Source: Raja brachyura
Taxonomy: Eukaryota
NCBI GenBank assembly: GCA_963514005.1
Contig: OY740826.1
Coordinates: 2,604,001-2,668,000 of the forward strand
Length of the DNA stretch: 64,000 nucleotides
Reading direction: 5' to 3'
Positions 1-64,000 of the stretch are shown one piece after another. A program made the position numbers and the translations under genes. Position 1 is the first letter of the stretch, and each line of letters begins with the position of its first letter. The notes beneath the pieces are model-generated. The model saw nothing but the letters and a program-made list of their open reading frames with translations, was not told the origin of the DNA and searched no databases.

Positions 1-325
1 AGGGACAGAGGAAGAGATTTATTGTGAGTGGGACGTTAGATTTGGAGGGAGAGAGAAGGGAGGGATGGAGGGAGGGTCGGTGAGGAGTGGGGTCAACAGG
101 TTATTAAACAGACATTTATCAGACAACAGACAAAGACGATAGGGATGAGGAGAGAGAGGAAGGGAGAGAGTGAGAGAGGGAGGGAGAGAGTGAGAGAGGG
201 AGAGCAAGAGAGAGGGGGGAGGGGAGAGGGAGTGATGGAGAGAGGGAGGAGGGAGCGAGTGAGGTTGGGATGGGGGAGAGGGAAGGTGGATGGGAGGGAG
301 GGGGGGAGCGGTGAGGAGGGGAGCA
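1..325. repeat. Purine-rich (GA/GGA) low-complexity tract
   Basis: Runs of gaga/ggga/gagg. The overlapping ORFs are low-complexity artefacts. Confidence 0.9.
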
Positions 326-503
326 TCGGGTTATTACACAGACGTTTGTACCCTGGGAATAGTCAGGATATGCTGGAGAGAGTGGACGTGTTTGGGTTTA
401 GTGGGGAAGAAGCTAATTGTGTTCGCATGACCCCATGGTTCCCGTCTTTATCAGCATTGACTCTGTCTCTCTCTCTCTTCCTCTCTTGCATTAATCTATA
501 CAG

Positions 504-566
504 AGACTATGGTTTATACCTTCCAGAAGCTCATGGATTTGATTGACCCCTTCATGTTTTCACTTG
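504..566 (+). CDS. Candidate isolated internal exon of an unidentified plus-strand gene
   Basis: Long CT tract and tatacAG acceptor (AG 502-503), then 63 nt, then G|GTAAGT donor at 567. It is open in phase 1-1 (xTMVYTFQKLMDLIDPFMFSL). No partner exons were found. Confidence 0.4.
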
Positions 567-2940
567 GTAAGTACATACAAGCCTTCACTGCATTCAATAG
601 GTACAAAGTGCTGGAGTAACTCAGCGGGACAGGCAGCATCTCTGGAAGAACAGGTGATGTTACAGAAGGGTCCCAACTCGACATTTGGGGAATGAAGAAC
701 CTGAGGACATAGGGTTAATATGAGGGGGGAAAGATTTAATAGGAACTTTTTGGAAACGTTTTCATTCAGAGGGTGGTGGGTGTATGGAACAAGCTGCCGG
801 TGGAGGTGATTGAGGCAGCAACTACAAAAGACATTGGGCAGGTACACGGATATGACAGTTTGGAGGGCTTTTGGACCAAACACAGGCAGGTGGGACTGGT
901 GTAGCTGGGACATATTGGCCAGTGTGGGCAAGTTGGGCCGAAGGGCCTGTTTCCACGCTGTGTGACTCTAAAACAAAAGGGACCACAATGAGATAGATTG
1001 GAAGGTTGGGAAATTGATCTCTAAGTGATATGGCATGGAAACAGGCCATTCAGCCCTACTTGCCCACACTGGCCAACATGTCCCATCTGCACTAGTCCCA
1101 TCTGCCTGCGTTTGGTCCATATCCAAATGTGTCCTATCCATGTACCTGTCTAACGGTTTCTTAAACGTAGGGATAGTCCCTGCCTCAAGTACCTCTTCCG
1201 CCAGCTCGTTCCGTGCACCCCCCACCCTTTGTGTGAAAGAGTAACCCCTCAGATTCCTATTAAATCTTTTCACCTATGTCCTCTGGTTCCACTACTCGGG
1301 CCAAGAGATTCTGAGTGTCTACCCGATCTATTCCTTTTATTATTCCCCCCCCCCCCCCCCCGTCCCCTTATAAAATCACCCCTCATCCTCCTGCACTCCA
1401 GTAATCTGATAACAGAGGGGATGAATCCTTTCCTGAATCTGGCGGTCGCTCTTTCAAGCTTTTGTATTTAGATTCGTACAGTTTAGTTTAGAGATACAGT
1501 GTGGAAACAGGCCCTTCGGCCCACCGGATCAGTGCTGACCAACGATCCCCGCACACTAACAATATTCTACACACACTAGGTACAATTTTTAAAAACATTT
1601 ACACCAAGTCGATTTACCTACATACCTGTACGTCTTTGGAGTGTGGGAGGAAACGGAAGATCTCAGAGAAAACCCATGCAGGTCACGGGGAGAACGTCCA
1701 AGCTCCGTATTGTCAGCACCCGTAGTCGGGATCATAGAAACATAGAAAATAGGTGCAGGTGGAGGCCACTCGGCCCTTTCTCACCTCAGTCTTAAATGGC
1801 TTCCCCTTTATTCTAAGACTGTGGCCCCTGGTACTGGACTCACCCAACATTGGGCACATTTTTCCTGCATCTGGCTTGTCCAGTCCTTTTATAATTTTAT
1901 ATGTTGAAGGATGAGAAGGGATCGAACCTGGGTCTTCGGTGCTGCATTCGCTCTAAGGCAGCAGCTCTACCGCTGTGCCACCATGCCTTCTGAGGGGAGA
2001 AGAGGGAATGGCTGTGGTGTGAGCGGTCCTTGATTATGTTGGTAGTTTTCCGAAGGCAGTGTGAAGGGTAGATGGAGTTGCAAGTTCACAAGTTATCCGA
2101 GTAGAATTAGGCCATTCGGCCCATCGAGCCTATTCCCCCTTCAATCATGCCTGATCTCAGCCCCCCAATCCCATTTTCCTGCCTCCTCCCCTTAACCCTT
2201 GACATCCGTTCTAATCAAGAACTAGTCTTTCTCTGCCTTAAAAATACCCAGTGACTTGCCCTCTGCGGCAAATAATTCAATTTTCACCACATCTGACTGA
2301 ATAAATTGCCCCTCACCTCCTTTCTAAAAGAGCGCCCTTTAATTCTGAGGCTATCTCTGGTCCTAGACTCTCCCACCAATGGAAACATCCTTCCCACATC
2401 CACTCTATGCAGGCCTTTCACTATTCTGTACATTTAAATGAGGTTCGCCCTAAACCTTCTAAACGCCAGCGAGTACAGTCCCAATGCCGTCAAACGCTCA
2501 TCAGACGCTAACCCACAAATTTCTGGAATCATTCTTGCAAACCTACTCAGGACCCTCTCAAGAACCAGCACACCCTTCCTCAGATATGGGGCGATAGGCG
2601 GGGGGGCGAGGTTGGTTTGTGTGACGGGACCAGGCTACATCCACAACTCTCTGTGTATTTTCATATGGTCTTGGGCAGAGCTGTTCCCAAAACAAGTTGT
2701 GATGCTTCCCGATAGGAAGTATACAGTAGTTCAGTAAAGTAATTGGGAAAATACACTTCCGGTGGCGCCATGTTCTAGGGGAGAACAGCGCCAGATCAGC
2801 TCCGTAAAAATCTGCAAAAAAAACGGGGCTAAAGGAGGGTGCTAACGCTACTTACCGCAGGAGATCGATTAAAAACGGCTCCGGTGCGATTGAAGGCTGC
2901 GTGACGTCATCAGGCGCGCGACTTTGGTAAGAAATTTAAA

Positions 2941-4074
2941 ATGCAGCACTCCTCCCCTCCCCCGAAGAAAACGGGCCTAAGAAAAGAGGCTGGTGCCACC
3001 AAAGCCTCGGGCTCGAGTCTGACTGCCTCCCAGGAAGAAATCTCACAGAGAAAAGTGGAAATGGAAGAGTTTAAAAATTCCATGATAGGTGAGATGAAGA
3101 AACTGGTGAAAGAAATAAAAGATCTGAAGAAGGAATATAAAGATGAATTTAAAGACATGAAGAAAGAATATAAAGATGAAATAAAAAATCTAAAAGCGGA
3201 GATTCTGGTGTCTCACGAGAGAACTAAAGTGGAGTTAACAAAAGAAGTTACCGAGACGGTAAAGATTATGATGAGCGAATGGAAAAGTAAGACGGAGGCT
3301 GAATTTCAAAACCGATTCTCTGAGATAAACGTCAAGGTTGCTGGGTTGGAACAAATGCTGAATGATAAGATAGATCCTATTACCATTACAATTGACCAAC
3401 ATAATGATACACTTAAAGATTTGGCTGATTTTGCTGTAAAAAGTGCCAAGGAAACTGAGAAGTTACTTGCCGAGAATAAACGCCTCTCAGAATTACTTCG
3501 CAAAATAAATGAGAAATGTATTGATTTGGAGGGCCGACAAAGACGTAAGAATTTGCGAATTGTAGGATTGACTGAAGGTTGTGAAGGAAATCAAGACCCA
3601 CGAAAATTTGCTGCAAAACTCCTAAAAGACATTTTGGAATTGGATGAAGAACCACTGTTGGGCCGTGCCCACAGGGCTTTAAGACGGGTCCCTGGGAGAG
3701 GTGCACCACCCAGACAAATGATTGTAAAGGTGGTGTATGATCACGTCTTTGAAGATATGATGAAGATAATAATGAGAAAGAGAAATTTGAAATACGAAGG
3801 AAATAACATTAGTATCTTCAGAGATTACCCAGCGGAAGTTGCTAAGAGAAGATCCTTATTCACTGAAACAAGAGGCATTCTACGGAATTTAAAGAATACA
3901 GTGGATCTCAGATATGGTTTGATGTACCCAGCAACACTGAGAGTGACCTATGACAACAAGGAACACCGCTTCGTTAAGCATACTGATGCATTGAAGTTCG
4001 CAAAAGGCATACAGAAGAAGGCAGAAGAGGAGGAAACAGACGATGAATCACGGGAGGAAGAAGACGACGACTGA
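2941..4074 (+). CDS. L1 ORF1p (coiled coil plus RRM/CTD, Transposase_22 type)
   Basis: 377 aa. N-terminal coiled coil and L1 ORF1 motifs DLEGRQRRKNLRIVGL, RAHR, PRQMIVK, IFRDY, YPATLRV. Confidence 0.93.
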   Translation: MQHSSPPPKKTGLRKEAGATKASGSSLTASQEEISQRKVEMEEFKNSMIGEMKKLVKEIKDLKKEYKDEFKDMKKEYKDEIKNLKAEILVSHERTKVELTKEVTETVKIMMSEWKSKTEAEFQNRFSEINVKVAGLEQMLNDKIDPITITIDQHNDTLKDLADFAVKSAKETEKLLAENKRLSELLRKINEKCIDLEGRQRRKNLRIVGLTEGCEGNQDPRKFAAKLLKDILELDEEPLLGRAHRALRRVPGRGAPPRQMIVKVVYDHVFEDMMKIIMRKRNLKYEGNNISIFRDYPAEVAKRRSLFTETRGILRNLKNTVDLRYGLMYPATLRVTYDNKEHRFVKHTDALKFAKGIQKKAEEEETDDESREEEDDD

Positions 4075-4687
4075 ACATTTTGGACTTTTATCATTAACCT
4101 GCGGTTATGAGTTATTCAGTGAGAAAGAGGGAAAATAATGGGAATGTAGTAGTGGTTTGGTATCAATTTGTAGAATTTCAATAATTCCCCTAACATAGTA
4201 TTATTTATCATAATACTAATTACAATAGAATAGTAATTAATAAATAGTTTCATGAATAATAGAAATAATTACTAAACCCTTAAAGTTAGTACCCCACCCC
4301 AATATATACAGTATTCTAGTTGGGAGCTGGAATATTTAACATCTTTTTTAAACACGGAAGTCATTAGATTAATCGCCACGTTAGTGTGGCGTTCACTAAC
4401 ACACACTACACAATCTATCAGTGTAGTCTTTTTTTTCTTTGGGCACCCTTTTAACACTCTTTTTTCTTTTTTCGCTTATATTTTCTATTTTTTTTAATAT
4501 ATTAAGTATTTGAATTTATGTGATATATTATATGAATGTAATTATGAGCAATACCGTATAGTTATTTTAGATAGACATGGATATGGATTATTGAGATTGG
4601 TAATTTTCGTCGGATTGACGTTTGGGTGCCTTGTTGAGCTGGAGGGGCCGAGAGGGCTACTCCAAAAAAAACCACCCTAATACTAAA

Positions 4688-7600
4688 ATGCAAGATATGA
4701 ATTTGAAGACTGGGGATGATGGAATCACTTTTTGTAGTTGGAATGTTAAGGGAATTAATGAACCAATTAAAAGGGGTAAGGTGTTAGCGCAGCTGAATAG
4801 ATTGAAATCAGACGTTATTTTCCTCCAAGAGACGCATCTCAAAAGAGATGATCAATATAGATTAACAGCTAAATGGATGTCAAAGGTATATCACTCTTCA
4901 TTTATACATAAATCTAGGGGAGTCGCAATAATTATTCGTAAAGGTATACCTTTTAAACAAAGTTCTATAATAGAAGATAAAGAGGGCAGATATGTAATAA
5001 TTACAGGGGAATTATACTCAAAAAAAGTAATTCTTATGAATATATATGCTCCTAATTTCGATAACCCATTATTTTTCAAGAAAATATTCAATAATATTCC
5101 TATATCCACTCAACATAATTTAATAATTGGGGGCGATTTAAATTGCACTTTGGATAACTACTTAGACAGATCCTCAACAAAAAGGAAAGCTATTTCTAAC
5201 TCAAGTAAACTTATAAATTCTTTCATTAACTCAACTAACGTTAAGGATATTTGGAGATTAGAGAACCCATCCGGACGAGAATATTCTTTTTTCTCGCCCG
5301 TATTCGGAACCTACTCGAGGATAGATTACTTTTTAATAGACTCAAAACTGCTTCCCTATGCATACAATGCAAAATATCACAATATTATTATTTCAGATCA
5401 TGCACCATTAACATTTAAGATAAAACTAAAAGATATATCTAATAAAACTATGACTTGGAGATTTAATCCTCAGATACTGAAGGACAAGGATTGTTGTAAT
5501 CATGTGACAGAACAGATTAAATTATTCTTTGAGACAAACGACACACCTGAAATTTCACCATTGTTACTTTGGGATACATTTAAGGCATTCATGCGTGGTG
5601 CAATAATATCGGCACAAGCATATTTTAATAAAGAAAACCGAAAGAAGGAACAGAAGTTAGAAATGGAGATAAAACAACTAGACAATGAGAATATAAAACA
5701 CCCCTCTAAGGAGTTAAGTAATAAAATTGCAATAGCAAAGTATAGACTAAACGAAATATACTCTAATCAAGTCATCAAACTTTATCAACAAACCAAACAA
5801 GTGCATTTTGAATTTGGAGATAAACCGCATAAATTGCTAGCAAGACAATTAAGAAAATTAGACGATAAAAAAACGATACATGGAATTAGATCAATGCAAG
5901 GAAATATACTGACCATACCAAAAGATATTAATGATAGATTTTTACAATATTACCAAAATCTTTACTCATCAAAATTAACAGGACAAACAGATGGAATGGA
6001 AACATTTCTAAAAGAATGTCAAATTAAGAGTTTAGATCAGGAAGGGAGACATTTGTTAAATGCTGAAATATCAGTGAAAGATATCGCAGAATCAATTGGT
6101 TCGTTAAAGAATGGAAAAGCTGCGGGGCCTGACGGCCTGAGTGCAGAATTTTATAAAAAATTTCAAGATCTGATCTCTCCAAGACTACATACAGTGTATA
6201 GACATGCATACGAACAAGGAAAATTACCAGACTCTTTAAATGAATCCACAATTACACTTATACCTAAGGTAGATAAAGATCTGGAAGATCCTGGTTCATA
6301 TAGAGCGATTGCCCTTCTAAATACAGACCAAAAAATATTAGCTAAAGTTTTATCTAGGAGACTAAGTTTGGTGATCTCTAAATTAATACATTATGATCAA
6401 ACAGGTTTTATTCCAAAACGCTATTCGTCTCATAATTTAAGACGCCTGTTTAATATTATATATTCTAAAAGAATACGAGATACGGAATTAGCAGTCATAT
6501 CGTTAGACGCAGAAAAAGCATTTGACCAGGTGGAATGGTTATATCTATTTAATATAATGGAAAAGTTTCAATTGGGGGATCAATTTTGTAAATGGGTAAG
6601 AATCCTATACTCAGATCCTACTGCAAGAATTCTAACTAATCAAATACTATCAGTTAAATTTAAACTCTTTAGGGGATGTAGACAAGGATGTCCGTTATCG
6701 CCTTTATTATTTGCCTTGGCGATAGAGCCTTTGGCGGAAAGAATTAGGTCAGAACCTGAAATATACGGTTATAATACTGACAGAACAACTAATAAAATAT
6801 CCTTATATGCAGATGATGTTTTGATTTACATCACAAAACCTGAAATTAGTATTCCAATGTTGTTTGATGTTATAAATAAATTTAGTACATTTTCTGGATA
6901 TAGGATTAATTGGAATAAAAGTGATATTATGCCAATAACTAATATAAATTTAAACATATTACAACAATATCCATTATCAATAGTTACTGACAAAATTAAA
7001 TATTTAGGAATTAATGTATCTAAATCACATAACTCATTAATTAGATCGAATTATCCTCAATTATTAGATAAACTTAAAAAAAATATTTTATATTGGAAAA
7101 CACTGCCTATATCTTTGATTGGTAGAATAAATGCTATAAAGATGGTTTTTCTACCACAATTATTATATCTGTTTCAAGCTATCCCTTTTTTCCTTCCGAA
7201 AACCTTTTTTAAAAAAATTGATAATATTGTTAATAGTTTTATTTGGGATTATAAAAATCATAGAATAAGTAAAAAACATTTATGTAAGTCAAAGATAAAT
7301 GGAGGATTAGCACTTCCAAATTTTTTATACTACTTCTGGGCAGTACAGATTAAGAATATGAATTTTTGGTGGGTAAATACGGACCTGGAACCAACGTGGC
7401 TAAAGATAGAAAAGGAAGATTGTTTGCCTTTCAACGTAGATTCAATTATTTTTGCCCCAAAGGAAGTTCAAAAAAAAACTTATAGGGACAATCCAATCAT
7501 TTATAATAATAGACGTATTTGGAAACAAATAGTCAAGACTTTACAATTAGACAACCTTTCATTTAGATTACCAATTATGAATAACCCATTATTTAAGCCC

Positions 7601-8476
7601 TCCACATTGGATGGAGGGTTCAGACATTGGGATAATTTAGGAATTACAAGGGTAGAGCACCTTTATAGAAATGGAAAATTTCTTTCATTTCAGGAATTAC
7701 AAGATATCTACGGATTGTCTTCACAGCATTTGTTTAGGTATTTCCAAATTAGAGATTATATTAAATCTAATACACAGGATTTTAAAAATAAGGAACCAGG
7801 ATTATTAGATGAATCGTTTAACTGGCATCCAACCACAGAAAAATTAATAGCTTATATATATAACATCATTATGGATAATGAGAATCCAATAACTGAAACA
7901 TATCGTCAAGCATGGGAAAATGAAATTGGATCACCTATAACCAAAGAAAATTGGGGAGAAAGTCTACAAAGAATACACCGGTGCTCGTTAAATGCTAGAC
8001 ATATATTAATACAATTTAAAGTATTATATAGATTACATTATTCAAAAGCCAAATTAAATAGTATATTTCCTAATCTCTCCTCTATTTGTGATAAATGTAA
8101 GAATTTAGAAGCAAATTTAACACACAGTTTTGTTACATGTCCTAAATTGAATTATTATTGGACAGAAATTTTTAAAGTAATTTCTGAAGTTCTTAAGGTT
8201 AAATTAGAACCTGACCCAAAGCTAATAATACTGGGAATTCCAGAGGCTAATTTGATATTTACACCAGACCAAAGAAATTTCCTTGATTATTGTTTGATAT
8301 TGGGGAAAAAAATAATATTGAAATTTTGGAAGGGAACATTATCCCCAACAATTAAAATGTGGGCATCAGAGATGTTGGAGACGTTGCAGTTGGAAAGAAT
8401 CAGATTTGTCCTTTTGGACGAGTATAATTCTTTTCAACAGATATGGTCTCCATATATACAGTATTTAGAGAAGTAG
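4688..8476 (+). CDS. L1 ORF2p (APE endonuclease, reverse transcriptase, C-terminal Cys domain)
   Basis: Uninterrupted ORF from the first ATG at 4688. EN motifs SWNVKG, LQETH, GGDLN, SRIDY, SDHAP. RT motifs GPDG, LDAEKAFD, RQGCPLSP, LYADD, YLGI. C-terminal CDKC..H....C. Confidence 0.96.
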   Translation: MQDMNLKTGDDGITFCSWNVKGINEPIKRGKVLAQLNRLKSDVIFLQETHLKRDDQYRLTAKWMSKVYHSSFIHKSRGVAIIIRKGIPFKQSSIIEDKEGRYVIITGELYSKKVILMNIYAPNFDNPLFFKKIFNNIPISTQHNLIIGGDLNCTLDNYLDRSSTKRKAISNSSKLINSFINSTNVKDIWRLENPSGREYSFFSPVFGTYSRIDYFLIDSKLLPYAYNAKYHNIIISDHAPLTFKIKLKDISNKTMTWRFNPQILKDKDCCNHVTEQIKLFFETNDTPEISPLLLWDTFKAFMRGAIISAQAYFNKENRKKEQKLEMEIKQLDNENIKHPSKELSNKIAIAKYRLNEIYSNQVIKLYQQTKQVHFEFGDKPHKLLARQLRKLDDKKTIHGIRSMQGNILTIPKDINDRFLQYYQNLYSSKLTGQTDGMETFLKECQIKSLDQEGRHLLNAEISVKDIAESIGSLKNGKAAGPDGLSAEFYKKFQDLISPRLHTVYRHAYEQGKLPDSLNESTITLIPKVDKDLEDPGSYRAIALLNTDQKILAKVLSRRLSLVISKLIHYDQTGFIPKRYSSHNLRRLFNIIYSKRIRDTELAVISLDAEKAFDQVEWLYLFNIMEKFQLGDQFCKWVRILYSDPTARILTNQILSVKFKLFRGCRQGCPLSPLLFALAIEPLAERIRSEPEIYGYNTDRTTNKISLYADDVLIYITKPEISIPMLFDVINKFSTFSGYRINWNKSDIMPITNINLNILQQYPLSIVTDKIKYLGINVSKSHNSLIRSNYPQLLDKLKKNILYWKTLPISLIGRINAIKMVFLPQLLYLFQAIPFFLPKTFFKKIDNIVNSFIWDYKNHRISKKHLCKSKINGGLALPNFLYYFWAVQIKNMNFWWVNTDLEPTWLKIEKEDCLPFNVDSIIFAPKEVQKKTYRDNPIIYNNRRIWKQIVKTLQLDNLSFRLPIMNNPLFKPSTLDGGFRHWDNLGITRVEHLYRNGKFLSFQELQDIYGLSSQHLFRYFQIRDYIKSNTQDFKNKEPGLLDESFNWHPTTEKLIAYIYNIIMDNENPITETYRQAWENEIGSPITKENWGESLQRIHRCSLNARHILIQFKVLYRLHYSKAKLNSIFPNLSSICDKCKNLEANLTHSFVTCPKLNYYWTEIFKVISEVLKVKLEPDPKLIILGIPEANLIFTPDQRNFLDYCLILGKKIILKFWKGTLSPTIKMWASEMLETLQLERIRFVLLDEYNSFQQIWSPYIQYLEK

Positions 8477-9159
8477 CTGTTCTTGGCATCACGGCTCGAC
8501 TGACACCCTGCGGGATTTGATGAAAATAATGTATTGGTATACCAGGATATATGCATGTCTTTACTGATATTATTATTTGTAGTTGTTTCATTTATAATAT
8601 ATTGTGTGGCTTTTAATTGATATATATACATAATATGTCTTTTTTCTTTTTCTTCATTTTTTCTTTTTCTTTTATACCAAATAATTATTAAGGAATTATA
8701 ATTTTATTGATTAATAATGGTATTTCTCTATACCCACTTTTATTTTCAAAAAAAAAATAAGATAATAATCATTAGAGTACAAATATTGATTTAAGTGGAT
8801 GTTTATAACTCAGTTTTAAACATTGAGAATTGTTTATTGCTAATAAAAAAAATTATTCAACAGAAACAGGCCCATTTGGCAACTCATCTATGCCAAGAAA
8901 GATGCTCAATTAAAGGTAGTCCCATAAAAATAAAAAATAAAAAAAAAAAAATAAAAAAAGTAATTGGGAAAATACCAAATGTTTAAGAGGATGTTGCCAG
9001 GAGTCGAGGGTCAGGTTAGGTAGGCTGGGACTCTATTCCTTGGAGCGCAGGAGGATGAGGGCTGATCTTATAGGGGTGTACAAAATTGAGAGGATAGGAT
9101 CAGGTAAGCGCATGGAATCTCTTGCCCTGAGTAGGGGAATCGAAGACCAAGGAACATAG

Positions 9160-9728
9160 TTTTGGTCTCCTAATTTGCAGTTTGACCTACTAATTTGAGG
9201 GACATTCTTGCTATTGAGGGAGTGCAGTGTTGGTTCTCGAGGTTAATTCCCAATATGGCCGGACTGTCATCGGTTGATAGAATTGAGCGGCTGGGCTTGA
9301 ATACTCTGGAATTGAGAAGGATGAGAAGGGATCTTATTGAAAAATATAAGATTATTAAAGGATTGGACACGTTAGAGGCAGGAAACATGTTCCCGATGTT
9401 GGGGAGGTCCAGAACCAGGTGCCATGGTTTAAGAATAAGGGGTTGACCATTTAGAAATATGAGGAAAAACTTTTTCACCCAGAGAGTTGAGAATCTGTGA
9501 AATTATCTGTCTCAGAAGGCAGTGGAGGCCAATTCGCTAGATGCTTTCAATAGAGAGTTCGAAAGAGCTCTTAAATATAGCGGAGTCAAGGGATACAGGG
9601 AAAATGCAGGAACTGGATAGTGATTGTAGATAATCAGCCATGATCACATTAAATGGCGGTGCTGGCTCGAAGAGGCAAAGGGCCTACTCCTGCACCCATT
9701 GTCTATTGTCTATTGTCTGCTGTCTATT
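9160..9728 (+). mobile_element. CR1-type LINE 3' fragment
   Basis: Translation LGLNTLELRRMRRDLIE..RTRCHGLRIRG, followed by a (CTATTGT)n tail. Confidence 0.85.
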
Positions 9729-12700
9729 GAATCCGCAATACCCTGCGAGTTAGCATGAAGGACCTGAGCAAAGGGACTTCCTTCTCACGGGACCAGTTCA
9801 TCAGGAAGGTATTGCTGGGGCCTGCATATTTGATGCCAAGGACAGTTACTGTCTCCAGGACTTCCCTGGTAATGAATACTTTGATGTCACTTTCAAGTAT
9901 CCAACGGGATGGCAGAAGCTGACGCAAGAGAAGGGGAACAAAGCTCTGCTGTCACTGCTGAAGAAGCTGGAAGGCCACGAGACAAAGGACTGCCAAGTGA
10001 GCAAGAACTGTAACCTGTGCAGGGAGGCAGGTCACCTCTACAGGGCCTGCCCTAAAAGAGCCTGCGCCTACGCAAGATAAGAGGGGCTGTTGCCAACACC
10101 CTCAGGGTGGGCGGGAAGCCTCCCACCACTGCCAAAACCCCAGCAGAAAGAGAGAGCAGGGATGAGGACAGCCCGACCATCTCGAGCCCCCAACCGCTGG
10201 ACAGAGACCCCCAGCCCCCTGTCCAGGAGGGAGAGTCGATGGAAGAGGGGGAACAGGAGGAGGCATGGCAGGTGATGAAAAGCAAGAAACACCAGAGGGC
10301 TCTGCCCAAAGAGCCAAGGCCGGAGGGAACGGGAAAGTCTAAGAAAAGAGTCCTCTCCCAGACCGACGCCAGCAACGTCTCCTCGTCGGAGGATGAGGCG
10401 ACATCAAGGACCCGACGACGGAGGCAGAGGAAGAAAACCAGTGAGGAGATCGGAAAGGGAAAGGACACGCTTGTTGTCCTCCAATCCGGAAGACCGGGAG
10501 CAGTGCAGCGGCCAATGGGCCCCAGCTCCGGGAGACCGGGAGCAGTGCAGCGGCCAATGGGCCCCAGCGCCGGGAGACCGGGAGCAGTGCAGCGGCCAAT
10601 GGGCCCCAGCTCCGGGAGACCGGGAGCAGTGCAGCGGCCAATGGGCCCCAGCTCCGGGAGACCGGGAGCACTGAATCAGCTACAGGAGACGGAGGGGGCA
10701 GTGCGCCCAGAAGCGGGTAGAACAAGGAGGGTCCCTCCAACATCTTCAGCTACGCCAGATGAGACCCCCCCCCCCTTGAGGATGCCAGCACCCAGTACCT
10801 GAGCCCCGAAACATTGCTGCAATTCACCAAAGTGGTGGGCATGAGAGGACAAGATGATGGTAAGTGACAATTTAAGGGCAATGGAGCTAAAACTGGCATC
10901 GCTAAACGATGTGTAAACGCCTCGCAGTATCTGGCCACACGGACTGTCGGTATGGTCGGGGGGCAATGACTGCCGCGCTTCCGGTCCGGGGATCTTGCTG
11001 CGGGGAGGGAGCTTCGCCATCACTGAGGTCAGGGAGGTGGTTGGGGAGGGTGGGGGGGGGGGGGGTGGTGGGGGAGGTTCGCAGGGGGAGCTCTGTGATC
11101 AACAGCCTCAGGGAGGAGGACGGCTCGGTAACATCCTTGCAGACGGACATGCTGAGGATCTGCAAATCCTTTTACACGGATTTGTGTGATAGAAAGGCCA
11201 CAGACAGCACGGCCTCCCAGAACTTCCTGTCCTCTATCACGGAGGTCTTGGAGGACAGCAAGCGGGAGATTCTGGACCAACCACTGACCCTAGAGGAGAT
11301 GACTGTCTCCATCCGTTCCTTTGACTCGAGTAAAGCTCCAAGAAGCGATGGCTTACCGGCCAAGTTGTATTTGGCTCTGTGGGACTGGGTGGTGCTGGAC
11401 CTGCTGGAAGTGTACAATGACATGCTTCTAACCGGCAGCATGTCAGACTCTATGAGGAAGGGCAGCATCACCCTAATCTACAGCAGAAGGGGGAGATGAA
11501 TGAATAAAGTAATTGGAGACCCATCACATTATTGAATGTTGATACAAGATCCTGTCTAAGGCCATCGCCAACCGGGTCAAGTCTGCCCTGGGACGGGTGA
11601 TCCACCCAAACTAAACCTGTGCTGTACCTGGTAGAAGAATCTGGCAGGAAGAGTGAGGCCTTGCTCTTTGGCGACTGGCCCGACCGTTCTTCCGTCCCCT
11701 CCACCATCAAGCCTGAAGGTGCTGGGGATCTGGTTCGAGGGGGCTGAGGCATGTGACAAGATTTTGGTGGAGCAGATAGCCAAGGTTGGGAAGAAACTGG
11801 AGCTGTGGAAGCAACGCTCCCTCTCTATAACGGGAAAGGACTTGATCATCAGGTGTGAGGTGGTCTCGGGGCTGCTGTAGTTGGCGCAAGTGTGGTCTGT
11901 CCCTTCCTCCTACGCCACAGGGATCACCCGGGCTGTCTTCCAGAAAGGTTCTTCAGACCAACACCTTTGACCACAAGTCCATCGGGCAGTGGTCAGCACA
12001 GAATGTCCTGCAGGCACTGCAACAAAATGACTCCATGGATCCTGTGGCATGGTTCCCAGAGCAGACTGCCCAGCTTGTCTGGTGAAATGCCTCATCGCCA
12101 CAACTCACCAACAAGCACCGAGACCTGGCTTGGCTGGCGGTGAGGGGAGCCCTCCCAATCAGATCCTTCCTGCACCGTTGGAACCTCACTACCAGCGCAC
12201 GCTGCCCGTGGGACGGCTGCTATGGAGAGGAGACGGTTGCCCAAGTATATGCAGAGTGTGGGTTTGCAAAGACAGTCTGGAGAGGTTTGCAATGGTCCCT
12301 GTCACGATTTATTCTGAACAGCTCTGTCACAGTGGACTCTGTGATTTACGGACTGTTCCCAGGGAAGCATTCAGAGACTGACATTGTGTGCTGCTGGAAG
12401 GTCATCAACTCGGTGTAAGACTCCCTTTGGCCTGCCCGAGCTTTGTTGACCATCCAGCGGAGCGGGATGTCTGTTGGAGAATGTTGCCGTCTGGCCCCCT
12501 GCAGACTGCAGGAGTACGTGCTGAGGGACGCACTGAAGCTTGATGCAGCTAACGCCAAGGCTCGGTGGGGGGGTCCCTCTACACAGGGATTCTCCCCGTC
12601 AACATCGGGGACCTGGGGCGGAGGGTTTTGCACCGGAGTCGCCTGCAACCTGTTTCTCTTGCGGTTCACAGACTTGCCAGCTGCCTCCCACTTTTGCGGG

Positions 12701-13360
12701 CTGGAAGAATCTGTCAGCCACGTGTACATTGAGTATGTGAGGCTGCAGCCACTGTTTTAATACCTAAAGGGGCTGCTACTTGCCTTCTGGCTGCATTTCT
12801 CACCCACCATCCTCATCTTTGGACACACTGTGCATGGGGGAGAGCGTAGGGCTGAAGATGTCCTGGTTGGGTTGCCCCTGGACCTGGCCAAGCTGGCCAT
12901 CCTCGAGTCACTGCGTCAGGCGGAAGAGGGCTCTGCCCGAGCCAGCTGCCTGCCCCTTTTCCGGGGTTACATCCGTGCCCGGGTGGTGTTTGAGAGGGAC
13001 TATGCACTGTCCACGGGCAACATTATGGTGGTGGGTTCTGTTTTGTTTTATTGTATTGTAAGTATTATTTTTAACAATTGATTTCATTTTTTGATATTAA
13101 AAAAAGGCTCGGTGGGGGAGGACCACAGTCTAGGGTCCTTCCGCTGCTGGGCATGGGGGGGGGGGGGGGGGGCGGGGTGGAGATGCCCCTCAAAATTAAG
13201 GGAAGGGATTCCACGCCAGTGGGCCACATGAGTGGCAAGGGTGTGATTTGTGTAAACATTATTGAATGTATGTATAGCCTCCAAGGATGTGGAATGGAGA
13301 TTTGTAAGGATCATCTATTGGATATATTTATTTCTCAAATAAAGTATATTTTGAATTTTT
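9729..13360 (+). mobile_element. Decayed, internally deleted Tx1-type LINE with a second Tx1 3' fragment nested at about 12660-13020
   Basis: Gag-like zinc knuckles GHETKDC..CNLCREAGHLYRAC at about 9973-10055. ORF2 remnants SLREEDGSV..LDQPLTLEE..KAPRSDGLP, NWRPITLLNVD, and zf-RVT RGALPIRSFL..CPWDGC.GEET. AATAAA near 13338. Multiple stops and frameshifts. Confidence 0.85.
10488..10670 (+). repeat. 42-bp tandem repeat (about 4.3 copies) within Tx1 ORF1
   Basis: Unit gggagaccgggagcagtgcagcggccaatgggccccagctcc, encoding GRPGAVQRPMGPSS. Confidence 0.95.
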
Positions 13361-14641
13361 TTTTAATGGAAGCTTTATAAACAACACAATTGTGACTTTT
13401 ACAAGATATTCAGACGGGAATGTAATAGGAAGGCTATAGTTTAGTTTAGAGATACAACAAGGAAACATAGAAAATAGGTGCAGGAGTAGGCCATTCGGCC
13501 ATTCGAGCCAGCACCGCAGTCAATGTGATCATGGCTGACCATCCAAAATCAGTACCCCGTTCCTGCTTCCTCCCCATATCCCTTAATTTCGTTAGCCCAA
13601 AGAGCTAAGAACTCTTGAAAACATCCAATGAATTGGCCTCCACTGCCTTCTGTGGCAGAGAATTCCCAGATTCACAACTCTCTGGGTGAAAACAATTTTC
13701 CTCATCTCAGTCCTAAATGGCTTATCCCTTATTCTTAAACTGTGACCCCTGGTTCTGGACTCCCCCCAACATCAGGAACATTTTCAATGCATCTCATCTG
13801 TCCAATCCCTTAAGGATTTATATGTTTCTATAAGATCCCCTCTCATCCTTCTAAATTCCAGTGACTACAAGCCTAGTCGATCCATTCTGACATCATATGT
13901 CAGTCCCGCCATCCCGGGAATTAACCTGGTGAACCTATGCTACACTCCCTCAATAGCAAGAATGTCTTTCCTCAAATTAGGAGACCAAAAATCAAATAAA
14001 AGAGATGTTTAAAACATAATTCTGAGACACGTGACTGTAATGGTTCAGCATTTTAATCTCTTTGTTTACAAATGCAACAAATCCAAATCCTCTGCAGAAA
14101 ACATGTAATGATATAAAAATAGTATCAGGATTAATCTTGCAGCTGCTCCACTATTAGATGACCATGACTGATTAGTTTTAGTTTAGTGTAGTTTAGAGAC
14201 ACAGCGTGGGAACAGGACCTTCGGCCCACCGAGTCAGCGCCGACCAGCGATCCCCGCACACTACACACACCAAGTCCAGTCCAGTCAAGTCACTTTTATT
14301 TCTACAGCACATTTAAAAAACAACTCTCGTTGACCAAAGTGCTTTACATTGGTGGAGGTACTAACGTTATACAACAGTGGTTCATAGATTAAGCACATAC
14401 ATAAATACATACATATAGCCCTCCCTCAGAGGACGTCAAGAAAGGCTTGAGAGTAAAGATGAGTTTTAAGTCTCGACAAAAGAGTCGATGGAAGGGGCAG
14501 TTCTGATGGGAAGAGGGATGCTGTTCCACAGTCTAGGAGCTGCAAACACAAAGCCCCTGAGCTTATGCCTAGACCGCGGGATGTTCAGTAACCCCAAGTC
14601 TGCCGATCTGAGGGACCTGGAGGTGGTGTGGTGGATAAGCA

Positions 14642-14849
14642 GGGACAATTTAGATTTACAGCAAGACAATTAACCTACAAACCAGCCCATCTTTGGGGTG
14701 TGGGAGGAAAGCGAAGATCCCAGAGAAAACCCACGCAGGTCACGGGGAGAACGTACAAACTCCGTACAGACAGCACCTGTAGTCAGGATCGAACCCGGGT
14801 CTCTGGCGCTGTGAGGCAGCAACTCTACCGCTGCGCCACCGTGCCGCCC
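14642..14849 (-). mobile_element. tRNA-derived V-SINE (HE1-like). Representative copy; others at about 1480-1730, 22965-23270, 29526-29660(+), 35520-35620, 60155-60447, 63620-63820
   Basis: Head GGGCGGCACGGTGGCGCAGCGGTAGAG (A box) and GGTTCGATCC (B box). V-domain TTCTCCCCGTGACCTGCGTGGGTTTTC..CCTCCCACA. (CTAAA)n tail seen in longer copies. Confidence 0.85.
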
Positions 14850-15379
14850 TTTGTCAGATTTCCAGTGTCTGCGTTTCATTATTATTATTACTCACCAATG
14901 CCACACAGAGAGCTGCTTGCTATGAAACTTGTTATAGAACATGGCGCTACAAGAGCAAGAGGGCGTTTCAGAGTTTCAGAATAGCATTAGCAAAAATCCC
15001 ACAGGATTTTCAAAAAATAAAAGTCTGTATTTAATAACTACGAGTCTATTTTGTAACTGCAGGTAAAGACCGTGTTTAACAGACTATCATGTGATCAGTG
15101 TCAACAGAAGCAATTATTGTCAATGTTAATAGTTACCCGCGGAACAGTCTGTGTTCTAAAGAAACAAAGGCTTTTTTAAAGAGATACAGCGGGGAAACAG
15201 GCCCACCGAGTCCGCACCGGCCATCGATCATCCGTTCACACACTAGTTCTATGTTATCCCACTATTTCATCTACAGAGGGTTAATTAATCTATGAAACCC
15301 AAGGTAGTTAAGGCTGGTGTAGCGCTCCCTCCCCATCACCTCACCCTCCCTCCCTCCTCACCGCCCCTGTCTCCCCTCC

Positions 15380-15559
15380 TCACCGCCCCTCCCTCCCTCC
15401 TCCCACCAACCCCTTCCCCTGCTTGGACTGGAACCAGAGCTCCGTGTATTCCACCCCCTCGCCACTGTGCACGGTGTCTCCGCTGCTCGGTACCTCCCGC
15501 AGGTTGGCGTACACGGCCGCTTGCTCTTCCCCCGGCCCGTCCTGTGCACTCCCCGCGCT
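15380..15559 (-). CDS. Siglec-like gene, coding exon 8 (cytoplasmic tail with tyrosine motifs and stop)
   Basis: Acceptor ccctttccttccAG, phase 0. SAGSAQDGPGEEQAAVYANLREVPSSGDTVHSGEGVEYTELWFQSKQGKGLVGGGREGR*. VEYTEL matches the ITIM consensus. Confidence 0.8.
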   Translation of the reverse strand, partial: SAGSAQDGPGEEQAAVYANLREVPSSGDTVHSGEGVEYTELWFQSKQGKGLVGGGREGR

Positions 15560-15699
15560 CTGGAAGGAAAGGGAAGCAGACGGGCTGTTGTGGGTTTAGT
15601 ACAGAGCAGTGCGCGGTGTGGCCCGGCATTTAATACCATCAGCGAGAAGGTGCACAACTCCTGAACTCCCACAGACCCAGGTTCAGCCATGTTGTTTAT

Positions 15700-15900
15700 G
15701 TTCTCCTCTCTCACACTCTCTCTCTCTCCCTCTCCTGTCACTCTTTCTCTCTCTCTCCTCTTTCTCTCTCACTCTCTCACACTAATGCACTCTATCTCTC
15801 ACACTCGCAGTTTCACACTCTCTCTCTCTCCCCCTCTCACACTGTCTCCCTCTCTCAAACTTTCTCTCACACTCACGCCCACCCTCACACTCTCTCTCAC
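15700..15900. repeat. (CT/CA)n low-complexity microsatellite
   Basis: ctctctcacac runs. Confidence 0.9.
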
Positions 15901-15924
15901 GTAGTTAGATAAATCAATATTCAT

Positions 15925-16260
15925 ACCCCCGGTTGCTAAATACTTTAATTCCGCTTCCCACACTGACCTTTCTGTCCTCGGTCTCCTCCATTGACAGAGT
16001 GAGGCTAAACGCAAATTGGAGGACCAGCATCTCATATTCCGCTTGGGCAGCTTACAGCCCAGTGATATGAACATTGATTTCCCTCACTTGAGGTAGCCCT
16101 GTGTTCCCTCCCTCCATCCCTCCCCCACCCAAGTTGCACCAGCTTCTCGTTTTCACCCAACAAACCGCTAACAGTGACCTGTTTCCTTTATCATCGTTAC
16201 TTTGCATTTATCTTTCATTCAATGTTCTTTATCTCTCTCTACATCATCGTCTATATAGAG
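15925..16260 (+). mobile_element. Penelope-derived non-autonomous repeat (GIY-YIG tail and terminal repeat). Other copies at about 21500-21900, 30300-30790(-), 32990-33500(-), 38520-38900, 41840-42215, 59097-59412(-), 62750-63150(-)
   Basis: Translation EAKRKLEDQHLIFRLGSLQPSDMNI resembles the C-terminus of the Penelope/Neptune GIY-YIG domain. Family members carry the CTGAAGAAGGGTCTCGACCCGAAACGTC motif. Confidence 0.75.
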
Positions 16261-16792
16261 TCGTACATTGTGGAAACAGGCCCTTCGGCCAAACTTGCCC
16301 ACACACTAGTCCCACCTGCCTGCGCTTGGTCCATATCCCTCCAAACTTGTCCTGTCCATGTAGTTTTCTAACCGTTTCTTAAACTTAGGGATAGTCCCAG
16401 CCTCAACTACCTCCTCCAGCAGCACGTTCCACACACATGCCACCGTTTGGGTGAAAAAGCTACCCCTCAGATTTTTTTCCCCTTCACCTTGAACCTATGT
16501 CCTCTGGTCCTCGATTCCCCTACTCTGGGCAAGAGACTCTGTGCATCTACCTGATCTATTCCTCTCATGATTTTATACACCTCTATAAGATCACCCATCA
16601 TCTCCCTGCACTCCAAGGAATAGAGTCCCAGGCTCCTCAACCTCTCCCTGTAGCTCAGGTCCCTCGAGTCTCGACCGAAACGTCAACTGTTCCTTCTCTC
16701 CAGAGATTCTGCCTGTTCCGCTGAGTTACTCCAGCTTTTTGTGCCCACTTTTGTATCATCTGTAGTTGAGATTAAATGCAAAGTTCCACTAC

Positions 16793-16859
16793 CTGATTGG
16801 TGGCAGAGTGTGGGCAGTAGATCACATTGGTGTCTTGGATTCCTGAAGCATCTTCCCTC
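16793..16859 (-). CDS. Siglec-like gene, coding exon 7 (juxtamembrane cytoplasmic)
   Basis: Acceptor ttctgttgctgcAG, donor CAG|GTAGTG. 67 nt, phase 2-0, which exactly bridges the TM exon and exon 8: (R)REDASGIQDTNVIYCPHSATNQ. Confidence 0.75.
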
Positions 16860-18906
16860 CTGCAGCAACAGAAGATCACACCAAGTTTACAGCACATCTG
16901 CACATCAGCAAAGTCCAAGTACAAAGTTGCAGTTGTATTGGACGTTGGTCATAAAGTCATGAGGTCATTAATGATAGGAGCAGAATTAAATCATTCAGCC
17001 CATCAAGTCTACTCCGCCATTCAATCATGGCTGATCTAACTCTTCCTCCTAATCCCATTCTCCTGCCTTTTTCCCATAACCCCTGACATCCATACTAATC
17101 AATAACCTATCCATCCCTGCCTTAAAAATATCCATTAACTTGGCCTCCACAGCCTTCTGCGGCAAAGAATTCCACAGATTCACCACCCTCTGACTAAAGG
17201 AATTCCTCTCAGCTGCTTCCTGAAGGAACGTCCTTTAATTCTGAGGCTACGACCTCTAGTCCTAGACTCTCCCACTAGTGGAAACATCCTCTCCACGTCC
17301 ACTCAATCCAAGCCTTTCACTATTCAGCAGGTTTCAATGCATTTAGAGTATTGTGTTCAGTTCTGGGCACCATGTTGTCGGGGAGATGTTGTCAAGCTCG
17401 AAAGGGTGCCGAGACGATTTACGTGGATGTTGCCAGGACTCAATGGCCTGAGCTACAGGGAGAGGATGAGCAGGCTGATTCTCTATTCCTTGGGGAACAG
17501 GAGGATGAGGGGTGATCTTATAGAGAGGTGTTTAAAATCATGAGAGGAATAGATGGGGTAGACGCACAGAGCATCTTGCCCAGAGTGGGGAATCGTGGAC
17601 CAGAGGTCAGAGGTTTAATGTGGGGGGGGGGGGGGGGGGTGGTGGGTGAGATTCAATAGGAACCTGAGCGCTAACATTTTCACACAAAGGGTAGTGGGTG
17701 TATGGAACGAGCTGCCGGAGGAAGTAGTTGAGCCATGGGAGTAATGTTTAAGAAACAGTTAGGCAGGTAAATGGATGGGATGGGTTTAGAGTGACATGGA
17801 CCAAACGCAGGCAGGTGGGACTAGTGTAGATGGGGCATGTTGGCCGATATGGGCAAGTTGGGCCGAAGGGCCCGTTTCCACACTGTGTGACAACTACAAA
17901 CAGGGGCCATGCCATTGATTTTTCCAATTTCATGCAACTCCTGCATTCCTTTCCCCCCCCCTCTCCACTCCCACCCCTCCCCCACCCTAGTCATCCGCCT
18001 AGTTCCACTGTTCACATCATTCTATCCCTGTCTTTAGCACACAATCCCCAGCCAACAATGGGCCATTGTGGGCTCCACCCTTCATAAGTTCAAGAAACAG
18101 AATTACGCCATTCGGCCCATCAAGTCTACTCCGTCAATCAATCATGGCTGATCTATCTCTCCCTCTCAATCCCATTCTCCTGCCATCTCCCCATAATCCT
18201 GACACCCGTACTAATCAAGAACCTATCTATCTTGGCCTTAAACATATCGATTGGCTTGGCGTCAACAGCCTTCTGCGGCAAAGAATTCCACAGATTCACC
18301 ACCCTATGACTGAAGAAATTCCTCCTCATCTTCTTCCTAAAGTTAGTTCTTTAATTCTACGGCTGTGGCCTCTGGTCCTAGACTCTCCCACTAGTGGAAA
18401 CATCCTCTCCATATCCACTCTTTCCAGAACATTCACTATTCATTAAATTTCAATGAGGTCCCCCCCTCATCCTTCTAAACTCCAGCTAGTACAGGCCCAG
18501 TAAGTGTCAAACGCTCATCATATGTTAATCATTCTCGTAAACCTCCTTTGGACCCTCTCCAGAGCCAGCACAACCTCCCTCAGATATGGGGCCCAAAACG
18601 GCTCTTAACAGTCCAAAGGTCATCTGTTGCTGGCTCTGTTTTGTTCTGACTTTCTCAACCTTTCAGTCTGAAGAAGGTCCCGACCGAAAATGTCACCTAT
18701 TCCTTAATCCCCAGAGATGCTGCCTGACCCGCTGAGTTACTCCAGCACATTGTACCTATCCGTGTTCTCCAGAGATGCTGCCTGACTTGCCGAGTTACTC
18801 CAGCATTTTGTGTCTGTGAACAGGAGTTAGCCTGGCAGAAGCAGTCATAAGAAGCAGATGACAAAGATGGATTTGGGAGTGAAAATGTGGATTTATTTAA
18901 ACTTAC

Positions 18907-19003
18907 CGCTGTGTATACTTGTAGATGAAGAATCCAGCTAGCTCAGCGATCAGTATTATCCCTGCTGTAAGCAAAACTGCCATCCAAATACTGAAGCTTT
19001 TAG
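18907..19003 (-). CDS. Siglec-like gene, coding exon 6 (transmembrane)
   Basis: Acceptor ttgttcttacAG, donor CG|GTAAGT. 97 nt, phase 1-2: AKSFSIWMAVLLTAGIILIAELAGFFIYKYTQ(R). Confidence 0.88.
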
Positions 19004-20266
19004 CTGTAAGAACAACCAGAGGTGTGTTTTCAGATTTTTCAGTTTAATTTATTGTCACGTGTAACGAGGTACAGTGAAAAGCTTTTGTGGCGTGCTATCC
19101 AGTCAGTGGAAAGGCAACACATGATTACTCTCTCCCCCTGCCCACACACCCCTCCCCCCCACACTCCACCCCCCCCCCCACCCACACACACCCCTCCCTC
19201 CCACACACCCTCACCCTGCCCACACACACCCCTCCCTCACCTTAGATCCTCTGGCCACTAGTACATCAGGGAAATTGTTTGTGTCTTCCTTAGTGAAGAC
19301 GGATCGGATGCTTTCAACAGAGAGTACGATAGAGCTCTTAAAGATAGCAGAGTCAAGGAATATGGTGAGAAGGCAGGAATGGGGTACTGAATGTGGATGA
19401 TCAGCCATGATCAAATTGAATGGCGGTGTTGGCCGAAGGGCCGAATGGCCTTCTCTGCACCTACTGTTTATTGTCAAAGTACCTGTTCAACTCGTCTGCT
19501 ATTTCCCTGTTCTCCAAAATAAACTCACCTGTTTCAGTCTTCAAGATTCCAACTTTGGCTTAACTAATTTTTTCCTCTTCACATAGCAAAGGAAGCTTTT
19601 ACTATCCTCCTTTATATTCTTGGCTAGCTTACCTTCGTACCTCATCTTTTCTCCCCGCATTACCTTTTTAGTTATCTTCTGTTGCTCTTTAAGTTACCCA
19701 ATCCTCTGGCTTCCCACTCATCTTTGCAATGTTATACTTCTACTCTACTATTTTCATACTCTCCCTGACTTCCCTTGTCAGCCACGTTCGCCCCTTACTC
19801 CCCTTGGAATCTTTCTTTCTCTTTGGAATGAACTGATCCTGCAACTTCTGTATTATTCCCAGAAATACCTGCCATTGTTGTACCACTGTCATCCCTGCCA
19901 GGGTATCTTTCCAATCAACTTTGGCCAGCTCCTCCCTCATGACTCCATAGTCCCCTTTGTTCAACTTTAATACTGACATTTCTGATTTTCTCTTCTCTGC
20001 CTCAAATTGTATATTAAAACATATTATGGTCCCTACCTGCTAATGGCTTCTTTACCTCGCGTTCCCTTATGAAATCCGGTTCATTACACAACACTTAGGT
20101 TGTTGTGTAATGAGAATGTTGCCAGCCCTCGAGAATTAGACAGGTACACGATGAGGTCAGGTTTGCAAGGGTATGGGCCAAATGCAGGCAGGTGGGACTG
20201 GTGTAGGTGCGACATGTTGGTTGGTGTGGGCACGTTGGGCCGAAGAACCTGTTTCCACACGGTATG

Positions 20267-20600
20267 TGTAGGAGCTATTTATGTTTAGGCCAGCTACTGC
20301 TGGCATATTATATTAGTTTGTCTGGATATTTCTAGCGGTATTATTTTGGACACTTGGTGGCGGTCATTTGATGAATGGAGGGGTGCAACACATGGGCTTC
20401 ATGGACAGGGAGTGATTCAGACCTGCTACAGGAGGTGGAGGGTACACAGTTCACACAGATCAGGAGAACAGGAAGCTACAACTTGTATGAGCATAAAGAG
20501 AACCTGGTACATTCATTTCTTTGTTTGTACAACTACTTCAATAAAGAATGACTGGAAGATCTGTTCTTTTTTGGTCTGTGTAAGATCACTCCTCCTTACA
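20267..20600 (+). mobile_element. Probable solo LTR
   Basis: TGTAGGAG...CTCCTTACA inverted termini (TG..CA), internal AATAAA near 20540, imperfect 4-bp TSD tatg/tgtg. Confidence 0.5.
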
Positions 20601-20705
20601 TGTGTAGTAATGGCAATGGAAAGTTGGCCATTGTAAAAGTTAGAAATGGCCATTACAGTTTGACTCTCTGGCTCTCTGACTTCTCTCGCCCAGAGATGTC
20701 CTCAC

Positions 20706-20999
20706 CTTCAATCGACAGATACACTCTGAGCATGGCTTCCCCGTGCCGGTTTCGGACTGAGCACAAGGCCGTCACGTGCTCCCCTCCCTCACCCCCTCTC
20801 AGAGTGAGGGAGCCATACACCAGATGCCCGCTTGCCACCTGCCAGATGTGGAGACGTCCGTGGGTTTGATTTCCGCTGAGGTTGGCGAGGGGGAGGTGCC
20901 AGGTGAGCTCTCCGGGTGGGTTGCACCTGGCCGCACACACACAGGTGACACTCTCAGGTGTGTGAGTGCATCCCGAATCCCAGAAAATCTCTGGCGCAT
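20706..20999 (-). CDS. Siglec-like gene, coding exon 5 (membrane-proximal C2-set Ig, MAG domain 5-like)
   Basis: Acceptor tctccctctccAG, donor G|GTGAGG. 294 nt, phase 1-1. YAPEIFWDSGC...VTCVCAARCNPPGELTW...ALCSVRNRHG, with the CxC pattern of Siglec/MAG proximal domains. Confidence 0.9.
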
Positions 21000-21909
21000 C
21001 TGGAGAGGGAGAAACAAGACATGAAAGAGTTGTGAATCTGTGCAATTCTCTGCCACAGAATGCTGTGGAGTCCAATTCACTGGATTTTATTTCAAGACAG
21101 AGTTAGATTTAGTGCTAAGGGCCAAAGGAATCAAGGGATATGGGGAAAAAGCAGGACTCAGGGGTACTGATTTTAATAGATCAGCCAAGATCATATTGAA
21201 TGGTGGTGCTGGCTTGAGGGGCAGAATGGCCTACTCCTGCACCTATTTTTCTATGTTTCTAGGAGATCAAACGCAAAATGCTGGACTAAACTCAGCGGGA
21301 CAGGCAGCATCTCTGGAGAGAAGGATCTGCCTCCATCACTGCCCTTGGCAGCGTGTTGCAGATGCTCTCCATGGTCTGTTAAACAGTTTACCAGGAATAC
21401 AAGTATCTTATACAAATAACATCAGTCTGAATAATGGGTCTCACCCCAAAACGTCACCTATTCCTTCCCTCCAGGGCTGCTGCCTGTCCCGCTGAGTTAC
21501 TCCAGCAATAACCAACCAGATCTCCCAGTGGCCCAGCACTTAAACTCTTCTTCACATTCTGAATCTGACCTTTCTGACCTGGGCTTCTCCATGGCCAGAG
21601 TGAGGCCCACCGTAAATTGGAGGAGCAGCACCTCATATTTCGCTTGGGCCGTTTACACCTCAGCGGTATGAACATTGACTTCTCTAATATCAGGTAGTCC
21701 CGGCTTTCTCCTCTCCTTCCCAGCTCTCCCTCAGCCCACTGTCTCCGCCTCTTCCTTCCTTCTTCCCGCCCCGCCCCACCCTCACATCAGTATGAAGAAG
21801 GGTCTCAACCCGGAATGTTGCACAATTCCTACGCTCCATAGATGCTGCCTCACCTGCTGAGTTTCACCAGCATTTTTGTCTGCTCCAGTATTTTGTGTCT
21901 ATCTTCAGT

Positions 21910-33654: not shown

Positions 33655-34896
33655 TGTCCGATCCCAGATATCCCGTCAGCTACCCGATCTCCCGGTCTGG
33701 AAGAGAAAGTTATTGCAGTAAAACTCCAGCAACCAATATACATTAAACAACATGGATGCAACGCTGGGGCTCTATGAGGCGCTGGTGAGGCCGCATTTGG
33801 AATATTGTGAGGAATTTTGAGCCCTGTATCTGATGAAGGATGTGTTGGCTCTGGAGAGGGTCCAGAGGAGGCTTACAAGAATGGTCCCAGGAATGAGTGT
33901 GTTTACATATGAGAGCGTTTGACTGCACTGGGTCTGTACTAGCTGGAGTTGAGGAAGAATGAGGAAGGACCGCATTGAATCTTACCGAATAGTGAAAGGC
34001 TTGGATAGAGTGGATGTGGATAGGACCTTTCCACTAATGGGAGAGGTCATAGCCTCAGAATTAGATTTTCTTTTAGGAAGGAGATGAGGAGGAATTTCTT
34101 TAGTTCTTGGTCTGTACTAGCTGGAGTTTAGAAGAATGAGGAAGGACCGCATTGAATCTTACCAAATAGTGAAAGGCTTGGATAGAGTGGATGTGGATAG
34201 GACTTTTCCACTAATGGGAGAGGTCATAGCCGTAGAATTAGATTTTCTTTTAGGAAGGAGATGAGGAGGAATTTCTTTAGTGAGAGGGTGGTGAATCTGT
34301 GAAATTCTTTGCCACAGAAGGCTGTGGCGGCCCAGGCAGTGGATATTGTTAAGGCAGAGATAGATAGATTATAAATTATACGGGTGTCAGGGGTTATGGG
34401 GAGAAGGCAGGAGAATGGGGTTAGGAGGGGTTAGGAGGGAGAGAGAGATAAGCCATGATTAAAAGGCAGAGTAGAATGGATGGGCTGAATGGCCTAATTC
34501 TGCTCCAATCCATGACCGTAAATATCACCAACACTGTTGGGTTGCATCACACTTTGGTTTTGGACCAACTCTGCCCAAGACCACAAGAGATTGCTGAGAG
34601 GTTAGTTTAGTTTAGAGTTACAGCACACAAACACGTTCCCACAGCCCACCGAATCCATGCCGACCAGTGATCACCCGTTCACACACTAGTTCTATGTTTC
34701 GTTTTTGAGATACAATGTGGAAACAGGCCCTTCGACCCACCCAGTCTGTGCCGACCAGCGATCCCCGCACACTAACACTGTCCTAACTAGGGACAATTTA
34801 CAATTTTGCCAAGCCAATAAAACCTACAAACCTGCACGTCATTGGAACGTGGGAGGAAACCAGAAAATACCCAAGCAGGTCAAGAGTTCAGATTCA

Positions 34897-35432
34897 CCGG
34901 CTTAATAATAGGAAAAAAACTCATCTTAAAATTCTGGAAAAATGCTCCTATACCTACATTAAATATGTGGATTTCAACTAGGTTTAAAACACTACATTTG
35001 GAAGATATGAGACTCCGCCTGGAAGGAAAATCAGAACGCTTCTATCAGACGTGGTCTGCATTTATAGAATTACTACAAAGATAGGGTGCAGGAGTACCTC
35101 GGGCGTTGGTAGGGGGGGATGAAAAACGATCGAGTTGGTGGATTCCTTTTGCGTGATATATATAACATAGTAACTGGCTTTTTTTTTTCTTTTTCCTTTT
35201 CTTTTTTTAGGGTCTATCTCTTAACCCCCTTTCTCTAATTCTTTGACCAAGGGTTTCTTCTCCCCTTTGGCACGCTCTTTCACTATCACAACTCTTTTCA
35301 CCTATTTCATTCTCTTTCTTTCTATTCTGTTTCTTTAACAGCCATAAAATGATGGGGTACAATGATTGTAACAATATATATGTGAAGTACATTGATGTAT
35401 TTACCTCTAATAAATAAAATACATTGTTAAAA
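34897..35432 (+). mobile_element. 5'-truncated L1 (second family) with 15-bp TSD
   Basis: GKKLILKFWK..PTLNMW..TLHLE..W aligns with the C-terminus of the ORF2 at 4688-8476. TSD aagagt(t/c)cagattca at 34882-34896 and 35433-35447. AATAAA and a short A tail. Confidence 0.9.
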
Positions 35433-36511
35433 AAGAGTCCAGATTCAAGAATGTTTTATTGTCACATGTCCCAGATAGTACAATGAGATTCTTACTTGCG
35501 GCAGCACAAAACAATCTGTAAATGGGCAAACTCCGTACAGGCAGCACCCAAAGTCAGGATCGAACCCGGGTCTCTGGCTCTGTGAGGTAGCAGCATTACC
35601 ACTGCTCCACCGTGCCGCCCCTAACGTGGATATCGCCCAGTCCATCACATAAAGCGGTCTCCCCATTCCACCCCCTGAAGGGCCTTTTAGAAAGCATTTT
35701 ATCAGGATGCATCGCAGCTTGCTTTGGGAACAGCTGGAGAATAGGGTTAGGAGGGAGAGATAGATCAGCCATGATTAAAAGGCGGAGTCGATTTGATGGC
35801 ATGAATGGCCTAATTCTGCTCCTATCACATGTCCGTAAATATCACCAACAGAATACGTTGCACCAACTACATTGAAGCCGTGGTCAATAAAGCAAACTGA
35901 TGTCTCATCTTGCTCAAAAAATGAAGGAAGTTCAGCATTTCTCCAGTGACTCACACCAACTTCTCCACATGAACTGTGAAAGAACACTGTTAGGTTGCAT
36001 CACACTTTGGTTTTGGACCAGCGCACCCAAGACCACAAGAGATTGCTAAGAGGTTAGTTTAGTTTAGAGGTACAGCACACAAACAGGTTCCCACGGCCAA
36101 CCGAGTCCATGCCGACCACTTCACACACTAGTTCTATGTTTAGTTTTTGAGATACAACACGGAAACTGGACCTTCAGCCCACTGAGTCCATGCCAACCAT
36201 CGATCACCCGTTCACACACTAGTTCTGTGTTTAGTCTAGAGATCCAACGTGGAAACAGGCCCTTTGACCCACCGGCCCCGCACACTAACACGATCCTACA
36301 CACGCTAGGGGTAATTTACAATTTTGCCAAGCCAATTAGCCTACAAACCTGCATATCACTGAAACTAGAAAATAAACAAGCAGGTCAAGTGTCCAGATTC
36401 AAGAATGTTTTATTGCCACATGTCCCAGATAGTACAATGAGATTCTTACTTGCGGCAGCACAAAACAATATGTAAACGGGCAAACTCCGTGCAGGCAGCA
36501 CCTGACGTCAG

Positions 36512-37608
36512 GAGGGTGAGTGTGTGGGGGAAGGGGTGTGTGGGGAGGGGGTTCTGGGGTTGTTTGGCTAGGGGGTGTCGAGTGGGTAGGGGCGGGCGTG
36601 TGTGTGGGAGTGGGGGGAGGGATGTGGGTGGTGGGGGGGAGGTGTGGGTGTGGGGAGAGGTGTGTGGTGGAGGCGGGTGTGGGGGGGGGGGGGGGGAGTG
36701 TGTGGTGTGGGGGAGGGGGAGTGTGGGGAGGGGGAGTGCGTGGGTGTGGGGGACGGGGGGTTGTGGGGAAGGTCGGTGTGTGGGGGTATGAGGGTGTGTG
36801 GGAGGGGGGTGAGGGTGGGGGATTTAGTGGAGGTGTGTGTAGGGGAGGGGGGTGGTGCATGGGAAGAGGGGTGTAGGGAAGGGGGGGGTGTAGGGGAGGG
36901 GGTCGTGCATGGGAAGAGGGGTGTAGGGAAGGGGGGGTTGTAGAGGAGGGGGGGTGTAGGGGAGGGGGGGTGTAGGGGAGGGGGGGTGTAGGGGAGGGGG
37001 TGTGTGGGGGTGGGGGGTGTAGGGGGGGTGTAGGGGGGTGTAGGGGAGGGGGTGGTGCATGGGAAGAGGGGTGTAGGGGAGGGGGGGTGTAGGGGAGGGT
37101 GTGTGTAGGGGAGGGTGTGTGTAGGGGAGGGGGGGATGTAGGGGAGGGGGGTGTAGGGGAGGGGGGTGTAGGGGAAGGGGGGTGTAGGGGAAGGGGGGTG
37201 TAGGGGAGGGGGTGTGTATGGGAAGAGGGGTGTAGGGGAGGGGGGTGTAGGGGAGGGGGGGTGTAGGGGAGGGGGTGTAGGGGAGGGGGGTGTAGCGGAG
37301 GGGGGCTGTGGGGGAGGGGGGTGAGGGTGCGGGATGTAGGGGTGGGGTGTGTAGGGGGGGGGGGCGTGGGAAGAGGGGTGTAGGGGAGGGGGTGTAGGGT
37401 GAGGGGTGTGTAGGGGAGGGGGGGGTGTGTAGGGGAGGGGGGTGTAGGGGAGGGGGGGTGTAGGGGAGGATGTGTTGGGGAGGGTGGGTGTAGGGGAGGG
37501 GGTGTGTTGGGGAGGGGGTGTGTTGGGGAGGGGGTGCGTTGGGGAGGGTGTAGGGGAGGGGGGGTGTAGGGGAGGAGGGGTGAAGGGGGAGGGGGGCGTG
37601 GGAGTGGG
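36512..37608. repeat. G-rich (GGGGTGTAGGGGAG)n-like satellite; shorter paralog at 39930-40228
   Basis: Dense G-runs on the + strand. The Pro-rich ORFs here are artefacts. Confidence 0.95.
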
Positions 37609-37616
37609 GTCCACAC

Positions 37617-37714
37617 CAACACTTCGCTGCTTCAGCTTTAATATCGGCGGCTTCTGGACGGTCGCCATCTGAACCGTTTTTGAGCAAATTTACAAACACC
37701 GCAGACCGGAAGTG
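37617..37714 (-). promoter_or_regulatory. Candidate promoter/first exon (ETS site and YY1-like motif); paralog at about 40235-40332
   Basis: ACCGGAAGTG (37705-37714), locally CpG-rich sequence, AGATGGCG at 37663-37670, possible donor GTGTGG. It lies 4 kb upstream of the leader exon. Confidence 0.45.
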
Positions 37715-39320
37715 ATCAAGATGAGAGTTTTAGTAACAGTATACATAGAAGATAGATTTTATCAGGATACATTGCAGCTTGCTTTAGGAACAGCTCCATC
37801 CAAGACCACAACAGGTCCTTCGGCCCACCATGTCCATGCCAGCCCTTTTTTCGACCCATCTATTGGTATAATTGCCATGTGTGCCAGAATTCAGTGTTTG
37901 CACGCAACCCAGGCAAGTCGTACTGCATAAGGTCATAAGTGATAGGAGCAGAATTAAGCCGTTCGGCCCATTAAGTCTGCTTCACCATTCAATCATGGCC
38001 GATCTATCTCTATCTCCTAACCCCATTCTCCTGCCTTCTCCCCATAACCTCTGACACCAGTACAAATCAAGAATCTATCCATCTCTGCCTTAAATAATCC
38101 ACTGACTTAGCCTCTACAGTCCACTGTGGCAAAGAATTCCACAGATTCACCACCTTCTGACTGAAGATATAATTCCTCATCTCCTTCCTAAAAGAACATC
38201 CTTTAATTCTGAGGCTGTAATCTCTAGTCCTAGACTCTCCCACTAGTGGAAACATCCTCTCCACATTCACTCTACCCAAGCCTTTCACTATTCTGTATGT
38301 TCCCCCCTCATTCTTCTAAACTCCAGTGAGTACAGACCCAGTACTATCAAACGCTCATCATATGAAAACCCACTCATTCCTGGGATCATTCATGTAAACC
38401 TCCTGTGGACCCTCTCCAGAGTCAGTCCATCCTTCCTCAGATATGGAGCAAAATTGCTCACAATATTGAGTACAATACATACTGAGAGTCATGGGAGAGG
38501 GAGACACAGAAATACTTTTCTGATCTTTCTGTCCTGGGCCTCCTTTACCATTAGAGTCAGGCCCAATGCAAATTGGGGAACAGCACCTCATATTTCGCTT
38601 AGGCAGCTTACATCGGTACGATTATCGCCTTCTTTAACTTCGTAGCCTTGCTTTCCCTCTTTCTCCATCCCTCCCCTTTCTTATTCTGCGACTAGTCCGA
38701 CCGTCCACTTGATTAAATCTTATCTGTTTGCTTCGTTGTCACCTTCTCCTAGCTAACAATGATCTATTCTACATTTTCATCCAACCTCATTCCCTTTGTC
38801 TTGTTTTCACACCTTCACTTCCTTATCTCTGTGTCCCCCCTCTTCCCCGAATCTCAGTCTGAAAAACGGTCTTGACCCAAAACATCACCCATTCCTTCTT
38901 TCCAATTCTCAGATTCGGGGACAGTTTCTTCCCAGCTGTTATCAGACAACTGAAGCATCCGACTACACCCAGAGAGCAGCGCTGAACTACTGTCTACCTT
39001 TTTGATGACCCTCGTGTCTATCTTCAGTGTGAACCAGCATCTGAAGTTACATTAATACACAAAGTATTTCAGTGATCAGACTCTGCACAAAGTCGCAACT
39101 CAGCTGAACTGGTGGTCGTTCGTGGGAACGAGCGACAGACACGGAATTACGTACCTGGGTTCTACCCGCTGGTCGAGTATCGACTGACAAACACTCAGGG
39201 GACCAGTGTCGTCATCCTCAGGGGCCGTCACTGTGTGGAGAACACGAATGTGTAGAGGAGTAGATTTGCATCTAGAAACGGAAATAAAATAAGGAAGTAT
39301 TCTTTTATCAGCAAACGGTT

Positions 39321-39928
39321 AAGTAAATAAGTAAGTAAGTTTATTGGCCAAGTATTCACGTACAAGGAATTTGCCTTGGTGCTCCGCCCACAAGTAACAA
39401 CATGACATACAGTGACAGTTATGAATGACTCAGAAAACACTAAACAATAATAATAATAATAATAAAACATTAATGATAAAACACCACTGATCAAGCATGA
39501 GAACCAACAAAATACCAGATCAAAGGGAGGCTACAGATTTTTGGCTGTTCAGTAGAGCAACTACTCGTGGATAAAAACTGTTTTTGTATCTGGCTGTGGC
39601 AGCTTTGACAGTCTGGAGTCGCCTTTCAGATGGAAGTGATTCAAAGAGTATGTGGCCAGGGTGAGAGGGGTCAGAGATGATTTTGTCCCCTCGCTTCCTG
39701 GCCCTTGCAGTGTACAGTTCATCAATGGAGGGAAGGTTGCAGCCAATAACCTTCTCAGCTGATCGGACGACTCGCTGCAGCCTCCAGGTGTCGTGCCTGG
39801 TGGCTGAGCCAAACCAGACCATGATGAAGAAGGTGAGAACAGACTCTACGATGGCCGTGTAGAACTGGACCATCATTGCAAGTGGCAGATTGTGGTTCCT
39901 CAGCTGCCGTAGGAAGTACATCCTCTGT
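39321..39928 (-). mobile_element. Rex1/Babar-like LINE 3' fragment
   Basis: QQRMYFLRQLR..FYTAIVESVLT..VWFG..DPSHPGH.LF..LPS.RR, with a (CTTA)n tail. Confidence 0.8.
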
Positions 39929-41070
39929 TGTGGGGTGGGGTGGGGAGGTGGGGTGTCTAGGGGAGGGGGATGATGTATGAGAGGAAGGTGTAGGGGAGGG
40001 GGGTGTAGGGGAGGGGGGTGTGGAGGAGGGGGTTGGGGGAGGGGTGTGTAGGGGTGGGGTGAGAAGGGGAGGGGGTGGTGTATGGGAAGGGGGGTGTAGG
40101 GAGGGGGGGTGTATGGGAGGGGAGTGTATGGGAGGGGAGTGTAGGGGAGGGGGCGTGTAGGGGAGGGGAGTGTAGGGGGGGGCGTGTAGGGGAGGGGGTG
40201 TAGGGGAGGGGGTGTAGGGGAGTGGGGTCCACAGACACACTCTGCTGCTTCAGCTTGATTCTCGGCGGCTTCTGGACGGGCGGCATCTGAACCGTTTTTG
40301 AGCAAATTTAAAAACAACGCAGAGCGGAAGTGGTCAAGATGAGAGTTTTAGTAATAGTATAGATAGAAGATAGATATTATCAGGATACATTGCAGCTTGC
40401 TTTGGGAACAGCTCCATCCAAGACCACAACAGGTTGTTCGGCCCACCACGTCCATGCCAGCCCTTTTATTGGCCCATCTATTGGTATGATTGTATAATTG
40501 CCATATGTACCAGAATTCAGTGTTTGTACGCAACCCAGGCAAGTCGTACTGTATAAGGTCATAAGTGATAGGAGCAGAATTAAGCCATTCGGCCCATCAA
40601 GTCTGCTTCACCATTCAATCATGGCTGATCTATCTCTATCTCCTTACCCCATTCTCCTGCCTTCTCCCCATAACCTCTGACACCAAAAACAAATCAAGAA
40701 TCTATCCGTCTCTGCCTTAAATAATCCACTGACTCAGCCTCTACAGTCCACTGTGGCAAAGAATTCCACAGATTCACCACCCTCTGACTGAAGATATCCT
40801 TCCTCATCTCCTTCCTAAAAGAACATTCTTTAATTCTGAGGCTGTAATCTCTAGTGCTAGACTATCCAACTAGTGGAAACATCTTCTCCACATTCACTCT
40901 ATCCAAGCCTTTCACTATTCTGTATGTTCCCCCCTCATTCTTCTAAACTCCAGCGAGTACAGACCCAGTGCTATCAAACGCTCATCATATGTTAACCCAC
41001 TCATTCCTGGGATCATTCATGTAAACCTCCTCTGGACCCTCGCCAGAGCCAGCACATCCTTCCTCAGATA

Positions 41071-41765
41071 CTGTGCACAGTTCCCTGAAGGTGGAATCTC
41101 ATGTGGATATGGTGGTAAAGGAAGCTTTTGGTGTGCTGGCCTTTATAAATCAGAGCATTGAGTATAGAAGTTGGGATGTAAAGTAAAAATTGCACAAGGC
41201 CAATTCTGGAGTATGGTGTACAATTTTGGTCACCAAATTATAGGAAAGATGTCAACAAAATAGAGAGAGTACAGAGGAGATTTACTAGAATGTTGCCTGC
41301 GTTTCAGCAACTAAGTTACAGAGAAAGGTTGAACAAGTTAGGTCTTTATTCTTTGGAGAGCAGAAGGTTAAGGGGGGACTTGATAGATGTCTTTAAAATG
41401 ATGAGAGGGATAGACAGAGTTGACGTGGATAAGCTTTTTCCATTGAGAGTAGGGAAGATTCAAACAAGAGGACATGATTTGAGAATTAAGGGACAGAAGT
41501 TTAGGGGTAACATGAGGGGAAACTTCTTTGCTCAGAGAGTGGTAACTGTGTGGAATGAGCTTCCAGTGGAAGTGGTGGAGGCAGGTTTGATTTTTATAAT
41601 TTAAAAATAAATTGGATAGGTATATGGACAGGAAAGGAAAGGTTATGGTCTGAGTGCAGGTAGATGGGACTTGGTGAGAGGAAGTGTTCGGCACGGACTA
41701 GAAGGGCCGAGATGGCCTGTTTCCGTGCTGTAATTGTTATATGGTTATATTGTCATATGGTTATA
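41071..41765 (+). mobile_element. CR1 3' fragment present in only one copy of the tandem duplication
   Basis: LSYRERLNKLGLYSLESRRLRGDLI and a (GTTATATG)n tail. Absent at the paralogous site near 38443. Confidence 0.85.
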
Positions 41766-42749
41766 TGGACCCAAATTTGCTCACATTATTGAGTACAATA
41801 CATACTGAGAGTCATGGGAGAGGGAGACACAGAAATACCTTTCTGTCCCGGGCCTCCTTCACTGTTGCAGTCGGACCCAACGCAAATTAGGGAACAGCAC
41901 CTCATATTTCGTTTGGGCAGCTTACATCGGTACGCTTATCGACTTCTCTAACTTCGTAGCCTTGCTTTCGCTGTTTCTCCATCCCTCCACTTACCTATTA
42001 TACGACCAGTCTGACCGTCCCCTTGATCAAATCATATCTCTGTTTGCTTCGTTGTCACCTTCTCCTAGCTAACAACGATCTATTCTACATTTTCATCCAA
42101 CCTCATTCCCTTTGTCTTGTTTTCACACCTTCACTTCCTTATCTCTGTGCCTCTCTCTCCCCTGACTCTCAGTCTGAAAAATGGTCTTGACCCAAAACAT
42201 CACCCATTCCTTCTCTCTGATTCTCAGATTCGGGGACAATTTCTTCCCAGCTGTTATCAGACAACTGAATCATCCGACTACACCCAGAGAGCAGCGCTGA
42301 ACTACTGTCTACCTTTTTGATGACCCTCGGACTATCCTTGATCAGACTTTGCTGGTTTTACCTTGCACTAAACGCTATTCCAAAATCTGTACACTGTAAA
42401 TGGAACAATTGTAATTATGTGTAGGATGGCGCTGAGTTACTCCAGCGCTTTGTGTCTATCTTCAGTGTAACCAGCATCTGCAGTTACATTAATACACAAA
42501 GTATTTCAGTGATCAGACTCTGCACAAAGTCGCAACTCAGCTGAATTGGTGGTCGTTTGTGGGAACGAGCGACCGACATGGAATTACGTTCCTGGGTTCT
42601 ACCCGCTGGTCGAGTGTCGACTGACAAACATTCAGGGGACCAGTGTCCTCATCCTCAGGGGCCATCACTGTGTGGAGAACACAAATGTGTAGATATGCAT
42701 CTGGAAACGGAAATAAAATAAGGAAGTATTCTTTTATCAGCAAACGGTT

Positions 42750-44003
42750 AAGTAAATAAGTAAGTAAGTAAGTTTATTGGCCAAGTATTCACGTACAAGG
42801 AATTTGCCTTGGTGCTCCGCCCACAAGTAACAACATGACATACAGTGACAGTTATGAATGACTCAGAAAACACTAAACAATAATAATAATAAAACATTAA
42901 TGATAAAATGCCAGGGTTACGTTTCTGATTTTCAAACCTGCAGTAAAACTCATTCAGGTCATTGGTCAGCTGATGATTGTCCAAGTTCTGAGTTCAGCAA
43001 TGAACCAAGGCTTGTTGTTGTTGAACCATGTCCGAATCTTAGTTTGAATGCAACTGTCCTCGGAAAAGCTGTCATAAGATGATGCAGTGTCCGTATACTC
43101 ATCGAGGCTTGTGGTTGCTTCCCTGAACACATTCCAATCCGTGCAGTCAAAGCAGGATTGTAGGTTCTCAATGCCCTCGCTTGTCCATCTTTTGGTTGTT
43201 CTGACCACAGGCTTAGCAGCTTTTAGTTTCTGCCTGTAGGTCGGAATAAGGTGAACAAGACAATGATCAGAGAGACCCAGACCCGCCCGGGGAATAGAGC
43301 TATATGCGTTCTTGATTGCCGTATAATACTGATCGAGTGTTCTCTCCCCTCTGGTGGGGCAGGCAACATGAAGTCTGTATTTTAGAAGGTCACGGCTGAG
43401 GGTAGCTTTGTTAAAGTCCCCAAAACAATAACCTTGGAGTCCGGGAAGTCACTCTCTACCCTCATTACCTGGTCAGCGAGTTGCGTTTGCGCCTCACGTA
43501 CGCAGGCTTGGGGGGGGAATGTAATCTCCAGCGAGAATAAAGGAATTAAATTCCCTCAGAGAGTAGAAGGGTTTGCAGTTTATTAAGAGGGATTCTAGGT
43601 TGAGAGAGCAGAAATTTGACAGTACCCTGATGTCGCTCCACCAGCCCTGGTTGGTATAGAAGCATATTCCACCGCCTCTTGATTTCCCCGCTGCCTCCAC
43701 TTCGCGGTCCGCTCTGTGAAGTTGGTAGCCAGCCTGTTGCAGCGCGCTGTCGGGGGTCAACTCACAAAGCCAGGTCTCGGTGAAACACAGGGCAGCAGCT
43801 GGAGAGAAGCCCTTGTTTGTCCGATGCGGGAGTTGCAGTTCGTCCACTTTGTTCTTGAGAGAACGTACGTTTGCCAGGAATATGCTGGGGAGTGGTGTGC
43901 GTGATCCTCGTCGCGGAGTCGATGAGTGCTCCAGAACGCTTCCCACGGGTCCTCCTCCATATCAAGACCTTGAATGCAACTACAGTCCCGCCGACGAGTA
44001 TGT
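42750..44003 (-). mobile_element. Internally deleted Rex1/Babar-like LINE (EN domain and 3' UTR)
   Basis: PLPSIFLANVRSLKNKVDEL..LCFTETWL..RGGGICFY and [13 protein letters not shown]. Same 3' tail as 39321-39480. Confidence 0.75.
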
Positions 44004-44102
44004 CATAGAAACATAGAAACATAGAAAATAGGTGCAGGAGTAGGCCATTCGGCCCTTCGAGCCTGCACCGCCATTCAATGTGATCATGGCTGATCATCCA
44101 AC

Positions 44103-47100
44103 TCAGTATCCCGTACCTGCCTTCTCTCCATACCCCCTGATCCCTTTAGCCACAAGTGCCACATCTAACGCCCTCTTAAATATAGCCAATGAACTGGCCT
44201 CAACTACCTTCTGTGGCAGAGAATTCCAGAGACTCACCACTCTCTGTGTAAAGAATGTTTTCCTCATTTCGGTCCTAAAGGAATTCCCCCTTATCCTTAG
44301 ACTGTGACCCCTTGTTCTGGACTCCCCCAACATCGGGAACAATCTTCCAGCATCTAGCTTGTCCAACCCCTTAAGAATTTTGTAGGTTTCTATAAGATCC
44401 CCCCTCAATCTTCTAAATTCCATCGAGTACAAACCGAGTCTATCCAATCTTTCCTCATATGAAAGTCCTGACATCCCAGGAATCAGTCTGGTGAATCTTC
44501 TCTGTACCCCCTCTATGGCAAGGATGTCTTTCCTCAGATTTGGAGACCAAAACTGTACGCAGTACTCCAGGTGTGGCCTCACCAAAACCCTGTACAACTG
44601 CAGTAGAACCTCCCTGCTCCTATACTCAAATCCTTTCGCTATGAATGCTAACATACCATTTGCTTTCTTCACTGCCTGCTGCACCTGCATGCCTACTTTC
44701 AATGACTGGTGTACCATGACACCCAGGTCTCGTTGCATCTCCCCCTTACCTAATCTGCCACCATTCAGATAATAGTCTACCCTCATGTTTTTGCCACCAA
44801 AGTGGATAACCTCACATTTATCCACATTGTACTGCATCTGCCATGCGTCTGCCCATTCACTCAGCCTATCCAAATCACCCTGCAGCCTCCAAGCATCCTC
44901 CTCACCCCTAACTATACCCCCCAGCTTGGTATCATCTGCAAATTTGGAGATGTTGCATTGAATTCCCTCGTCCAAATCATTAATATATATTGTAAATAGC
45001 TGGGGTCCCAGCACTGAGCCTTGCGGCACCCCACTAGTCACTGCCTGCCATTCTGAAAAGGACCCGTTTACTCCTACCCTTTGCCTCCTGTCTGCTAGCC
45101 AGTTCTCTATCCACATCAATACTGAACCCCCAATACCGTGTGCTTTAAGTTTGTATGCTAATCTCTTATGCGGGACCTTGTCGAAAGCCTTCTGAAAGTC
45201 TAGATATAACACATCCACTGGTTCTCCCTTATCCACTCTACTAGTTACATCCTCGAAAAATTCTATCAGATTTGTCAGACATGATTTACCTTTCGTAAAT
45301 CCATGCTGACTTTGTCCAATGATTTCACCACTTTCCAAATGCGCTGCTATCCCATCTTTAATAACTGACTCTAGCAGTTTCCCCACTACCGATGTTAGAC
45401 TAACTGGTCTGTAATTCCCCGCTTTCTCTCTCCCTCCTTTTTTAAAAAGTGGGGTTACATTAGCTACCCTCCAATCCTCAGGAACTACTCCAGAATCTAA
45501 GGAATTTTGAAAAATTATCACTAATGCATCCACTATTTCTGTGGCTACCTCCTTGAGTACTCTGGGATGCAGACTATCTGGCCCTGGGGATTTATCGGCC
45601 TTCAATCCGTTCAATTTACCCAACACCACCTCCCGGCTAACCTGGATTTCACTCAGTTCCTCCATCTTATTTGACCTCCGTTCAACTGCTATTTCCGGCA
45701 GATTATTTATGTCTTCCTTGGTGAAGACAGAACCAAAGTAGTTATTCAATGGTCTGCCATGTCCTTGTTCCCCATGATCAATTCACCTGTTTCTGACTGC
45801 AAGGGACCAACATTTGTTTTAACTAGTCTCTTTCTCTTTACATATCTATAAAAACCTTTGCAGTCAGTTTTTATGTTCCCTGCCAGTTTCCTTTCATAAT
45901 CTATTTTCCCTTTCCTAATTAAGCCCTTTGTCCTCCTCTGCTGGATTCTGAATTTCTCCCAGTCCTCCGGTAGGCTGCTTTTTCTGGCAAATTTGTATGC
46001 CTCATCTTTTGTTTTTATACTATCCCTGATTTCCCTTGTTATCCATGGATGCACCACCTTCCCCGATTTATTCTTTTGCCAAACTGGTATGAACAACTTT
46101 TGTACTTCATCCATGCAGTCTTTAAATACCTTCCATTGCACATCCACTGTCAACCCTTTAAGAATCACCTGCCAGTCTATCTTGGCCAATTCACATCTCA
46201 TACCTTCAAAGTTACCTTTGTTCAAGTTCAGAACCCTTGTTTCTGACTTAATTTTGTCACTCTCCATCCTAATGAAGAACTCAACCATATTATGGTCACT
46301 CTTGCCCAAGGGGCCACGCACAACAAGACTGCTAACTAACCCTTCCTCATTACTCAATACCCAGTCTAGAATAGCCTGCTCTCTCGTTGGTTCCTCCACA
46401 TGTTGGTTGAGAAAACTATCCCGCATACATTCCAGGAAATCCTCTTCCTCAGCACCCCTGCCAATTTGATTCACCCAATCTACATGCAGATTGAAGTCAC
46501 CCATTATAACCGTGTTACCCTTGTTGCACGCATTTCTAATTTCCTGTTTGATGCCATCCCCAACTCCAATACTACTGTTAGGTGGCCTGTACACAGTTCC
46601 CACTAGCGTTTTCTGCCCCTTAGAGTTTCGCAGCTCTACCCATATCGATTCCACATCCTCCACGCTAATGTCCTTCCTTTCTATTGCATTAATCTCCTCT
46701 CTCACCAGCAACGCTACCCCACCTCCTTTTCCTTTTCGTCTATCCCTCCTGAATATTGAATATCCCTGGATGTTCAGCTCCCACCCTTGGTCATCCTAGA
46801 GCCAAGTCTCCGTGATTCCAACTATAGCATAGTCATTAATCGCTATCTGCACCTTCAACTCATCCACCTTATTACGAATGCTCCTCGCATTGAGACACAA
46901 AGCCTTCAGGCTTGTTTTTACAACACTCTTACTCCTTATACAATTATGTTGACAAGTGGCCCCTTTCACATCGATCCCTATTACACTTGGCCATACTCTC
47001 CTATCCCTTTGTGAGCTTTCTTCCCCGTTAATTCTGGGGTCATTAACCATCGCTTTACTCTCTTTCCCTCTAACTCCGTCCTCGACTATCCCATTTGATA

Positions 47101-47176
47101 CCCCACCCCCCTTATTCAGTTTAAAACCATCCGTGTAGCAGTGGCAAACCTGCCGGCCAGAATGCTGGTCCCCCAC
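44103..47176 (-). pseudogene. CR1 ORF2 (EN and RT) in three pieces
   Basis: LNARSIRNK, ITETWL*, GDFN, LDWVL, SDHN, KSPGPD, LDFQKAFD, PQGSVLGP, FADD. Confidence 0.93.
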
Positions 47177-48089
47177 CTGTTAAGATGCAATCCGTCCCTT
47201 TTGTACAGTTCCCCCTTACTATAAAAAAAATCCCAGTGATCTAAGAATCTAAATCCCTGCCCCCTGCACCAGTTCCTCAGCCACACATTCAGGTCCCATA
47301 TCTCCCTGTTCCTGCTCTCGCCAGCACGAGGAACTGGAAGCAAACCGGAGATAACAACCCTGGAAGTCCTGCTTTTCAGCATTTTTCCGAGCTCTCTGAA
47401 GTCCCGCTGCAAAAAATTCATCTCCTTCTTTCCAACATCATTTGTGCCAACATGCACGACCACTTCCGGCTGGTCACCTTCGCCCTTGAGGATTGTCTGC
47501 ACTCTGTCCGTAACATCCTGGATCCTGGCACCAGGAAGGCAGCACACCATCCTGGAATCCCGTCTGTTGCCGCAAAAACCCCTGTCCATACCTCTCACAA
47601 TGGAGTCTCCAACTACAATGGCGTTGCCCGACTTTGGCCTCTGTGGGTTTGGCAAGCCAGTCCGCCGCTCAGTGGGATACCGTCTTCTGTCCCGGCAGCT
47701 TCCACGTGGGTGAACCTGTTCACAAGAGGTACAACACCCGGGGACCTTTGCATCCCATGTTTTCCTCCCTTTCTCACCGTCACCCACCTTCTCTCTTCTA
47801 GTGCCTTTGGTGTAACAATCTCGCTGAAGGACTTGTCGAGAAACGACTCAGTTTCTCGAATGAACCCGAGGTCATCCACTTGTTTCTCCAGTTCCCCAAC
47901 ACGGTCCTTCAGGAGCTGTACCTGGATGCACTTCTCACATTTGTAGCATCCAGAGGCACCAGCAGTGTCCTTGACCTCCCACATACTGCAAGCATCACAC
48001 TGCATCAGCTTGCTTGACATCTTCTTTTGCCTCGGTCTCGCCCTATCCAGTATTTTGCGCAGCCTCCTCGCCGAAAACTCTCGAGCCAA
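47116..48089 (-). pseudogene. CR1 ORF1 (zinc finger/leucine zipper and SGNH esterase), frameshifted
   Basis: CxxC..CxxC followed by a heptad region, then VVGDSIVR, HVGTND, DGLHL (SGNH blocks). Confidence 0.9.
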
Positions 48090-48220
48090 AGACTCACACT
48101 TTACTCACAGGGCACTTCCCTCACAAGACCACTCCCTCACTGCCTCTCCCCCAAGAGCTGCCTTGCTTATATTGACTGTTCAATTGCCTAATTTACAAAC
48201 CAAATTCCTCAGTTTTGAGG

Positions 48221-48633
48221 AACTGCTTTCCCCCTCTGACTCACTGAGAACTCTCCTCCCACTTGGGCTAGAGCCAATCAGTGCTTTCTCCTGCTTCTCT
48301 TTGTTGCTGTTGCTTCAAAATCCACGGGAAGACTGAGTGAAGTCTGCCTGTGCTTTGCCTCTCCTTTTTAACTGCTCTCCCCCTCTGACTCACTGAGAAC
48401 TCTCCTCCCACTTGGGCTAGAGCCAATCAGTGCTTTCTCCTGCTTCTCTTTGTTGCTGTTGCTTCAAAATCCACGGGAAGACTGAGTGAAGTCTGCCTGT
48501 GCTTTGCCTCTCCTTTTTAACTGCTCTCCCCCTCTGACTCACTGAGAACTCTCCTCCCACTTGGGCTAGAGCCAATCAGTGCTTTCTCCTGCTTCTCTTT
48601 GTTGCTGTTGCTTCAAAATCCACGGGAAGACTG
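48221..48633 (-). repeat. 149-bp tandem monomers (about 2.8 copies) at the CR1 5' end
   Basis: Units start at 48221, 48370 and 48519 and are near-identical. Each contains AGCCAATCA and TGACTCA. Confidence 0.93.
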
Positions 48634-49568
48634 TGCAAGGCAGCTCTTGGGAAGACTACCTCCTGTGGCAGCTTGTTCCTTGCACCAACCACCCTTTGTG
48701 AAAAAGTTACCTCTCAGATTCCTATTAACTTTTTTCCCCCCTCTCACCTTAAACCTATTTCTTTTGGTCCTCGATTCACCTACTCTGGGCAAAAGGCTCT
48801 GTGTGTCTACCCAATCTATTCCTCTCATGATTTTATGCACCTCCATAAGAGCACCCATCATCTTCATGCATGCAATGAATAGTATCCCAGCCGACCCATT
48901 CCTGGCAACATCCTCACCAATCTTCTCCGTACCCTTTCCAGCTGTAAACATCTTTCCTATCACACGGTGCCCAGAACTGAATGCACATATTCTAAATGCG
49001 GCTTCACCAACAACGTACACAACTACAACATGACCTCCCAATTTCTAAACTGTGCGAACTGTGTGAGCAGGTGTGAATGGGTCAATTGATAGGTGGATAC
49101 AGGTGAGGGGGGCAGATGATTAGACTAGGTGGGTGAATCTAAGACCAGAGGTCATAGCCCCAGAATTGAAGGATGTTCTTTTGGGAAGGCGATAGAAACA
49201 TACAGTGGCTTGCAAAAGTTTTCATACCACATTTTGTCACGTTACAACCATAAACGTAAATGTATTTTATTGGGATTTTATGTGATAGACCAACACAAAG
49301 TGGCGCATAATTGTGAAGTGGAAGGAAAATGGTACATGGTTTTCAATTTTTTTTTACAAATAAAAAACTGAAAAGTGTGGCTTGCAAAAGTATTCAGCCC
49401 CCTTTACTCTGATACCCCTAAATAAAATCCAGTGCAACCAATTGCCTACAGAAGTCACCTAATTAGTAAATAGAGTCCACTTGTGTGTAATCTAATCTCA
49501 GTATAAATCCAGCTGTTTTGTGAAGGCCTCAGAGGTTTGTTAGAGAACATTAGTGAACAAACAGCATC

Positions 49569-50584
49569 ATGAAGCCCAAGGAACACACCAGACAGGTCAG
49601 GGATAAAGTTGTGGAGAAGTTTAAAGCAGGGTCAGGTTATAAAAAAATATCCCAAGCTTTGAACATCTCACGGAGCACTGTTCAATCCATCATCCGAAAA
49701 TGGAAAGAGTATGGCACAACTGCAAGCCTACCAAGACATGGCCTTCCACCTAAACTGACAGGCCAGGCAAGGAGAGCATTGATCAGAGAAGCAGCCAAGA
49801 GGCCCGTGGTAACTCTGGAGGAGCTGCAGAGATCCATAGCTCAGGTGGGAGAATCTGTCCACAGGACAACTATTAGTCGTGCACTCCACAAATGGGGCCT
49901 TTATGGAAGAGCGGCAAGAAGAAAGCCATTGTTGAAACAAAGCCATAAGAAGTCCCATTTGCAGTTTGCCACAAGCCATGTGGGGGACACAGCAAACATG
50001 TGGAGGAAGGTGCTCTGGTCTGATGAGACCAAAATTGAAGTTTTTGGCCTAAATGCAAAACGCTACGTGTGGCGGAAAACTAACACTGCACATCACCCTG
50101 AACACACCATCCCCACTGTGAAACATGGTGGTGGCAGCATCATGCTGTGCGGATGCTTTTCTTCAGCAGGGACAGGGAAGCTGGTCAGAGTTGATGGGAA
50201 AATGGATGGAGCCAAATACAGGGCATTCTTGGAAGAAAACATGTTAGAGTCTGCAAAAGACTTGAGACTGTGGCGGAGGTTCACCTTCCAGCATGTCAAC
50301 GACCCTAAACATACAGCCAGAGCTACAATGGAATGGTTTAGATCAAAGCATATTCATGCGTTAGAATGGCCCAAAGTCCAGACCTAAACCCAATTGAGAA
50401 TCTCTGGCAAGACTTGAAAATTGCTGTTCACAGGCGCTCTCCATCCAATCTGACTGAGCTTGAGCTATTTTGCAAAGAAGAATGGGCAAAAATTTCAGTC
50501 TCTAGATGTGCAAAGCTGGTAAAGACACACCCCAAAAGACTTGCAGCTGTAATTGTAGAACCACCTTTTGCTGCAAAGTATTGA
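49569..50584 (+). pseudogene. Tc1 transposase, disabled
   Basis: HTH region, WSDETK, KHGGG, SPDLNPIENLW. The second catalytic Asp reads V (QHVNDPKH). Frameshift near 50373. Confidence 0.93.
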
Positions 50585-50933
50585 CTCAGGGGGGCAGAAT
50601 ACTTTTGCACACCACACTTTTTAGCTTTTTATTTGTAATAAAATTTGGAAACCATGTATAATTTTCCTTCCACTTCACAATTATGCACCACTTTGTGTTG
50701 ATCTATCACATAAAATAGTAAGATTAAACGAGAACTTACCAGTTCGAAGGTTGATCTATATTTCATGAGGAGTTGCGATGAGGTATTTCGTGAAGAACCC
50801 GCCAGCACGCATGCGCGACATTCTTCAAAGTAGCGGTGTGGAATCACAGAAACCAACAGAAATGACTTGGCATAGTAAGATTGAAGAGACTCTAATTACC
50901 AGTTGAGTATGATCGAGGGTTGGGAGTGGAGGG

Positions 50934-51046
50934 CACGAAATCCCTCATCGCAACTCCTCATGAAATAAAGATCAACCTTCGAACTGGTAAGTTCTCGTTT
51001 AATCTTACTATTTCATTTCGGAGTCACGTGAGTGACTTCGTGAAGA
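50934..51046. repeat. DIRS internal complementary region (ICR)
   Basis: 50934-51009 is the reverse complement of 50717-50792 (2 mismatches). 51010-51046 is the reverse complement of 56015-56051. Confidence 0.95.
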
Positions 51047-51190
51047 CTTCAAAGCTTCTGTGATTGCACGCCCTGGACCACGTCCATGCTGACACACCAC
51101 TAGCAAGGATGGATGGGAGTAAACAATTTTCCAAACTGCTTATACTGAAAAACAAGAATAATATTTATAAATAACAAAGCAAAAAAAACC

Positions 51191-52180
51191 TTATTCGGGG
51201 ACATCTCCACGTTCTTGACCTGCATTCAGCATGGCCTCCGCGAACTGTAGAGGAGCAGCAACAGGCTTGTTGTAAAATCGCTGAAATACAGCTTCATTCG
51301 CCCATCCTGCTGTAGCGAGAATATGGTCCATGGGCACCTCCATGACCCTCGCTGCCGACGTTGATGCAGCCCTGGTGGAATGGGATTTGAAGACATTAGT
51401 GTCGATACCTGACTTACCCAAGACGATCCTGAGCCACCTGGATATCGTCTGGACTGTCACTAGATGGTGCGGTTTCTTGTGAGTGACAAGCAGGTATTTC
51501 TCCATTCCCCTTATGTTTCTCGTCACCTTGACATAGTGACGGATATGGGCGGCTAAACAGAGCCTTGCATCTGCGGGGTATGCCGGGAACTTCAGCTGCA
51601 GCCCTGTGCACCCAGGTCTATGCTGCTTTAGTAGCTCATCGATAAAGAAGACTACTTCTGCAGGGGTAGAGATCATCCTGTCAATCCGGATTTTATGCAG
51701 TGTCTGTACCCTCTGCGCTGAAGTCAGTGCTAGTAACATCACCAGTTTCATGGTGAGTTTGTCCAGCTCTAGCCCTTCCATGGGCGACCACGTCCTGAGC
51801 AGGGTTAGTACTTTCCTGACATCCCAGGTGATATTATAGCATGGTCTAGGTGGATTCGAATTGAATATACCCCGCATGAGCCTGGACACCAGCCTGTTGG
51901 ATCCTACCTCAATATTGAGGTAGAATGACAGTGCGCTTCTGGCGCTGTTGATGGCACTGTAGCTCAAGTGTTCATCATGGTGCAACCCCGCGAGGAATTC
52001 CAATACGTCGGCTATGGATGCATCGTCATATGTGATTTGAGAGCGGCCACAGTAGGCTTCCCATTTTCGGATGTGGGAGAGGTATTGCCGCCTGGTGGAC
52101 TCCCGGCACGATGCTCCAATGGTATCCATAGTTCTGAGTGACAGGCCATACTGCAGTAATGGCCGGTTTAGAATCTGCAA
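51191..52180 (-). CDS. DIRS tyrosine recombinase
   Basis: 329-aa open frame. SAM-like N-domain (YSAINSARSAL) and catalytic set SAQR, KQHRPG, HSTR, GW, FQRFY. Confidence 0.92.
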   Translation of the reverse strand: MQILNRPLLQYGLSLRTMDTIGASCRESTRRQYLSHIRKWEAYCGRSQITYDDASIADVLEFLAGLHHDEHLSYSAINSARSALSFYLNIEVGSNRLVSRLMRGIFNSNPPRPCYNITWDVRKVLTLLRTWSPMEGLELDKLTMKLVMLLALTSAQRVQTLHKIRIDRMISTPAEVVFFIDELLKQHRPGCTGLQLKFPAYPADARLCLAAHIRHYVKVTRNIRGMEKYLLVTHKKPHHLVTVQTISRWLRIVLGKSGIDTNVFKSHSTRAASTSAARVMEVPMDHILATAGWANEAVFQRFYNKPVAAPLQFAEAMLNAGQERGDVPE

Positions 52181-52311
52181 GCCAATAAATTCAGATAGCT
52201 ATGGCAAGGATGTGGCTCCCCCGACACAGGGTTAGTGACCAATTGTGGGCAACCCTCTAAGAGGACCCAAGGCTGACTGATCATGTCAAAGACCACCGGA
52301 TACCATGGTGG

Positions 52312-54170
52312 TCAGTCGGGTATAATAAGAATGCCCTTAGCAGCATCCATCTGGATTTTCTGCAATACCCGACTGATGAGGCAAAATGGGGGGAATGCAT
52401 AGAAAAACCAATTCCCCCAGTCCAGCGAGAATGCATCCATCGCCATTGCACCAGGATCTGGTTCCCACGAAACGTATGTTGGTACCTGATGGTTCAACCG
52501 TGACGCAAAGAGGTCGATATCCGGTTTACCAAATTTAGCTGTAATTTTAGCGAAGATTTGAGGATGCAACATCCACTCGATGTTGTCATTAAACTTGCGT
52601 GACCTGGTGTCTGCCACAGTATTGAGCTCACCTGGTAAATAGGTAGCTGAAATCCAAATATTCCGTTGAATACACCAGAGCCAAATTGTATTAGCCAATT
52701 CATCACATGAAATTGATCTGGTACCGCCCATATGGTTTAAATATGCCACCGCAGTGGTATTGTCTATTTGGATACGGACATGAGCGTCTGTAAGATTGGA
52801 ACAATAAGCTCGAAGTCCGTGAAATGCTGCAAGCATCTCCAAATAGTTTATCCCTTGTGACAACAACATAGTAGATTCAAGGGTGTCCCATCTTCCCCCG
52901 CAACTGGAGTAGTTGTCCGTAGCTCCCCAGCCATAGGAGCTTGCATCGGTTTGCAAGTATACCATCGGATTGGGCACAATAATGGGTTTAAATGAGTCAC
53001 TAATATGGTCCACCCACCACTGTAACTCAATCTTAGCTTTAAGAGGCAGCTGCATTGATCTATCGAAATGACCGGCGTTCTGTTTTAACGCAGAGATCTT
53101 GGCTCTTTGCAAATTTTGATAATGCAAAGGCCCATATTGGGCTGCTGGAAACAATGCTACGATCTTGCCAATCACCTTAGCAGTTTGCCTAATTGATGGT
53201 ATACTGGCACAGGCTAAATCTTGACATGCTTGGGTGACATCCCGAACCTTGTTAGCCGGTATGGTGGCCCTCATGCGATTGGAATCCACAGTGAACCCCA
53301 GATAATCCATAACCTGTGAAGGGCAGAACTTCGATTTATCTGGATGGACAATAAACCCCATTTCCTGAAAAAGTGCCACAGTGGCTGAGACTACATGTTC
53401 AGCCGACTCCAGGGTGTTGCCAACAATCAATATATCATCCAAATAGGCCATCACTATATGATGTTGCTTCCGTAGCCTGGCCATAATGGGTTTCAGTAAT
53501 TTAGTAAACAATCTAGGGGCGGTAGTAAGCCCATTTGGCAAAGCCCTGTATTGCCAGAGTTGATCCATCCAGACAAATTTTAAGAACTTCCTGTGGTGTT
53601 TCCGAATGGATACAGAATAGTATGCATCTTTTAAATCAATGCATGCCATAAAGCAGCCATGAGAAAGCAATGACTTGGCTGTTTCGAAAGTGTCCATTTT
53701 GAAATGGGTGTAAGTTACAAAAGTATTCAAATGGGTCAGATCAATAATAACCCGACATCCTACATCCTTCTTGGGCCTGGTAAATATATTTGATACAAAT
53801 TCAATTGGTTCGTGTATAGTTTTTTCTATCACGCCTTTTTCTTCTAACCTTAAGATCTCAGCAAGCCTGCTGCCTGGTCAACGGCAGACAGTGTAAATGT
53901 CCGATTGGGCATATACTGGGATGGAAGAATGTCGCCGTTAATAAATTCAATTTCATGACCTTGAATACTTTGTAAAATAAATTTATCGGAAGTGATAGTT
54001 TCCCACGCCTCCAAGAAAGACCGAAGGCGCCCACCAACATGTGAAGTTAAACACACAGGTACATGAAAACCAGACCGCCTTACCTTCCTGGTTACCGGCA
54101 GTCCCTGACATGTTTGGCGGGTCGTGGAGGTGCTGGGTTGGGCTGGTGCTGTGGCGTCCGCATCTTCCAC
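52312..54170 (-). pseudogene. DIRS RT/RNase H plus N6-adenine methyltransferase-like domain, with lesions
   Basis: VGGRL..F...W (53850-54170) is frameshifted into IDLKDAYY, LPNGL..APR.F, YLDD, YLGF. RNase H motifs TDAS..GWG, INYLE, DNTTA, ADTRSR. MT-like DIDLFAS..DAF..YAFPPF. A TGA occupies the usual Trp after IIPD. Confidence 0.9.
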
Positions 54171-55888
54171 GGAGGCCGTTGCGGGCCTTGCCCTAAAAAA
54201 GGCCGTGGCTGCTGGGGCTGCTGGTATTGAGGAGGAGCTGGAGCGTAGGTCCGTGTCGGTCTGGAGACAGGGCCTCGTGGCCTAATAAATGGCGCTTTCT
54301 TGGCCGGCGGCCTGGGGGCGATCTGAGACCGCATGAGTCCCACCGTTTTGGCATGTTCATCCAGCTCCTTAACCCTCTTCGGGAGGTCTTCCCTGAACAG
54401 CTGTCTGGGCGGTGGTGGAGGAGGCGCCTTGCACAACCCAGCAAATTTTGGGTTGAGCGTGGGGCGGATGCTGCTTTTCCTGAAGGCATTTATTTTGTGC
54501 TGAGTAGCACATAGCAGCGCGAGAGCATCCTCCTGCTCTAGGTTGAGGTCCTTTCCATCCACCGACCGCGCAAACACGGTGATTCCAGCCGTGAGCAGCC
54601 TCAGGATGCGTTGGAGCTTGATCTCCTGAGTCCTGATGGCTGTGCCTATGTTGCCCCAGATCGGCGTATTGACCACGGGCACGTTGAGGGAGTTACAGTT
54701 GGATGGGGCTTTGTGCCTGTTGATGGCCTGTGGTAGAACTTCCTCCTGGAGCTGGTGGTTAGTGAGGAAGTCCACAGTGGCAGCCAGTTTGGGGTTGAGG
54801 GGAAGTCCCGCTGTTTCCGGAGAAGCAAATTTCGCCGCCACATCCAGGAGTTCCTCCTGCGGCACCTCGGATGGAACCGGTGTAGGGTCTGAAAATTCCT
54901 CCTCTTCTGGCTGCCTCAGGCTGGCTGTTGAGACTGGTGAAACCTCCCTGTGCCCTTCGATGCTGGATGCCTCCTGCCGTTGGTTCTGTAAAAGGAGCTC
55001 CAACATCCGTTCCATATGGTCAATACGCCCTTCGCCCTGAACACTCGGGCGGTCGGAGTCCTCATGCTCTGATATACTGCTGAGGCTCCTTTCATCGGCC
55101 CGCACCTCGTCGAGGTGAACCCGGTGCCGGAAGTTGTCGCTGCCAGCCGCCGCAGCAAAGCTGAGCGATTCCCGCGCGGGAGGCGTGTTCAAACGCCTTT
55201 GTTTGGCGGAGCCTAATGCCGCTGCCACGGAGGGCAAATGCGGCGGGGAGCCGGCACCCAATGCCTCAGCACGGTGACCCAATGCCCGCGCGGGCTTGCC
55301 GGCTGCCCACATCGTGGACCTTGCCGAAGCATGGTCTCGTCCTCCCATCCATGGGGGACTCGGCGACCGTGGCGGGACTCCTCCCAAATGCCCCGTCCCG
55401 GCCTCGGTGGTTGGGGAGTCAACACTGGACCTCGCAGTGGACTTGAGTCCCGCCTTTGCACCAGTCCGCTGTTTGGCGGCAGGTGATGCCTTTGCCCCTG
55501 AGGGGTTAGGCTTCCGGGCTCCATCCCTCCTTCTTTTCCGAGGGCTGAGGGAGAAGGGCCGTGCAGCCGCACGCGAGCCCTTGCCCAGGTCCGCCAACGG
55601 GCCCGTTGGCGACCTCAATGCGGAGGCAGGGTCTACCTGCTCCGGCGGCACACCGCAGTCCAGCTCCTCGAACTCCTCCCCGGAGCTGCGGTGTATCAGC
55701 GGGTCTGGTCCTGCAACAACAGGGCTCCCCGGTTTCCCCGCCTTCTTCCCGGCCTGTCTCGCAGGTGCAGCCGATGATGAGGGCTCCGGGACAGGTGGCC
55801 GGCGACTCCGGACGGATGTCTTGCGGCCTCTCGAACTCCCCTCCAACCTCTTGCTGAAAGAGAAAAAAGTACTTGCAGCAAGGACCAA
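54092..55888 (-). CDS. DIRS ORF1 (Gag-like)
   Basis: About 598-codon open frame in the Gag position. Low-complexity N-half and a helical C-half (PSNCNSLNVPVVNTPIW...RPTLNPKFAGLC..LF..DL). True start codon is uncertain. Confidence 0.8.
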   Translation of the reverse strand: MVLAASTFFSFSKRLEGSSRGRKTSVRSRRPPVPEPSSSAAPARQAGKKAGKPGSPVVAGPDPLIHRSSGEEFEELDCGVPPEQVDPASALRSPTGPLADLGKGSRAAARPFSLSPRKRRRDGARKPNPSGAKASPAAKQRTGAKAGLKSTARSSVDSPTTEAGTGHLGGVPPRSPSPPWMGGRDHASARSTMWAAGKPARALGHRAEALGAGSPPHLPSVAAALGSAKQRRLNTPPARESLSFAAAAGSDNFRHRVHLDEVRADERSLSSISEHEDSDRPSVQGEGRIDHMERMLELLLQNQRQEASSIEGHREVSPVSTASLRQPEEEEFSDPTPVPSEVPQEELLDVAAKFASPETAGLPLNPKLAATVDFLTNHQLQEEVLPQAINRHKAPSNCNSLNVPVVNTPIWGNIGTAIRTQEIKLQRILRLLTAGITVFARSVDGKDLNLEQEDALALLCATQHKINAFRKSSIRPTLNPKFAGLCKAPPPPPPRQLFREDLPKRVKELDEHAKTVGLMRSQIAPRPPAKKAPFIRPRGPVSRPTRTYAPAPPQYQQPQQPRPFLGQGPQRPPWKMRTPQHQPNPAPPRPAKHVRDCR

Positions 55889-56411
55889 CCAACTTAAGGT
55901 TAGTACAACTTACCTTAGCGGTCCCTTATGAAGGACTGGCGGGGAGCGCACCCCACCGCCAGCCGTCGACAGCAACGCGTTGCGATGATATGTCGCGCAT
56001 ATATGCTGGCGGGTTCTTCACGAAGTCACTCACGTGACTCCGAAATGAAATCCCAATTAAATACATTTACGTTTGTGGTTGTAACGTGACAAAATGTGGA
56101 AAAGTTCAAGGGGTATGAAAACATTTGCAAGCCACTGTAGACACAGAAACATAGAAAATAGGTGCAGGAGGAGGTCATTCGGCCCTTCGAGCCAGCACCG
56201 CCATTCATTGTGATCATGGCTGATCGTCCGCTATCAATAACCCGTGCCTGCCTTCTCCCCATATCCCTTGACCTCACTAGCCCCTAGAACTCTATCCAAC
56301 TCGCTCTTAAATCCATCCAGTGATTTGGCCTCCGCTGCCCTCTGTGGCAGGGAATGCCACAAATTCACAAATCTCTGGGTAAAAAGTTTTTTCTCACCTC
56401 AGTCTTAAATG

Positions 56412-58925
56412 ACATAGAAAATAGGTGCAGGAGTAGGCCATTCGGCCCTTCGAGCCTGCACCGTCATTCAATATGATCATGGCTGATCATCCAACTCGGT
56501 ATCCTGTACCTGCCTTCTCTCCATACCCCCTGATCCCTTTAGCCACAAGGGCCACATCTAACTCCCTGTTAAGTATAGCCAATGAACTGGCCTCAACTAC
56601 CTTCTGTGGCAGAGAATTCCAGAGACTCACCACTCTCTGTGTGAAAAATGTTTTCCTCATCTCGGTCCTAAAGGAATTCCCGCTTATCCTTAGACTGTAA
56701 CCCCTTGTTCTGGACCTCCCCAACATTGGGAACAATCTTCCTGCATCTAGCCTATCCAACCCCTTAAGAATTTTGTAAGTTTCTAGAAGATCCCCCTCAG
56801 TCTTCTAAATTCTAGCGAGTTCAAGCCAAGTCTATCCAGTCTTTCCTCATGTGAAAGTCCTGATATCCCAGGAATCAGTCTGGCGAACCTTCTCTGTACC
56901 CCCTCTATGGCAAGAATGCCTTTCCTCAGATTTGGAAACCAAAACTGTATGCAATACTCCAGGTGTGGCCTCACCAAAACCCTGTACAACTGCAGTAGAA
57001 CCTCCCTGCTCCTATACTCAAATCCTTTCGCCATGAATGCTAACATACCATTTGCGTTATTCACTGCCTGCTGCACCTGCATGCCTACTTTCAATGATTG
57101 GTGTACCATGACACCCAGGTCTAGTTGCAGCTCCCCTTTTCCTAATTTGCCACCATTCAGATAATAGTCTACCATCCTGGTTTTGCCACCAAAGTGGATA
57201 ACCTCACATTTATCCACATTATACTGCATCTGCCATGCATTTTCCCACTCACCCAGCCTATCCAAGTCACCTTGCAGCCTCCTAGCATCCTCCTCACACC
57301 TAACACTACCCCGCAGCTTAGTGTCATCCGCAAACTTGGAGATGTTGCATTCAATTCCCTCGTCCAAATCATTAATATATGTTGTAAATAGGTGGGGCTG
57401 CAGCACTGAGCCTTGCGGTACCCCACTAGCCATTGCCTGCCATTCTGAAAAGGACCCGTTTACTCCTACCCTTTGCTTCCTGTCTGCCAGCCAGTTCTCT
57501 ATCCACATCAATACTGAACCCCCAATACCGTGTGCTTTAAGTTTGTATACTAATCTCTTATGTGGGACCTTGTCGAAAGTCTGAAATTCTAGATATAACA
57601 CATCCACTGGTTCTTCGTTATCCACTCTACTAGTTACATCCTCGAAAAATTCTATAAGATTAATCAGATTTACCTTTCGTAAATCCATGCTGACTTTGTC
57701 CAATGATTTCACCAATTTCCAAATGTACTGCTATCCCATCTTTAATAACTGACTCTTGCCGTTTCCCCACTACCGATGTTAGACTAACTGGTCTGTAATT
57801 CCCATTTTCTCTCTCCCTCCTTTTTTAAAAAGTGGGGTTACATTAGCTACCCTCCAATCCTCAGGAACTACTCCAGAATCTAAGGAGTTTTGAAAAATTA
57901 TTACTAATGCATCCGCTATTTCTGTGGCTACTTCCTTGAGTACTCTGGGGTGCAGACTATCTGGCACTGGGGATTTATCAGCCTTTAATCCATTCAATTT
58001 ACCCAACACCACTTCCAGGCTAACCTGGATTTCACTCAGTTCCTCCACCTTATTTGACCCCCGGTCCCCTGCTATTTCCGGCAGATTATTTATGTCTTCC
58101 TTAGTGAAGACAGAACCAAAGTAGTTATCCAATTGGTCTGCCATGTCCTTGTTCCCCATGATCAATTCACCTGTTTCTGACTGCAAGGGACCTACATTTG
58201 TTTTAACTAATCTCTTTCTCTTCACATATCTATAAAAGCTTTTGCAGTCAGTTTTTATGTTCCCTGCCAGTTTTCTTTCATAATCTATTTTCCCGTTCCT
58301 AATTAAGTCCTTTGTCCTCCTCTGCTGGACTGAATTTCTCCCAGGCCTCTGGTAGGCTGCATTTTCTGGCTAATTTGTATGCTTCATCTTTTGTTTTTAT
58401 ACTATCCCTGATTTCCCTTGTTATCCATGGATACACTACCTTCCCTGATTTATTCTTTTGCCAAACTGGGATGAACAATTGTTGTAGTTCATCCATGCAG
58501 TCTTTAAATATCTTCCATTGCACATCCACTGTCAACCTTTTAAGAATCACTTGCCAGTCTATCTTGGCCAATTCACATCTCATACCTTCAAATTACCTTT
58601 GTTTAAGTTCAGAACCCTTGTTTCTGACTTAATTATGTCACTCTCCATCCTAATGAAGAATTCAACCATATTATGGTCAGTCTTGCCCAAGGGGCCACGC
58701 ACAACAAGACTGCTAACTAACCCTTCCTCATTACTCAATACCCAGTCTAGAATAGCCTGCTTTCTCGTTGGTTCCTCTACATGTTGATTTAGAAAACTAT
58801 CCTGCATACATTCCAAGAAATCCTCTTCCTCAGCACCCCTGCCCATTTGATTCAACCAATCTATATGTAATTTCCTGTTTGATGCCATCCCCAACTCCAC
58901 TACTACTGTTAGGTGGCCTGTACAC
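56412..58925 (-). mobile_element. 5'-truncated, more decayed CR1 of the same family as 44004-48633
   Basis: Colinear high similarity to 44020-46595, with several additional frameshifts. Confidence 0.93.
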
Positions 58926-59599
58926 AAGGTGCTGACCTCCGCTTTATTCTAAGACTGTGGCCCCTGGTTCTGGACTCACCCAAAATATTTTTCCTGCATC
59001 TAGCTTGTCCTGTCCTCAGAGGTGAGGGTGCAACACACACCCTTTATGCATTGAGGAAGCAAAGTGCTGGAGGAACACAGTGGATCTGTGGGGGTTAGAC
59101 ACAAAGTGCTGGAGTAACTCAGCTGGACGGGCAGCATCTCTGTAGAGAAGGAATGGGTAACGTTTCGGGTCGAGGCCCTTCTTCAGACTGAGAGTCAGGG
59201 GAGAGGGAAACTAGAGATATGGGTGGTGATGTAGAGAGATATAAAACAAATTAATGAAAGATATGCACAAATAGCAACAATGGTAAAGGAACCAAGCCAT
59301 TGTTGTCAGTTTACTATGTGAGAACAAGAAGCTGGTGCGACTTGGGTGGGGGAGGGATGGAGAGAGAGAGAATGCAGGAGTTACTTGAAGTTAGAGAAAT
59401 CAATATTCATACTAGACCGAGAAGCGGTAAGGAGGCGGTGCAAAAGATTCGACATTTGAAGGTAGGTCTGTCCGACAGAAACAAAACAGAATGAACAGTC
59501 AGTAATTACATATTTGTGGAAAAATGAAAGAAAAAACAGCAATTTTTAAAAAGACACCACACAGCAGTAATTTGGTACAGCAAGTTAGTCCCTGGTGAG

Positions 59600-60152
59600 A
59601 TAGGAGTTTACAGTCCTAATGGCCACTGGGAAGAAACTCCTTCTCATGCTCTGTTTTCACAGCATGGCAACGGAGGTGTTTGCCTGAACGTAGCAGCTGG
59701 AACAGTTTTTTGCTGGGGTTGGAGGAGTCCTCTATAATGTTGCTGGCTCTGGATCTGCACCTTCTGATGTATAGTTCCTGCAGGGGGACAAGTGCAGTTC
59801 CCATAGTGCGTTCAGCCGAACGCACTACTGTCTGCAGAACTTTCTTGTCCTGGGCAGAGCAGTTCCCAAACCAGATTGTGACGTTTCCAGACAAGATGCT
59901 TTCCACATCTGCTGAGTAGAAGCACTGGAGGATCCTCAGAGACACTCTGAATTTCCTCAATGCCCAAGGTGGTAAAGGCGCTGCCTTGCCTTACTCACCA
60001 GTGCGGCAGCGTGTGATGTCCATGTCAGATCCTCTGAGATGTGGACTCTCAGGTATTTAAAGCAGCTCACCATATCCATCGTAAACCCATTTATTTTCAG
60101 TGGTGTGTACGTCCTCGGACGTTGTGCCCTCCTAAAGTCCACGATCAGCTTC
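59600..60152 (-). mobile_element. Rex1/Babar-like LINE 3' fragment
   Basis: FKYLRVHISEDLTW..KARQRLY; ESILSGNVTIWFGNCSAQDKKVLQ.VVRSAE. Confidence 0.8.
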
Positions 60153-60503
60153 TTAGTTTAGTTTAGTTTAAAGATACAGCGCGGAAACAGGCTCTTTGTC
60201 GCACCGAGTCTGCGCCGCCCATCAGTCCCAGCACTATCCTGCACTCAGTAGGGACAATTTACATTTATACCAAGCCAATTGACCTACAAAACTGGAATGT
60301 GGGAGGAAACCGATGAACTCGGGGAAAATACCCGCTGGTCACCGGGAGAAGGTACAAACTCCATACAGACCAGCACCCGTAGTCAGGATCGAAGCTGGGT
60401 CTCTGGTGCTGTAATGTGGTAGCTCTACCGCTGCTCCACCTTGCCTCCTGCCCGAATGCACAGAATGTTTTTACCCAGTCAATAGTCAGATTTATTCGTC
60501 ACA

Positions 60504-61537
60504 TCTATATTACTAAAACTAAGATCTTGACCACTTTCTGACTTCCTGTTTTGTTATTTTTGGCCACCTCGCTCAGAGTTCCCCTCCGCTGAGCTGACCA
60601 GAGGATTTTTCCCATCGATGAAACATAAAAGAGTTATTGATGTTTAAAAAATGTTGACATTCTGCTGCCACTGCTGGTGGGAGGGGGGGAGCGACAATAA
60701 AACAGGAAGAGCTGTGCCTCTAAGTCTCTGCAAGATCGGGGAAGGGAGAGGGTCACGCCGCGAAGTCTGAGCTGTGAATAACACTGAACACATGTGTACT
60801 AAACTGTGAGTGTTATTTTACTGACCTTGAGTGCCCTTAATGTGGTTTGAAAATGAAAATATGGTTGGTTTGAAGTAAAAAGCACTGCAAATGGTTGTTT
60901 GGGGGGTTTTGGGTTGAAGTGAAAAGCACTGCAAATGATTGTTTGGGGGGTTTTGGGTTGAGATCTTTGGCCATCGTACTCAGTCCCCCTCCGCTCATCA
61001 TGCGCAGAGGATTCTTCCCATCATTGAAAATTAAAAGTGTTATTAGTGTTTAAAAAATGTCGAGAATCTCTCTCCTGTCAATCACGCCATGAAGGCCACA
61101 CCTTTTCCAGTGGGAGGGATTATAAAACCCGGAACTGTGGGTGTGGCTCAGTCTCTGCATGATGGGGGGAGGGGGAGGTCATGACTGTCTGAGCTGTGAA
61201 TCAACTGAACACACTGAATGTCTACTGAACTGTGAGTGTGGTGTTTAGTGTGGTTTTATGGTGGTTTCACCCTGCTTAAAATGGTATGAAACTGCATTTG
61301 AATGTGGTGGCCTTGCACCCTGCTTGAAATGGAATTTCAAGGAATAGCCATGAGTCAACTGCCAGCCCACCAGCCATGAGCGAGCTGCCAGCACATCAGA
61401 CTTGAGGGACTGAGCTGCCACCCCAAGAATCCATTTGGCCCACAATGTCCATACTAGCCCTCTGGAGATCAGTCCCTTCAGCCCACAACACCCATACCAG
61501 CACTCCAGAACACCCCGACGGGTCCCACTTAGTCTAG
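60504..61537 (+). mobile_element. Non-autonomous Helitron
   Basis: A|TCTATATTACTAAAA 5' end and CTAG|T 3' end, with a short GC hairpin (CCCGACGGG) just upstream. Inserted between A and T with no TSD; flanks rejoin as ..attcgtcaca-tacacaataaa. Confidence 0.8.
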
Positions 61538-63332
61538 TACACAATAAATTGCAGTGAAATGAACTTGCCAGCAGCGGTACAATAAAAAAAAGCACACAAT
61601 ACACAATAAAACATTTAACACAAACATCCACCACAGCATTCATCACTGTGGTGGAAGGTACAAAGTTCAGTCAGTCCTCCTCCATTTTCCCCCGTGGTCG
61701 GGACCACAAACCTCCACAGTCGCCGCTGCGGGTGGCCTGATGTACAGGCAAGGTAAGTCCCGAATCGGTGCTTCCCTACCGGAGACCGCAGCTTCAAGAT
61801 GTAGGCTGCAGGCCGGCAGTCTAAGATCTAAGTCCCCGCCGTGCCACAGTTAGAAGCACCGCAGACCGTGGCTTCTAGATGTTGTATCCCATGGGCCGGC
61901 GGTCGGAGACCTTCTCCAGGGATCCCCGGCGAGGGATCCCGTTCCGGATGGTAAGTCCCCGACGCGCCCGCGGTTAGAAGCACCGCCGAGCGCAGCTTCA
62001 AGATGTTGTAGTCCGCAGGCCAGTGGTCGGAGGTCTTCTCCGGGATCCCCAACGAGGGATCCCAGGCTCCGGACGCCGCACCAGCTGGAAGCTCTGCAGA
62101 CCGTGGCTTCAGGCTGCCATGGGCCAGTGATCAGAGCACTCCCTTCTGGCGACCTCTGGCGAGGGTTCGCCCACTCCGCGACGAAAAAGTCCACAGCGCA
62201 CCCGCTGCTGAAGCTCCGGGCCCTACTCCGGGAAAGGCCGCACCAATCCTTGGTGTTAGGTCACGAGGGAGGCGATATGGAAAAATGTGCCTCCCCATGG
62301 AGGAGGCGACCAAAAGCTGCTCCCCCCTCTTACCCCTCCCTCACCACCCCCTACACAAGACACACCGACAGACATTAAAACACACATTTGGACATACCAA
62401 AAAACCCCAAAAAAAGTAGAAATGACTAGCACGCTGCTGGCAGGGCAGCCATCTTGCAGCGCCCCCACCAACCTTTCTTCTATCAGGGCTGGGGACTCAA
62501 GAACCAGAGGACTTGGGTTTAAGGTGAGCGGGTAAAGATTAAATAGAAACTTGAGGAGCAACTTTTTCACTTACTTGGGGGAGGGTATGTGGAACGAGCT
62601 GCCATTATATACATTAATTGGCTTGGTATAAAAGTTAAAATCGTTCCTAGCGTAGGATAGTGTTAGTGTGTGGGGATCGCTGGTTCCTGCGAACATAGTG
62701 GGCCGAAAGGCCTGTTTCTGCGCTCTAAACTAAACTAAACCATTAACAGTGTAGGAAGGAACTGCAGATGCTGGTTTAAACCAAAGTTAGACACAAAATG
62801 CTGGAGTAACTCATTGGGATAGGTAGCATCTCTGGAAAAAAGGAATGGGTGACATTTCGGGTCGAGACCTTTCTTCAGACTGAATCAGGGGAGAGGGAAA
62901 TGAGAGATATAGACAGTGAAGTAGAGAGATATAGAACAAAAGAATGAAAGATATGCAAAAAAAAGTAATGATGATAAAGGAAATAATGTTGGCTGTGTCT
63001 TAGGTGAGAACGAGAAGCTGGTGCGACTTGGGTGGGGGAGGGTGGAGAAAGAGAGAGAGAGAATGCAGGGGTTACATTAATTTACAGAAATCAATATTCA
63101 TACTGGACCGAGAGGGAATGGGTGACGTTTCGGGTAGAGTTCCTTCTTCAATGACAGCATTGATGTGCAGCGGGATCTTGGAGTCCAGGTTCACACCTCA
63201 CTGAAGGAGGCAGCATGACTAGATATTGTTTGTGGTGTTGAGAGAGCCGGGTTCGGCAGTGACCACTCAGACATTCACAGTAACACGGTGAACCCAGGTG
63301 CTTTATTCTATTTACACCGGTAAAAATGTCCA

Positions 63333-63351
63333 CGGCCACATGGGGGCGCTG
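63333..63351 (+). promoter_or_regulatory. Candidate CTCF site
   Basis: CGGCCACATGGGGGCGCTG resembles the CTCF core CCASYAGRKGGCRC and lies in a short non-repeat island. Confidence 0.35.
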
Positions 63352-63820
63352 TTCCTCACCGTCAGAGTGCATGTGTGAAGATGCTGGCAATCTGTGGCCG
63401 AGTGAGTTTGCTGACGACACCAAGATTGGAAGAGTTGCAGTGAGTAAGTAAGCTGTCGGAAGATACGGTGGGATGAAGATCAGATGCAGAAAATGGCGGA
63501 GAAATGGCAGACGTAGTTTAATCCGAGCAAGTGTGAGGTGCGCACTTTGGGAGGTTGAAGGCACAAGGAGAAAGTGTAGAGTTAATGGCAAGACCATTAA
63601 CAGCATTGATTTTTTTTTAGTTTAGTTTAGAGAAACAGCGTGGAAACTATGCAGCACACACTGGGGACAATTTACATTTATACTAAGCCAGTTAACCATC
63701 AAACTGTACCTCTTTGGAGTGTGGGGGGAAACATAAGATCTCGGAGAAACACACACACACGTACAAACTCCCTACAGACAAGCACCTATAGTCGGGATTG
63801 AAACTGGGTCTCTGGCGCTG

Positions 63821-64000
63821 TTAGGCCAGATGCTGGTCATCTCGGGCTTGTCCCAACATCTTATTCCTGTGATCTTCAAAGGAGGAGTTGTGGCTATCAC
63901 AGGCTTCTTTCTGCAGTTCACCTTTGCCATAAACAGTGCTGACAGAGCAGATTTCTTCCTGGCAGCTCAACTTTTGAGCTTGAAGAAGTGATGATAGCAG
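63821..64000 (-). CDS. Possible terminal coding exon of a gene entering from the right
   Basis: Non-repetitive, stop-free frame LLSSLLQAQKLSCQEEICSVSTVYGKGELQKEACDSHNSSFEDHRNKMLGQARDDQHLA*. Minus-strand AATAAA at 63302-63307. Confidence 0.25.
   Translation of the reverse strand: MLSSLLQAQKLSCQEEICSVSTVYGKGELQKEACDSHNSSFEDHRNKMLGQARDDQHLA

Follow-up and report, generated by a model that had tools for sequence, protein, structure and literature searches.

A single crossover point within the ATT termini of a DIRS1-like retrotransposon family in Raja brachyura

The window analyzed here, a stretch of 64,000 nucleotides from Raja brachyura contig OY740826.1, holds a young DIRS1-like retrotransposon of 5.3 kb that lies within a Tc1 element's right TIR (Table 1). 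Its ITR arms of 43 nt share 86% identity, the right extension pairs solely with the ICR, and two ICRs near the 3' end overlap on a 3-bp circular junction. As proposed in a sequence-only reading of this locus, the ICR spells the end-to-end junction of the element, with an arm of 83 nt that matches the 3' end at 96% and one of 37 nt that matches the 5' end at 100%, both far above chance, and the fold of the 3' end on the ICR amounts to -107 kcal/mol (z = -19). The ITRs, the right extension, the two ICRs on a 3-bp junction, the reverse transcriptase and recombinase, the ATT (NTT-type) termini and the lack of a target-site duplication (TSD) are all common to DIRS1-like retrotransposons as described in parts of PMC3266345 and PMC9210276. 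In the right terminus, positions 50726 and 50778 are diagnostic for the lineage, and the diagnostic base is identical in the ICR and the element's own 3' end in 147 of 150 copies. The window locus is an ordinary member of its family.

Table 1. Features of the DIRS1-like element, its Tc1 host and the neighboring LINE site
Feature	Position	Strand	Remarks
Left TIR of host Tc1	49201..49409	+	intact; empty-site control
Tc1 transposase	49557..50584	+	two frames
Right Tc1 TIR, inner part	50583..50715	+	split
Right Tc1 TIR, outer part	56051..56139	+	split
DIRS1-like retrotransposon	50716..56050	-	Gln38/T-type lineage; span of bases from the element, given a crossover at A^TT (5' end 56050, 3' end 50716)
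5' ATT	56049..56051	-	A (56051) from target, TT from element
First T of the DIRS element itself	56048	-	adjoins 5' ATT
3' ATT	50714..50716	-	A (50716) from element, TT from target
Target T next to 3' ATT	50713	-	match by chance
Left terminus	55990..56048	-	divergent part and conserved ITR 55990-56032
Right terminus	50717..50821	-	conserved ITR 50779-50821 and ICR-complementary end 50717-50792
ICR	50934..51046	+	3'-end copy, junction ATT 51010-51012, 5'-end copy; geometry AA-8 bp-TT
Tyrosine recombinase frame	51191..52198	-	335 aa stop to stop; last ORF; residue 38 (52085-52087) is Gln
pol region	52312..54281	-	two frames, 53850-54281 and 52312-53877; reverse transcriptase and weak Dam-type methyltransferase match
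ORF1, gag position	54092..55909	-	605 aa stop to stop
LINE site, unoccupied copy	56604..56628	-	codons ..VSLWNSLP..; occupied elsewhere in the genome by Arg38 sister lineages

No Pfam match was obtained for the 605-aa frame of ORF1. The pol region, disrupted near 53850-53877 in the window copy, matched a reverse transcriptase above the Pfam cut-off (RVT_1, E 9.8e-22) and a Dam methyltransferase below it (E 0.0024); no Pfam match to RNase H was found there, and an acidic D-E-D motif visible in the frame may be of the RNase H type. In the recombinase frame Phage_int_SAM_4 scored above and Phage_integrase below the cut-off. A PDB search with the single recombinase sequence yielded no match and a profile search was required to obtain one, while the predicted structure (pLDDT 93) shows a Cre-like fold (E 3e-10), with Cre at rank 1 and the integron integrase IntI at rank 42. 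In an alignment with Cre, the counterpart of residue 38 is residue 44 of helix B, a major-groove recognition helix (PMC5766204, in part), whose residues near 43 set base specificity according to sections of PMC5766204 and PMC7438526.

The reverse complement of the intact left Tc1 TIR reads cacataAAATcccaat, and the flanks of the insertion, with the element removed, align to this TIR over approximately 200 nt without a gap at the site, so that its use as an internal empty-site control is justified. The insertion junctions are cacataAAAT-agtaag (50707-50722) and cgaaatgAAAT-cccaat (56041-56057), with AAAT at 50713-50716 and 56048-56051, and in the ICR the sequence is aatcttact-ATTT-catttcgg, its ATTT occupying 51010-51013. 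All letters and coordinates of the sequence-only reading, with ATTT at the target, at both ends and in the ICR, were thus found to be correct, but the 4-bp ATTT crossover core that it had derived from them did not hold. Across 35 independent copies, left after removal of L031, which duplicates the element in the window, and of the 4 loci out of 40 in which the 3' end was missing, ATTT was present at 33 of the 5' ends, but at only 8 of the 3' ends, the remainder being ATTA (14), ATTC (10) and AAT-N (3). In copies with an arginine at residue 38 of the recombinase the base after ATT is a C in 80 of 82 cases, compared with 3 of 35 copies with a glutamine. In spite of its agreement with the window locus and with most 5' ends, we therefore reject the 4-bp core and give it practically no credence. 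The fourth shared base at the window locus is due to chance: of these 35 copies, all of which have both ends, 9 carry a T at the fourth position, and roughly every fourth copy thus mimics a 4-bp core. The word common to target and element is the trinucleotide ATT, three letters rather than four, which the part of PMC3266345 consulted already gives as the commonest DIRS1 terminus. Note that the junction string suggested for inverse PCR is not diagnostic as written because it is present in every genomic ICR; for the circle junction of Dictyostelium DIRS-1, inverse PCR failed (PMC7192593, in part).

The element type being known, what is added here is the placing of the crossover within this three-letter word. 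ATT is found at about 94-98% of ends, and the odd bases show a clear polarity. In genome-wide counts covering the first and middle base of the core, an odd middle base was present at 481 of 11,104 3' ends versus 10 of 7,614 5' ends, a 33-fold difference, and an odd first base at 140 of 7,614 5' ends versus 85 of 11,104 3' ends, 2.4-fold in raw counts, where the 5' and 3' anchors sample different copies and the 3' set includes sister families as well as 6 ICR-like rows in its first 100. With the middle base going to the 3' end and the first base mostly to the 5' end, these counts lead to one crossover, A^TT. As evidenced by copies with paired ends, left GTT was accompanied by right ATT in 11 of 11 cases and right AVT by left ATT in 11 of 11, and none of 42 paired variant copies had the same odd base at both ends, which rules against a target-site duplication and upholds the earlier proposal of integration without a true TSD. 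Empty homologues show the same picture. For L161 they carry GTT in 10 of 11 cases and the G stayed at the left end, while the odd base stayed right for L173 (AAT in 18 of 18) and L189 (AGT in 3 of 3); at the LINE site of L049 the empty homologues have AAT in 9 of 9. The 8-bp spacer of the element was found ahead of the 5' end in 0 of 40 copies and in 0 of 99 non-ICR rows among the matches listed, and this argues against a second exchange, which would leave the spacer there sometimes. Integration in this family thus has a single crossover point inside ATT, at A^TT, and does not generate a TSD.

Some copies deviate from this pattern. Contrary to the polarity of the first base, 12 paired copies have left ATT and right GTT; in L195, the one for which homologues were checked, the empty homologues have an A, suggesting that its right GTT is a later mutation. 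L168 has left GTT, yet its sole empty homologue has ATT. In eight copies with ATT at both ends (L051, L073, L104, L109, L125, L142, L150 and L155) the local empty repeats are mostly devoid of ATT, which means either that uncommon variants with ATT were selected or that mismatches are in some cases overwritten at both ends. For the later analyses per copy, L172, L204 and L205 with mis-assigned ends and all loci missing an end were excluded, and 151 were kept. Differences at the middle base between start and end of single elements (ATT/AAT, GTT/GAT, TTT/TAT, CTT/CAT) are contained in Table 3 of PMC3266345, seen in part. In such portions of the papers on DIRS1-like elements the trinucleotide is an identical crossover region, whereas the ends counted here, thousands of them, locate one crossover within it, and each base is assigned to target or element. 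Our literature search did not find the crossover polarity or the LINE hotspot described below, although the 2001 work of Goodwin and Poulter, that of Poulter and Butler from 2015 and Repbase entries may cover part of this.

As deduced from fixed genomic copies, A^TT joining probably proceeds by a swap of the antisense strand only, on a cDNA junction held by the ICR, with replication finishing the insertion. The ICR would base-pair with both ends of the antisense cDNA on which it lies and so supply the partner strand for a recombinase site, AA-8 bp-TT, and the recombinase would cleave the antisense strand alone, between A and TT. The TT and the bases to its right would serve as the protein-binding arm, pairing would be needed merely for the A, plus the preceding base when the A is mismatched, and residue 38 in recognition helix B would set the preference for a C after ATT. 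Replication would then resolve the junction and complete the insertion without target duplication; the junctions of integrons are resolved by replication. Information in the target is higher to the right than to the left of the cut (4.3 versus 0.5 bits, n=51; 1.9 versus 0.9 bits, n=31). In hand counts among the matches listed, a T, the element's own base there, precedes G-for-A in 71 of 88 cases, but ATT in 15 of 98, or in 15 of 51 once the LINE site is set aside. Both the right-sided information and the T before G point to the antisense strand, and the cDNA of Dictyostelium DIRS-1 is single-stranded, antisense and ICR-dependent (PMC7192593, in part).

Exchange of one strand, in the manner of integron G^TT/attG sites, is likely. 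Integron cassettes enter genomes at GWT via a single bottom-strand cut (bioRxiv 10.1101/2022.09.11.507474, in part), and attC x attG/attI recombination, in the portions of that paper considered, resembles the present case in its tyrosine recombinase, the N-W-T word cut after its first base, as is the single crossover here, the cut of a single bottom strand, here predicted, the preferred bases right of the cut and the genomic hotspots. The element is no integron: there is no attI/attC array in the window, the enzyme is nearer to Cre by fold, and, unlike in integrons, the DIRS substrate is made by reverse transcription. The more specific proposal, that DIRS integration is integron-like, with the ICR acting beyond its role as a template in end repair to provide the partner strand for an att site that is folded, single-stranded and cut once at N^TT, and with sister lineages retargeted by one Gln-to-Arg change in recognition helix B, we put forward tentatively, at somewhat less than even chances. 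If it is true, the single-stranded recombination of integrons has a counterpart in retrotransposons of animals.

Cre performs two exchanges and requires spacer homology, and, unlike Cre, the DIRS element has an 8-bp spacer without homology to its targets. A double-stranded circle that undergoes two strand exchanges across the 3-bp ATT identity, the heteroduplex being hidden by biased repair, is the textbook model (stated in the part of PMC3266345 consulted). It accommodates the high frequency of ATT, and the copies with right GTT and those with ATT at both ends in repeats lacking ATT could be repair products. Nevertheless, an odd middle base would then be expected at either end and not at a ratio of 33:1, and one repair bias does not produce opposite ends for first and middle base, so that this two-exchange model is already hard to maintain and we judge it improbable. 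Less easily dismissed, but still unlikely, is the same single crossover with replication-dependent resolution on a double-stranded circle or with exchange of the sense strand. It is consistent with every polarity count, the published model does turn the circle double-stranded (PMC7192593, in part), and double-stranded attG/attI sites of integrons can be single-cut too (bioRxiv 10.1101/2022.09.11.507474, in part). This reading, however, leaves the constant avoidance of a second exchange unexplained, and cutting of the sense strand would place the target information to the left of the cut, while it is observed on the right. The DIRS-1 paper, as far as its consulted sections go, keeps to a double-stranded circle for integration, a form that the polarity observed here does not call for, and describes recombinase specificity and cDNA integration as not yet tested (PMC7192593). 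With more than 10,000 natural products in the family, the polarity of mismatches makes the 40-year-old circle model sharply testable.

The preference for the base after ATT is linked to lineage. Residue 38 is Arg in 82 of 88 copies of one set of lineages and Gln in 35 of 36 of the other, and the sister lineages are only 2-6% apart. The contrast is based on few lineages, and residue 38 varies together with residue 114 and with two right-terminus bases; these near-identical sisters constitute a natural experiment on recombinase specificity. Arg38 lineages occupy one site of a CR1-like LINE some 1,600-1,700 times (1,612 5' and 1,707 3' junctions). If the Gln-to-Arg change brought this about, as tentatively proposed above, a vertebrate retrotransposon with a tyrosine recombinase has undergone a natural switch of specificity, to ATT-C and one codon of an abundant LINE. 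The consulted parts of PMC3266345 and PMC9210276 contain neither a target switch between lineages nor a preference for a LINE site, and Dictyostelium DIRS-1 differs in preferring pre-existing DIRS-1 copies (PMC7192593, in part). In four public runs, no listed piece had 31 letters on both sides of the LINE-element junction.

That these copies were carried along as cargo of the LINE after one insertion might be suspected because many of their hosts come from a single abundant LINE subfamily and all are in one orientation. LINE cargo would be 5'-truncated, however, whereas the two junctions are nearly equal in number. Copies at the LINE site and elsewhere are interleaved on the element tree, from which 4 of 128 rows of low coverage were excluded, the distances of elements and hosts are unrelated (Spearman -0.03, 595 pairs), and elements 0.2% apart were found in hosts 39% apart. 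The cargo reading is rejected on these grounds and retains very little probability: one LINE site was filled repeatedly by Arg38 lineages, independently of host ancestry, illustrating how a DIRS element can concentrate in other repeats. In a small position-weight matrix built from 50 non-LINE sites, with the borderline copy L142 grouped with the LINE sites as in the residue 38 and host-distance analyses, the LINE site receives a weight share of only 1.6% and makes up 0.29% by count. The share of ends observed there is 13-21%, and the product of additive preference and abundance thus falls about ten-fold short.

By its sequence anatomy the element in the window is a DIRS1-like retrotransposon, and every string that the sequence-only reading had quoted was found in its place. 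With the element excised, its flanks and the left Tc1 TIR align without a gap at the insertion site, so that the empty-site control holds as proposed. In this copy pol is split over two frames, and the predicted structure of the recombinase (pLDDT 93) has Cre as its best match. The best named homologues, from a skate, reach 52-54%. The nearest independent relatives of the window copy are about 1.9-2.1% distant. Locus L031 (G000:C50:2744651-2752650), on the same contig and 92 kb apart, is 99.97% identical to window positions 48451-56447 over 8 kb, Tc1 and flanks included. As this identity runs through the flanks, the pair is a duplication, either recent and segmental or one of the assembly, and not a second insertion. 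The locus itself is an ordinary representative of a family already known.

Features of the element and its surroundings (window coordinates)
Feature	Position	Strand	Remarks
DIRS1-like element	56051 to 50713	-	inside right TIR of a Tc1 element with intact left TIR
ITR arms			43 nt each; DIRS1-like feature
ICR (internal region spelling the end-to-end junction)	50934-51046		copies the final 79 and the initial 34 bases of the element around the junction
Coding frames			gag-position, RT and recombinase frames
Second, decayed copy of the terminal 40 bases of the element	50872-50914	+	in the loop between right terminus and ICR
Two copies of one CR1-like LINE	44011-46486 and 56141-58867		93-96% alike, 12.4 kb apart
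Tandem repeat	48221-48667		149-nt unit, three times; two units 99% alike

For the comparison of ends, the 40 loci most similar to the window copy were taken; 36 of these have both ends and 35 are independent. Among the latter, 33 of 35 5' ends read ATTT, whereas the 3' ends read ATTA (14), ATTC (10), ATTT (8), AATT, AATA and AATC (1 each). The four-base ATTT crossover core of the earlier reading thus fails when family copies are checked for ATTT at both ends, as the fourth base varies at the 3' side and just 8 of 35 3' ends read ATTT. The fourth T is the element's own first base, and the T of the target at the window locus is a coincidence. ATT is given as the most frequent DIRS1 terminus in PMC3266345.

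Exact anchors, with filters that remove most ICRs, returned at least 7,614 5' ends and at least 11,104 3' ends. The middle base is other than T at 481 3' ends (4.3%) versus 10 5' ends (0.13%), and the first base is other than A at 140 5' ends (1.8%) versus 85 3' ends (0.8%). This opposite polarity contradicts a three-base core acting as a homology block. When paired ends were compared, the right end was ATT in 11 of 11 left-GTT copies (12 fetched) and the left end was ATT in 11 of 11 right-AAT or right-AGT copies (of 20 fetched, 9 lacked a usable opposite end); 12 of the 20 right-GTT copies fetched have a left ATT. An odd base was present at both ends in none of 42 variant copies, which excludes a target-site duplication and bears out the earlier expectation of integration without one. 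Empty homologues identify the origin of the odd base: they read GTT in 10 of 11 cases at L161, where the element has its G at the left, so that the G is the target's and was kept there, and AAT in 18 of 18 at L173 and AGT in 3 of 3 at L189, with the target base kept right; at L049 they read AAT in 9 of 9. As the first base of the target is kept left and the second passed right, integration in this family is, on sequence evidence, a single crossover at A^TT, after the first base of ATT. The family data locate the crossover with greater precision than does the three-base model of the literature.

Several loci count against A^TT. L168 has a left G, yet its sole empty homologue has A, and eight copies with ATT at both ends sit in repeats most of whose empty copies are without ATT. 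At L195, a right-GTT copy, the empty homologues carry A, which suggests a later mutation; the rest of the right-GTT class also counts against A^TT.

Some sites stand out for other reasons. L142 and odd-first-base ends mark a second, weaker recurrent target, a SINE-like repeat at which the ends vary and whose empty copies locally read GTT in 8 of 9 cases. At G000:C3:73878824-73878858 and C4:63721122-63721156, 3' ends run into a brief repetition of the last bases of the element, possibly from junction slippage or double joining. The copy at L056 (G000:C3:30304001-30312000) has the 5' end of a related DIRS family as its right flank, an insertion precisely at that element's left junction.

The junction sequence has the layout AA, eight bases, TT, as is usual for a tyrosine-recombinase site. 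With two exchanges, half of the products would carry the eight-base spacer ahead of their 5' end, but it precedes none of 40 and none of 99 unbiased 5' ends (the 99 among the first listed), and the spacer has no match in the target sequences. One exchange followed by replication would yield precisely the observed ends, and we infer one-exchange joining with replication as the mechanism. Most of the target information lies to the right of the cut (4.3 bits vs 0.5 to the left in one set, 1.9 vs 0.9 in another), the side that the cutting recombinase monomer would occupy, which favours cutting of the antisense strand. A second sign is that G-for-A ends are preceded by T, the junction's own base, in 71 of 88 listed cases, versus 15 of 98 listed ATT rows, a figure that becomes 15 of 51 once the LINE site described below is set aside (hand counts); pairing left of the cut would rescue the G wobble where T precedes. 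The T-A-T context at 3' ends is changed far more rarely (85 of 11,104, all three changes summed), so that mutation does not account for this enrichment.

PMC7192593 describes DIRS-1 cDNA as single-stranded, antisense and ICR-dependent, with a circle junction that could not be amplified. In such a strand the ICR would pair with both element ends and form a natural partner strand. bioRxiv 10.1101/2022.09.11.507474 reports that integron cassettes enter genomes at GWT by a single bottom-strand cut, that additional bases on the right are preferred, and that there are hotspots. DIRS elements would work like integrons, a likeness of operation and not of membership. The family data yield two direct bench tests.

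The base ten positions inside the 3' end defines two copy types, and the ICR carries its counterpart in 147 of 150 copies; in the other three (L086, L160, L185) ICR and 3' end disagree, and these are possible inter-lineage recombinants. The type of the window copy has Gln at recombinase residue 38 in 35 of 36 cases, and its ATT is followed by A (19), T (13) or C (3). In the other type this residue is Arg in 82 of 88, four of the six exceptions reading CAA or TGA, products of CpG decay, and C follows ATT in 80 of 82 Arg-type copies (47 of 49 outside the LINE site). Going by general contact preferences, Arg38 may read the G opposite this C. Seven Arg-type copies are just 2-6% from the window lineage, as against 5-33% for further lineages of both types, so that the state does not simply follow ancestry. 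The near sisters differ at residues 38, 114, 224 and 228, of which 38 and 114 are consistent in all lineages. Residue 38 aligns, weakly, with Cre residue 44 in helix B, a major-groove recognition helix in which residue 43 sets base specificity according to PMC5766204 and PMC7438526.

Arg-type copies occupy a single site among the RT-tail codons of a LINE, as its translation shows, in a family that we take to be CR1-like. There are 1,612 5' and 1,707 3' junctions at this site versus 90,378 empty exact sites, and 99 of the first 100 listed 3' junctions are Arg-type by terminus. Occupancy is about 1.8%, some 180-fold above the average ATT and about 47-fold above the average ATT-C-Y, fold figures that take 302 kb of local sequence as background and assume a share of 55% (among the first 100 listed 3' ends, 47 are of that type). 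An additive target model accounts for just part of the excess. The copies are independent insertions: they are full-length with LINE sequence on both sides, they interleave with other copies on trees, and element and host distances are unrelated. Crossover polarity, one-strand exchange and the LINE hotspot are provisionally new for DIRS elements: they had no match in the literature searched, with the two main reviews outside it, the comparison covering parts of PMC3266345, PMC7192593, PMC9210276, PMC9341512, PMC5766204, PMC7438526 and bioRxiv 10.1101/2022.09.11.507474. Within G000:C1:0-27 Mb, LINE-site insertions make up 33 of the first 100 listed 5' ends (strict pattern) versus 21% genome-wide, a regional enrichment close to the contig end.
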